A DNA stretch of 64,000 nt from positions 598,829 to 662,828 of the forward strand of contig NW_003314292.1 of the NCBI RefSeq assembly GCF_000143415.4, read 5' to 3'. The stretch comes from Selaginella moellendorffii (Eukaryota; Plantae; Lycopodiophyta). The notes under the pieces were generated by a model, which was not told where the DNA came from, did no database searches, and worked only from the letters and a program-made list of their open reading frames with translations. A program made the position numbers and the translations under genes. Shown here one piece after another: positions 1-64,000 of this stretch. Position 1 is the first letter of the stretch, and each line of letters begins with the position of its first letter.

Positions 1-1477
1 GCCTTTGCTGTTCGAGTACAAAGCTGGCTCGGCTTTCGGGCTCACATAGTTTCCAAAAGACCTCGAACCGGATCCAAACAGGTTTCCACCACGCTTCGAA
101 GTTGAGGGAAGAACTTGCGAGAGCATGGCTGGTAATCTGCTAGAGTGAGCTCCCCATCTGCTAGGGCTGGGCACCTCGCTGCTCATCATGACGTTGTTTG
201 GATTTGGAATCGTCGGTGGTGGTGGAAGCATCGAGTGCTGCTGCTGCTGCTGCTGCTGTTGGGTGATGAGGAACTGTGCATCCATCTCTTGCTTGATCTT
301 GCTCCTGCCTCCAATGAGTTGGGAGCCTCCAAAACCGTCCAGGCTGCTGGTAACTGCTGCTGCTCTCGATGACCAATTGGTGCTCGAATCCATGTTTAAG
401 TGATGGCCCGGCAGCGAGAATTGCTGCTGCTGCTGCTTGATCATCATGTCGTCAATGCTTTCGAATCCAGAAGCAGCGGCCGAGCTCTTGAGAGGACTAA
501 ACTCGGGCCACGGCTCTGACACGGCCTTGTTCAAGAGCTTCATGCTGGAGAAGAAGGCCTCGTTGTCAAGGCTAGCTTCCTCATTCCCGGAGCTCCCTCT
601 GTGCAGACACAAACAAAGAGAATTTAGTTCCCCACGATACGTCCGCAAATCACGGCATGGCTAACGTAAGAAAGAAATAGCAAGAGATTTCGTACATGAG
701 AATGGAGCCCCATGAAGCTGGATTGCCGGAAATCTGATCGGGATCCACCAGGGTGGTGTTCATGGTGGAGGTGAAATCGCTGTGCTCGATCGCCATATGG
801 TGGCTGGGGAGCTGCTCGTTCACTTCTGGAGCCGTGGGGAGGCAACCCAATTGTCCCGGCGACCAGTCTCCACCTTCGAGATCCGGCAAGCCTTGGGTGG
901 ATCCAGCGGTCTGGTTCCAGTTCACGGCTGGGAGCTGATCATCCTGATCTCGCCCGCTCCACCATGATGAGACTGCCGTGCCGCTGCTCGTGACCGGTGG
1001 CGCGGTGGAGCTCAAACTGGACGAAGTTGGAAGCGCGTTCTCTAAGTTGTCACCCATGAAGGAATTAGAAGCAGCACCATTCAAGATCTCGGACCAGCTG
1101 CAAGAAGAGAGCACACGATCAGTAAGAATTCTCTCACACGGCAATCGGATAAGACTATGGAACACTGTGCGGTATAGTGTTTCAAGAACTTACACCGAGG
1201 AATGGATGGCTTGTGGTGGTGGAGCTTGTATGGATGTGGAACATTCAAGATTGGTGGTGGTGGTGGTGGTGGTGCTGTTCGTCGAGGAGCCTTCGGAATT
1301 GAGAGGGCTGTGAGCGACGCTAGCGCAAGCTGTTGCTGCTGATTTCTGCTGTGGATTGCTGGATGCAGATGTGGTGGACGAGAGCAGCAGCTGAGACAGA
1401 TTGACGGCCGCAATTGCTGATTCTGCTCCTGAAAACGGGAACGCATTCAGCAGCCGGCTATCTGCGTGATGCAACAT
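1..1477 (-). CDS. Multi-exon low-complexity N-terminal part of a probable bHLH (subfamily X-like) transcription factor; runs off the window start
   Basis: Exons ~1477-1194, ~1097-695 and ~600-1 join in frame at GT/AG. Poly-Q and poly-T tracts plus WSEILN, SSWWS, KIKQE and LSQVLPST motifs recall bHLH110/112-type N-termini. The bHLH domain itself is not in the window. Confidence 0.5.
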
Positions 1478-1994
1478 CGAGGCGGCGGCGCGAGATCTCT
1501 CGAGAAACACTACTCCGGAGAAGAAAGAGGAGAGTTATAAGTCTTGCTATCGACTGCATCAACCCTTCCCCTCCTCCTAAGAAAGAAAGAAGAAAACGAT
1601 TTTTCTTTGTGGCGAGCCGGGGCCACGGGTCTTGACAAGAGGAAGATCTCCAAACGTCTCCCACCAAGGAGAATTGTTAGAATATATAGCGTGGAGATCG
1701 AACGGGAATTCCTCCCTGGCGCGTTTAGTAACGACAACACAAGAGATTCTTCATTAGCGCTGGAAGAAGAAGAGTGAGAATTTGTAAAATGCGATTGCCA
1801 AACTGGATCCAGCGAGTGATCCCTGCGCTCCACAAATCCAAATAAAATTCTGGGCTTTGACCGGGGCAATCTTTGGAGCGAGACGAACGAGCTCTCTCCC
1901 GAGCAACAAAACAAAGAAGAAGAGGAGTCAACCCAGGCCAATGAGTATATATATGTAGTTATAGTTATCCCAGCATGAATGGGCCATGGATGCC

Positions 1995-2155
1995 CATGCC
2001 ACGTGTCCGCATCATAGCCGTTGGATCCAGTGACGGGCAGGGGTGACGTCAGCCCCCCTCCCGCATTTCGCGGGGGTCGTCACGGGCAGCTGCCCGTCCG
2101 CCATGGCCATGCCACGCGTGCAGCTGTCCGCGTTTTCGAGGGGCCACGCGTGATG
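1995..2155. promoter_or_regulatory. GC-rich proximal element cluster (G-box/C-box) upstream of the bHLH-like gene
   Basis: GCCACGTG (~1998), TGACGTCA (~2044), CACGCGTG twice; TATA-like TATATATA at ~1947 on the gene side. Confidence 0.45.
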
Positions 2156-3454
2156 GTGCCCGCGGGCAGCATCCTCATGGCCCTGGCCGGTATCGAACCC
2201 CCGCCGGACCCCCCGCCCTTGTAAAATATTCCTTTCGCTCTCCCTCCTTTCTTTGGCATTTGATTTTGGAAGCGAAATCTATACGCGACTGGGACAAGAA
2301 TCTGGCGGTTTTTCATATAGTTTTGTGGTTGGCTCTTTGTGCCTCATACAAATCCTTGTGCCACCCTTCATTACAGCCAGTTTTTCCATCAAGTTCTATC
2401 GAATTCTCCCACTTTTTCTAAAGAAGAAGATTTTTTTCTTCGATAGCTACCATGTTACTTAAACATTGCATTGTTTGTGTATGCATTTTTTGGGATCCAG
2501 CATTGGGTCCACACACACACACGGAAACTTGTCTAATCAATCCTCTTCGCATCAAGCAATGTGTTTTTAAAGGGGAAATGAAGGCCAAAAGTATGAAATG
2601 GAAATAACCTCATGGAGATTTAGTATTCTCCATGTTGGTGGTTTAGGGGGTGAAGAGAATAGGATCATCTCGTACATGGATCTCTTTCTGCCTGGCGAGG
2701 ACTATGATCCTATAGGATTGATTTATATGGCATCCATGAATCGAATTGATGGATGGACCTCTCTCTCGACTGCTTTTGATGCTTCCATGCCAATTATTAT
2801 AGAAGCTATCATGTCCCCGCAGCGCATAGGAAGAAATCCCAAGACAAGTTAATCCAACTCTATAGTTTTGTGGGCATAAGTTGACACGTTTTATAGTCAA
2901 GATGGCGAAGCCGGGCAACTTTGATATATAGTTTTGAATGAAATTACTATTGGGAGAAAAAGAAGTAAGCATCAGCAAGGAAACTCTCGCCATATGTCGC
3001 CCCGGAATCTTTACTCGGCATCGCTTGAATGATGAGGACTCTCTTTTTGAAAAGCTTGGGGTGATGATAATAATCTTTTGTACCACCACCTTTGGCCTTT
3101 GGCCACCCGGATTCATTCAACAACTTGGAGCTTAAGAATGAGAAGAGTCGATCTGTAGTTGAAAGCTGGATGGATCCAATAAGTAAATCCATTTGCCCCA
3201 ATCTCTTGCAGCCAGCAGCAAAGCAGTGATTGTTTTGGTCACAAAAGACGCCTGATGCTTGGGAGCCAAGGTTGCAGCTTTAAATCAGAAAAATCGTTTC
3301 AGGAAATCACATTGTCAACCATCAAAGTCAACGCCACCTTTGCAAAAAAGAAATGAAAAACTTAAAGGAGAATGTAAACGCTGGGCATCCGTTGCGTTTG
3401 CCGGAGAACGTGACGGACGGGAGGGACCACAGTTTGACCTCTGGCTTGGGGCCC

Positions 3455-3715
3455 GCTGACGTGTCGTCATATTCCCACGTGGCCTGCCACGTGGGGCCCA
3501 CGTTCCCGCCGACCTACAGATCACCACGTCACGTCAGCCGTTGACGGGTGACGCCCACTTTACCTTTCTTTATTGGTTGACTACTGGCGGTGTGAAAGGG
3601 GAAAGGGGCGGGGGAATTTTACCTACGTGGCACGGCACGCTCCACGTGGGCCCCAGGTCAATAAAGTGACCGACCGACCTGGCATGGGGCCCCATGCGCA
3701 TGTGGCATGGGCCCC
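3455..3715. promoter_or_regulatory. Dense ACGT/G-box and TCP-like site cluster (candidate distal enhancer)
   Basis: About 8 ACGT cores (CCACGTGGC, GCCACGTGGG, CACGTCACGTCA, TACGTGGC, CCACGTGGG) and several GGGCCC/GGCCCA motifs in ~260 bp. Confidence 0.5.
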
Positions 3716-5785
3716 CTTCTTTCTCCCTCCATACCATACAATCATGATGTCCTTGAGAACACTAGATACGACATATACGCTCTCTGCTATACGTACTTTG
3801 GGGAGGTATTAGCCTGGTCAAACCAGTCTTTGGTCAACAAACGGTCTCCTTAAGCAGGAAGATCTCGTTTTCTAGGAATTTGCACCAGTCTTGGCTGGTT
3901 GTTCCAAGTTTTCCAGAAGAAGAACAGGCCACACACATTTCTAGAGTTTTCTTTTTGCAGACAATCACTTTCGCCAGTACTTACTGGTCCCAATCCATGC
4001 CTGATCAGCGAATGAAAGTACTTACTGGTCCCAATCCATGCTTGGTTAGCATATGAAAGTTTTGCCAAATCTTTCACTGCAGAACCATAATCATCGATGA
4101 TCTAGATCTATCGTGATCCAAAACAGCAAGAAGCTCCTAAACATGCTGAAGAAAGAGAGAGGAATATCCATGTGATAACGAATGTGATCGATGGCAACGA
4201 CCCTTCTGAGGAAATGTGCCACCTTTCAGCAACATTGTTAAAAGTTGTACCCACATAGACATCACCACGAGCTTCCCTTTGGAGATCGTGTGGAATATTT
4301 TCCTCTCCCGCTTTGGTGTGACTCTCTAGGCGAGATGCCGCTCTGCACTGAATCCGTTTAATAGATTGAAATATCCCTGCAAGGGACATGGGGAAGGTCC
4401 GTTTCCTCGCTCATCCGAATTCCTCTTCCTCTCCCTCTCAAACTACAGTCTTGATATATCACAACACATGTGTGTGCACAAACATTGAAACACCTATTTG
4501 TTAATCTTTTGAACATTCCAAACAGCATAGACAAATCTATACCGAGACAAGACACCACGACGAAGGCCTATTGCAGCGGATACATAGCGAATCATCACAA
4601 CCTAGCTAGAAAAGCAACTAGAGTCAAACTAGTCAACTAGGAGAACCTCTTCACACCCAAAGAAACGCAAAAGAAATTGCCAAGAACAACAAGAACAAGA
4701 AGAATGTTGATAGATCACCTGTTTCCATATGTGCAAGACAAAACTCAGCATTGACTCTCCACTACTGGGCCGTGGACAAGCACATGAAAATTCCAGGAAC
4801 GCAGCCAAAACTTTGTGACAGTCTATACACTTGGAAAGACTTTTGTGAGTGTATGCGTGTTTAATACCAAAACTTTACACTTCTCCTTTTGCCTGTCCTG
4901 ACTTGTTTACATTGTCTCCCATCTCTTTGGTTGCTTTCAGTAGAAACTAGTCGTAGGGTTTGCAAGCTTTTAGCCTCATTGGCTCGCTGGCAGCTATTGG
5001 AGCTAGAAATGCAAAGATCCCCACGAAGCAGCGACAAATCTGATGAGCTTTGGTCTACGCTGCATACTTTGTAGCGAGAAGGACAATGTATAGAACGACG
5101 AAGTCAATATGTACAATGTCTTTTTTGCATCATGCGAGCCATGGGAGCGACCCAGACCCAGATCATTCTCGTTTCCCCCTATAGAGTATGCCACCTTTTC
5201 AAGTTACTAAGATTCTAGTATGTACTCGCAGGGAAGGAAAATTTCACGTCTCAATCCAAGAGTAAACAGGAATTCAAGCGGCAAGATCAGATCTTGTGCT
5301 GGAAAAAAGTGTTGACGAGAAATTAAGCAAAAGAATCGGATTTTGCTTGAAAGATTTTTTTCTTGTGTTATTGACCCTGAGGTCGTGATGTAATAATCAA
5401 ACCTGCTTTCCACACGAGAAAATCATTCCACTGTGTATTTTTTGTCTTGCCTTGCATCCAAAGCAAGAAAAACAATCCTAAAAAGTAAAAGGAGAAACTC
5501 ACCGGGGCCACGAAACCCTTTCCTTTTACCAGTTCCATACCATCACGGTGATTCTCTCTTCTTCTTTACTGGAAAGAAAACATAGTAAAAGCAAAAACCA
5601 AAAAAATCGTCTTCTTATAAACAATCCAAAGCATCCCTGAGATTCCTTCCACGGGAATCTCCAAAGAGGAAGAACAATATATCAAAGTCCCGCGGTTTTA
5701 TCTGTTAGCAATCACAGCCAGCATAAGAAAAAGAACCAAAGAAAGAAAGAGCAAAGTACCTTAGAGCTCGCGGAGATGGTTTCTC

Positions 5786-6860
5786 TCAATCGGATTTAGT
5801 GGCCAGGCGCTTGGTGATGGCGGCAATGTATTTCCCCTGGTGGAACGCTGTCTCCAGCTCCAGCTTTGATGGTTGCCGAGTCCCGTCCCCGGCCAAAGTT
5901 CCAGCACCGTATGGAGAGCCGCCTTTCACTTGGACCATCTCAAACATCCCAGCGCCAGAAGTGTAGCCGATCGGCACGAAGATCATACCGTGGTGAGCAA
6001 GCTGCGTTATAGCTGTCAACCTGCACGTAAAAAAGAGAAGAGTGAGAGTGAGAGATAAAAACAATCCATGCTTTAGATGCGTGCACGAGAACGAAACGAG
6101 AATGCAATACGTACGCTGTAGTTTCTTGACCGCCTCCTTGGGAGCCAGTGCTGTAAAAGATTCCGGCCGGTTTACCGGCGAGTGTTTGGGCACGCCAGAG
6201 GCCACCAGTGGCATCCATGAAAGCTTTGAATTGTGCAGCCATCATGCCAAATCGCGTGGGAAAGCCGAATATCAGTCCGTCAGCATCAGCGAGCTGGCCA
6301 GGTTGTATGATTGGGACCTCCGACTTTGGAGGTGCTCCCATCTTGCCTAGAACGTCCTCACTTAGTGTTTCTGGCACCTGGAAATTTCGATCGCAAACTC
6401 AGTTACATAGTTTTTTTTCGACCAAGCAAGCAAGCTCTTCTCCATCACTCTCTCCCTCTCTTTTATTTTTCAGTTGACAAACAAGCACGAAAATCTGTGG
6501 CTTACCTGCCAAAGAGAAGCCTCGACACCTTCCACCGAGTTAGCGCCCTTGGTGATCTCCTGAGCCAGCTTCTCAACATGACCATACATCGAGTAGTACC
6601 TGCGCGGCATGGAAAAGAACAAAAACAAAAGTTTGATTCTTCAGTGAGCCAATCAAAAGTAAAACGAGGCATCGCATTGCTAAAGGAAGTCAACCCAGAT
6701 CTGTGTGGATCTAGGGTACCCGAATGCGAGAAACAGGCAATTTGGGGCCGATCCACACAGTTCCAGGGACAATAAAAGCACAAACAACGCGGGAGCAATG
6801 CATCGCTTACAAAGGCAAGAGAGACAGGAAGGCTTACACAATGTAAACTTTGACCGCCAT
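5786..6860 (-). CDS. FQR1: Flavodoxin-like NAD(P)H:quinone oxidoreductase (WrbA family), 4 exons
   Basis: [58 protein letters not shown] motifs. Confidence 0.95.
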
Positions 6861-7051
6861 CGCAAACTTGCTCGAAGATGTAAGAAACGCCTCCCAGACC
6901 AAATCTCCCCTTCTGCCAGAAATGGACAGTTTAAATACAAGCCCAAATTAACTATAGATATACCGTATGTTCGTACGAAATATCGTGAGACGAGAAGGAA
7001 AAGAAAACCACGGCTTTGGTTTGGACCAGGGCTTCGATGGCTACGCCAGCG

Positions 7052-8599
7052 TTACGTAGAAAAAAGGTAGTTTAACAAGTATCCCACGACTTTGATGTTG
7101 AGGCTGTTTCCAAGAAGAGCATATCTGTGCAAGAACCGTAACACAACCAATCTGCAATGAGAACAGCTAAAACGTACCGTTGTTTGATAGATAAGTGATC
7201 AGGAAAGTCGAATCCCTTTGGAAAAGAATGGAAATTTGCAACCTGCAACCTCGAGCATCACAAACATATACAGAAAAAGTCGCAAGGAAATACCTCGCGT
7301 GGTGTGAAATAGCGTAAGCCAGCAGACTGCAACCATGCCAGGTCACTGAGTTCAGCCGGGTCCTTGCTAAAATACTGCGAGCACGAGAGCCATTGTGTTA
7401 GCTCAATCACAGAAAAGAAAAGAAAAGAAATCTTTCCAAAGCTACCTTGTAAAAGGATGGATTTGTGACTAAAATGGAACCAGTGCCTTTGGCATATCGT
7501 GCATAGCTCTTTGTAAAGCAGCAACATCTTCCGGAATCGGGTGTAACAATATCTTTGTCGCCACTGTTAAGAACAACTTCACAAAACGATCAACCAGCTG
7601 TCAAGGATACCATAAGCTTCTCCCCATCTTGCAATTGTAGTGGACGGGACCATATAGTCTTCCATGCAGTCGGAAGGATTTTCCAGGTACTCGCCGACAG
7701 TTTTAGTTTCAACATGGAAGTCCCTGTTGGTGGAAAAATCGAAAGGGCAGGAAACAAGTTGCCCGTTTAAGTCGGAACGTGAAAACTGGAAAGGTTCACG
7801 CTTGGCCTGGAGAAATCGCACGGGTAAGTCATGCTCTCTCTCGAACACCAACGTGATTTACCAGGCAGAAGTAACGGGGCCGAGAATATGGAATCCCAAA
7901 CTGGAGCGGATTGATAATACACTCTTGTATTCTAAAACCGGTGTCTTCGAGCACTTTAATCAGCTGACTTCGTGTATGCGAAGTCTAGGAAAGGAAAAAA
8001 AAGCAAGAAAAACAGACACCGGTGAGGGAGAAAGCAATCGCAACTTAATCCCATTACCTCAAATCCAACAACGTTTTCAATAAAAACATGCGCCGGAGGA
8101 ATCGACAGCGAAGAGATCGTGTCCAAAAGCTTGAGAAAGGACGAAGCTCTAGCGTCGGCAGAATCCTTCTGTAGCCCTGTCCACATTTTCCACATGAAAG
8201 GAATAAAGAGCAAAAGAATCGCACACCTTGTCGAGTGTAAGGCTGACACGGCGGAGAGAGCAGCCATGCGTCGGCCTCGTATTTGTCTAGATCGCTGACG
8301 GAAAGCCTTTGGATATTTCCCTGGATTCTCAAATCAATCAATCCAAAGCACTGTCCTAGCTAGCACACACCTGATTAGGGCGATGGCCGAAATTCCGCTC
8401 GTACACATCGTTGGCGAGCTCGTTTATCTCGAACGCCTCCACGACCGTGGCATCGATCTTGGCCTCCTCGAGTGAGAATCGCTGCAAGAACGAATGCGAG
8501 AGTGTGTGGATCCACGAATCTGCGCGATAATCTCTTTACCAGGCCACCAATGCCGCTGTAGAACTCCAAGACGCGCAGTGGCGCTCCCGCCGGCGCCAT
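7052..8599 (-). CDS. DNMT2: tRNA (cytosine-C5) methyltransferase DNMT2/TRDMT1, multi-exon
   Basis: LEFYSGIGG (motif I), [11 protein letters not shown] (IV), ENVVGF (VI), [22 protein letters not shown] (X). Confidence 0.93.
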
Positions 8600-8965
8600 A
8601 AACCCTAAAAGAAACAAAGAAAATAAAAAGATTGTAACGGAAAGCAAAATTGGGCCAGACACAAATCTTTGAATTTTGGCGCGCCCATAAAAACAAAATA
8701 GAAAAGCTGAGAATATCCTCGGAGATACGTTAGTTGACGTGTCACCCGGTGATTCGCGCAAATCAACGGCGGGGATGGAAGCTCCCTGGAGGAGAAGAAA
8801 ACCCTATTATCGGAGAGCTTGACTTCGTCGTCCCTCCGCGATGGCGTAGCGATTCTTGTAAGTAATCTCAATCCGGGAGCACAGGAATTCTCCCCGCGGC
8901 CCATCGGCATTGCCAGGATTTTCTCCGGAAGCTCTCGGTTTTATGAGGATTTCCAGCTCCCGGGG

Positions 8966-10494
8966 ATGGAGCAGCCACTTCTCGGCAGCCAGCGCCGACC
9001 ATTCTCCTTGCACCGGCTAGTGGTGGAAGATGAAGCAGCGGCTCCGGGGGAAGTGGCAATCCCGATCACACCTCTGGCATTCAAGGAGAAGCTGGTCTAT
9101 GGATCGCTGGAGAGCCCCGCAGGGTTCTATCTCCCCAGGCTTTTCAACGCTTGCGAGGGCCAAGACGAGACAGAGGATTTCTTGAGCCAGGGAGGGTCTC
9201 GGCGAGCATATAATCTATACCCAACCGCGGAGGAAAAACAATGGATGCTTTACTCGAGCAAGAACGGGGATGATGAACAGGAGGAGGAGACGCCGATGGA
9301 GAGAAGGGGCTCTTCTTTTTTCGGTGGCGGTGACGAAACCACTGGACTGCTTGCTACTCTCTCGGGATTATCCAGCGAGTGCTCCGAGACTTTGGAGAAG
9401 CTGCCTGACGCCAAGGAATGCGATCATCCGGGGTTTCCTGTGAAGAGGAAGTACTTGAAAAAATCGCGGACAGCGCCAGCGCTCAACGTAAACTACTCCA
9501 AGCGGGACAAGTCGAAGAAGCTCACGAGGCCAAAGCTGGAGAGCGCCACGACCGTGGTGGTGCAAGCTAGCATCGGGCTCATGATCTATCTCGCTATCGG
9601 GGTCGCGATCTACGTGTGGAGGACGGACGACTTCTCAGGATCTTCGACGTATCCAGTCATCGACGCGCTCTACTTTTGCATCGTGACGATGTGTACCATC
9701 GGCTACGGCGACATCACCCCGACCTCTCCATCGGCGAAGCTCTTCGCGTGCTTCTTCGTGCTCGTTGGTTTCGGCTTCATCGACATACTCCTGAGTGGAA
9801 TGGTGGCCTACGTTCTCGAGCGGCAAGAACACCTCCTTCTCAGTGCTGTGGAGGGGAGTCACCACGAGACGGCCAAGAACTATGTGGTGAACACGGAGAA
9901 GGGGAGGATGAGAATCCGGATGAAAGTCGGCCTAGCGCTCGGGGTCGTGTTCTTCTGCCTCGCGATCGGGACTCTCTTCATGCACTGGATGGAGGAGCTC
10001 GGGTGGCTTGACTCGTTCTATCTCTCCACCATGTCCGTGACGACGGTTGGCTACGGGGATCACACGTTCAAGACTTTCAAAGGCAGGCTTTTTGCTGCGG
10101 GGTGGTTGCTCGTGAGCACTCTGGCGGTTGCTCGGTCGTTTCTGTTTCTAGCCGAGGCGAGGATCGATAAGAGGAACCGATTGATCGCAAAGTGGGTGCT
10201 GCACAGGGAGATGACGGTGGCGGATCTAGTTGCTGCGGACATGGACAACAACGGCTTCGTCACGTAAGCTTTCAAAGTCTTTTTTTTCTCCAGTGATCTT
10301 GACTCAAGTATATATGTTTTCTCGTTGCTGCATACAGGAAGTCCGAGTATGTGATATACAAGCTCAAGGAGATGGGGAAGATCAGTGAGAAGGAGATCAT
10401 GGACGTGTGTAGGCAGTTCAACGTCCTAGACAAGGATTGCTCCGGAAGAATCACGCTCTCTTGTCTGGTCAACGAAGAGAGCACTGTACGATGA
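8966..10494 (+). CDS. TPK: Two-pore (tandem-pore) K+ channel with C-terminal EF hands, 2 exons
   Basis: Two GYGD filters (TIGYGD, TVGYGD), KSRTAP 14-3-3-type motif, DMDNNGFVT and DKDCSGRIT EF hands. Confidence 0.93.
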
Positions 10495-10577
10495 GAGACT
10501 AGTGCTAGAAGTGAAAGTGTATATAAGAGAGTCAGCATCAAGAGTAAAGGAAAGTCACTCTTGTGTAATTGCCGAGA

Positions 10578-10995
10578 TCATCGCTCTCGATGAAGATCAC
10601 GGCGAAGATCGCAGCGAAGATCCTGCCTCCTCGAAAGCGGCGTAGGATCCTCCACTGGTCGGCGCTGGGAGTTTGCACGCTCGGCTCTCTCGGAGGCATC
10701 GCTCACGAGATCCTCGTCTTTCAGGGGTCCATGCCACTCTAGCCAGTGCTTAGAGAGCGGGGACTGCGGGGCGAGTGTCAAGCATTCCACCGGAGTGATC
10801 GTCGCAAGCGATGAGCTCGTTTACCACGCGGTGCGAGTCGGAGACGCTGGTGCTCGGCCTCTACAATTGGAAACTCGTCAGGAGAGTGAGCACCGTGTTT
10901 GTCATTGACGGCGTCCGAGGGAGAGAACAGTGATGAGAACTCCATATCCATAGCTCGACCAAGGCCAGCGGATGATCAAGAATCTCCTGAAAGGC
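10578..10995 (+). pseudogene. Deleted and frameshifted relic paralogous to the gene at 47065-48132
   Basis: Colinear nucleotide blocks match the 47-48 kb gene (RILHWSALG, GSLxGxAHEILVF, STGVIVASDELVY, ETLVLxLYNWKL, SDENS, ELDQG) with internal deletions. Confidence 0.75.
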
Positions 10996-11487
10996 TGCGT
11001 ATGCGAGAACGTACACGTCTCGATCTAGATAGTATCATTCGAGTTTCCAGAAGGTTGTCGCTATCTTGAGCGTCGTAAATTTCTTCTCTCGCTAAAATTC
11101 AAAGGGAATAAGAAGACCCTGGTTGGTGCCTAACTTTGTGACAAACTTCCTGCTAAGTTGATAGCGGCCAAATCTCGCCGCGCACCGATCTTCTTTGAAA
11201 TCATCTAGGGTAGAATATTTTTTTTGAAGGACCGCTTGCTTTCTTTCCGGGTTGGATACGGGGAAGCTCCAAGGAAGCTAGAAAAAGAGAACTTCTAGCC
11301 AGAAGTTTTTTTGTAGAAACGAGAGCTTGCCACGTGGCAATCCCATGCATCACATATCCCAATACTAAAGGAAAAGCGTAGTCTGTAATCCTTTATAGGG
11401 TTTGAGCAATTCATTTCAGAGTGGAAGGATTGGTGTGAGGGAGCAGGGAGCAAATTTCTGCGTGCTGGAGCTTTTCAATCTTTCATC

Positions 11488-11685
11488 ACGGCTTTGAATC
11501 TCAAGTTTCGGAATTCCGTAGGGAGTGTGGATGTTGCCAGGAGTTTCTGCATAGCACGCGTTCTGAGTTCTCCTTCTTTCCACGGTGGTCGCGGGGCCGC
11601 TCCTGCTGCAGGAGGGCACCCATCAGATCTTCTGAATTTGGCTGGGGGCGGTGCCGGAGCTCTGTTTTCTCTTGATTGCCTCTAG
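11488..11685 (+). CDS. Non-AUG (ACG) conserved-peptide uORF of GGP, ascorbate feedback element
   Basis: ATC-ACG-GCT start context; peptide contains HGGRGAAPAAGGHPSDLLNLAGGG, matching the known GGP uORF motif HGGRGALPSEGGSPSDLLFLAGGG. Confidence 0.9.
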   Translation, partial: TALNLKFRNSVGSVDVARSFCIARVLSSPSFHGGRGAAPAAGGHPSDLLNLAGGGAGALFSLDCL

Positions 11686-11736
11686 GCAATCATTTGGCTC
11701 TTGCAACCTTGCAAGGCAAAGTTGAGGACAAATTCA

Positions 11737-13355
11737 ATGGAGTCAAAGATGTTGACAATCAGGAGGATTCCAACAATTGTATCCAACTATCAGGAGAGTC
11801 TTGAATCCAAGATTGGGTGCGGCAAGAATTGTTTGGGATCTTGTTGCATTCCTGGTGAGAGATTTATTTCCTTATATATATGGTTTTCTCATACTTGTTT
11901 ATTTTGCTGTAGGAGCTAGACTGCCTCTTTATCTATTTGGAAATCAGGAATTGGATGAACATGGAGAAATTCAATCAAAAGAGTTGGGGCAAAATTCCTT
12001 TCTTGATTCAGCAATTCTTGGTCAAGTATGCTTTTTTAAAGATTATTTTTATTTAAGTGAATTTAATGTTTTTATGGTGCTATAATATAGTGGGCAGATA
12101 AGCAAGCAGAAGGACTTTTTCGTTATGATGTCACTGCTTGTGATACAAAGGTAATTATTATTTATTTTATAAAGATAATGATATTAATATTATTATAATT
12201 ATAAAGGTCTTACCAGGAAAATATGGCTTTATAGCTCAATTAAATGAGGGCCGACATTTGAAGAAACGTCCAACTGAATTTCGTGTGGATCAGGTTTTAC
12301 AACCTTTTGATCATAAGAAATTCAATTTTACAAAGGTCGGTCAAGAGGAAATGTTATTTTGCTTTGAGCAAAGTAACAATGATAAAAGTTATTATCATTC
12401 AAAAGCATATATTAGAGGTAGCCCAAATGTGGTGGTGATTAATGTAAGTATTTTTTTTTCTTTCTCTTTATATTCTTGATTTTTAAAATTTTTTGTTATA
12501 GGTGAGTCCAATTGAATATGGGCATATATTATTAGTCCCTCGAGTATTGGATTGCATACCACAACATTTAGAGACTGATACATTTCTTTTGGCAATTTAT
12601 ATGGCAGCAGAAGCAAGCAGTCCATTCTTTCGCTTGGGCTATAATAGTTTGGGTGCATTTGCAACAATAAATCATCTCCATTTTCAGGTAATATTATTAT
12701 ATTTTATAATTGTATATTTATTTACTTTATTTTTATAGGCTTATTATTTGGGAAATTGTTTTCCTGTGGAGAAAGCTCCAACCAAATTAATACTTCACCA
12801 CTATAAAGGTTTTAAAGTATATCAACTAGAAAACTATCCAGTTAAGGGTATTGTTTATGAGGTTGGAGAAAGCAACTTTGAAGAATTAGCATTTTATATT
12901 ATCAAGGTTTGCAAGGGGCTTCAAGGACGAAACATTCCTTATAATATTCTTATCGCTAATAAAGGATGTCAAATCTTTTTATTTCCACAGGTAAGATTTA
13001 GATATTATAGTTTTATCATATCATATTAATTATTATTTTTGTTCAGTGTTATGCTGAGAAACAAGCTCGTGGTGAAGTTGATCTTGAGATTTTAGAAACT
13101 CAAGTGAATCCTGCAGTGTGGGAAATAAGTGGTCACATTGTTTTGAAGCGGAAAGAAGATTTTGAGAGGGCCACTGAGGAGTATGCTTGGAGATTACTGG
13201 CAGAAGTTTCAGTATCAGAAAAAGTATTTGACGAGATTATTAAACTTGTCTTCTCCTCAGCAGAAGACAAGTTTGATGCTAAACTCTATCACAAGAGTTT
13301 AATCTCTACAGATATCACTTATTACACCGTGGGGGAGAATGTCATTATGGTGTAG
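11737..13355 (+). CDS. VTC2: GDP-L-galactose phosphorylase, multi-exon
   Basis: MLTIRRIPTIVSNYQ, GCGKNCLGSCC, KKRPTEFRVD, SPIEYGH, HIT-type NHLHFQ, NPAVWEISGH. Confidence 0.95.
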
Positions 13356-13462
13356 GAGCTTTTATATAAGCATAATAAAGCTAGTAGTTTAGGAAAAATA
13401 GCAATTGTGTAAATAAATAAGCAATTATAATGCTACTCTTAGCTTAGGAAAAAACAATGTGC

Positions 13463-15164
13463 TCATAATCTCACTGGAACTAAAACATCAAAATCAGTCA
13501 CCGTCCATTCAGCAAGTTCTTCACTCGAACTAATATATATTTCTGTCCCGATGTCTATCGAAGGCCAGACTCTTCTTGCTGGGAACGATCCTGGGTCCTG
13601 TGAAGGCAAAACAACGTCCAGAAAAAAGAAAAACTATAAAAAAAAAAGACAAAAAGAGACTTGCCTGGTAGAAATAGAGCCTACTCGAGAGAGCTCCTGC
13701 GTCTAAAGTCCAAGTCCTTGCGTCACCAATCCATCCCTCTCCTTTCCGGCTCGGGTAGCCATTCACCGCCCACTCAGGATGAGGCAAAATCTGGACAAGC
13801 TCCTGTGGCTGCGGATTGCTGTAAGGATCGCACACGGAGAACGGATGCTCTGGAAACTCTGCGTTTGTCGGCGAGCAGTAGAGATGATAAGCCGAGTATG
13901 GGAAGTTGACGGTGTCATTGCGGTAGACTATGGTGCCGGTCGAAGTTACGTGGTATGGCGGACAGAGATCTAGCCTCGATGGAGTGCACCAGTTCGTCGT
14001 CTCTGGATTGATGATCATCTCGCTGTAGCGTGTCACGTCGGTTTTCACGTCACCGTCGCATGGCTGGCCATTGTTCTTCCAGCAGCCACCGATGTCTAGA
14101 AGATAGAACAGGCTCTGGGGGCCGCCGCCTTTGGTGACGTTGAGAGTGACAACTACTTTGAAGTTTGGTGATTCGGGAACCTGGAAGGCAAAGCGATTAG
14201 CGTAGATAAAATACTCTGAACTTTACCCGTGTCATTATGCCTCGCGTGTCCCATGGATAGCCTCCAGAAAGTCCAGAAGTTGCGTCGGCTCGGAGATAAA
14301 GCATCAGCCACGGATAGTTCTTGGATACTTGGAGCCTGTGCTTGAAGATCCAGCTTCCAGACGATATGTTCTTCTCCCACGCCACCGAGAAGAACGACAT
14401 GCCCGCTGTCACATTCTCGGGGCTCCTGTTCAAGTCGTAGGTGCCGTAAAATCTGCCTTTGAGATCATCCACACAGCCATGGGAACTGCAATTCCGCTGG
14501 ATGGTGGACTGTTCGTGGACAACAACCGGTTGGTTCATGCAGCCATCACCGAAGCAAGGGAATGCGTTGACAATCTTTTTGAAAGGTCTCGTCAGCTGAG
14601 TGTGAACTTGAAGAGAACTTGCTTTCGAAGTCGCCGGACATAGCCCCGAGCTCATGTCGAAGTTGCCATTTTTGAGCATCGAGTTCCAGAAGTACCAGGG
14701 ATGATGGTTGCTGAAATCGGAGACTTGGCAGAGCGAAGCCAGGAACTTCTCCTTCTCAACAGCGTACAGGTCTGGATTCTGGTAGCTCTTGAATGCCCGG
14801 TTTGGAAATATATCTCCTGTCCGTAGCTGGTTGTCATTGTTTGACACGAAACTGTAAGGAGAACAGACACTATCTGCACATGAAAAAAGAAAAAAATTTA
14901 GGCGAAACAACTAAAAAAGAAAAGGGTCAGTTAAGAAAACTTACCGGGCTTGCAGACTTTATCAGTGCAATCAGCCCATCGAGGACTGGGCTGTCCTGAA
15001 CCAATGTTCTCAGCACCATTGCAGAAGTTCCAGCCTTCGAGCAACACTCTGGAGTTTGGGCTTCTCATCCCTGGATCTCCCAAAGCGCTTTCATATCCAC
15101 CAGTTACTGCCGTTGCTGCTTGAAAAAAAATAGCAGCACCGAGCGCTGCTGCAAATGTAGTCAT
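13463..15164 (-). CDS. Secreted plant-specific protein (DUF7705 / At2g47010-like family)
   Basis: Signal peptide; SALGDPGM, EGWNFCN, PSPRWADC, YPWLMLYLRADAT, DIGGCWKNNG, HPEWAV, IDIGTEIY...AEWTVTDFD. Confidence 0.8.
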
Positions 15165-16353
15165 TGTGGGACGGTAGATGGTTACCTGGAAGGCATCAAA
15201 TTTCTGCAAAAACCGTGGATGAGTGTTGATGAGAGAGCATAGAAAATGCATGAGCCGTAAGGACGAGAAAGAAGCATGCGTCTGATATGATCCGAGAGTT
15301 AGCTTAAATCATACCTTCCAATGAAACCATGTTGGGAAAAAAGTATCTAATACGCCATAGCTAGAGCTGCTTGGTTCGTCACTATTGAACTAAACGGACA
15401 GCAACAGAGGCGCAGTTCCTTTTGAATGAAATCGTGGCGGTTTGAGCCCTGGCCATTACTCTGAGAACGGCCAATAATTACTGAAAGAGACTCATCTTTG
15501 ACTAAACCCTGAGAAAGAATACTAGAAATGCAGTTGCAAATAAATTGCCTGTGGTACCAGTACCTATAGAGATGAAAATCCCCTGGTTGCCAGGCTAACC
15601 TTCTCAAAATAAATGTTAAGTCCTTAAGTTTGTTCAAGTCTGCAAAAGACAAAATACAGAACGGAAACAATAAGTCGAGCCGCTTCTGCCATTCTCGTAC
15701 CTTGTGACATCGAGCAGTCTCCTGTTACTTGAAAAGTAGTAAATTGTTCTTGTCCGTTTTGTTTTCGCTAATCTTCGGAACGAACTTGGGAATCTGTAGC
15801 AAGAGTGCTCAGGAGCTAAAACAGATGAACGAGAAACCTTCGAGTACAACCTTCAAGTTTAAGGAAATCTTGGAGCCTGAACCTCAAGTCTGGCACTAGA
15901 AAAATAGGACACAAAACGAGAGAAGTTATCAGCCACGAAATAAAATAGCAATCTGTTAGAAACCGGACAAACCTCGAAGCATTACATAGAAGTCTCATCA
16001 GGCCTAGTGGCCTTCACCATCAAATTAAGCCCATCGCTCACACTTCGTGTTTGCAAGAGAAAGGGACGCATGACGATTGCCTTCGGATTCTTCCCACAAG
16101 CAAAACAGAGTGAAGATCTTGTGACGAGCAACGCAAAAAGATCCAGTACCTTCTGAGTCGATCTAGGTGGTATGAATAGCGAAATAACACCAATCTGTAA
16201 AATCACGAAAAAACGCTGGAGCAAAATGGAAGCTGGTTGACAGAAGTAAGTTTCCCTACTAAACAAGGAATGAAGCAGCTCGCAAGAAAAATTGGCTTTT
16301 AGTGCCATTGATTGTAACGAAAATCGTTTTACCCATCAAAAGTGGCAGAATAC

Positions 16354-19208
16354 CTATAGAGAAGAAGTGCTCCTGGTCGCCAGGCCCAAGCTTCTCAAAA
16401 TGAACGTATAAGAAAGCGCCAGATCCTTGAGTTTGTCAAATCTGCAATGGATGGAGTAAGCGGATGTTGCTAAGCTTTTCTTATAATTCTCGCACCTTCC
16501 AGACATCGAGGAGTGTCCAGCTCCAAAATCACACTTGAACAGCAATAGATTCTTGTCCGTCTTGTTTTCTCTCAGCTTGGCGACGAACTTTGCAGGCTCC
16601 CAGTAGGCAACTCGCGAGTCTGTCGCGAGAGTGTTTACAAAATTGAAGCAACGGAAATCAAGCCACTCACCATGAAGTCCTCCGGTTACAAGAATATCTG
16701 GATACTCACGAGGCAAGACCTGTAAGTGAACCCGTTCAGCAGTGGAAAACAAATGTAAAGCTTCATAATCACATTGTCAACTGGGGAGTAGGATTTCATG
16801 TACAAATAATCATCCTTTTTACGTGGATCTCCCCATTCCTGGACAGAAAATGATTAGAAAATATAACGCGAAGATCAAATATTCACCTCCCACTCAGCAG
16901 TAGTCAAAGGAATCGACGAGTCCAGCATTGTTGTTAGAACATCTACGAAAGGCACCTCCGCGACTGCGCATCTGTACAGATCTGGTCTCATGGTGAGAGC
17001 CGCGCCGATGAGAAGACCACCCGCACTTCTCCCCTGAATGCAAAGCTTGTCTTTGGCACAAAACTTGTTTGCAATGAGGTACTCGCCGCAGAAAATGAAG
17101 TCCTCGAATGTGTTCATCTTTTTAGTCAGCTTTCCGTCTTCGTACCATTTCCTTCCCAATTCGCCCCCGCCTCGAATGTGAGCGATTGCAAAGGTTACAC
17201 CACGGTCTATTAGTGACAACCTATTCATTCTGAAATCAGGGTCAATGCAGACCTGTACGAGGACAAAAGAAAAAGTAACAGGGAGTCGGAGGAAAGAGTG
17301 AAAAAAGGAATACCTCATAGGAACCATATCCATAAAGCAAAAGTGGATCAGAGCCGTCTAGTTTTGCAAGGTCCTTTCGATAAACCATAGAAATCGGCAC
17401 CTGCGTGCCATCTTGTGCAGTTGCCCATTTGCGTAGTGTTACATATTTCTCAGGCTGGAAGCCGCCAAGAACCTGAAAAACACACAAAGTTTTAGTAAAC
17501 GTCAACCAGAATACAATAGCTGGATTACCTCCTGCCTCTTTTTCAGCATCGACTTTCCAGTTTCCATGTCATAGTCATAAACAGAAAAAGGTGTTGACAA
17601 GGAGGAATACTGGTACCGTAGAATCGGTGAGTTGAACTGAAATTCCTTTGGCGACAACGCATACGCAGCCTCTGGAAACTTTATCCGTACACCTTGATCC
17701 AGGCTAGTGATCGGCTCTCCTGCCGGAGGTAGTTTGAAAACTGTGATGGACTGCAAGGCATTTTCCCGTTCATAGACTACCAGATGATCCCTTGCAGCCT
17801 GAACCTCCTCAAGTTTAACACTGCAAGACAATAGTATGAGTCACGAAGATCCGTCAAAGGTCGAACAAACCTCGGTCGGTGAGGGAGTACCAGCGTTGTG
17901 GACGAAACGTCATTGACAGGACACACATAAAGCTCGGAGTTGTAAGTATCATCCGTCCTCTTGGTGATAAAGAAGTGCTCTCCTCTATGACTTGCACTCG
18001 TATCAACACCTTCAACGCGTGGTGTCAAGTACTTCAACTCCTTCACCGGACTCTTGTTCTCCAGATAGAGAACAAAAGACGTCGTCTTAGTCCCGGAGTG
18101 CACAAACGTATACTCTTTGCTTTCCGACGAACCCATGTCCAGAAAGCACGTCTCATCTTCTTCGTGGTAGAGACAAACGTCCTCCGATTGTTCATTTCCA
18201 ATCTTGTGATACCAAGCCTAGCAAAAGCACAAGTCTCCAATGAGAAAGACAAAGAAGAAAAGCATTTGACAGACCTTGTAAGGGCGATGAATATCATCCT
18301 GAGTCACGTAAGCTATCGACTCGTTGTCAATCCATTTGATATCTTCGACAGCACCCTTAAGAACAGGTCCCAGCAGCTGTTTGCTCGCAATGTCCACGAC
18401 GTAGATGCTAAAAATCTCATCCCCCACAGTGTCTTCGGTGTAAGCCAATCTCGTGTGGTCTGGACTCACCTAAAAGAAACCACGCATATACAAACCAAAT
18501 AAAAGCTAGAAAAGAAAACTTACTTGGACATCCCCCACAATGTAGAACTTGTGAGAGGCAGCTTTCTCGTTCTCGTCTAGAAGAACTTCCTCCTCTTGAG
18601 CATCGTCCATGATCTCGTCAATCGAGCCCGGGCCTTCACCTCCAGGAATTTTCCTCCGGCAGTGGACTTTGTACTGCTTACCTTCCAATTCCTTCTCATA
18701 GTAGAAGTAAGGCCCATCTCTCACAGGGACACTCGTATCATCCTCTTTGATTCTCCCTTTCATCTCCGCGAAGATTTCTTCCTCGAACTTCTTCGTGTCT
18801 GCGCAAAGAAGAAGATAAGCGCGAGCAATGCAATGTATGAGGCTTGCCTGCCATGACTTGCTCCGTGTACGCATTCTCGGCCTTGAGATGAGCCAGTACC
18901 TTTTGATCCGCGCGCTTGTCATCCCTAAGCCAGAAGTAGAAATCCTCCCGAGAATCGCCAAAGAGCTCGAATTCCTGCTTGAGCCGAGGCGCTACCGGTG
19001 GAATCATCGCTGCGACACGGCCTGTCGATCCGTCAGCTGCTACGGCGGCGCCTAGCTCCAATCCTCCGCGGCAGCACAGACCAAGGCCGAGATGGAATGC
19101 GATCACCTGGCGCCGGCTGGGCGACGCGATCGCCCGCGCGATAGGGTTTCTCCGCGAGACGCTCGAGGCAGAGAATCCAAATGAAGAAAGCACTATACAA
19201 GAAGCCAT
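16354..19208 (-). CDS. Oligopeptidase B / protease II (S9A), probable organellar transit peptide
   Basis: D.Y.WLRDD, LKAENAYT, HIRGGGELGRKWY, catalytic GRSAGG, DSRVAYWEPAKF, GAGH. Confidence 0.92.
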
Positions 19209-19237
19209 TTTGGCGTCTTTATTATCGTTTTCTTCTA

Positions 19238-20620
19238 TCACGCAAAGACAATCGTCTTTGTTTTGTCTCGACCGTATCGCAAGATGCGCTGCTCGCAGTA
19301 GTACTTGATCGCTCGATCCAGGCACTGTCTCTCGAGGCTCTCGGATTTCATGGCGAAGCTTTCCAGTGTGTCACGGTGTGAGACGCGCTCCACCTGTGTT
19401 GTTTGATCATCGATTCACCGTCAGTAAATTCGCAAACTCTGGCAAGCAAATCTAGCAACTTGGTGCTCACCATCTGCTCGATTATGGGTCCAGCGTCCAG
19501 TTCCTCGCACACAAAGTGCGTTGTGGCACCGATCAGCTTCACTCCAGCTTCGTAAGCCTGCGAGAACAAAGCATAAGTTAGTTAACGAGTGGAAGAATGA
19601 AGGAGACTTTTGGTACCTGTCTGTATGGATTGGCGCCCTTGAAAGATGGTAGCAATCCGTGATGGATGTTGATGATGTCCTTGCCATAGCGAGCTATGAA
19701 ATCACCAGAGAGAATCTGCCTGACAGAAAAGAAAAACTTGATCTCTTCGCTTGGTTGGAAATACCTGCATGTATCGAGCCAAAACCAGGAAATCTGTCCC
19801 GGAAACAAGCTCCAATATATCGTCCTCCCTTTTGTTCGTCTTCGTTGTTGGAAGATAGTGATATGGAATGCCGTGACGCTTTAAGAAGCGCCATATATGA
19901 GTATCTTCCCCTCGAACATGATTACTGTGGAAAAAACCACGTAAAACACGATAGAGAATCGAATCTCACTCTTACAAGCTTACCTTATCACGCATTCTAT
20001 TTGCACTGGAAGCATTCCATCCTGCCAGCGATGGAGCAGATTTACCAAGCAGTGATCCTGGAACGCATTGAGTTTTAGAACGTGTTCTTCTATTATAGCA
20101 CGAAAAAAACGATTGATTTACCTGCAAAGATGCGAAGACGGCGACTTTCATATCCCTGTCCATCCCAGGAACATTGACGACTGATTTCCCTACGAATTGC
20201 TTCCCAATCTCTTGGAACGAGTTCTCCATTTCCTCCCGCGTCCACTGCACGGGATTGAAAGAAAACTGACTGGGTGATGGCGGCCACTAGAAAATTTTCC
20301 TCCTGCCTATCTCACGAAAGGACAAAAAGAGATTGTTGCTTCTTACCATCGTGAATTGAAAACCGGCTCATCGCGGGAGTCCATGTCCACGAAAATGTCC
20401 GTGCTTGTGATATTCGCGCCGTGACCAGAGAGGCAATCCGATATCCTTGCAACAATTCCCACTTGATCCTGGAACAATCGCGTTGAAGATCCTGGAAATA
20501 CTCGCGATAATCACATACCGGGCACTGCAAGACATGGATTCCATGGTGCGTGAGCTTCGATGTCGACGAATAGAGCCGCCGCTGGTGCCTGGAGCCCAAT
20601 GCGAGCAGAGATTTCGCCAT
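19238..20620 (-). CDS. PURU: Formyltetrahydrofolate deformylase (PurU), mitochondrial-type presequence
   Basis: ACT-like N-domain; [44 protein letters not shown]. Confidence 0.92.
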
Positions 20621-20891
20621 ACTCGACTATGCCGGGAGCATTCTCCCTCTCGGCGCGTGATAAACCCTAGCCGGAGCTCCACACAACGAGCATTCCATGA
20701 CGCTCGCGTGACAAGCTTTTTAAGGCAAAAACCTCTCTTTACCGTCGGATGCCAATTAGCACACGTGGAACGATCGCGTGCGTTGGATTGCACCATACAA
20801 ATGGATAAACCAATTCAATCTCATTAGCATAATTTAAACGTCCACCATAGCCAAGCTTGCCAAGCCTTAGGACACTACTCCAGTGTGTTCT

Positions 20892-21908
20892 TCACGATCG
20901 CGGCATTCTCCTCGAGTCATAGAAATCTCTTCCACTGTGCTCCCGCGAGAATTCTCTGTCCCTGGAGAAATCCTGGCCATCATAGGAAGATCTTCCACCA
21001 CCAAAGTGGTGCTGCTCCCTCTCTCTTTCTCTCGCAGCGTCCCGGCGCTCGTATAGATCTCTATCCCTGCTCCTCGTCTTCTCGGGATAATCTCTATCCC
21101 GCGAGAACTCTCGATCCCTGTCCCGGGAGCTCTCTCGCTCCAGCGGCATCCGGCTGCTTCGCTCCCTGTCCATCCTTTCCAATTGATCTCTATCCCTTTT
21201 CAAGCTCCCCTCCCGGCCATTCGAAGCGCTTCCTCCCGGGTGGTAGTAGCCACCATGCCCATTCAATCCTTTGCTAGCTCCTGGCAAATCACCTCTTTCC
21301 TGCGATGGCGTGCTCTTCTCGGTGCCATGATCGTTGCTGGGTCTCTCTAGCGATGGCGCTCTCTCTTCCTCGATCGTTTGCGTGCTAAGTTTGCTGTAAG
21401 TCGAGTCCACAGCCTCGGCAATCTCCTTGCCCAAGTTCTCTTTCGAGAGGATTAGTTCCCATGCTGCCTTGGAAGCTCTGTCAAGAACAGGACCCCTGGA
21501 GATGAAAGGTTTTAAATCTCTGCTTCTTCTTCCTATCGGCAAAGATGGAAACGATTCACTTACTCGAGCTCGCGGCGCAGCGCATCGAAGAGCTCCCGCC
21601 GCGTTTTGTTGTCCGCCCCGGGGCTGTTGAGACACTGGCTCTTCTCCACCAGCGATTGCGTGTATCGCTTGAGATCTTCCTGGAGAATTTCGATAGCTGA
21701 GCACGAAATTTCACGAGAATTTTGCTCTTACATTGCTCTTGAGCTGCGCCGTGACCTTGCCGCGCAGAGCGTCGAATGTGCCGTCGTTCATGAGCGATTC
21801 CAGCACCTCCTGGGGCTTGACAACGCGCGCGGCGACGAGAGCGGCACTGGCAGCGGCGGCCGTGGCGGCCGCCTCGTCACCATGGCCGCCGCTCGTCGCG
21901 CCTTCCAT
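20892..21908 (-). CDS. COMPASS Shg1/BOD1-like protein with RS/RE/RD-rich tail
   Basis: VLESLMNDGTFDALRGKVTAQLKSN, VLDRASKAAWELILS...LGKEIAEAV. Confidence 0.7.
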
Positions 21909-21930
21909 TCGCGCATAAACCCTAACAGAC

Positions 21931-22175
21931 CCTAAAGGGCAAAAAATATCCAAGAACCCCTAAAACCCCACTTGGAAAGATTTTGTCAAGCAAAATTCTT
22001 ACATCGCAGTTCTTCCATTCTCACTCCTCTTCCTAAAGGGCAAAAAATATCCAAGAACCCCTAAAACCATTTGCCTTTGAAAACAATCAAACACTTGGAA
22101 CTAAAAAGATTAGCTTGGAAAAATTTTGTCAAGCAAAATTCTTACACCATCTTCCATTCTCACTGAGAGCCTTCT
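21931..22175. repeat. Local tandem duplication (unequal copies) covering the SmF 3' end
   Basis: CCTAAAGGGCAAAAAATATCCAAGAACCCCTAAAACC at 21931 and 22032; TTTTGTCAAGCAAAATTCTTACA and CTTCCATTCTCACT each occur twice. Confidence 0.8.
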
Positions 22176-22659
22176 TCCTCTTCCGGAATTCCACGAAGAT
22201 AGAGTACATTGTTACACCTGGTAGAAGCAAAACGATCAAACCTCCGAGAGGAGAAAAAAACTTGGAAAAACCTTATCAGCACTTCGCCCAGATTTCCTGC
22301 GAACTGCCCATCGATGAACTCTTCCGTATTGCCCAGCTGCGAAGAAAGAAACACGAATTTCAATCCTACCAAAGATAGACCAAAGCTAGAGCAAACCTGC
22401 AAATTCATGTAAGAATCGACCGAGATCAAGAACCCTGCCACGCGAAAGACCAGATTTTTTGTGTTAGAAGACAATGAGAAGAAACAGCATTGCGAGTTTA
22501 CCTTTGTACTCCATGCCCCACTTGAGCTTAACCATGACGGCCTTCCCCGTGAGCTCATTGAGAAACGGCTTGGGATTCACAGGCACGGTCTGCAAGAAAT
22601 CGAGAAAAACAGAGAATCAGCCGAGATAACGCGCAGCGCCATCGATCGCTTACCGCCAT
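22160..22659 (-). CDS. SmF: Small nuclear ribonucleoprotein F
   Basis: [44 protein letters not shown]...[15 protein letters not shown]. Confidence 0.95.
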
Positions 22660-22724
22660 CGCTCACCGAGCTCCTAGGGTTCGCGCCAAACCCAAAACCC
22701 TAAAACATCAAAAAGAATGTGTTT

Positions 22725-22798
22725 TGCTCTCTCTGAGAGTCGAACTCAGGACCTCCCGCTTACTAAACGGGTGCTCTGACCAACTGAGCTAAAAGAGC
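22725..22798 (-). tRNA. tRNA-Thr(AGT)
   Basis: GCTCTTTTAGCTCAGTTGGTCAGAGCA CCCGT-TTAGTAA-GCGGG AGGTCCTGAGTTCGACTCTCAGAGAGAGCA cloverleaf; T6 terminator downstream. Confidence 0.95.
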
Positions 22799-22946
22799 TT
22801 GTTATGCTAATAGAGTTTCTTAAGATAATCTTCTTCCACGTGTCAGGTGTCCAGTTCAGCCCTATAAAGCTGCCCTAACTATTTTCATTTGCCCGGAGGG
22901 GGGAAATTCGAATCGCGGCGCGATGCTTTAGATTGGCGGTGCGGCT

Positions 22947-25190
22947 ATGGCGACGACGAGGCAAGTCCTCCAGATTCTCGAGTCGTATCAGAAGGCGCGT
23001 ATCACATTCTCCCAGACGGTAGCTGAGTTGTCCAACAATGCACAGGTTTGGCGCTCGGATCCATCAAACCCTGATTTGGGGCACCCAGATCACGCGTTTC
23101 GCCTTGTGGCTTCTAGAATGTGGAGATTCTTCACACGGCTGGGGTCCTGGAGTTGCTGCGCCCCTTGTTGATCGATTCCATTCCCACAATCCAGCAAACC
23201 TCGGCGCTGGGATTGGGAAGGCTCGCCAATTGGAGCGAAGACATGGCGGAGGAGGTTGTGTCGCATCATCTCCTGGTTCAGCTTGTCTTCTCCCTGAAGT
23301 AAGTTTTCTTTTCAATTTTTTTCTTCTCTTGCCGAGTTTTCTAAGTTTTTCAAGCGTGATCTTCTTTTCTTCTTATCCTTCTTGGCAAATTTTTTTCCTA
23401 AAAACTAAGAAGTTTTTTTTTCTTGCGCCAGCTTGTCTTGTCCTTGAAGTAAGTTTTTTCCTCGGTTTCTTCTCAGTCTTCTACTTCGCTTGCTGAGTTT
23501 TCTAGCTGCTTGAGCTTCTTTTCTTCTTACCAAGAACTAATAAGTGTTTTTCTTTTCTGCTCTTGCCAGGAATCAAAATAGATATAGCAAGAAGGCATCG
23601 GCATCTGTGTTACGCTCCGTGGCTAAACACAATGCCGAGCTTGCACAGGCAGTCGTTGAATCCGGTGCCTTGGAGGACTTGGTTTCATGCCTCGAGGAGT
23701 TTGATCCTTCGGTGAAGGAAGTTGGAGCTACAGCAGTGGGTAATGTTGCCAAACACAACGTCAAGCTTGCGCGGGCTGTTGTGGATGCCGGTGCCGTTCC
23801 GCTCCTTGTTCTTTGTGTCCAGGTGCGATATTCATCTATTTCGCTTCTACATATGCCGTAAAGTTTTCTTCTTCTTTTGTATGCTGTCAGGAGCCGGAAC
23901 TTATATTAAAACGTGCAGCCTTGGCTGCTCTTGCAGACATCGCAAAGCATGCACCGGAGCTTGCACAGCTCGTGGTTGATGCTGGCACTGTTCCTTTCAT
24001 TGCTCCTCTCGTTGTACATATTGACGCCAAGATTAAGAGGCAGGTAATTTTCTTCTAAGGCTTTTCTTCATCGCAGCTAATGTCGGGTAAGAACTCTTCT
24101 CTTCAGTTTTTAGTCTAAGCGCGTCTCGTCGCTTTGTTTTATCTCTCAGGTTTGCTTGTGCCTGGGCCAAATCGCTAGACACACGGTCGATCTTGCTGAG
24201 GTACGATCTTTATCACAGACCAGTTGAGATCTCAACAGCAACCCTGCGGTTTCTTACAGGTTTTACTTGCAGCGGAGCTGTTCCCAAAGCTGTTTTTGTG
24301 TCTAAAAGATATAGATCACCAAGTAAGACGGCAAGCGGCCATTCTCGTGAGAGAAGTTGCCAAGCACACACCGCAAATGGCACAGTTCATCGTCTCCACT
24401 GGTGGTGTTGCAGCACTAGTGGATAACTGTGCCGAATGTTTAGGCAATGATCGCTTACCAGGTACAAGCTTTGTTCTCGCAATTTTGAAGGCTTGTTGTC
24501 CGTATACACTAAAGTTTTTCTTCGTTTATGCGCAGCTATCATGGCTTTGGGATATATCGCGGCTTTTGACGAGTCTTTGTCTACAACCATCATCCAGTCC
24601 AACGGGGTAAAGCCACTGGTAGACGCTCTCACCAACGAGCAGGAAGATCACATCCAAAGTGCCAGTGCGTGGTCACTCGGACAAGTCGGAAGGCACAGTC
24701 CGGTTCACTCGCTCGCCGTTGCTGAAGCCGGAGTTCTTCCCCAGCTGGTCACCCGACTTTTGGCCGAGACAAGCAGCGAAGATCTTCGTAGCAAGTGCAA
24801 GAGAGCTCTGAAGGCGATCATAGAGCACCTGACTCACATCCCGGCTTTAGATTCTCTTCTCCAGGTAACACTGTTTGAAAAACTATTTCCTCTCAGCTTA
24901 TTGTTCTTGAGCTCTCTCTCCAGGGGCCACCGTTGCCAATCGAGACATTGAAGTACGTGATAGCGCAGCTCGCTAAGGTTCTTCCAAACGATCCCGAGGG
25001 AAGAACGAAGTTTGTCACGTCGGGTGGCCTCGAGAAGCTGCTCCAGATGAATTTCGGGCCGGATCCAGAGATAAAGAGCCTAGTGGACGGCGTGAATGCG
25101 AGCTATCCCAAAGAAGTTGTCCAGTACTACGATCCGGGCTACGAGGAGATCCTTCTACAAAAGCTCACAGGGGCCAAACCAGGGAAATAA
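22947..25190 (+). CDS. PF16: Axonemal central-apparatus armadillo-repeat protein PF16/SPAG6
   Basis: RQVLQILESYQKARITF.QTVAELS, LLRPLL.D, LGRLAN, CLEEFDPSVKE, KFVTSGGL, YP.EVVQYY.PGY.E.LL. Confidence 0.92.
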
Positions 25191-25308
25191 AGAAACCATT
25201 TATCTTCGTTTCATCTCATCTGTCAATAGACAAAAGAACGAACTTTGCAAACATCCTTTGAGCTACAAGACTTTTGCAAAGAGAAACTTACTAGTGTTCG
25301 ATCGATTC

Positions 25309-25872
25309 TCAAGCAACAACTTTGAGGGTCACTCCGGTTGAGCCAAATCCTCCAGCTCCCCTGACGGTGAGATCCAGGTCCTCGACTTCCAGGACGGGAG
25401 GAGTGACAATCTTCTCCAGTATGAGCTGAGCAATCCGATCCCCGGCTTTGATCGAAAACTCCGTGTCAGAGTGATTGAAAAGGATGACACCGAGTGGTCC
25501 GCGATAGTCGGCGTCTATAACACCAGCGCCCACGTCGATCGAGTGCTTCCATGCCAGTCCAGAGCGTGGAGCTGCGAAAGAAAAAAAGCTTTAGCCTTGA
25601 TCTCTCTTTTCATGAAGAGGAGAGGATTTGCTCACCAATGCGGCCATAAGTTCCTTCCGGAAGTGCCACCGAGAGATCGGTTTGAATAAGCGCCTTGCCT
25701 CTGGCAGGAACAACGCTATCATACGCACTGCCGCCCCCAAAATCGAAGCTTTAGAACGCGAGAATGAACGCCAGAGCTGCCCAAACCTGGAGAGATCGTA
25801 GCCGGCGGCGAGCGCTGAGCCTCTGGACGGCAAAATGGCGCACGCCGAGAGCTTCTTGACAAGAAGAGACAT
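25309..25872 (-). CDS. DUT1: dUTP pyrophosphatase
   Basis: [44 protein letters not shown]. Confidence 0.95.
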
Positions 25873-25992
25873 CCCGCCGCCCACACCAAGCCCTAGGAGG
25901 AGCTCGAATTCGCGCCAAAATCTAAAATCTAGGGCTCACAAGTCTGAGCTGGCAGCCGCGTGTACCCTAATTAAACACGTCGGCGCGCGCCC

Positions 25993-26041
25993 TATCCCAT
26001 ATGCAATGGCGCAAAGTGGTGCCGGGGTTTGAGTATATAAA
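25993..26041 (+). promoter_or_regulatory. snRNA promoter: USE plus TATA
   Basis: ATCCCATATG (USE-like, about -70) and TATATAAA (about -30) relative to the U2 start. Confidence 0.7.
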
Positions 26042-26065
26042 GAGAGGGCTGGGACAGCACAATCC

Positions 26066-26260
26066 ATACCTTTCTCGGCCTTTTGGCTAAGATCAAGTGT
26101 AGTATCTGTTCTTATCAGTTTAATAGCTGATATGGGACCACGTGTCCCAACGCTATTAACCTAATTTTTTGTGGGAGGAGGGCCACCGGTAGCTTGCTAC
26201 CCGGCCTTCCACGTGTCGCTTTGGCCTTACACTACAGCCTTAGCCTGGCACAACCCAACC
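26066..26260 (+). ncRNA. U2: U2 spliceosomal snRNA
   Basis: ATACCTTTCTCGGCCTTTTGGCTAAGATCAAGTGTAGTATCTGTTCTTATCAG 5' end, branch-pairing GTAGTA, Sm site AATTTTTTG. Confidence 0.95.
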
Positions 26261-26864
26261 CCCAAATTTAAACCAAGAAGCATTGATAGAATTGATTTTC
26301 TAGGGTTTTGTTTGTCTCAAGCTAATTTTTTGCCTTTAATTGAGGAAGGGGCTGTTCTTCCATTGGATACTCTATCCTGAGAGCAGCAGCAGAGGACACG
26401 AGCAAAAGTTTGTGGTGGCTGCCCATGGCTGTCTCGCCAAGCCCCGACTTGGACTCTGTGTCCTTATGACGATGCTACTATCCTTCTGAAGGTGGACGTT
26501 TTAGACAAGGCTTTTCGCAAGAGCTTTGGCTGGAAGTTCCACTTATTTCCACGTCTTGGAATGCAAATATTCTGGATTCTTCTATACAAACATTTTCTGC
26601 AAATTCAGGATTTGATCATGTGGATATCAAGGAGAGCACTCCATGCCGGATGGAATGCACTATCATCACTACACTATTCTCATCCAGGCTCATGCGTACA
26701 CCCCACCTTATCCAAATATAAGTAATTTAGTTGATATTAATGTTCTTCAAATGTGGCTAATATTTTTGCAATTCTAATTAAAACCACAGATAAGAGGGTT
26801 TAATAAAACTTTTTCCAACAAAAATACAACAGATAGTTGATCAAATAAACAACAAATAGGTGGT

Positions 26865-26867
<3 letters not shown>

Positions 26868-26922
<55 letters not shown>
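26868..26922. repeat. (AT)n microsatellite
   Basis: Pure AT dinucleotide run of ~50 bp. Confidence 0.95.
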
Positions 26923-26927
<5 letters not shown>

Positions 26928-27232
26928 GCGTATACTAGCACAAGTTGCCTTGTTGGCAAAGATCATAAAGTAGCCTTGTTTAGTGGGAATGAAATTCAAG
27001 GAGTAAGGAGCATTATTTTGATTCTCTCCTAAATGTGTATATTACATTTGCTAAATTTTTGCTAAATTTGTGCTAAATGTTTTTCTTCTTTCACAACACT
27101 TAATGGGCACTCAAAGTTGTGCTAAATAGTTATTTGTTGAAACAAAAATATATCAAAATATTTCAATAAGACATGGTTAAAGAAATAATTTTTCAATAGT
27201 TATATCGCAAGAAACATTCTAAAGGATATGGT

Positions 27233-28926
27233 TGTAAGCGACTAAATTTTCCATTCTACTTTAGTTACTTAACCACACCTCCGACCACTTGGAGGAGTCT
27301 CATTCACAACCTCCATCAGTCCAATTCAGGACTTGGGACTTGCTAGCCCCAAGAATGGCATCCATGCCACTCCACACTTGCACCTGGTCCAAGTGCTCCA
27401 CGTGTCCGGTCTTGAGACCGACACCCAAAGGTACCACTGACATCTCGGCCCGTTACGCTAAGGCCATGCCCATTCACCTTTGCTGCACTAGTGGTTCAAC
27501 ACCACTTGCATCACCACCTCGTCTCTCCAAGACTGGGCCATGTGTCCACGAGTGGTCATCCTAGATCCACTCCTTAGCATCCTTAGGATGCCCACAGACC
27601 TGGGGAGTTGCCTTCCCCAAAGTCCCTTTGTCAGTTCCTACCAAGTCCCTTTCTGCCCTTGGCCGTGTTTGCCAACACTGCCACTGGATCGAGGCCCACA
27701 GGCCCGACCACTAAGTCCCACGGTCCTCTGGGACTTCCTCACCACATGACTGTGTCCTTGGTCACTACCCCAGAGGACTACTCCTCTTCCTTTCCACAGT
27801 CTGGGCCTTTGGGACAACATTTCGGAACACCGTGGCCTTACGCGAGCCACCTGGGTACTCTCCCCACCTATCGCCTTTAGGTGCTCTAGCCATGGGCTTA
27901 GAGCGAGGTTCTATTGAGCCACGCTTGGTATCCAAGTAGGTAGTGCCACCCACACTTGGACTGGGAGCATCGGCCAGTCGATCTCCCGGGGGAACTAGAG
28001 CCGGCTCTTGAACACTTCACCAAGCTACCCCGCTTGTCGGTCCGTATTCACTATAGTCTTGGACTTCCCAGTGGTCAGTTCATCACCCAACACTGGGTCT
28101 GGCCTTCCTGGGCCAAACTGGCCTTTCCTGGCCAAACTGGCTCCACTACAGTCCTCCCCCTACTATACTTTTGGAGCTCACCAAACCCCCCAGGGTCTGG
28201 GAGACGAACGCTTTGGGCTTTCACCCTCTCAGGCTCCGGACTCGGACTTGGACTCGGACTCGGACTCGGACTCGGACTCGGACTCGGACTCGGACTCGGA
28301 TTCGGACTCGGACTCGGGCTCGGGCTCGGTCTTGGCCTCGGCCTCGGTCTCGGTCTCGGTCCCGATCTCGGTCTCGGTCTCGGTCTCGGTCCCAGTCTCG
28401 GTTCCGGTCTCGGTTTCGACTTCGGACTCCATCTCGGACTCCATCTCGGACTCCATCTTGGGTCCATCTCAGGTCCATCTCGGACTCCATCTCGGACTCC
28501 ATCTCGGGTCCATCTCGGACTCCATCTCGGACTCCATTTCGGGTCCATCTCGGGTCCACCTCGGACTCCACCTCGGACTCCATCTCGGACTCCATCTCGG
28601 GTCCATCTCGGACTCCATCTCGGACTCCATCTCGGACTCCATCTCGGGTCCATCTCGGACTCCATCTCGGACTCCATCTCGAGTCCATCTCGGACACTCC
28701 CACGTGTCATGTGTTGGTCCTTTTGGGTCCCTTTTTGGAGCCTTGCCTTTTGCTCGCTTCGTGCTCGTTCCTCGAGCACTTTGTTGGGAGTTCCACTCCC
28801 GCTCTTGACTTTTCAAGTCAGAGCTTTTGGTCCAAACGTTTTACGCTCGTTTGGCTCTCGCTTCGGCCACTACCATGTGGCGCCCTTCCGGCTCCACTTT
28901 GGGGCCTAGGGATTTTGTGTCTCACA
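27233..28926 (-). repeat. 3' LTR (1694 bp)
   Basis: Near-identical to 33035-34716; TG..CA ends. Confidence 0.95.
28236..28695. repeat. Compound minisatellite in LTR: (GGACTC)n, (GGTCTC)n, (GGACTCCATCTC / GGGTCCATCTC)n
   Basis: Directly visible tandem array. Confidence 0.95.
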
Positions 28927-31900
28927 ACTCCACCACCCATAGACGAAGTTCGATGTCCTCATCGAACGGTAAACCATTTTGTAAAGTAACACTCGCATGT
29001 GTTACCATTTCCATCCTTGGCACCTAGCCAATATTTGTCAATGGTTTGACATTGAAGGCTCACCATGCCTTCTCCACATTCGTTAATGGTTCGACACCAA
29101 AGGCTCACCATGCCTTGCCCATCCTCTAAGGAGGATAGTCTCTCCAGCTTAGAGACTCACTTGACCACCTGGGGTGGTTTGCTCCTTTTTTATTGGTTCA
29201 GTTCTCGCTAAACCTCTTAGAGACCCTTCTCTAAGTCAATCCCACTACTCCTTCTTGAGTAGTCTCAATTTCCATCTATTGAATGTTTGCACCTTGGAAC
29301 TTTTACTCTTTTGACTTTTGGAAGTCAATTTCCTAGGTGTCTCCAACACCTTGCATTGCACAGATTGTGCAACTCCACTTCCCTATCCTAGGAAGTTCAT
29401 TACTTGAGGGCACCATCATCCTCTCTTCTATTTCGTGCCACCTTGGGCACTAAGTTCCATTTATCACACTTTGTGCTAGGGTTGCCCATTGCCCTATCAT
29501 TTGGCTACCTTACTGCTCCCTCCCTTGGAGCTTCCACTTTCGCCAAATCGGAGCAATTCGGAATCCATCCTTGGAAATACACTTCCTTTCCCGCAATTTG
29601 TTAGCGTCCAACACATCAGTGTTCTTCGCCTAACTTTGTCACTTGGATTCCTTCCAGGGATTCCACGGCCCTATCTTGGCCACTCATCTTTTGCTCCTAT
29701 CCGTTGATTGTTGTACCAAGCAACATCGAATCTCTACCTCCCTCCTTGAGGTATTTTTTTTGATTCCATAGCAAAGGCTCTGCTTTGCCAAGACTAGGGT
29801 GTTCGCCCCTAGTAAGTCTCTGTTAGCATCTTCTGCTGTGGGCTCTATCCTCGGCCCAACTTTGTGACCCTCTCATGGGTCTCTTTAGAGACTACTTTCC
29901 TTGGACACACTATGCCATCGCAATGACATAGCTCATTTCCCTAAAGTGCTTTTCCCACTTGGTCACCTTGACCAAGCCACACCATCATCAATAGTTCAAA
30001 TCAACACTTTGAACTAGGAACCTTATTCCTTAACCCAAACAAGGACTTTGTCCTTATTTAGCCACAAGATCACTTAGTGATCTCACCTCGGCACCTTAAC
30101 AGGTTTGCCAATAGGTACTAGGTCTTCAAGACCTTTAACTTGTTAACTACGACCCCGGGGGCATCCCCCACACTTGGCGGTGCGCCCAAGCCAGCCCTTC
30201 CGGCCAAGGGTCCATAGCAACTGAGATTAGGTGTCCCCATCTCACTCACCACGTCTTTGGTGCCACTTGCACCAAAGAGTTCAAGTTAGATATGCCGAGC
30301 TTTCACACTAAGCAATCTAACTGTGCATCACGACTCCGAGGCATCCCTCGCTTGGCGGTGTGCCCAAACCAGTCTCCCCACTGAGAGTCCATGACCACCG
30401 AAATATGAGTGTCCTCATATTCCAAACCATCACCACGCCCTAGTGATTTGGGACTCGAACCCAAGCACTAGAGGGTCGGGACTCGAACCCAACCTCCGTA
30501 TATGCATCTACGGACGGCATCACTCTAGATGCCTGGCGTGACTCCCCACGCCGGTGCACCAACCTATTTTTAAAGCGCGCTACAGATCACAGCTTAGGAA
30601 CCTAGTTCCTCCACACTGCCAAGTCCTCTCACTTGACATGTCTGTGATCATGCATGGACTCCTCCATGCTCGGCCCCATGGCCCACCCTTTTTGAAGTTA
30701 TCACCTTCAACTAGGGTCTTTGTTCCCCCGACGTGCCAATCTCACTTGGCAAGTCCTCCGACCATTGTAACATGGTTCCTGCATAAGCGTGAAAGTCCTT
30801 GACCATCGACTTTCGTTCAAAGCCCTCTCTTTGAACACTCGGGAACTACTTCCCTAACCTTGATAACCTTGCCTCATGGCAAGCTTCAAGACCACGCTTC
30901 TGCTGCGCCACTCTGATTTCGCGCGTTCCATGAACCATTTACACTTGGCCTTTCTAGGTACTACGCTACCTAGAATCGTCTTTGGGAACCTTGAAGGAAC
31001 TCTGTCCCTCAGCTTGCTAAGGCCTCCCCTTTCGCAAGCTTTATAGTTGCCATATAGTCTAACATGGACAATTCCATATTTTAGACTCTCTATGGCATCA
31101 CGGTTGCTAGCAACAACATCCTCGAGCACCCTCTTGATTCTCCACTCCCAGCTGGCATAACCAACCTTGGTTATGCCCTTTGATTCCTATGGTTCGGTTC
31201 TATCCCCTTACTTCTTGCTTTTTGGCTTCACACCTTTCCTTTGGTCATTCTCCTCCAGACCAGGAGGATAGCTTTGCACTTTCTATCATGCCTTAGCAAG
31301 TATTCTTAGGGATGAACCTACCCAATAGCCTAGGGAGTGGTTCCTCAATCCGGGTATGCTCACCTTATAATCCAACACACTGGGATTACATTGTTGCTTA
31401 TGGGCCTTTACATGCCCATCACTAGCCTTGCCAAAATTCCATTTTTGGCTTTGTCCAACTCGGGTAGATAGTCCTCTCCTGTCTCCGCAACCTTGGACAT
31501 TTGGATAGCACCTTCTATCCATCATTCGCTAGGGACTTAGTCCCTTGGGCTTTATCCATTGCCCTCGCGACATCAAACACCACCTTCTGGTGTTCTAGAG
31601 TGTTCAGGTGTCCCAATGATGGCTTTCTTGACAATGAGTATTTCCTTTTATGACATTGACTTACTATATCGCAACATAAGCAACTTATCCCCCGTAAGGG
31701 TATATCCGACTTCCCTATACTAGAAGTCTTGGGTAGCTACTTTCTACCCGTTTAACCAGTTATTTTGCACCTCTTGCTTAGTTGCCTCATGGTTGTCAAG
31801 TCCTACAACTCATTGATTGGTGCTTGCACACCTCCATCATTATCTGGGTCACCGCACTCCAACTGCATGCTCTGCCGCTTAGGCTATGCCATTCCCATTT

Positions 31901-33034
31901 CCATTGGGATTCCTTTGGCAAGGGGTTCTCATGAACCCACCAACATAGCCTCAAGGTATCACACCTTGGCACATTTGGTGTCTCCACACTATCGGCTCCA
32001 CGAGCCTACCTCTATGACATTTCCCCTTCGTGTCTAAGTCTTTGCCAAGACCAACACCGCTCTTTCTCATGCCAACCATCCGTTAGCACTACACCATAGA
32101 GGTCACACACAACTTTGTGTCAAAGTTGTTTTCTTCTGGGAACACCTTTCCCATAACTTTAGTATGGCACATTTTGCCATCGATGAGATACTCTCTGTTC
32201 TCATCCTTGGATCCTATGATCCCCCCCCATCCTTTGTGGGGTACAACGCACCTCAGTCCAAATGCTTCTATCAGTCCTTTTAGGACCATCCCTTGACTCT
32301 ACTTGAGTCGTCTAGCAGTTTTGGACTTGGTTAATCCACCAACCCGTAAGGTCCTACTTGTGAGGCACTAGCTCACTGGAATACACTTCTTGCATTCCGG
32401 TCCTACTCAAAAGGACTATTTTCACAAGTGTTACTCCGACACTTGATTTTGTTCTCTGGGGGCAACCTTTGCCCCTTAGGACTGCTTGTCCATGTGATGA
32501 GAATACCAACTCATCCACTTAATACACCCCCAACTCCTTGGGTTGTTCCAGCATTTATTAGAGGTAGCCCCGGCTACCATTTCAAGGACTTGAGTCCTCT
32601 TCCGTATTTGACCTTCCACGGTCATTACCTTTGGTCTCACATTCATGAGCACCAACCTCAACTATATGAGGATAATCTTGTGACTCCTTTATTGTAAAGG
32701 AGTCTCTATCTTTCCCGTGATCCTAACTTTAGTTGTTTACCACAACAACCTAAGCCAATTTGCTGAGACAAATGCTCATCCGGATCACATCCTCAACTCA
32801 ATGAGGAAAACCTTGCACTGTTCCCAAGATCCCAAAGTCGTTCCATTATTGGCCCTTTTCTATCCACCACCTTGTCTACAAGTTCACACATGAACTGTAA
32901 TGGAGAGCCATGTCTTCCCGACTTGCTACTCCTCAAGAATAGGCCCACTCCTCGGACCTTCCGATGCCAACACTAGTGGGGATATACTTGAGCACCAATA
33001 AAAGTCGGACTAAGGAACAGCTCTGATACCAAAT

Positions 33035-34716
33035 TGTAAGCGACTAAATTTTCCATTCTACTTTAGTCACTTAACCACACCTCCGACCACTTGGAGGAGT
33101 CTCATTCACAACCTCCATCAGTCCAATTCAGGACTTGGGACTTGCTAGCCCCAAGAATGGCATCCATGCCACTCCACACTTGCACCTGGTCCAAGTGCTC
33201 CACGTGTCCGGTCCTGAGACCGACACCCAAAGGTACCACTGACATCTCGGCCCGTTACGCTAAGGCCATGCCCATTCACCTTTGCTGCACTAGTGGTTCA
33301 ACACCACTTGCATCACCACCTCGTCTCTCCAAGACTGGGCCATGTGTCCACGAGTGGTCATCCTAGATCCACTCCTTAGCATCCTTAGGATGCCCACAGA
33401 CCTGGGGAGTTGCCTTCCCCAAAGTCCCTTTGTCAGTTCCTACCAAGTCCCTTTCTGCCCTTGGCCGTGTTTGCCAACACTGCCACTGGATCGAGGCCCA
33501 CAGGCCCGACCACTAAGTCCCACGGTCCTCTGGGACTTCCTCACCACATGACTGTGTCCTTGGTCACTACCCCAGAGGACTGCTCCTCTTCCTTTCCACA
33601 GTCTGGGCCTTTGGGACAACATTTCGGAACACCGTGGCCTTACGCGAGCCACCTGGGTACTCTCCCCACCTATCGCCTTTAGGTGCTCTAGCCATGGGCT
33701 TAGAGCGAGGTTCTATTGAGCCACGCTTGGTATCCAAGTAGGTAGTGCCACCCACACTTGGACTGGGAGCATCGGCCAGTCGATCTCCCGGGGGAACTAG
33801 AGCCGGCTCTTGAACACTTCACCAAGCTACCCCGCTTGTCGGTCCGTATTCACTATAGTCTTGGACTTCCCAGTGGTCAGTTCATCACCCAACACTGGGT
33901 CTGGCCTTCCTGGGCCAAACTAGCCTTTCCTGGCCAAACTGGCTCCACTGCAGTCCTCCCCCTACTATACTTTTGGAGCTCACCAAACCCCCCAGGGTCT
34001 GGGAGACGAACGCTTTGGGCTTTCACCCTCTCAGGCTCCGGACTCGGACTCGGACTCGGACTCGGACTCGGATTTGGACTCGGACTCGGGCTCGGGCTCG
34101 GTCTTGGCCTCGGCCTCGGTCTCGGTCTCGGTCTCGGTCCCAATCTCGGTCTCGGTCTCGGTCTCGGTCCCGGTCTCGGTTCCGGTCTCGGTCTCGACTT
34201 CGGACTCCATCTCGGACTCCATCTCGGACTCCATCTCGGACTCCATCTCGGACTCCATCTTGGGTCCATCTCGGGTCCATCTCGGACTCCATCTCAGACT
34301 CCATCTCGGGTCCATCTCGGACTCCATCTCGGACTCCATTTCGGGTCCATCTCGGGTCCACCTCGGACTCCACCTCGGACTCCATCTCGGACTCCATCTC
34401 GGGTCCATCTCGGACTCCATCTCGGACTCCATCTCGGGTCCATCTCGGACTCCATCTCGGACTCCATCTCGAGTCCATCTCGGACACTCCCACGTGTCAT
34501 GTGTTGGTCCTTTTGGGTCTCTTTTTGGAGCCTTGCCTTTTGCTCGCTTCGTGCTCGTTCCTCGAGCACTTTGTTGGGAGTTCCACTCCCGCTCTTGACT
34601 TTTCAAGTCGGAGCTTTTGGTCCAAACGTTTTACGCTCGTTTGGCTCTCGCTTCGGCCACTACCATGTGGCGCCCTTCCGGCTCCACTTTGGGGCCTAGG
34701 GATTTTGTGTCTCACA
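33035..34716 (-). repeat. 5' LTR (1682 bp)
   Basis: Adjacent to the PBS; near-identical to 27233-28926. Confidence 0.95.
34038..34485. repeat. Compound minisatellite in the second LTR, with different unit counts
   Basis: Directly visible tandem array. Confidence 0.95.
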
Positions 34717-35471
34717 ATGGTAGGCCTTAAAATTTTTATTTTATAAAGATTTGCAAATATTTATATGCCTCAACTTTTTGGGATAATTGAACTTTTATAA
34801 TTGTTACTATTATTAATTTTGTATAATTGCAAATTTGCACAAGCATCTCCAATAAAAACTAATACTATAATTTATAAGTTTTAGTAGTATCACTCTAAAT
34901 AACACTAAAAAACATAAGAAATTTAACAATTAATATTTAAAATTGTGAATATAATCAAATTTATGATACAGCTATTTTGTAATAGTTAATTAAGATTTTT
35001 TTTATCACAACAAGCTTTTATATTAAATTAGGTTCTGATCCTACTGTTTCTTTAAATTATTAAACAATTTTGCGAGGATAAAAGGATAAGGATAAACAAA
35101 ATCAAAAAGCATTTGAATCTTTACAAATCCACCTTAAAAATCATTTAAGAAACCTGCTTGTTGCTAGAGATTACAACTGCTATCAAGAACGTGAACACTG
35201 GTGAAGCTACTGTCCATCTGCACTAGGCAGCATAAGCAACAGCACTAGCTTGCTCCACGAAGCGTTTATGTCGTGGAGAACAATCGCGAGGAGCAACTCA
35301 TACATTGTCAATCTCTCCTTTTCGATATATATTCTATGTAGTGGTACACTTTTTGCTGCTAGCAACGCTGTGTCTTTTAAGAGTTAAAATTCAATCGCTG
35401 TAAGTAGAGTCAGTGTTTTGTGTGGAGCCCGAGAGAAGGAAAAAAAAAAGATGGAAGAGAAGCTTATCTCG

Positions 35472-36719
35472 TCAGCGGCCATTCTCCTTCGCATCGCCCT
35501 CCGCGCCATTGTCCTTGTGCTGCGAGTGTTGAAGATCGTCCACCTTCTTCCTCTTTGCATGAGGTTCTTCTCCACTGTCTACCGCTGCTGCTGCCAATGA
35601 TCCTCCTGCTAGCTTCTCCTCGTCGACTAGAATTACATCCGCTGTTGTTGGCTTGTGCTCCTCGTCCTCCGCACTGTCGTCCGTGAGGTCGATCGCGGGG
35701 TCTGGCTCCGGGTCTGGATCCGCGTCTAGTTTGATCGGCGAGAGGGGGAGGCCATCGTCGCCACGCAAGAGCTTGTTCATCTTCTGCTGCTCCTCGAGTA
35801 TCCTTTGCAGGTATTTCCCCTGTGCCTCGATCCGAAGCTGCAAGTGTCTTTGCACCTGTCAAGAAGTAAAAGAACATGTTTTGAGAAAGATCCACAACGA
35901 CGTCAACCGTTTGATTACCTCGAGCTGTTCATGCAGTCGCTTTTGAACTTCCATTTGCATTCGCAATGCCTCGCTAAGTTGCCTGCCACTGGACGGGGAA
36001 AAACAAATATATAGTACTAGACAAGCAAAGAATGGAAAAAACTTTAGGAGAGTACCGTGAATCTGCCTCGAGGTCCCTCCCTTTCTCGAGTTCGCCTGTG
36101 ACACAGAAGAAAGAAAAAGAACGTAAAGACAAAGCTCTGGCGACAGGACTCGTAGAAGCTTACCATCGCCCAAAGTGTCAGGAAGATACTTGGCGAGCCG
36201 AAACTTCTATAGAAACAATCACGTCTCCATCAGAACTGGCAACAACAAATTTAAGATCCTTGCCTGTAAATGACTTTTGATGTGGTAAATTGTGAGTCCT
36301 TGAACGCCCATCAGCCCAAGAACACCTTTGGGAGTAGCCTCTGCAAGAAAAAAAAAACAAACAAACAATAGAACATTAGCTCATAGAAGTGAAAGAATCA
36401 AAGAAAGAAATGGACTGTGGTCCTAGTACTCACTGTCAGAGCCACCAAGCTGGTTCACGGCTTCCATGAAGCGGTCATGGAGCTCGGGAGTCCATCGGAG
36501 CCTCTGCTTGACGGACGCGACGTTGCCGCTGGATGCCGCTGGAGTGCTTGCTACATTGTTTGCTAGTGCCGCTGCTGGCGTTGATGGCACCGCCGCCGCT
36601 GGAGGAGGTGTGGAGAAGCAAACCAAATCCCCCGCTGCCGCTGGGCTGCTGGGGACCTGTGGAGCTACCGGCGCTGCCGCCACAACGCTCGACGGCGAGT
36701 TCTTGGGTTGCAGCATCAT
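35472..36719 (-). CDS. PHR1-like MYB-CC (GARP) transcription factor
   Basis: [68 protein letters not shown]. Confidence 0.93.
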
Positions 36720-37241
36720 CGACGCGCACGAAATATAGACGATTACCACTCCTACTGCTGATCTAGGACCGCCGGATCACCTAGGCAAGAAGCAATGCTC
36801 GAGCAGAACCTGGAAATTTCATCCCTCCCCGCGATTCTTGAGTCAACAGCGAGCTCTCGCGGCGCCGAAGACGATCCAGCCCTCCAACAACCCACGCGCT
36901 AGCTCGAGTCCCCCGTCGCGACGAGAAACCCTGGTGTCGAGTCGAGAAAGCGCACGCCATAGCCAAGCGCTTTCAGCAGAATGGAGGAAGGGAAGAAAGA
37001 ACTCCAGCAAACAAGGGCCCAGGCCTGGGCTACCGAGCCTCAGGCTCGAGCTACGGTATAGCCCCGGCGGGCGTTTAAATTCAGGTCTGCGAAGCCGAGC
37101 CTGTTGACGCGGGGAATATTGTAGGCGCACCCAGGGATATGCGAATCGTCGATCACGTCTATGAGAATATTCTCTGCTCCAAAAAAACACCCTTGTGTTT
37201 ATTATGGGTTCTCCTGTTTAGGGCTCTTGGGAGCTACAGGG

Positions 37242-39686
37242 ATGGAGATTTGCCGGGCTGTGGACGCGAGCTGCGATCGGAGGCTCCAGGCCAAGTACAA
37301 GCACGCGATGTTTGTGATCGATCGAACGCTGGCGCTCTACAGGTGCTTCGGCTGATTTTGGAGAGGTTGAGGGGTTTTGAGCTGGGATTTTGGTTTTTCC
37401 AGGCCGGATGAGGTCGCATTTAGCTTCAATGGGGGAAAAGACTCTACGGTATGGTGGGATTGTGTGGAATTCGTTTGTATTTTCTAGCGTTAGATTCTTG
37501 AGATAGAGATACAAATACCAAAAGAGCTGATAAGAGGTCAATCTTATATCTTTCTCTGTCTGGTTTAGGTTCTTCTTCATCTTTTAAGAGCTGGCTATGC
37601 AGCTTTGAAGTCTAAATTGTCACTGCCGGCAGATGCTGAAGATCGGATTCGAACGATTTATTTCGAAGGTCCCGATGCTTTCCCAGAGATTGATTCCTTC
37701 ACATACGAGACAGCACAAGAGTACGCGATTTTCCTTTATTTTTTTTCTCTTGCTTCTAACTTTGTGTTTAACCTTGCATTTGTTTCCAGATATAACTTAG
37801 AGCTTGAAGTTTTAAGGCAAGACTTCAAGTCAGGTTTGGAAGCTCTATTAAAAAACAAGCCTATTAAGGCTATATTCTTAGGCACGAGAATTGGCGATCC
37901 GAATGCAGTATGTTTCGTGGTATCTCGACTGATTGATGCAAAACGTTTCGTTTGTTTATTTTGTGTAGGTGGGGCAAGAGCAGTTCTCACCAAGTTCTAC
38001 TGGCTGGCCGCCGTTCATGCGCGTGAATCCAATCCTAGATTGGTCTTACAGGTACGATTTTTAGACTCACACGAAATGCCACCACTGTTTGTACTTTCCA
38101 GAGACGTATGGGCATTTTTACTGGCTTGCAAAGTTCCTTACTGTAAATTATATGATCAAGGGTGAGGGCACTTTCATCGAACGAATCTTCATCTGACTCT
38201 GGTTAATATAGTTCGTGGTTATACCAGGTACACATCTATTGGAAGCGTACATGATACCGTTCCGAATGAAGCATTGTATATCGATTCTTCGGTGGAAGAA
38301 GATTGCCCTGAGTTAGGATTGTCGAGAAAGAAGGCTTACAAGCCAGCTTATTTATTGCGCGATGGAAGGCTTGAAAGGGCGGGACGGTTGAGAAAGCAAC
38401 CGAGAAAGGACTATCAGGGCCCGGGTGTTGCAAATGGTGTTGAAAATACGGATACTCAGGCCAACGTTGATACTTTATATGCTGCATCTGTCTTGTCAGT
38501 CGGTGATGAGCTCTTGTAAGTTTGTCCTCCTGGAGCTTTGTGCTGGTTTAACTTCAGTATTACAGGAGAGGAGATATGGACGACCAGATGGGTACATTCT
38601 TAAGCAAAGAGCTTTTCTCTCTAGGCTGGACTGTTACGCGTCGTGCAGTCGTTCCAAATGATGTAAGTAGTTCCCGTGTTTTAGCATGTAGAGGTGAGCT
38701 AAGCTATTTTTCGAGGCAGGTTGACGCAGTTGCCGAGGAAATCGAACAGAGATCAAGTGCGAGCGATATTGTAAGCTCCAATATTTTATTTGTGTACAGG
38801 AGTAACATTGAAACTCACAGGTCTTAGTTTGTGGAGGTGTTGGACCTTTGCATTGTGATGTAACCCTGGCCGGCGTGGCAAAAGCTTTTGGAGTTCGATT
38901 GGTAAGTTTAGAATGTATACGTGAACTTGATCTTATTTTTAGAAATCAGGCTCCTGATGAAGAGTTTGAAGAGTATCTTCGTCAACTTGTTGGAGACAAC
39001 TGTGCAGGGGATCAGAATGCGGTAGTGTGGTTTTCTTTTTATTTTTCTGGGTCCCAAAGAATTTTTAAAAGCAGATGGCGAGATTGCCAGAAGGAATCAC
39101 TGAGCTTTTGCATCACAAACGGCTCTCTATCCCAGTGGTAAATTCTCTTGATTTACGTGCTTCTTTTGTTTTTATCCTTACCATGTACTTCTCAGATAAA
39201 ATGTCGAAACGTGTTTGTACTGTCGGGTCCAACGATTAGGGACTTCAAGCTACAATACCAGTGCCTTTTGGAGCTGAGCAAAAGCCGCGACTTTCTCGCT
39301 ACCCAGCACCCCTTTTGCTTGATACGGCTCGAAACACAATTGTCTAAAGTACGTATTTCACAAGCTTTTGTTTCGATCTCCTATGCCCTTTGTTTACAGG
39401 TAGAAATAGCGAAGCCTTTCTCCCAATTGGCTGCAGAGTACCCGGATTTGACACTTGGTACGATGGCTGTCTTATTAAACATGTCGATTCATATAATTTA
39501 CAGGTTGCTACCACCAGCAAGATGACAAAGGCGCTCCTGTCATTAACATCATGGGAAAGGCAAGATTGTGCTCGCAAATTTCTTAGTCCGTACTGAGGTA
39601 ACTCTGTCTTCCAGAATCCTGTACGCGTCAAAGCGGCAGCCTGTGCATTGCGTGCTCTAGCGCCAAAGCAAGCATTCCCAGCGTGA
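37242..39686 (+). CDS. FAD synthase (PAPS-reductase-like) fused to a molybdopterin-binding (CinA-like) domain
   Basis: [69 protein letters not shown]. Confidence 0.9.
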
Positions 39687-40435
39687 GGAAAAGCACCAGT
39701 GACGACGCATGGAATAAGCTTGTACGGGCAGTAGAAAAACAAAGGTAGCTCCCAGTTTTTCTTTGTCTGCTTACACTAGTGAGCTCTTGTTTATTAGAGA
39801 CGCGGCCACAAAGCTCTAGCAAAGTGTGCATTACAATCGAAAAAAAGAATTAAGGCTGGGGAAGAGTGCCTGCTACATTAGCAAGTCATGAAGAATGTCA
39901 CGGAGCTAGTCTCATTAATTCCAAGGTATAATCTTTGCAGCGGAGTTCTCGTCGGGCATTGTCTATTTGATATTTGTTAATGAAGTTTTACCATGCTCTA
40001 TGGTTGGCTCAATTGTTTAAATCTCTATGGTATAGATTCTATGCACGAGTTCGAATATAACTATTAAAGTAGCGTGTAGGAATGAGCTTCTTCCACGACA
40101 GTGGTCTCCACACCACCAATCGAGCCTTGTGGCTCAACTGTGTCTATTTAGCAACAAGAAAGAGCGCCATTTGAATGACCTAAAGGACAGCTATCTCTTT
40201 AGGAATATCGTAAAATATCCTCTCTTTCGTACGTTTATGGCATCCGACCGTACTCGCAATGGAATTTCTTTGTTCCCCGCTTTGTGGATGAATTGATAGG
40301 GTGAGCTTTTAGCTATGGCGGTGAGGCGCGATAGATAGGCAAAGAGGGCGGGCGCGGCGCTCGGTCGATTCTCACGGATTTTATCCCGGAATGAAGCTCT
40401 GGCGGTGTTGACGCCGCGATTTTGCCTCGCCGGAG

Positions 40436-42101
40436 ATGGCATTCGTGCTGACGACGAGTAGCGCGGTCTCGCAGGGCACATTCTTGTCTCTCAGGGTTTT
40501 GTGCTCGAGAAGCGTCCTTCCCAGAGGTATGTGTGAGGCAATTTGGTTTCGCAGCGATGGATGATAGATATTTCGAATGCCGCTCCAGGTCGAAGGCGAT
40601 GGAGGCGCTATTGCTCTCGCATCGAGCACAGCGAGGCAGAGGACGGGATGTTCTCGAAATTTGGCGATTTTCATCCAGCCAGCAGCGCGAACAACAGCGC
40701 GAGTAGCATCGGGAAGCTCCAGGTATTCTCCAAAGCTCCCAAGGATCATAGCTCCCGAAAGGTTTCTAGAGAAGAGAATCCCCTGGCGTCTTTTGGCTTG
40801 AAGGTTAAGAGGGACAGCCAAGGAAGGAAGATCGACATAGCCAAGTCGCTCTCCAAAATGCTGCCATACATTGTGGTGGCCACTGCTGCCGCGGCGCTCA
40901 TCCACCCAGCTACATTTGCGTGGTACGTAAGAGAATTTCTCACCGAGAACTTTTGAGATTGATCTAGCTTTCTTCTGTCCATCCAAATCAAGGTTTTATC
41001 ACTGAGATTGGATATAAACTTTGATGAGCTTTCAGGGTCAGAAAAGAGCACTATGCTCCGGCACTTGGAGGAATCATGCTGTCTATAGGCGTCCAGCTTT
41101 CCATATCCGACTTCGCGATTGTTTTGCAGAGGTGAGCTTACAATCCATGCTTTTTTGCACTGAGTAGTTCTTTCTTTTCTTTTTTCGATTCAGGCCTTTG
41201 CCTCTATGCATGGGCTACGTGCTTCAATACGTGATGAAGCCAATACTCGGGTTTTTGGTAGTGAGAGGCTTCGGTGTTCCTCCTTCGTTTGCCGCGGGTC
41301 TCATTCTCACGGCTTGTGTTGCGGGTGCTCAGCTCTCCAGCTACGCGGCTTACTTAAGTGAAGGCGACATAGCTCTCAGCATCATGCTTACGAGCATCAG
41401 CACGATTACTTCTGTGATCGTCACGCCTTTTCTTACGCAGTTCTTGATTGGCTCGGTTGTGCCAGTGGACGTCGTAGCCATGGCGAAATCAATTCTCCAG
41501 GTAAACTATGGCCTCGAGATTTCATGTAACTTAAACCCTTTCCTTGTTTCAGGTGGTCTTTCTTCCGGTTCTAACAGGACTTACTCTCAACACTTACGCA
41601 AAGCCGCTGGTGGACAGAATACGTCCCGTGATGCCACTGGTCGCCATGGTTTGCACGTCGCTGTGCATTGGAAGCCCTCTGGCTCTCAACCAGTCGAAGA
41701 TCATATCAATGGAAGGTCTCCAGCTTTTGTTCCCGGTGCTGGTATTCCACGCCCTTGGCTTTGGTCTTGGCTACTTCATCTCGAGACTTCCCTTCTGGAG
41801 GTGACTAAAGTTCTTCGCTTCTAGTTCCGTTAATCCTTACTTCGAGTTCCTTTTTGTGCTGTATCTCAGGCAAAATCACAAGGTGTCAAGAACACTGTCA
41901 CTTTGCACTGGAATGCAAAGCTCGACGCTAGCAATGCTCCTGGCCACCCAGTTTTTGGGCGACACTCAAGCAGTTCCTCCGGCTTGCTCGGTGGTGATAA
42001 TGGCAGTGATGGGATTGACGCTGGCTACTTGGTGGGGAAAAGAAGAATCAAACAACAAGACGCCATCGTCGTCTTCCTCCAGCGCTCCAGTCTTCGCGTA
42101 G
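40436..42101 (+). CDS. BASS3: Plastid bile acid:Na+ symporter family protein (BASS3-like)
   Basis: Transit-like N-terminus; HPATFAW, YAPALGGIMLSIG, VAGAQLSSYAAYLSEGDIALS, CTGMQSSTLA, VPPACSVV. Confidence 0.88.
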
Positions 42102-42184
42102 CACAAGAAATTTTTACAGGCAGCAGTTTGTAAATATGAGATATTTATCTCGAAGAACTGGAAGTTCTTCTAAATTCCCAACCG

Positions 42185-42246
42185 TCCACGTGGCAGAGTA
42201 ACGAACCGCCACGTGGAATAAAACCGCCGTCAGCAGGCATTTATAG
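42185..42246 (+). promoter_or_regulatory. Paired ABRE/G-boxes and TATA-like element of the 74-aa gene
   Basis: CCACGTGGC (~42186), GCCACGTGG (~42207), TTTATAG (~42240). Confidence 0.6.
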
Positions 42247-42381
42247 ATCACCAAGCAAAGAGGGTTTTGTGCCATTCTTTCCGTGGGCTTTTTCGGTTTT
42301 CGAGGTAGGGTTCTATCTCTCGATCGCTTCGATCGATCTCCTCCTTGTGCTCTCGCCTTTCGCGCAGGCGCGCTTGCTAGA

Positions 42382-42606
42382 ATGTCTGGATCGGGCGAGA
42401 AGGGCTACTCCTACAAGGGCTCTGGGACGAACTCCCAGGGAAATCACTACTGCTCTCGCGATTATGGCGCCTCGGCCCCAAATCCCAACGCTTACCACTA
42501 TTCCAACCAGAATGGATCCTACTACTACTCCAATCCCAATGGATCGACGTACTACAACAGCGGCAAAGGCAGCGCGACCTACACTCCGCCCGCGAGCAAG
42601 AAGTGA
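42382..42606 (+). CDS. 74-aa Tyr/Asn/Ser/Gly-rich small protein of unknown function
   Basis: ATG at 42382 after a probable 5'UTR intron (GTAGGG..CGCAG); strongly C-ending codon bias; internal YxYSNxNGS repeats. Confidence 0.8.
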   Translation: MSGSGEKGYSYKGSGTNSQGNHYCSRDYGASAPNPNAYHYSNQNGSYYYSNPNGSTYYNSGKGSATYTPPASKK

Positions 42607-42843
42607 TCGCATCGCAGTGAAGAAATTTCCTTTCATGTGTGTCTGTGTGTTTCTTTGATTCGCGAGCGCCATCGCGGCTTCTTGTGTTGCTTTCTCTCTT
42701 GGAATGCCAGTAAAAGCTTAATCGTGATTATCGTGGTAAATAGGTTTAGTTAACTAAACAAATCCGACCATTTGGGCGGGACATTTTAAAGCCAACGGCT
42801 AGTGTATTTGCCCTTTTGCCCTTGTTTCTTTTAGGTTTTGGGA

Positions 42844-45800
42844 ATGGCAGCGATGTTAGATTTCTTGCGTCGAGCGTCCAGAGAGGGCTGTGGCGGCGAT
42901 CTAGCTGATGACGCTGCTCGCCAGGATCCGATGATCGAAGAAGCGTCCGCGGCAGAGGATTCCAGGGTCGCGGCCAGGGATGACGAAGAAATCACGGTTT
43001 TCTCGAGCCCGGTGCGAGATTTCGAGCTGGATTTGGGAGATGGAGAGGAAATTCTTAGCAGTTTCTGCGAGGGGAACGAGCTCTCGTTCAATTACATTCC
43101 AGGTATGTTCTTGTTCTTGCGAGAAGCATCGCGAAATACTCTGCCGCCATGCCTATGCCTATTTCCAGACAAGGTCGTGGCCGCGATAAATGCCGGTGGC
43201 TCATCGATTCTAGATACATCTTTCGGCATCGATTTCGTGGACGATCGATTTTTCTCTGGTGGAGATGTGCTTAGAACTGCCGAAGATATCGTTGATGCGC
43301 AGGAGCCTTCGCTATACCGCACAGCAAGGTATGGGGAGGTTACTTACGCCCTAGATGGACTGGAAAGTGGAGATTACTACGTGGATATCCACTTTGCCGA
43401 GATTATTTTCACGAATGGTCCTCCTGGGATGAGGATCTTTGACGTCTACATTCAGGACGAGAAGGTGAGAGTCTTTGGAATTTTTTCATGTTCTTTTCAC
43501 TTTTTACGTTTGTCCTTCTTGCGTATAGGTTGTCTCGGATCTTGACGTCTATGGACGGGTGGGGTCGAACAGGCCCTTGATTTTGCTAAACGTGCGAGCT
43601 GCAGTCAACGGCGGTGTTCTTACTTTGGCATTTCGTGGCGTTGTTGGAAATCCCACCATCAGCGCCATCTGCGTTCACAGAGCTCCTCCTCTTGGTGCGT
43701 TTCTTCAATGTAGTAAATAATTTGTTGATTTTTTTGTTTGATCCAGCTAAGCGAACCGGTCGTAAGCCACGACCAATTTACGAGCTTGCGTTGGAAAACT
43801 GCCAGAAGCAGAATGCTCGCAGACTCACGTTTTGTGAGCAGGTTCGTAATGCAGCGCTACTTTTTCTCAAACTATTAATGATGGTTTGGATTGCTTCAGA
43901 TGAGGGATAAAAGTCGAGGAGCAGTTACTGAAAGCGAGCAAAGATTGGAAGAACTCAGAAACGAGTGCCATCAGGCCTGGATTTCTGTTCAAGAATCCAA
44001 TCGCCAAGCTGAAAAATTACGTGATGAACTTTCCGTGAAGTCTCTTACTGTCGATACACTCGGTACGATTATCTAGATTGAGTTAAGACTTTATGCTTTT
44101 TGTTTTGTTATCAGCAAATGCCGTGGAAACTCAGGTGCTGGAGCTAAGAGATTTGAAGGAAAAAGAAATGAACGAAAAGACGAAGTTGAAGCTAGCCGTC
44201 AGTGATGCCCAGAGGAAAGTCGAGGTTAGCGTCCATTTCTTTCTCTGTCTTCTGATACTTATTCATTTGTTGATAATCCAGGAACTCAGAATACTCTATA
44301 GTCTCCTGTCCAAGGACGCAAGAGATTGTATATGCTCCTTTCCAGATCCCCATGGCATGGTTTCTGCGGTTCAAGCTTTAGGTAAGGCCGAGCGCAGTTG
44401 GACTTACTTCAATGCTGAATATATCGTTTTTGTCAGTGAATGAACAGAAGGAGTTAAAGAAAAGACTACTAGACGAGAGTCAAGAACGGAAGTTTTTGTA
44501 CAACAAGTTGATTGAAATGAAAGGCAAGTTTGCTACATCTGTATAATTGATTTCATGAGTTTTCTTCCAGGGAACGTTAGGGTGTTTTGCAGATGCAGAC
44601 CGTTGAATGCATCAGAAGCGTCAGCATCGTCGGTGTCACTAGTCGAGTTTGACTCCGCTAGAGAGAATGAACTCGTCATTCGGGCTGGCACCAATCCGAA
44701 AAAGCTCTACAAGTTTGATCGAGTGTTCACTCCCGAAGACGATCAACGTGAGTATATGGCAAAGTCTATATTCACAAGCTGATCCTCGTTTCCGTTGTGC
44801 AGCTGAAGTGTTTGCAGACACGTCTCCGGTCGTTGTATCTGTCCTGGATGGCTACAACGTGTGCATATTTGCCTACGGACAAACAGGTACTGGCAAAACA
44901 TTCACGATGGAAGGCATTCCAGGAAACCGAGGTGTCAACTATCGTACATTGGAGGAACTTTTTCGACTATCTACTGTACGCAAAGGAGAGGTCAACTATG
45001 AGATAAAAGTTAGTGTTCTAGAAGTTTATAATGAGCAGATCCGAGACTTGTTGACAACACCATCTCAAGCTGGTCTGGCGCCAAAGAGGTAGGCAAAGCT
45101 ATTATTGCGGCTTGCTAACACATTTTGTTCAGGCTAGAAATTAAGCAAGACGCTGATGGTGGCCATCGTGTTCCTGGCCTCGTCGAGGCTGAGGTACACA
45201 GCATGACAGAAGTATGGGAGGTTCTCCAAAGCGGGAGCGCTGCTCGAGCTGTTGGCTCTACAAATGCTAACGAACATAGTAGCCGTTCTCACTGGTTTGT
45301 ATAACGTCTTGAAGTTTAAATTTTGGTCTCTAATGATGCCGTTGCAGCATGTTGTGCGTGAAAGTAAGAGGCGAGAACATGACTACAGGAGAATGTACTC
45401 GCAGCAAGCTTTGGCTTGTCGATCTTGCTGGAAGCGAGAGAGTTGCAAAAAGTGATGTTCAGGGTGATCGCCTGAAAGAAGCTCAGAACATCAACAAGTC
45501 GTTATCAGCCCTGGGAGATGTTATTCACGCTCTAACGACGAAAAGTAACCACGTGCCTTACAGGTAATTCAGGTCTAGAGCAACGCAGACATTAATAAGT
45601 CGGGCATTGTGCAGGAACTCGAAGTTAACACATCTTCTGCAAGACTCGCTTGGTATGTCTGGCGTTCCCTCTTCAATTGTCCATTCATTCTTTTGTGCAG
45701 GAGGAGAATCGAAGACTCTTATGTTCGTACAGATAAGCCCCACCGAGGCTGATGTCGGGGAAACGTTGTGCTCCTTAAATTTTGCTAGCAGAGTACGTGG

Positions 45801-46943
45801 TGTAGAGATGGGTCCGGCAAAGAAGCAGCTCGATTCCTCGGAGTTTTTCAAGTATAAGCAAATGGTAAAGTATTTCTCTGTGAATCTCAGTCTCCTAAAA
45901 CCCAGAGCATGCAGGCAGAGAAGGCTAAGCAAGATGTGAAAACCAAGGATGATAGCGTCAGAAGGCTCGAAGACAGCTTACGTACCACCGAAAGTAAACT
46001 GAAGGTAAAAGAACAACTGTGTCAGAGCCTAGCTGAAAAGGTCAAGGACCGAGACAAAGTTGCTGCTGAACTGGAGCTCCAGCTAGCCACCGAGAAGAAA
46101 GCTCGTCTTGCAGCAGAAGTGGCTCTCAAGGAAAAGCGTCTGAAAGCTGATAGAGAAGGATCGTGGGACAGGGCTGACAGGGCGAATGCGGAAGAAGCTC
46201 TTGAAGCTGCGTTTAAAACAGCCGCTAGTTTTCACCCCAAGGAAAATAGTTACAGACAACCGTTACAAGAGCGGGCGCTGGAGAATGAGCTTAAGCCGCT
46301 AAGCAAAGACGAGAAAGCTCCCAAAGTCCTTGGTGAAAACCGTGCTCTGCAAAACGAGAACATCGATCCCCAAAATCCAGATGGTCTTACTTCGGTTCTA
46401 CGCAAGCCTCCACACGCAAGGCTGAAGGTGGTACCTTCGAGATTCAATTCTCCGCCGCTTATGCCAATGCCCCGCCGAACTTCGCTGTGCGGAATCACTC
46501 GACGGACGTCCTTGGCTCCTGCTCCAACGAAATTCGTCGTGGAGACTCCATCAACTCAGCTTAAGTCATCGGAGGTGCAAGAGGACATTAAGACAGTGCA
46601 GAGTATCGTCCAAGCAGAGAGCCGCACCTTCCAGGTAGAAGATAGCAACGTCCCTTCCGTAGCCTGGAAAGGTATCGACGTTCCTGGAACGCTCACAAGG
46701 CTAAGGCAACACAGAAGAGTACACTTCAGCTCGCCGTTAATGCGGTCGAGGGAGAAGCTGATGGCGTTGAAGAAGGAAACGTGCGACAACCTCCCGGAAA
46801 CAAAGCAGTCCAGTGGTACCAGAATGAGACGAGTAAGTTTGGTGGCCAGGTCCTGGAACAAGCATCCAGGAGGAGCCCAACGAATTCTCAGTGGCAGGAA
46901 GGGTTCCATGCACCAGCGTGAAAGGGGCTGGAACAAAGGATAG
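42844..46943 (+). CDS. Malectin-domain kinesin-14 (KIN14Q/R-like)
   Basis: Malectin ([29 protein letters not shown]) plus motor ([48 protein letters not shown]). Confidence 0.93.
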
Positions 46944-47064
46944 ATAAGAATGGGAGCCGCAGCATACATACACTACGAAGCAGTTGTGCTCTTCATATAG
47001 CAAGTAAGCTTACATGTTTCTAATCACGTCATTCGTTTTACATCATTAGTTCTTTCTAGATATG

Positions 47065-48132
47065 TCAAGGAATAGCTCTAAAGTCCGGCTGAAAGCAAAC
47101 CAGTGGCGGAACGGCGATCCTAAATGCACTCTCGGGGACATGGCTCCAGACATCAAGCTTCGTGTCATAAGCGAGTCCCCCGAGTTCTGGGTGTCCCTTG
47201 AGAGAGGCTCCAATCAGCCGACCGGTGAAGGACGCCTCAAACTGGTAAGCTCTTACAAACGTAGTCTGCTCGACCTTTACAATAAAGTCTTTCAGGAGAT
47301 TACACGGCATGCACAGCCAGAGCACCCACGGGCTCTTGGTCACCCGCTTGCCTTGGTCGAGCTCCCATACCGCAATGGAGTTCTCATCACTGCCCTCTAT
47401 CCGGACCCCGGATACCGTCACGTAGCGCCCCCGAAAGTCGACGAGATTGTTGGAGATAGAAACGTCGCGCTCGTCGACTCTAATGGACCCGCAAGGTGGG
47501 CTCACTCTCCTGAGGAGTTTCCAATCGTACAGGCTGAGCAGCAGCGTCTCTGAATCGCACGCGTAGTAGACGAGCTCGTCGCTGGCGACGATCACTCCGG
47601 TGGAAGGCTTGAAACTCTCCTCGGCCAGCGTCGTGGCCCAGTCCCCGCGCCTGGAGCTGTAAGTATGGATGTAGAACGCATCGAAGATTATAACCGTGTA
47701 GCTGCTGTTCCAGGCTTTGGAGCATGGATCCCGCGCCATCGCCATGCCGAGAGGGCTCGAGTCGAGAGTGGAAGGATGCGGCAGCCTCCTGCTGGATCCC
47801 GTGAGCAGATTAAAGACGAGGATCTCGTGAGCGAGGCCTCGGAGAGAGCCGACAGTGCAAACCAGGCCTCCCAGCGCCGACCAGTGGAGGATCCTACACC
47901 GGGGATTTGGAGGAGCTTTCAAGGATTTGCGAAGCGAGAGCTTGGGCAGGAGGTGATGATTGACGTCGCTGCTGCTGTGATCGTCGTCCAGGGCGATGAT
48001 CTCGTCGTCGTCCTTGAGCAGCAGTGACCACGATTGATCGCCATTGTTGTGCTGGAGGAGAGCCTGGAGATCGTGATTTGGGAACTTACCACCCACGCAA
48101 AGGTAGGAGCTGAGCTTGATCAACTTGGCCAT
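47065..48132 (-). CDS. Intronless F-box-associated (kelch-like propeller) protein with no recognisable F-box
   Basis: Open ~355-aa frame; GGLVC, ILVFNLLTGSSRRLP, TYSSRRGDW, LAYDTKLDVW, FQPDF motifs typical of plant F-box/kelch C-termini. Confidence 0.65.
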   Translation of the reverse strand: MAKLIKLSSYLCVGGKFPNHDLQALLQHNNGDQSWSLLLKDDDEIIALDDDHSSSDVNHHLLPKLSLRKSLKAPPNPRCRILHWSALGGLVCTVGSLRGLAHEILVFNLLTGSSRRLPHPSTLDSSPLGMAMARDPCSKAWNSSYTVIIFDAFYIHTYSSRRGDWATTLAEESFKPSTGVIVASDELVYYACDSETLLLSLYDWKLLRRVSPPCGSIRVDERDVSISNNLVDFRGRYVTVSGVRIEGSDENSIAVWELDQGKRVTKSPWVLWLCMPCNLLKDFIVKVEQTTFVRAYQFEASFTGRLIGASLKGHPELGGLAYDTKLDVWSHVPESAFRIAVPPLVCFQPDFRAIP

Positions 48133-48218
48133 TTGTACAAAAAGGGTGGCAAGAGAGTAAAATTTAGGGCCCAAATTGGAAGTATTTTGGGTTCTAGTAT
48201 TTTAGGGTTTGTGGTGAT

Positions 48219-48485
48219 ATGGACAATAGCAATTGGAAGAGAATATTACAGGAGTTGGCGGTAAGTTTTGATGAAACGAGTGGTTTTTACTGCGCTCTTG
48301 TCTTTCAGCAAAATGTTGAGGAGATGCTAGAAGCCGAGAGAGAAATTCTACGGACAATGCGTGAAATGACGAGGCATGAGCAAGAGATAGGAGAGACGAT
48401 GCAGCAACTCGAGGAGCAAATCACGCAGGCACTGGAGCAAGTCCAGCAGATGATCTGGAAGGAAGATCATCAAGATGTTAATTGA
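48219..48485 (+). CDS. Putative 2-exon small acidic coiled-coil orphan protein (~72 aa)
   Basis: ATG 48219, GTAAG...TTTCAG phase-0 intron, E/Q-rich heptads; telo-box upstream. Confidence 0.35.
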   Translation: MDNSNWKRILQELAVSFDETSGFYCALVFQQNVEEMLEAEREILRTMREMTRHEQEIGETMQQLEEQITQALEQVQQMIWKEDHQDVN

Positions 48486-48551
48486 TTGAAAATAAACGTG
48501 TGAAAGACATGAGAAAACTTGGTAGGATTCTTCGTTTGCTTTCCTCCTTTT

Positions 48552-49756
48552 TCAATCGCAGACGAGTTCCTTGATCTCCTTCTCGAAGCACTCGAGCTGC
48601 GTCCTGATCTTTGGGAGGAACTGGCTCATCTGGGATCGGAGGTGCTCGCGTTCTGGCTCGGGCAGCGTCTCTGGAACTTCGGTGAAGGCTACGTCTATCT
48701 GCATCATCCGCTCGGCTCAAAGCTTTGTGCTAAGAGGAAACAAGACATACCCGAAGATCGTCAAGATCACCCAAGCAAGTATCGACCGAGAGTGTCCCTT
48801 CCACTTGAAACGGCTCACCGACCTCGATCTTGCCTGCGCAACGTTTTACGTTGGTCTCTTGCAGCTTTCATCTTAAAAGATTAGGATACCGAGAAAGTCC
48901 AGCAGAATGTCGAAGCTGTAATCCACTCGTCTTTTCCCTCGTACTGTGAGTATCGCCGCCTGTAAAAGAGAGTGAGCGTTGGAAGAATTCCAAATTCCAG
49001 ATCTTCGTGCTTACATCACCAGTGCAGCGAGAAACATCGGTCACGTAGGCTGAACCCTCTCCGAAAGTGATGGGCTCCGCAGCAAGTAAAAGCTCCTGAT
49101 CAAAAGAAAAAGCTCAGACGTTTGTCGTGGGTTTCGTAAGAACCATACCCTTAGCTTCGAGATAGCCCAGTCGTTGAGGTTTCTCTCCTCCCAAGCGTTC
49201 TAGAAAGAAAAAAAAAATCGAGTGAGAACACAATGGAAAACCAAAAGAAACACACACACACAAACACACACAAAGGACTCTGAAAGAAATGGAGAAAGAG
49301 AGGAAGGGAGAAACAAATGGAAGTAAAGAAGAAACACACACACAAACATACTCTGACAGAAATGGAGAAGGAGAAGGGAGAAAACAATGGAAGTGAAGGA
49401 GAAACACAACAAAACCTGGAGTAGCTAGTTGCTCAGACCTTCAAGTAGACTGCGCAAGACAATCCAAGAATGTATCACTCTACAAGAATGCGCATTGTAT
49501 TTTGCGCACTTACTCGATCGGTCGCCATACACATGGAAGCAAATCTCCGGCTCACGAGCAATGGCGGCATTCTCTGCGAAGAATAAGAAGAAAAAGGCCC
49601 CGCTCAGTCTATTGCTGATCGACAACCCACCTGAGAGCAGCTGCTAGGATTCCTGGGTAGCGGGAGGCGCAGGCATCGACTGGAAGCGCCTCGAGGCTCG
49701 GCGAGAATGGAGCAGAGCATCCTTCCGCCGAGGAGACGCGCGCCCGTCGCAGCCAT
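48552..49756 (-). CDS. Aha1 N-terminal domain (Hsp90 ATPase activator family) protein with transit-peptide-like N-terminus
   Basis: Spliced exons give AWEERNLNDWAISKLR-ELL..FGEGSAYVTDVSRCTGD-AAILTVRGKRRVDYSFDI..GDLDDL..FLPKIRTQLECFEKEIKE, resembling At5g58110-type Aha1 proteins; not visible in the ORF track. Confidence 0.8.
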
Positions 49757-49867
49757 TGCCGCTTAAACCCTAAAGCCCTGGAGCAAAATATCTTCTCTTT
49801 ACCTCCATACATTGCCAAGAACCCTAAAAACAGAGCTATGCTCTGTAGAGGGGAAGGAAACTTGGCG

Positions 49868-50520
49868 ATGGATGATCTTCCCGACAAGCTCCTCGTCTGG
49901 ATCCTCTCTCTACTCTTTTCCTCGCGCCAATTGTATTCGTGTTCTCTGGTGAGCAGGCGGTGGGCGCATCTGGCAAGGCTGGTCACACATTTCAGGTTGG
50001 AATCGTCAATCTCCTCCGACGATGAGCAGCGCCAGGGCCTCGTTTCCTGGTTTGGCAGCAGCAGCAGCAGCAATCTCCGCTCCCTGTCCTTGACTGGTTT
50101 CTCACCGCAGCGACGATCTTCCCTCGCCTGGTTCCAGGCGATTGGAAAAACCCTCCACTCCCTCATGATCAGCATCAGTGTGGATGGCTTGTGGTCCAGC
50201 ATTCTCGCCTGCCACCAGCTGCGATGCCTCCATGCCGGCATTGAAGCGATCTGGCAACAACGGCAGAAACTCCTCTCGCCAATCTCGTCTACTGCGTCAT
50301 ACGCGCAAGCTTGGACGTCGCCACTACGCAGCAGCTCCTCGCACTCTGCCCCTCGCTCGTCTACTTGCCACAGCCTCGACTGCCTGATGCATCGCAAGAG
50401 GAGGGGCCCCGGCGGGAGCGTCGCCAACTTTTCTCTCTCCCTCGACATGGCCAAGCTCAGGTGGCTCTTCGTCAATGCCATTATGGCGCCATGCTCAATG
50501 AGCTCACACTCGGGGACTCC
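49868..50520 (+). pseudogene. F-box/LRR-like gene, probably frameshifted or truncated
   Basis: MDDLPDKLLVWILSLL...CSLVSRRW F-box; LRR-like segments continue in another frame (QLLALCPSLVYL); collides with the RLK 3' end. Confidence 0.55.
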
Positions 50521-50563
50521 TATGGCTTTGGGTTGTTTGAGACGAACACTAAATGCTTCTTAA

Positions 50564-53500
50564 TTACATGGCAGTTTCGAATGCTTGGGCTTCCCTCAGG
50601 TCTCGCAACACTTGGCTCATCTTGGGTCGCTCGTTTGGGTCTCTTGCCACTGATTTTGCTGCCACATTCGCGAAGATTGCCATGCTTCCAATGCTAAATC
50701 GCCCTGCGATGTTTCTATCCACGACTTCGTTGTACGATCCACTCAGGAGATATGGTCTTGCCTGCGAGCACGAAAGAAGTATCAGGGGGAATCGTGAATT
50801 GTGCGAAGGGAAAACTTTCATACCCAAGTGATGATGCTGTATTGATCGGCAGGAACGCGGTCACTGAGTGGCTCTCTTCCACAAATGAGCTCCAAAAGCA
50901 CCACCCCAAAGCTATAAACATCACTCTTTTCGGTAAGCTGGTTTGAGGCATAGTATCTGAAACAGCGAAAGACAACTACTGTGAACCGCTCGAACTTTAA
51001 AACAACTCTTTCTTACTCTGGATCGAGATATCCAACCGTGCCTTTTACCAGAGTTGTGACGTGCGTCGCATCAATCCTAGTGACGTGCTTGGAGAGCCCA
51101 AAGTCTGCTACCTTGGCATTCATCCCCGAGTCGAGAAGGATATTGGTGCTCTTCACGTCCCTGTGAATGATCTTGGAGTCGCTCCCATTGTGAAGGTAAT
51201 CCAGTGCTGAAAAGATCATGATTCAAGTTTGGTCAACAAGAGAAACGTAATCAAAGTGTTGAGTCACCTGTCGCAGCACCCACGGCTATCTTTACCCGTG
51301 CTTTCCAATCTAATGGAGACTTTGAGCCTGAGAGAAATAACTTTCTTTTAGCACAATGCAGTTTGTTTCGTGCTTACCATAGAGGTGCTCCATTAACGTC
51401 CCTCCTCCCATAAACTCGTATACAAGAAGTTGCTTCTTGGACTTTTGGCAGAAGCCTACCAGTTCCACGAGATTTTGATGGTGTACACGAGATAGTAGGC
51501 TCACCTGAAAGCCAAAAAACCAGCTTGATCTTGATGGTTTTTGTTTCTTCTAAGAACGAACCTCATTGATAAACGAGTCGGCTCCAAGCTGAGACGCATC
51601 TGATCGGACTTTGATGGCGACTTCCTGACCGTTTGCAAGTCTCCCATGATAAACCGGACCAAAGCTTCCTTTACCGAGCTCGGTCTTGAAGCCGTTTGTT
51701 GCAGTGCTGAGCTCTCTGTACGAGAACTCTTTGCATCCAATGAGGTCTCTTGAACCCGCCCTTATTTCTAAAGAAGAAATCGTCTTCAGAAACGAAAACA
51801 TCCGCCAAAATAAATGTACCTCTTTCAAATGATTTTTCCTTGCTCCGGTTTCTTCGTAACAGAAGGAAACCAAGAGCAAGAACCAAAATAGCAGCTATAG
51901 CGCTACCAGTAGCGATACCAATAACTTTTTTCGTTTGGCTGTTGCTCTTGAGATCCACAACAATGCCTGTTTCCGGACCTGGGGCCGGAGGCACTGCTGC
52001 AGCTTGAGAGCAGTCTGCAGAGCCAAGACAAGGATTTCCGTTAAACCTGCGAAAGAAAACGTTACTTCCTGTCTGACCGGAGAAGAACTTACTGAAGTTT
52101 TCCCACGAGCGCAGCTGGAATCTGTCCCGAGAAATTGTTGTTTGCAACATTCCTGTAAGATAAGTAATTATCTTTTCTCTTGTAAAGAAAGTCTGGCTCT
52201 CACACTGATTGTAGATTCGGTAAATTCACCAAGGAATCAAGCTCACCACTTAAGCTGTTATTTTGCAAGTTCCTATATGAACACAGTAAACACACTTTAA
52301 ATCAGCTTTAGAAAAAACGGGACTTACAGCAGCTTTAAGTTCTGTAATGAACGTGAATCCAAAGAGAGTGCTCCGGACAGCTGGTTGTAGCTCAGATCCC
52401 TGTCAACTTCAACAGCTTAAACAACAATAGCATAGAGAGAAAATAACGATAAATATCATCTTACAAAGTTTCAAGCGCTGACAAATCCCACTGGTTGACG
52501 GGAATAATTCCAGAAAGTTGATTGTTTGAAATGTTTCTGTCCAAAAGGAAATGTATGCGTTGGTAAACCACAAAAATGCTTTTGCATACTCACAGATATG
52601 TTAGCCCGGAAAGGTCTCCCACTTGAGGATACAAGGAACCCCTCAATCCCTTGCCAGAAAGATCCCTATGGGGAAAATGAAACCATTGCTCTTATTAACA
52701 AAAAGAAAAAGATCAATGTCACTTACAAAAATTCCACTTGAGGAGATTGTACAGATGAGCACTTCACTCCGTTCCATGGGACTGGTAAGCAAGGATCGTG
52801 GTCGCCCAGCGTTATCGTGTAATATGAACAAATGGAACTTAGAGATGTGACTGCATGTCGAAATAGTAAGCACTTTTTGCATCAGAAGTTCTGAAAGAAA
52901 AGCATACCATCAGCACTCGTTGTCGGAGGAACAATACTAACTGGACGGTAAACTTCCAATGCGTTTATCTCTGGCGAACCAGCAATGCCCTGTAAAGTAA
53001 TGTTGAGTGTTGATGAACTCTCGGCCGATCGCGAGGTGGTCGAATTCCCAGTAAAGGAATACGAAGTCCCCTGAAAGCTACCGGGGAGAAGAAAGCTTGA
53101 CTTGCTCGAGTTCCCATTTAGCAGAATGTCGAAGGACGTTTGACTGGTGGTGTTGGTCAGCATTGCAAAGTGTGCGACGATAAAATAGCTTTGCGTCATT
53201 TTCCTATCAGCGACAGCGAGAAGGTAGCTGAGAGCATTTCCTGAACCCACTCTAGATGTCTGGAGAATCGATTGGGGTGCTGCTGGTGCACTTGAGTTTA
53301 TGGAACCATTATAGATTGAAGCTGTTGAGTCTGTAGGAAAATAGTTGGTATCAATATCCCATATGCGATCCTGTTGATCATCTGGATATCTGGCACACGA
53401 AAAGCATTTAGATGAGAGGAAGTGCGAGGACATATGCAATGCAAGCTACCTCAGTGTCTTCGTCGTTTCACCACAGTTGATCCTGTAGATCATTTGCAGC

Positions 53501-54133
53501 ATTGCGCCACGGTCTAGTCTCGATGTAGCTGCGTCATAAGCATTTTCTTCGAGCGGCCGAAATTCTAAAGACGAGATAACTGGAACACCACCTTCTGAAG
53601 TCGCGAGCAAACAGAAGGCTGTAGCGCCGGCAGTGGAAGAAGTCCACACAAGTTCCTCAATCCAAGGGTCCCTGGACGAAAGGTCCACCGTTGACACCAC
53701 AGTCTGGTTCATGACAAACTGGAACGAGGGAGGCCTTCTGCGCGTGTCGTAGTTTCCATATCTAAAAGTTGCTCTCGTGAGATGCAAGCCGGCTTGGTGA
53801 GCGATGTCGTAGCAATTGAAGTTGCGCGTGGTCTTGGAGAATGGGAAGTATCTCACAGAATTACCTTGGATGCTCGACGTGATGCCTACGTTGTTCACAA
53901 AACTCGCATCTGGAATCCAAATAAGCCCAGTGGTTTTATCTGTGAAATTGCTCGACGATCCACATGACAAGCTCAGAAACTCTGGTGCAAAAGAAAGAAA
54001 AGAACAGAAAATGAGATGAGTGGCATTTAATTCCGCGAAAAGGATAGAGGGATGTACCTGGCCCTGGAGTCTGCGAAGAAATCTGACGAAGAATAAACGC
54101 GATGCAGAGGAGAATTGCCAGACCCTCTTTCAT
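50564..54133 (-). CDS. Malectin-like/LRR receptor-like kinase (LRR-I, At5g48740-like)
   Basis: Signal peptide, [40 protein letters not shown], LRRs, [32 protein letters not shown]. Confidence 0.92.
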
Positions 54134-54401
54134 CTTTGTCGCTCGCTATCGACACATTGGAAAATTAAGAGTGAATTGGAGGAGCTCCCCTGTTCGTCTT
54201 CTTCTTCTTCTTCTTCTGAATTCTCCTGTTGTTAGTACCTATTGACGCGATCCAGTCCCCAGTAGCTTACCATAATGTAAGCTTCGTGACTTAGTCGTGT
54301 TCTTATCGTGGGCATTGGTGTCCGTCCGATTGCCTCCATCCTGGCCGTCGACACGATTTTAGCTTAAACAAAACATTTTAGTTAAGCTTTAATACCTCTC
54401 T

Positions 54402-54991
54402 TTACTTCACTCTCGTGAGAATGAGCTGAATGGCCGCGTTCGCGGAGGAGAACGCGCCATGGAAGCTCTCTTTGAAGGAGAAGCTCTCCAAATTCTCCAC
54501 GATTCGCATGAGGATGTTGCCAGCATCGAGCTCCTTCTCGATCAGGCAGCGGTAGTAGACAGTGGCGCATCGATCGCTGATCTCGGCGTTGGCGGGCTCC
54601 GGGCAGTACTCGTTGTCGAGCCAGGCATGGAGATTCTCCCTCAGCCACTGCGATTCCTGCGAGATTTTCCAAGATTTTCGTCACGATCGATGGATTGATC
54701 GATAGCACACACCTCTGCTGCTGCCGACGCCGTCGACCATTCCACCGGTAGCATCAGATCTTCCACGCCCTCTTCTCCTTCTTCTTCTCCTTCCTGGCCG
54801 CCTTTCTTGCCCGCATTCTTCTCTCCATCTCGCCTCGAATCGTCCGAGAACGCTCTCGCAATCGTGCCGCGATTCCTCCTGCTGCGATCGATCCTGCATT
54901 GCGAAGAGAAGAAGCACCGCGGAGTCTTGGCGCCGATCGGGCGTGCCGCTGGAGGAGCCGCGGATAATCTGGCAATGGACGCCATAGCCAT
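54402..54991 (-). CDS. Conserved unknown plastid-targeted protein, 2 exons
   Basis: Transit peptide; WLRENLHAWLDNEYCPEPANAEIS...SFKESFHGAFSSANAAI conserved-looking core. Confidence 0.75.
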
Positions 54992-55019
54992 GAGATTTTA
55001 GGGTTTATGCGCGGTAGCT

Positions 55020-56043
55020 ATGAGCGAGGCATCCGTGACTCCCAGGTAGGAATTCTCTTTCCTACTATTTCCGATCGCTTCTACTCCGATCTAGGCAGCG
55101 CGATGGAGATTCGCCGCGGCATTTCTACATCGCGGTCGATCGGCAAGAATTTAAAATGGTGAAGATAGTCTCTGGCTCTCTCGTTTTACGTGTGTTCTTC
55201 GTTTTCCTTTCTAGAGAACTTTCTTCGATTTGCTTGAGCACTTCTGGAAGCGATCGGGAGTTCCTCTAGTAATTTGCTGCAACGCGCGCGACAGCCTCGA
55301 CGCAGTCTTCGCCGCCGCTGCGTCGTGTCCACACTTCCACGTAAAATTCCTCGTAAGAAAAGCTTTCTTCTTCTTCGTTTCTTGCCAGCTCTTTTCCTTC
55401 GAGACTAAACGATTTGTGAGACGCAGCACAGTGATCTATGCGAGCACGAACGAGCGACAACGATCGAAGAGTTCCGGCGTGCCATGGCAGAATGGAGGAA
55501 GAGTGAAGTAACGATGGAGGGTGATTCCACCATGCCTCCAAAGCTCTTCCTCCTCCTTGTCACCGACGCTTGCCTGCCGTCCAGCACTTTTGGAGAGCAT
55601 TCCCTTCTCGCAAGAGCGCTTGTCAACTACGATCTTCCCGTGAAAAAGGCGAGCTTTCTTATGATATCTTCGCATTTCTTTCGTTCTCTCCGGGATTTCA
55701 TTCTTTGTTTTCGTTTGCTTCTCTAGGAAGCGTACTTGAGGCGTCTCGGTGCTTGTTTGAGCCCCTCCGGAGGGACACAAAGCGTCACAAAGAGTTCTAC
55801 GAATGAACCGAGCTCCAGTAAGTGGTAGTTCCGTGTTTATCTCTTGTGATAGATTATTGTTCTCTTCTTTCCAGATGGTGTCGTGCTTAACATCGTTGTT
55901 GGTGGCGAAGTATCCACACTTCGCAGCATCGAGGAAGGCTGTGTCGTGATCATCAACGAAATGCCAATTAACGTACGTTTCTTCTCTCAACCTTCATCTT
56001 TGATCTTCACACTACTGGCTTGCAGATCACAGAGCTGTTGTAA
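55020..56043 (+). CDS. Short DEAD-box/eIF4A-like helicase C-domain protein (At4g37020-like)
   Basis: RHFYIAVDRQEFKM, LVICCNARDSLD, HSDL, VTDACLP, LVNYDLPVKKEAYLRR, VVGGEV. Confidence 0.85.
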
Positions 56044-56147
56044 CGAGCTCACTGGAAGAAAAACCTTTCACTTCTGCTGCTACCAAACAACTTCTGAAAA
56101 AAGATGGGAAATTTATGTGCAGGTATATAGAAAGAAACTTTTGGAAT

Positions 56148-56871
56148 CTATTTCTTCTTCTGTGGTAATCTCTGAACAACCACCTGCAGAAAAAAAAAAA
56201 AATGAAAAACAAGAGATCAAATTGCCTTGGCAAGTAATTTACTTTTCTTACCCTGCCAGCATTAGACTTATCTCCAACAATTGTTTGGCAAGCCAGCCTC
56301 CAAGTACCAGGCTTCTGAAAGTTTCAAAGTAAGAAATTGTTCAAGTTGTTTGGTTTGATCTTTTACCTGTTTGAGATGCTTCTTTTCAGCACTGGTTGGC
56401 TGACTTAGCAGCTCTTGTCCCTCTAAAATCTCCACAATACAAGTTCCACAGCTGCCACCCCCTCCACAGTTCATCAGCTTGCCCTTCAGTAAGAAAAAAA
56501 AAAAAAAATATCAAATCTAACACCCTTGACTTTGTTCAGAAACTTACGTACAATCCGTAGAGCTCGAGCTTGTTCTCGCGCATCACATTCCTGAGCACCT
56601 TCTCACCGCTCTTGACACTCGTTTTCAACACATCCCCTTTGCCATCGGGCTGCACAGCACACACACACAGAAAAAAACCTTGGAAATTGCTGAAGTTTGG
56701 ATGCTTTTTTACCCCCAAAAATTCGAGCTCTATCGCTGCTGGCTCGCTGCTTGGCTGCTCACTACCATCTTGTAGATTTGAGAACAATGGCCTGGCTTTC
56801 TTCCTTGGAATGAATCGCAAAGGACTTGAAAACTCGCATTGGCATATGGAGAATGCGGGTGAGACAGCCAT
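56148..56871 (-). CDS. Plastid 2Fe-2S ferredoxin-like protein (PnsB3/At4g32590-like)
   Basis: GEKVLRNVMRENKLELY, MNCGGGGSCGTCIVEI, WRLACQTIVG. Confidence 0.9.
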
Positions 56872-56897
56872 AGAGAGCAAAAAAGAGAGAATTTATC

Positions 56898-56978
56898 TGT
56901 TGACAGTGGGATTCGAACCCACGCCCTTTCGGACCAGAACCTTAATCTGGCGCCTTAGACCAACTCGGCCATGTCAAC
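56898..56978 (-). tRNA. tRNA-Leu(AAG)
   Basis: GTTGACATGGCCGAGTTGGTCTAAGGCG CCAGA-TTAAGGT-TCTGG, long variable arm, GTTCGAATCC; T6 terminator. Confidence 0.95.
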
Positions 56979-57050
56979 CTTTGCTGATAGAGTGTGTAAG
57001 TTTAACCCCAAATGCCAAAGCTAAACACAAGTTTTTTAATAATTGAAATT

Positions 57051-58160
57051 ATGTTTAGCCAATGCCAGCGGATTGGATGCGAAGCTCTTCTCTCCCGATC
57101 AAAACGACGATGAGAACGCTTGCTAATACCATCCCGGCGTAAGTTTGTGGTTCTCTCCCGCGTTTTCACAGATTTTTGCCTCCAATTCTATCTTGTGCAT
57201 GGAATTGGAATTGGAACTGGAACTGGAACTGGAGTTTTTCGAGCATGTGCTGTCAATCCGTGCTTGATTTCTTCTGATTTCAGCCCCTGTTTCACGACGG
57301 TGGGAAACAATGGAGCTGCTGCAAACAGCAGAGTCACGATTTTAGCTTGTTCTTAAGCATTCCAGGGTACGTCTACTTTCTTCTTCTACTTCTTCTTCCT
57401 TCTTCTTTTGTGTTTGTTTTTCTCTTCTTTTCTCTTATTTCTGCTGCGGTCATTTTTTCGTTCGTTGGTTTTGGTCCTTTCATTTTGGAGGTTATATTTT
57501 CTCCTTTCTCCATCAGCTGTACGCAAGGAAAGCACACATCAGAGAAACCAAAGCCAGCTCCCAAGCCAAGCAAAACTTTACCCAGGGAGACGCCGGCATG
57601 CTTGAGATGCAAACAAGGTTTCTACTGTTCAGATCACGGTAAGCAAACCTTAAACCTTTTGTCATTTGTCTTGCTCATTCGCACGCACGGACGATGGCTT
57701 TGATCTTTTTTCTCTCTTTACTTGTCCTTTATGCTCGTAACTTAAGATTAAAATATCTGTTCTTCGCAGGCTCAAAGATATCGCAACTCAACGATTAAAA
57801 ACCAGCTGCAAAAGAAGCTTCGCAATCATCGGTGCAAGCAGCCCCGGCGGCCCTCCCCAACGTGATTGACTTGGATGCAAAGCGGACGTGCAGGAATAAA
57901 GGCTGCGGAAAGGCATTCACCGAGCGAGAGAACCATGAAACTGCTTGCAGTTATCATCCGGATGATAGCTGTTTTTCACGACAGATCGAGAGGAGTAAGC
58001 TTCTCTTCAGTTTATCTAGTCTATCCATTCTAAATCCTATGACGTGTTCTTTTTCTAGTTTTTTTCTTGCTAGTGGGCCTGCTGTGATGTTCATGTGAAG
58101 GAGTTTGACGAGTTCCTGGAGATCCCGCCGTGCTCGAAAGGCTGGCACAGCAGCCAATAG
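57051..58160 (+). pseudogene. RAR1: RAR1 pseudogene (copy 1)
   Basis: Relative to copy 2: original ATG region lost, 2-bp deletion after CQRIGC, TGC>TAA, deletion in linker, +1 indel at YHPG. Confidence 0.85.
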
Positions 58161-58469
58161 CTAAAGAAATGAAATGCTCTTGCGGAGGAATGCTTCGCGA
58201 TGGCTCTGACTTGTACGTAAGTTTTCACTTGTTTTCGTTTCTTTAACGCTTTTCTGTTTTGGTTGATAGGATATTGACACTGCGCGTGAATTGGAACAGG
58301 TGTATACGGCGTAAAACAAGCCGTCGTTTAGTCCACTCTTTGTTGTTTCTTTTGCTCACGTTTTACCAAGTCTCGATTATGTTAGGTGGCTTCGGAAAGT
58401 GCTGACTTTGAAGTTTCGATTCGAGGGCTTCTTAAACGGAGATCGAGCAGCTTGGATCTGGATCCAAGA

Positions 58470-59651
58470 ATGGCTACGGCTTCTGATATCGCTTTTCCAG
58501 GACTACGTTTCAATCCTCTGGCAGAACGACGCGGCTACCAGGTTCTATCAATCAACAATCACTTAAGCGCGAGTGTGGGATCCAGAATTTCTACGAGAAG
58601 GCAACAGGATTTGGTTGCTCTGAAGCTCTACTCATCCTTCCCGGCGGAACAAATCTTTCGCTTCTCCTCCGCAAGGCGCTCCAATATCATCGCCAGATCG
58701 AGGTAAGCTTTCGAATCTTTCCTCTGCGAAAACAAATTCTCGTGAATTGTAACGAAACAGTAACGATCCATATGGCCCAGTTTCGAAGTCCTTTTTCTCC
58801 TCGAATATGTGAGAATTGTCATTTTGTGTGCTCTTTTATTTAACCAATTCTGCAGCTTGGATGTGTTGGCTTTTCTGATAAGACTTCCAGCCCTCATCCT
58901 GGGATTTATAAAAAAGGAGCAACAGATTATGGAAATAGTGGAAGGTATTAACGTTGCTTTCTTATTGTTCCATGCTATTGTGCACTACTGCACGGATCAA
59001 TTAGACGACGCAGCACTAACAGTGAGCGGCATTGCAGAAGGACTAGAGAAAGTGGAAGAAATTATCGAGGACGAGTCGATCCCAGAAGACCGAAGAGAAG
59101 AACTCAGGGACAAGGTGAGCACGCTCATTTGCTTTGCTCCAACCTTCCAAGCATTTTAAGTTTCAACTGTTGGAAGCATAGGTAAAAGGCACAACGGACT
59201 CTATGCGTTCGGACATCGGCACCGTCATTGACAGCGCTGCGGATCCAACCAAGCCGAAGACAAACGCCGGTGGAGAACCCGACGTCAAGGCCGCAGCCGA
59301 CGCAACCTCTCGAGCTGCGGAGGAAGCACAGAAGCTCAAAGACGCGGCGACGGAGCTCGAGGAGAAGCACACAGGTAAGCTCTAGCATCTTTCGCATCAC
59401 TGTGATTGATCGCTGGGGAAAGGAAACGAGAGTCAACCATTTACTAAAGCACGAAAGAGATTCTAACAGGGAGTACCACTAACGCGATGAACAAGTCGCA
59501 CCACTTTCGAGCAATATCGTCTTCACGCGGCAGAAGCGCCGTCATGCTCGTGCTATTGAGTGCCATGCTTTCGAGTTTGATAGTCTCAAACTGGCCGGCC
59601 ATCCTCAAGCACGTGTTTGACTTCCTGCTCCACCACGGCATAACAATTTGA
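58470..59651 (+). CDS. Unknown plastid-targeted acidic coiled-coil protein with C-terminal hydrophobic anchor (copy 1)
   Basis: Transit-like exon 1, GT-AG exons in frame, paralog of 62662-63883. Confidence 0.6.
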
Positions 59652-60359
59652 ATATTCTGACCAAAATTACAGATGGTTTCTCTTACTGGATAGACTAGAC
59701 GAACTGAAGAGAAGCTTACTCCTCTAGATGACCTAGTGCAGCAAGCAAAGTGCTAGGGACACAAGCTTGCTAGAGAAATCTAGTTATTTCTGGCTGGACA
59801 GGTAAATTGTCCTCTCAAGAGGCTGCTATGCTTCTGCAAGAAATAATGTCAAATGTTAAATCCTGCATTAAAAAAAGGATATAATTATATGCATCCCATA
59901 TGAACTTTTCAATCCCAATATAGGACACTTTTTTTAGCATGAAGCTCTAGATCACCATTTATAACATAATGTGATCCAGCTATTGATGTGGTTCGTGATA
60001 AGCTTGCAAACTTTATATTTTGATTTTGTCTCTTGAACATAGATAACAATATATTTTATATCATTAGTATAAATATCAGCATTGTCTTATTGAGACATGG
60101 GAAGCTCACATTTTGTTGACTATTTGTAGACTATAGAATTGGGGAGTTAACTTCATGATGATCAACAAAATGCTAATTAATATATGTTTCTTCTCTCAAA
60201 CTTCTTCTTTAATCTTCACATTACTGACTTACAGATTACAGAGTTGTTCTACCGAGCTCACTAGAAGGAAAACCTTTCACTCCTGCACTACCAAATACAA
60301 AGAGAGAACTTTTGAAAAAACATTAGAATTAATAATCAATTAATGTGCAGGTATAGAAA

Positions 60360-61015
60360 GATTTCTTCTTCTATGGTAATCTCTGAACAACCATGTGCAG
60401 AAAAAAAAAAGAAAAACAAGAGATCAAATTGACTTGGCAAAAAGATACTTTCTTACCTTGCCAGCATCAGACTTATCTCTGACAATTGTTTGACAAGCTA
60501 GCCTCCAAAGTACCAGGCTTATGAAAGTTTTACATAATACATTATTCATTTGTCTGCTTTGAATTCTCCTTTACCTGTTTGAGATATTTCTTTTCAGCAC
60601 TGGTTGGCTTGACTTAGCAACTCTTGTCATTCTAAAATCTCCAAAATACAATTTCCACAGCTGCCACCCCCTCCTCCACAGTTCATCGCTCTTCAGTAAG
60701 AAAAAAAAATCAAATTTCACCCTTGACTTTGTTCATAAGCTCACATACAATCTGTAGAGCTCAAGTTTGTTCTTGCGCATCACATTCCTGAGCACCTTCT
60801 CACCACTTTTGACACTCACATCCCCATTGCCATCGGGCTCACAGCACACACAAAGAAAAAAGCTTTGGAAATTGCTGGAGTTTTGATGCTATTAGCCCCC
60901 AAAATTCGAGCTCTATCGATGCTGGCTCGCTGCTTGGCTGGTCACTACCATCTTGTAGATTTCAGAACAATGACCTTGGAATGAATCGGAAAGGGGCATC
61001 TGGAGAGACAGCCAT
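60360..61015 (-). pseudogene. Ferredoxin-like pseudogene (copy 2)
   Basis: Deletions give MAVSPDAPFRFIPRSLF*; further indels and stops; loss of the GKLM segment. Confidence 0.85.
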
Positions 61016-61038
61016 AGTGAACCAAAAACCATAAAAAA

Positions 61039-61099
61039 TGCTGTGGATTCGAACCGATGCCCTTCCGGACCAGAACCGAAATCTGGCGCAGTATGTCAG
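61039..61099 (-). pseudogene. tRNA-Leu pseudogene (D-arm deleted, anticodon loop changed)
   Basis: Retains GGATTCGAACC..GCCCTT.CGGACCAGAACC..AATCTGGCGC of the 56898 tRNA. Confidence 0.8.
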
Positions 61100-61180
61100 T
61101 CTTTGCTGGTAGAATGTGATAGTGTAAGCCAAACTTGTAATGTTAATTATTTTTAGGGCTTGTGTGTGGGAGCTGGAGCG

Positions 61181-62352
61181 ATGGGGAAGGTCCAATGCCA
61201 GCGGATTGGATGCGACGCGCTCTTCTCTCCCGATCAAAACGACGATGAGAACGCTTGCTGCTACCATCCCGGCGTAAGTTTGTGGTTTTCTTCCCGCGTT
61301 TTCACAGAGTTTTGCCTCCAATTTTGATCTTGTGCATGAAATTGGAACTGGAACTGGATTTTTTCGAGCAGCCGGTATGTGTTGTCAAATCCGTGCTTGA
61401 TTTCTTCAGTTTGGGATTGCTGTGGTGATTTCAGCCCCTGTTTCACGACGGTGGGAAACAATGGAGCTGCTGCAAACAGCAGAGTCACGATTTTAGCTTG
61501 TTCTTAAGCATTCCAGGGTACGTCTACTTTCTTCTTCTACTTCTTCTTCCTTCTTCTTTTGTGTTTGTTTTTCTTCTTTTTTGTTTTCTTTTATTTCTGC
61601 TGCGGTCATTTTTTCGTTCGTTGTTTTGTTCTTCTTCTTTCTTTTTGGAGGCTAAATTTTCTCCTTGTTCCATCAGCTGTACGCACGGAAAGCACACATC
61701 AGAGAAACCAAAACCAGCTCCCAAGTCAAGCAAAACTGTACCACAGGGAGACGCCAGTAACACCAATTGCTTGAGATGCAAACAAGGTTTCTACTGTTCA
61801 GATCACGGTAAGAAAACCTTAAACCTTTTGTCATTTGTCTTGTTCATTCGCATGCACGGACGATGGCTTTGATCTTTTTTCTCTCTTTACTTGTCCTTTA
61901 TGCTCGTAACTTGAAATTAAAATATCTGTTCTTCGCAGGCTCAAAGATATCGTGTGGACCAGTGGCAGCCCCCAGCAAAGACGTGGAAAAACCAGCTGCG
62001 AAAGAAGCTTCGCAATCATCGGTGCAAGCAGCCCCGGCGGCCCTCTCCAACGTGATTGACTTGGATGCAAAGCGGACGTGCAGGAATAAAGGCTGCGGAA
62101 AGGCATTCACCGAGCGAGAGAACCATGAAACTGCTTGCAGTTATCATCCGGGCCCAGCTGTTTTTCACGACAGATCGAGAGGAGTAAGCTTCTCTTCAGT
62201 TTGTCTAGTCTATCCATTCCAAATCCTATGACGCGTTTTTTTCTGTCTTGTTTTTTTCTTGCTAGTGGGCCTGCTGTGATGTTCATGTGAAGGAGTTTGA
62301 CGAGTTCCTGGAGATCCCGCCGTGCTCGAAAGGCTGGCACAGCAGCCAATAG
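61181..62352 (+). CDS. RAR1: RAR1 (CHORD-CCCH-CHORD Hsp90 co-chaperone), intact copy
   Basis: CQRIGC..CCYHPGPLFHDGGKQWSCC, C.RCKQGFYCSDH, CRNKGCGKAF..CSYHPGPAVFHD..WACC..PCSKGWH. Confidence 0.93.
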
Positions 62353-62661
62353 CTAAAAAACGAGATGTACATGCGCAGGAATGCTTCGCGATGGCTCTGG
62401 CTTGTACGTGAGTTTTCACTCGTTTTCGTTTCTTGAACGCTTTTCTGTTTTGCTTGATAGGATATTGACACTGCGCGTGAATTGGAACAGGTGTATACGG
62501 CGTAAAACAAGCCGTCGTTTAGTCCACTCTTTGTTGTTTCTTTTGCTCACGTTTTTTCCAAGTCTCGATTGTGTTAGGAAGCTTCGGAAAGTGCTGACTT
62601 TGAAGTTTCGTTTCGAGGGCTTCTTAAGCGGAGGTCGAGCAGCTTGGATCTGGATTCAAGG

Positions 62662-63883
62662 ATGGCTACGGTTTCTGATATCGCTTTTCCAGGACTACGT
62701 TTCAATCCTCTGGCAGAACGACGCGGCTACCAGGTTCTATCAATCAACAATCACTTGAGCGCGAGGGCGGGATCCAGAATTTCTACGAGAAGGCAACAGG
62801 ATTTGGTTGCTCTGAAGCTCTACTCATCCTTCCCGGCGGAACAAATCTCTCGCTTCTCTTCCGCAAGGCGCTCCAATATCATCGCCAGAGCGAGGTAAGC
62901 TTTCGGATCTTTTCCTCTCCGAAAACAAATTCTCGTGAATTGTGATGAAACAGTAACGATCCAGATGGCCCAGTTTCGAAGTCCTTTTTCTCCTTGAATA
63001 TGTGAGAATTGTCATTTTGGGTGCTCTTTTATTTAACCAATTCTGCAGATTGGATGTGTTGGGTTTTCTGATAAGAATTCCGGCCCTCATCCTGGGATTT
63101 ATAAAAAAGGAGAAACAGATTATCGATAAAGTGGAAGGTATTAACGTTGCTTTCTTATTGTTCCATGCTAACAGTAAGAATTTTGTGCACTGCTGCACAG
63201 ATCAAATAGACGACGCAGCAGAAACAGTGAGCGGCATTGCCGAAGCAATAGAGCAAGTGGCAGGAGTTGTGGAGAAAGTGGCCGAGTCGATCGCAGATGA
63301 CGCAAGAGACACCCGTGAACTCATGGACAAGGTGAGCACGCTCATTTGCTTTGCTCCAACCTTCCAAGCATTCTAAGCTTCAACTGTTGGAAGCATAGGT
63401 GGAAGCCACAGCGGACTCTATGCGTTCGGACATCGGCACCGCCATTGACAGCCTGCAAGGAGCTGCGGATCCAACCAAGCCCAAGACAAACGCCGGTGGA
63501 GAACCCGACGTCAAGGCCGCAGCCGACGCAACCTCTCGAGCTGCGGAGAAAGCACAGAAGCTCAAAGACGCGGCGACGGAGCTCGAGGAGAAGCACACAG
63601 GTAAGCTCTAGCATCTTTCGCATCACTGTGATTGATCGCTGGGGAAAGGAAACGAGAGTCAACCATTTACTAAAGCACGAAAGAGATTCTAACAGGGAGT
63701 ACCACTAACGCGATGAGCAAGTCCCACCACTTTCGAGCAATATCGCGGTCTCCTTCACGCGGCAGAAGCGCCGTCACGCTCGTGCTATTGAGTGCCATGC
63801 TTTCGAGTTTGATAGTCTCAAACTGGCCGGCCATCCTCAAGCACGTGTTTGACTTCCTGCTCCACCACAGCATAACAATGTGA
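62662..63883 (+). CDS. Unknown plastid-targeted acidic coiled-coil protein with C-terminal anchor (copy 2)
   Basis: Transit-like N-terminus; AEAIEQVAGVVEKVAESIAD amphipathic repeats; hydrophobic tail. Confidence 0.65.
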
Positions 63884-64000
63884 ATATTCTCTTCCATTTT
63901 TTGAAAATCATTGTGACCAAAATTACAGATGGTGTCTCTGTTTGTCTTGTGAGATGTTTTCTGTGAAGCTTTTTGCTGCTGCTCTTGTTCATGATGTTGG

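What the first reader, a model, noticed from the sequence alone, without database searches (positions are those of the whole stretch)
42185..42606. Stress-type promoter driving a 74-aa fungal-like Y/N/S/G repeat microprotein (HGT candidate)
Seen: compact gene MSGSGEKGYSYKGSGTNSQGNHYCSRDYGASAPNPNAYHYSNQNGSYYYSNPNGSTYYNSGKGSATYTPPASKK with a strongly C-ending codon bias, an apparent 5'UTR intron and two perfect G-box/ABRE cores just upstream of a TATA-like element. Recall (unverified): the SGTNSQGNHYCSRDYG...YHYSNxxGSYYYSNPNGSTYYN motif resembles a family of small uncharacterised fungal proteins, and I know of no angiosperm equivalent. Inference: an ABA/desiccation-induced, possibly beta-hairpin or amyloid-prone protective protein, acquired from fungi or lost in seed plants.
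Basis: partly seen in the sequence, partly recalled or inferred. Interest (0 to 1): 0.78.

Follow-up and report, generated by a model that had tools for sequence, protein, structure and literature searches.

The report
Fungal-type tyrosine-rich microprotein gene in Selaginella
A small, actively transcribed gene in the spikemoss Selaginella moellendorffii encodes a 74-residue tyrosine/asparagine-rich protein that is about 75-80% identical to an unnamed protein family of fungi and has no named counterpart in other land plants, so it most likely entered the plant by gene transfer from a fungus, though ancient inheritance with many losses is not excluded.

Summary
The ORF 42382-42606 (+) encodes the quoted 74 aa. 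Two CCACGTGG boxes, a TATA-like element and a 63-nt 5'UTR intron (42305-42367) are present. Spliced RNA contigs from four studies cover the gene.

The window is Selaginella moellendorffii scaffold GL377596.1, and the neighbours are plant-specific genes, so this is not contamination.

The protein belongs to an unnamed family with no Pfam entry. The Selaginella protein is of the "GNHYCSRDYG" type. This type is found across Fungi and, sporadically, in Acanthamoeba and the whitefly Bemisia. A second type occurs in stramenopiles and the green alga Chloropicon. No other land plant appeared among the named hits.

Selaginella is as Dikarya-like as Dikarya proteins are to each other (73.9% mean identity). 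It lacks the phase-0 intron shared by the amoebal, chytrid, basidiomycete and algal genes that I checked.

Transfer from a fungus is favoured, at about 0.6. The tree is unresolved, however: an AU test does not reject a position outside fungi (p 0.59), and database cover of other lycophytes and ferns is incomplete.

AlphaFold predicts a folded six-strand beta-meander (pLDDT 85), not a disordered protein. ABA or desiccation induction and function remain untested.

The parts
42186..42193 (+). G-box 1, CCACGTGG; holds ABRE core ACGTGGC at 42188-42194
   Evidence: also intact in the variant allele carried by run X2
42209..42216 (-). G-box 2, CCACGTGG; ABRE core ACGTGGC on the minus strand at 42208-42214
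42240..42247 (+). TATA-like element TTTATAGA
   Evidence: read from the sequence; its role is inferred
42289..42304 (+). Exon 1 (5'UTR), minimum extent. The true start is probably 42270-42289. Contigs of the upstream BASS gene also run into it.
   Evidence: the loose end GCTTTTTCGGTTTTCG precedes the splice in X1 and X2; contigs cannot fix a start
42305..42367 (+). 5'UTR intron, GT..AG, 63 nt
   Evidence: splice shown by loose ends on both sides in RNA contigs of X1 and X2
42368..42793 (+). Exon 2: 14 nt of 5'UTR, the CDS and the 3'UTR. The 3' end is approximate, because contigs end at 42727, 42765, 42793 and 42841.
   Evidence: table 8
42382..42606 (+). CDS, 74 aa plus stop, with no intron
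   Evidence: It carries every one of the 13 invariant and 23 nearly invariant family positions.

Best explanation
This is a real, transcribed nuclear gene of Selaginella moellendorffii. It lies in the 740-nt gap between a BASS transporter gene and a malectin-kinesin gene. It encodes a 7.9-kDa cytosolic protein (no signal peptide by eye; not run through a predictor) of an unnamed, extremely conserved eukaryotic microprotein family, in its fungal sequence type.

The most likely origin is horizontal transfer from a Dikarya-like fungus into the Selaginella lineage as an intronless copy. That copy could have come from a cDNA-like intermediate or from an intronless donor gene. Domestication followed: a plant promoter with two ABRE/G-box sites and a TATA-like element, a new 5'UTR intron and host-like codon use. 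The transfer is not recent, because synonymous sites are saturated.

The protein is predicted to fold into a six-strand antiparallel beta-meander built almost wholly of Tyr, Asn, Ser, Gly and Thr. Its C-terminal part consists of 9-residue strand-turn repeats (xYYxSNxNGS).

Inferred, not shown: bZIP factors acting on the G-boxes (ABA or light signalling) drive it, and the tyrosine-lined sheet works by binding a conserved partner or ligand, or by self-association, rather than as a disordered protectant.
For: Host context. The protein is called on GCA_000143415.2 scaffold GL377596.1 (1.85 Mb). Its neighbours are Myb_CC_LHEQLE, SBF/BASS, malectin-kinesin, Aha1 and a malectin-like LRR kinase.

Transcription. 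Contigs from four runs of four studies cover the CDS. These runs show GT..AG joints in both neighbours, so they are RNA.

Family. There are 221 word-search hits, the best at 76-82% identity. HMMER finds 402 cluster representatives at E<=1e-3. No family member scanned has a Pfam hit.

Range. The fungal type occurs in Dikarya, a chytrid, Allomyces, Acanthamoeba and Bemisia. The other type occurs in stramenopiles and Chloropicon. No other plant is named.

Similarity. Selaginella's mean identity to 56 Dikarya proteins is 73.9%, rank 19 of 56 among Dikarya themselves. The chytrid scores 66.8% and Allomyces 58.0%. The Stramenopile+Chloropicon split has 99/92 support, with Selaginella on the fungal side. 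A Selaginella+Chloropicon clade costs 61 lnL units, p-AU 0.043.

Introns. A phase-0 intron at TNSQ|GN is shared by Acanthamoeba, Geranomyces, Rickenella and Chloropicon and is absent from Selaginella. The Bemisia copy is also intronless.

Constraint. The end branch is 0.057. Between the window and the X2 allele there are 0 differences in the 225-nt CDS against 5 in about 235 nt of 3'UTR.

Fold. pLDDT 84.7 with six strands.
Against: The tree does not resolve fungal classes. The AU test does not reject Selaginella lying outside all fungi plus Acanthamoeba (p 0.59). That topology would also fit vertical descent.

The family is old and slow-evolving, so high identity alone does not prove transfer.

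Absence from other plants rests on databases whose cover is incomplete. The exact 74-aa product is not on record even though at least 20 runs (RNA by the tool's guess; four were shown spliced) hold part of the stretch. Only the best 120 of 221 hits and the best 150 of 402 were listed.

No donor lineage can be named. Third-codon identity is 0.46-0.63 to every taxon, including Chloropicon.

Induction by ABA or drought, translation and function were not tested. Fold matches are at noise level (best Z 6.5).
Confidence: 0.6

Rival explanations
1. Ancient eukaryotic gene inherited vertically. The family was present in early eukaryotes. Selaginella kept a slowly evolving, ancestral-looking copy, while nearly all other Viridiplantae lost theirs. 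The intron was lost secondarily.
For: The family spans Fungi, Amoebozoa, Stramenopiles and a green alga. An identical phase-0 intron position is shared across these groups, which argues for great age. A position of Selaginella outside all fungi plus Acanthamoeba is not rejected (p 0.59). Synonymous sites are saturated. Codon use is host-like. Cover of non-seed plants in the protein databases is incomplete.
Against: It needs many independent losses: chlorophytes, each streptophyte algal line, bryophytes and euphyllophytes. The only other green-lineage member, Chloropicon, carries the stramenopile type and sits among diatoms. Selaginella+Chloropicon is disfavoured (delta lnL 61, p 0.043). Selaginella is more Dikarya-like than chytrid or blastoclad fungi are. 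Isolated intronless copies of the fungal type in Bemisia, and a Dikarya-like copy in Acanthamoeba, show that the family does turn up sporadically outside fungi.
Confidence: 0.27
2. The ORF is transcribed but is a decaying or neutral relic, a domesticated-looking insertion with no function for the plant.
For: No proteomic or Ribo-seq evidence was available. Contigs cannot give expression levels or conditions. Part of the signal is continuous with the upstream BASS 3'UTR (X1 record 2, X2 record 7).
Against: The ORF is intact. It carries every one of the 13 invariant and 23 nearly invariant family positions. The terminal branch is very short (0.057). There is no CDS difference between alleles, while the 3'UTR differs at 5 sites. 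It has its own spliced 5'UTR and no upstream ATG in the leader.
Confidence: 0.08
3. Fungal contamination or an assembly artefact in the Selaginella genome.
For: Fungal-type sequence; the best hits are all fungi.
Against: It lies inside a 1.85-Mb scaffold between plant-specific genes less than 300 nt away on either side. RNA contigs from four studies match at 99-100%, including the UTRs. They are continuous with the neighbouring plant gene's 3'UTR and carry allelic variants. The gene structure differs from the fungal genes.
Confidence: 0.01

Closest known systems
Unnamed fungal hypothetical proteins of 70-85 aa (e.g. Terfezia boudieri L211DRAFT_842378, 'Pc16g06240-like', Rickenella BD410DRAFT_712098) and Acanthamoeba ACA1_366970
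   Same: Full-length collinear match at 76-82% identity, with the same motifs GTNSQGNHYCSRDYG ... YHYSN-x-NGSYYYSNPNGSTYYN-x-G-x-G ... YTPP.
   Different: The Selaginella CDS lacks the phase-0 intron at TNSQ|GN and the second intron after YHYSN. Instead it has a 5'UTR intron and a G-box promoter. None of these proteins has a known function.
Stramenopile/Chloropicon subtype of the same family (diatoms, oomycetes, Aurantiochytrium, Heterosigma; Chloropicon primus A3770_01p06390)
   Same: Same C-terminal repeat core (SYHYSN-x-NGSYYYSN-x-NGSTYYN) and the same first intron position.
   Different: The HYCSRDYGxxAxNxN segment is replaced by xYNTPGGTNxxGGS. Identity to Selaginella is only 54-58%. The subtype is separated by a 99/92 branch.
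Single-layer beta-meanders: CPAP/SAS-4 TCP10 (G-box) domain and MORN repeats
   Same: The predicted topology is an antiparallel strand-turn-strand sheet without helices. These are the nearest fold rows after the family's own clusters (Foldseek E 0.26-1; Z 5.7-5.9; Atlas TM about 0.6).
   Different: No sequence or Pfam relation. The scores are at the level expected by chance for a common arrangement. The repeat length is 9 aa, against about 23 aa for MORN (from my own knowledge).
OCRE domain (RBM5/RBM10) and bacterial choline/cell-wall-binding repeats
   Same: Tyrosine-rich short strand-turn repeats of the DGSYYY type. One lichen-fungus member is labelled 'OCRE domain-containing' by UniRef. There is a weak local match to a choline-binding repeat (E 0.45).
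   Different: No Pfam OCRE or CW_binding hit for any member, including the labelled one. OCRE does not appear in the fold lists.
LEA proteins, dehydrins and hydrophilins; FUS-like low-complexity domains
   Same: Small, very hydrophilic (GRAVY -1.41) and rich in Gly, Ser, Asn and Tyr. ABRE-type promoter motifs are present.
   Different: Predicted ordered (pLDDT about 90 over residues 8-68). Positionally conserved at about 75-80% across phyla. No LEA or dehydrin Pfam match.
Documented microbe-to-plant gene transfers in early land plants
   Same: A gene of fungal type sits in a non-seed plant and has acquired a plant promoter and intron. Plants taking genes from fungi and bacteria is an established theme (e.g. 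PMC12454661, abstract as listed; Physcomitrium cases from my own knowledge).
   Different: This gene was not found in the papers searched. Phylogenetic nesting, the usual criterion, is not met here.

Membership tests
Unnamed Y/N/S/G microprotein family, fungal 'GNHYCSRDYG' type | Length 70-90 aa and full-length collinear similarity | tested here: met
   E 3e-26 to 1e-17; 61-82% identity over 80-100% of the query; HMMER full scan
Unnamed Y/N/S/G microprotein family, fungal 'GNHYCSRDYG' type | Invariant and near-invariant residues (G20 N21 R26 H39 Y40 S41 N42 Y49 N51 S55 Y57 G63; C24 D27 Y28 G29 and others) | tested here: met
   All are present in the window protein
Unnamed Y/N/S/G microprotein family, fungal 'GNHYCSRDYG' type | Phase-0 intron between TNSQ and GN | tested here: not met
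   Present in Acanthamoeba, Geranomyces, Rickenella and Chloropicon. Absent from the Selaginella CDS. Also absent from one fungus-like contig, L002, and from Bemisia, so it is not strictly defining.
Horizontally acquired gene (usual criteria) | Physically integrated among host genes, and expressed | tested here: met
Horizontally acquired gene (usual criteria) | Absent from the recipient's relatives | tested here: inconclusive
   No other land plant among the named hits. However, the listings are truncated and cover of non-seed plants is incomplete.
Horizontally acquired gene (usual criteria) | Nested within the donor clade with support | tested here: inconclusive
   On the fungal side of a 99/92 split, with Dikarya-level identity. 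However, a position outside fungi is not rejected (p 0.59).
OCRE domain (PF17780) | Match to the Pfam model | tested here: not met
   No hit at E<=10 for the window protein or for P0111, P0190, P0222 and P0014, and none at E<=1 for the 82 members
MORN repeat / TCP10_C single-layer sheets | Pfam match or a fold match above chance | tested here: inconclusive
   No Pfam hit. Foldseek E 0.26-1, Z 5.7-5.9 and TM about 0.6 are all within the noise range the tools state.
LEA / dehydrin / hydrophilin | Family motifs (K-segment and the like) and predicted disorder | tested here: not met
   No Pfam match. Predicted ordered, pLDDT 84.7.
ABA-responsive (ABRE) promoter | Two or more ACGTGGC elements close to the TATA box | tested here: met
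   42188 (+) and 42208 (-), 26-52 nt upstream of TTTATAGA
ABA-responsive (ABRE) promoter | Induction by ABA or dehydration | not testable with these tools
   Only contigs of coded runs without conditions were available. Depth is not a measure of expression.

The most novel reading that the evidence does not exclude
The gene is one landing of a small, ancient, aliphatic-free 'tyrosine-ladder' protein that has moved repeatedly between eukaryotic kingdoms: fungus to spikemoss, fungus to whitefly, fungus to Acanthamoeba and stramenopile to Chloropicon. In Selaginella it was rewired to ABA/bZIP control as a stress or dormancy protein with a new kind of fold chemistry, namely a stable sheet with no hydrophobic aliphatic core.
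Probability: 0.3. Interest if true: 0.75.

Novelty: new member of a known kind. Interest (0 to 1): 0.55.

Why it matters
If the transfer reading holds, this is a clean, compact example of a eukaryote-to-plant gene transfer. The steps of domestication are all visible in 600 bp: loss of the donor introns, gain of a 5'UTR intron, a G-box/TATA promoter and host codon use. It sits in a lineage, the lycophytes, for which I know of few such cases.

Independently of origin, it draws attention to an unnamed protein family. Members are about 75 aa. 76% of core residues are Ser, Tyr, Asn, Gly or Thr, and only 1.6% are Leu, Ile, Val, Phe, Trp or Met. The family is nevertheless 70-80% identical across fungal phyla and is confidently predicted to fold. 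It has no Pfam entry, no solved structure and no paper in the library searched.

A family this conserved, in hundreds of fungi and in diatoms and oomycetes, must do something specific. Selaginella and model fungi offer tractable systems in which to find out what.

Tried and rejected
- **Sequence searches.** Pfam on the window protein, 82 aligned members, 4 odd-taxon members and 10 longer members found no family and no fused domain. PDB by sequence, with the single protein and with a profile, gave only chance-level hits to antibody CDRs and a choline-binding repeat.
- **Fold searches.** Foldseek PDB, VIA-align wide and Atlas gave nothing above noise. The protein Atlas by features returned only 'hypothetical protein' fungal clusters.
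- **RNA and bacterial scans.** Rfam on 41800-43000 found nothing. The bacterial promoter/terminator scan does not apply to a plant.
- **Literature.** Locus tags, sequence motifs and Selaginella/fungal-HGT terms found no paper on this gene or family.
- **Earlier notes of this scan.** Only a duplicate first-reader note was found; searches by words and by sequence were blank.
- **Third word-search.** With Allomyces as query it found only 7 candidates and added nothing.
- **Readings rejected.** Contamination. A disordered LEA-like protein. OCRE membership. A recent transfer from a sampled donor. The overlapping ORFs in other frames or on the other strand (42269-42658 +, 42313-42672 -) are by-products of the biased codons; homology fixes the frame.
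- **Unknown hits.** P0028 sits beside a fungus-looking Ser-rich GPI-type protein, so I did not count it as a plant homologue. P0032 lies on a 681-bp contig of an unidentified NCBI assembly and could not be read.
- **Neighbour genes.** Exons of four foreign genes were joined only inside a script, to locate their introns.

Full report
**1. What is there.**
- The + strand carries an ATG at 42382 and a stop at 42604-42606.
- Upstream lie two palindromic CCACGTGG boxes, at 42186-42193 and 42209-42216. The whole 64-kb window has six such octamers against 0.40 expected, and none of 100 shuffles reached six.
- Each box contains the ABRE core ACGTGGC, one on each strand.
- A TATA-like TTTATAGA follows at 42240-42247.
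- The coding region has GC3 0.74 and C3 0.51, with Tyr TAC in 10 of 12 codons. Host ORFs in the window have GC3 0.53-0.72, so the gene is at the upper end of the host range. The C-ending bias is real but does not look foreign.

**2. Organism and context.**
- An exact look-up of the annotated product places it on GCA_000143415.2, scaffold GL377596.1 (1.85 Mb). This is the Selaginella moellendorffii assembly; I name the species from my own knowledge of the accession.
- The called neighbours are a Myb_CC_LHEQLE factor, a PAPS-reductase/MoCF gene, an SBF/BASS transporter ending at 42101, a malectin-kinesin starting at 42844, Aha1 and a malectin-like LRR kinase.
- Several of these architectures are, to my knowledge, plant-specific. 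The gene sits in a 740-nt gap between two of them, which rules out contamination.

**3. Transcription and gene structure.**
- Twenty public runs from seven studies hold part of the stretch. I laid four runs from four studies on 40500-45500.
- All four show GT..AG joints in one or both neighbouring genes, so they are RNA. All four have contigs over the CDS: 42381-42727, 42381-42841, 42394-42793 and 42350-42765.
- Loose ends on both sides of a splice join ...TTTTCGAG (42304) to GCGCGCTTGCTA (42368). The 5'UTR intron is therefore real: 42305-42367, 63 nt. The neighbours' introns are 47-113 nt.
- In two runs a contig begins with GCTTTTTCGGTTTTCG (from 42289) before the splice. Exon 1 therefore starts at or before 42289, although contigs cannot fix a start.
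- Contigs of the BASS 3'UTR also run on to 42170, 42277, 42305 (then spliced) and 42333. This means either that the two transcription units overlap or that there is some read-through.
- The leader has no upstream ATG.
- The allele in run X2 differs from the window by a 10-nt insertion after 42170, two bases at 42182-42183 and five sites in the 3'UTR. It shows no difference in the 225-nt CDS or in the G-boxes. This is weak evidence of constraint.
- Rfam finds nothing in the region.

**4. The protein family.**
- No Pfam model matches the protein or any of the 96 family members scanned. No PDB sequence matches above chance.
- The word-indexed search gave 221 hits. The best 120 are almost all named fungi, at 61-82% identity over the full length. 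They span Pezizomycetes, Eurotiomycetes, Sordariomycetes, Dothideomycetes, Lecanoromycetes, Orbiliomycetes and Taphrinomycotina. They also include many Basidiomycota and a chytrid, plus Acanthamoeba castellanii at 78%.
- The exhaustive HMMER scan found 402 cluster representatives at E<=1e-3.
  - The fungal "GNHYCSRDYG" type also occurs in Allomyces (Blastocladiomycota) and, unexpectedly, in the whitefly Bemisia tabaci.
  - A second type ("GNxYNTPGGTN") occurs in diatoms, oomycetes, Aurantiochytrium, Paraphysomonas and Heterosigma, and in one green alga, Chloropicon primus.
- No land plant other than the window's own protein appears among the named rows.
- The core of the family is 21% Ser, 18% Tyr, 15% Asn, 14% Gly and 8% Thr. 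Only 1.6% is Leu, Ile, Val, Phe, Trp or Met, and 40 of 82 members have none of these. The Selaginella protein itself has none apart from Met1.
- Even so, 13 columns are invariant and 23 more are at least 90% conserved across 82 sequences.

**5. Origin: evidence for transfer.**
- In a maximum-likelihood tree of 78 sequences (83 columns), the stramenopiles plus Chloropicon are split off with 99/92 support. Selaginella falls in the fungal cloud with a very short end branch of 0.057.
- Forcing Selaginella and Chloropicon together, the clade that simple vertical descent within green plants would predict, costs 61 log-likelihood units. The p-AU is 0.043, a marginal rejection.
- Over residues 8-72, Selaginella averages 73.9% identity to 56 Dikarya proteins. 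That ranks 19th of 56 when each Dikarya member is scored in the same way.
  - It is above the Ascomycota-Basidiomycota mean of 70.2%.
  - It is well above the chytrid (66.8%) and Allomyces (58.0%).
  - Acanthamoeba behaves the same way, at 75.6%.
- A phase-0 intron between TNSQ and GN is shared by Acanthamoeba, the chytrid Geranomyces, the basidiomycete Rickenella and Chloropicon. Many Dikarya have a second intron after YHYSN. The Selaginella CDS has neither.
- The Bemisia copy, on a 79.7-Mb chromosome record, is also intronless.
- Isolated, intronless, fungal-type copies in two unrelated hosts fit cDNA-like or intronless-donor transfers. One fungus-like environmental contig is also intronless.

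**6. Origin: evidence against, and limits.**
- The tree does not recover fungal classes. The AU test does not reject a tree with Selaginella outside all fungi and Acanthamoeba (p 0.59). Rooted between Amorphea and the rest, that topology would be compatible with vertical inheritance.
- The shared intron shows that the family is old.
- Third-codon identity at identical residues is 0.46-0.63 to every taxon, Chloropicon included. Synonymous sites are therefore saturated and no recent donor is in hand.
- The absence of plant relatives is limited by what the databases hold. The exact 74-aa product is not on record in the gene-position collection, although at least 20 runs hold part of the stretch. 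Only the best 120 and 150 rows of the searches are listed.
- Absence from seed plants, whose annotated proteomes are in NCBI and UniRef, is fairly safe. Absence from other lycophytes and ferns is not established.
- My weights are: transfer from a Dikarya-like fungus about 0.6; ancient inheritance with many losses about 0.27; a transcribed relic without function about 0.08; an artefact about 0.01.

**7. Structure and likely mode of action.**
- With the 82-sequence alignment, AlphaFold2 gives mean pLDDT 84.7 and pTM 0.63, with about 90 over residues 8-68. It predicts six strands (10-16, 22-27, 36-41, 47-50, 56-59, 65-68) and no helix.
- The last four strands are 9-residue strand-turn repeats: AYHYSNQNGS, YYYSNPNGS, TYYNSGKGS, ATYTPP.
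- Fold searches return the family's own clusters and then single-layer sheets: the TCP10/G-box domain of CPAP, MORN proteins and phage spike prisms. Their scores (Foldseek E >= 0.26; best Z 6.5; TM about 0.6) are ones the tools themselves rate as chance-level for a common arrangement.
- I therefore claim neither a known fold family nor a new fold.
- The protein is basic (pI 9.2), very hydrophilic (GRAVY -1.41) and has no signal peptide by eye.
- Inference: such strong positional conservation of surface tyrosines and asparagines points to a specific partner, a specific ligand or ordered self-association. It does not point to the non-specific shielding expected of LEA-type proteins.
- The promoter motifs make control by bZIP factors plausible. 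The two YACGTGGC cores are of the strong ABRE type, but G-boxes also serve light signalling. No expression condition could be read from the coded contig-only runs.

**8. Novelty.**
- No paper in the held library mentions the locus tags, the motifs or this transfer. The scan's own notes hold only a duplicate first reading.
- Fungus-to-plant transfer is a known kind of event, and the gene is already annotated as a hypothetical protein. I therefore class it as a new member of a known kind.
- What is more unusual is the family itself and its scatter across kingdoms.

**9. Compliance.** No step needed referral.

Noticed in passing
L008:8001-8279 (Bemisia tabaci chromosome record OU963863.1): A divergent, intronless member of the fungal-type family (P0190, 92 aa, about 53% identical to Dikarya) is the only gene called in 16 kb of a whitefly chromosome. 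It is a candidate fungus-to-insect transfer in a species known, from my own knowledge, for acquired genes.
   Followed up: partly
L007:1501-1813 (Chloropicon primus CP031034.1): The only other green-lineage member carries the stramenopile sequence type and groups among diatoms. It has the family's conserved phase-0 intron (121 nt). This suggests a separate stramenopile-alga exchange, or a rare retention.
   Followed up: partly
L004:3001-3314, L005:1501-1832, L006:1501-1854, L007:1501-1813: The intron between TNSQ and GN (phase 0) sits at the identical position in an amoebozoan, a chytrid, a basidiomycete and a green alga. Acanthamoeba's protein is more Dikarya-like (75.6%) than chytrid or blastoclad proteins are.
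   Followed up: partly
window 41868-42333: RNA contigs of the upstream BASS gene continue past its stop (42101), through both G-boxes and the TATA-like element, into exon 1 of the microprotein gene. One of them uses the 42305-42367 intron. This indicates overlapping units or read-through transcription in a very compact interval.
   Followed up: partly
window 42170-42183, 42380 and 42711-42879: Allelic or strain variants appear in RNA contigs. There is a 10-nt insertion (GTTGTGACCG) after 42170, and changes at 42182-42183 just before G-box 1. A G/C polymorphism lies 2 nt before the ATG, and there are six substitutions in the 3'UTR, the spacer and the first bases of the kinesin CDS. The microprotein CDS shows none.
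   Followed up: partly
window 3459-3649: A second cluster of three perfect CCACGTGG boxes (3475, 3487, 3642), with further ACGTGKC cores, has no long ORF beside it. It may be another G-box/ABRE-rich promoter whose gene I did not identify.
   Followed up: no
window 27956-28909 and 33758-34699: Two ORFs of 317 and 313 aa, about 5.8 kb apart, begin with the same 25 residues (LDWEHRPVDLPGELEPALEHFTKLP...) and have no Pfam match. They are probably two copies of a repeat or the ends of a mobile element.
   Followed up: no
window 22725-22798 and 56898-56978: tRNA-Thr(AGT) and tRNA-Leu(AAG) genes on the minus strand. The latter is the subject of another first-reader note (s1-363867).
   Followed up: no
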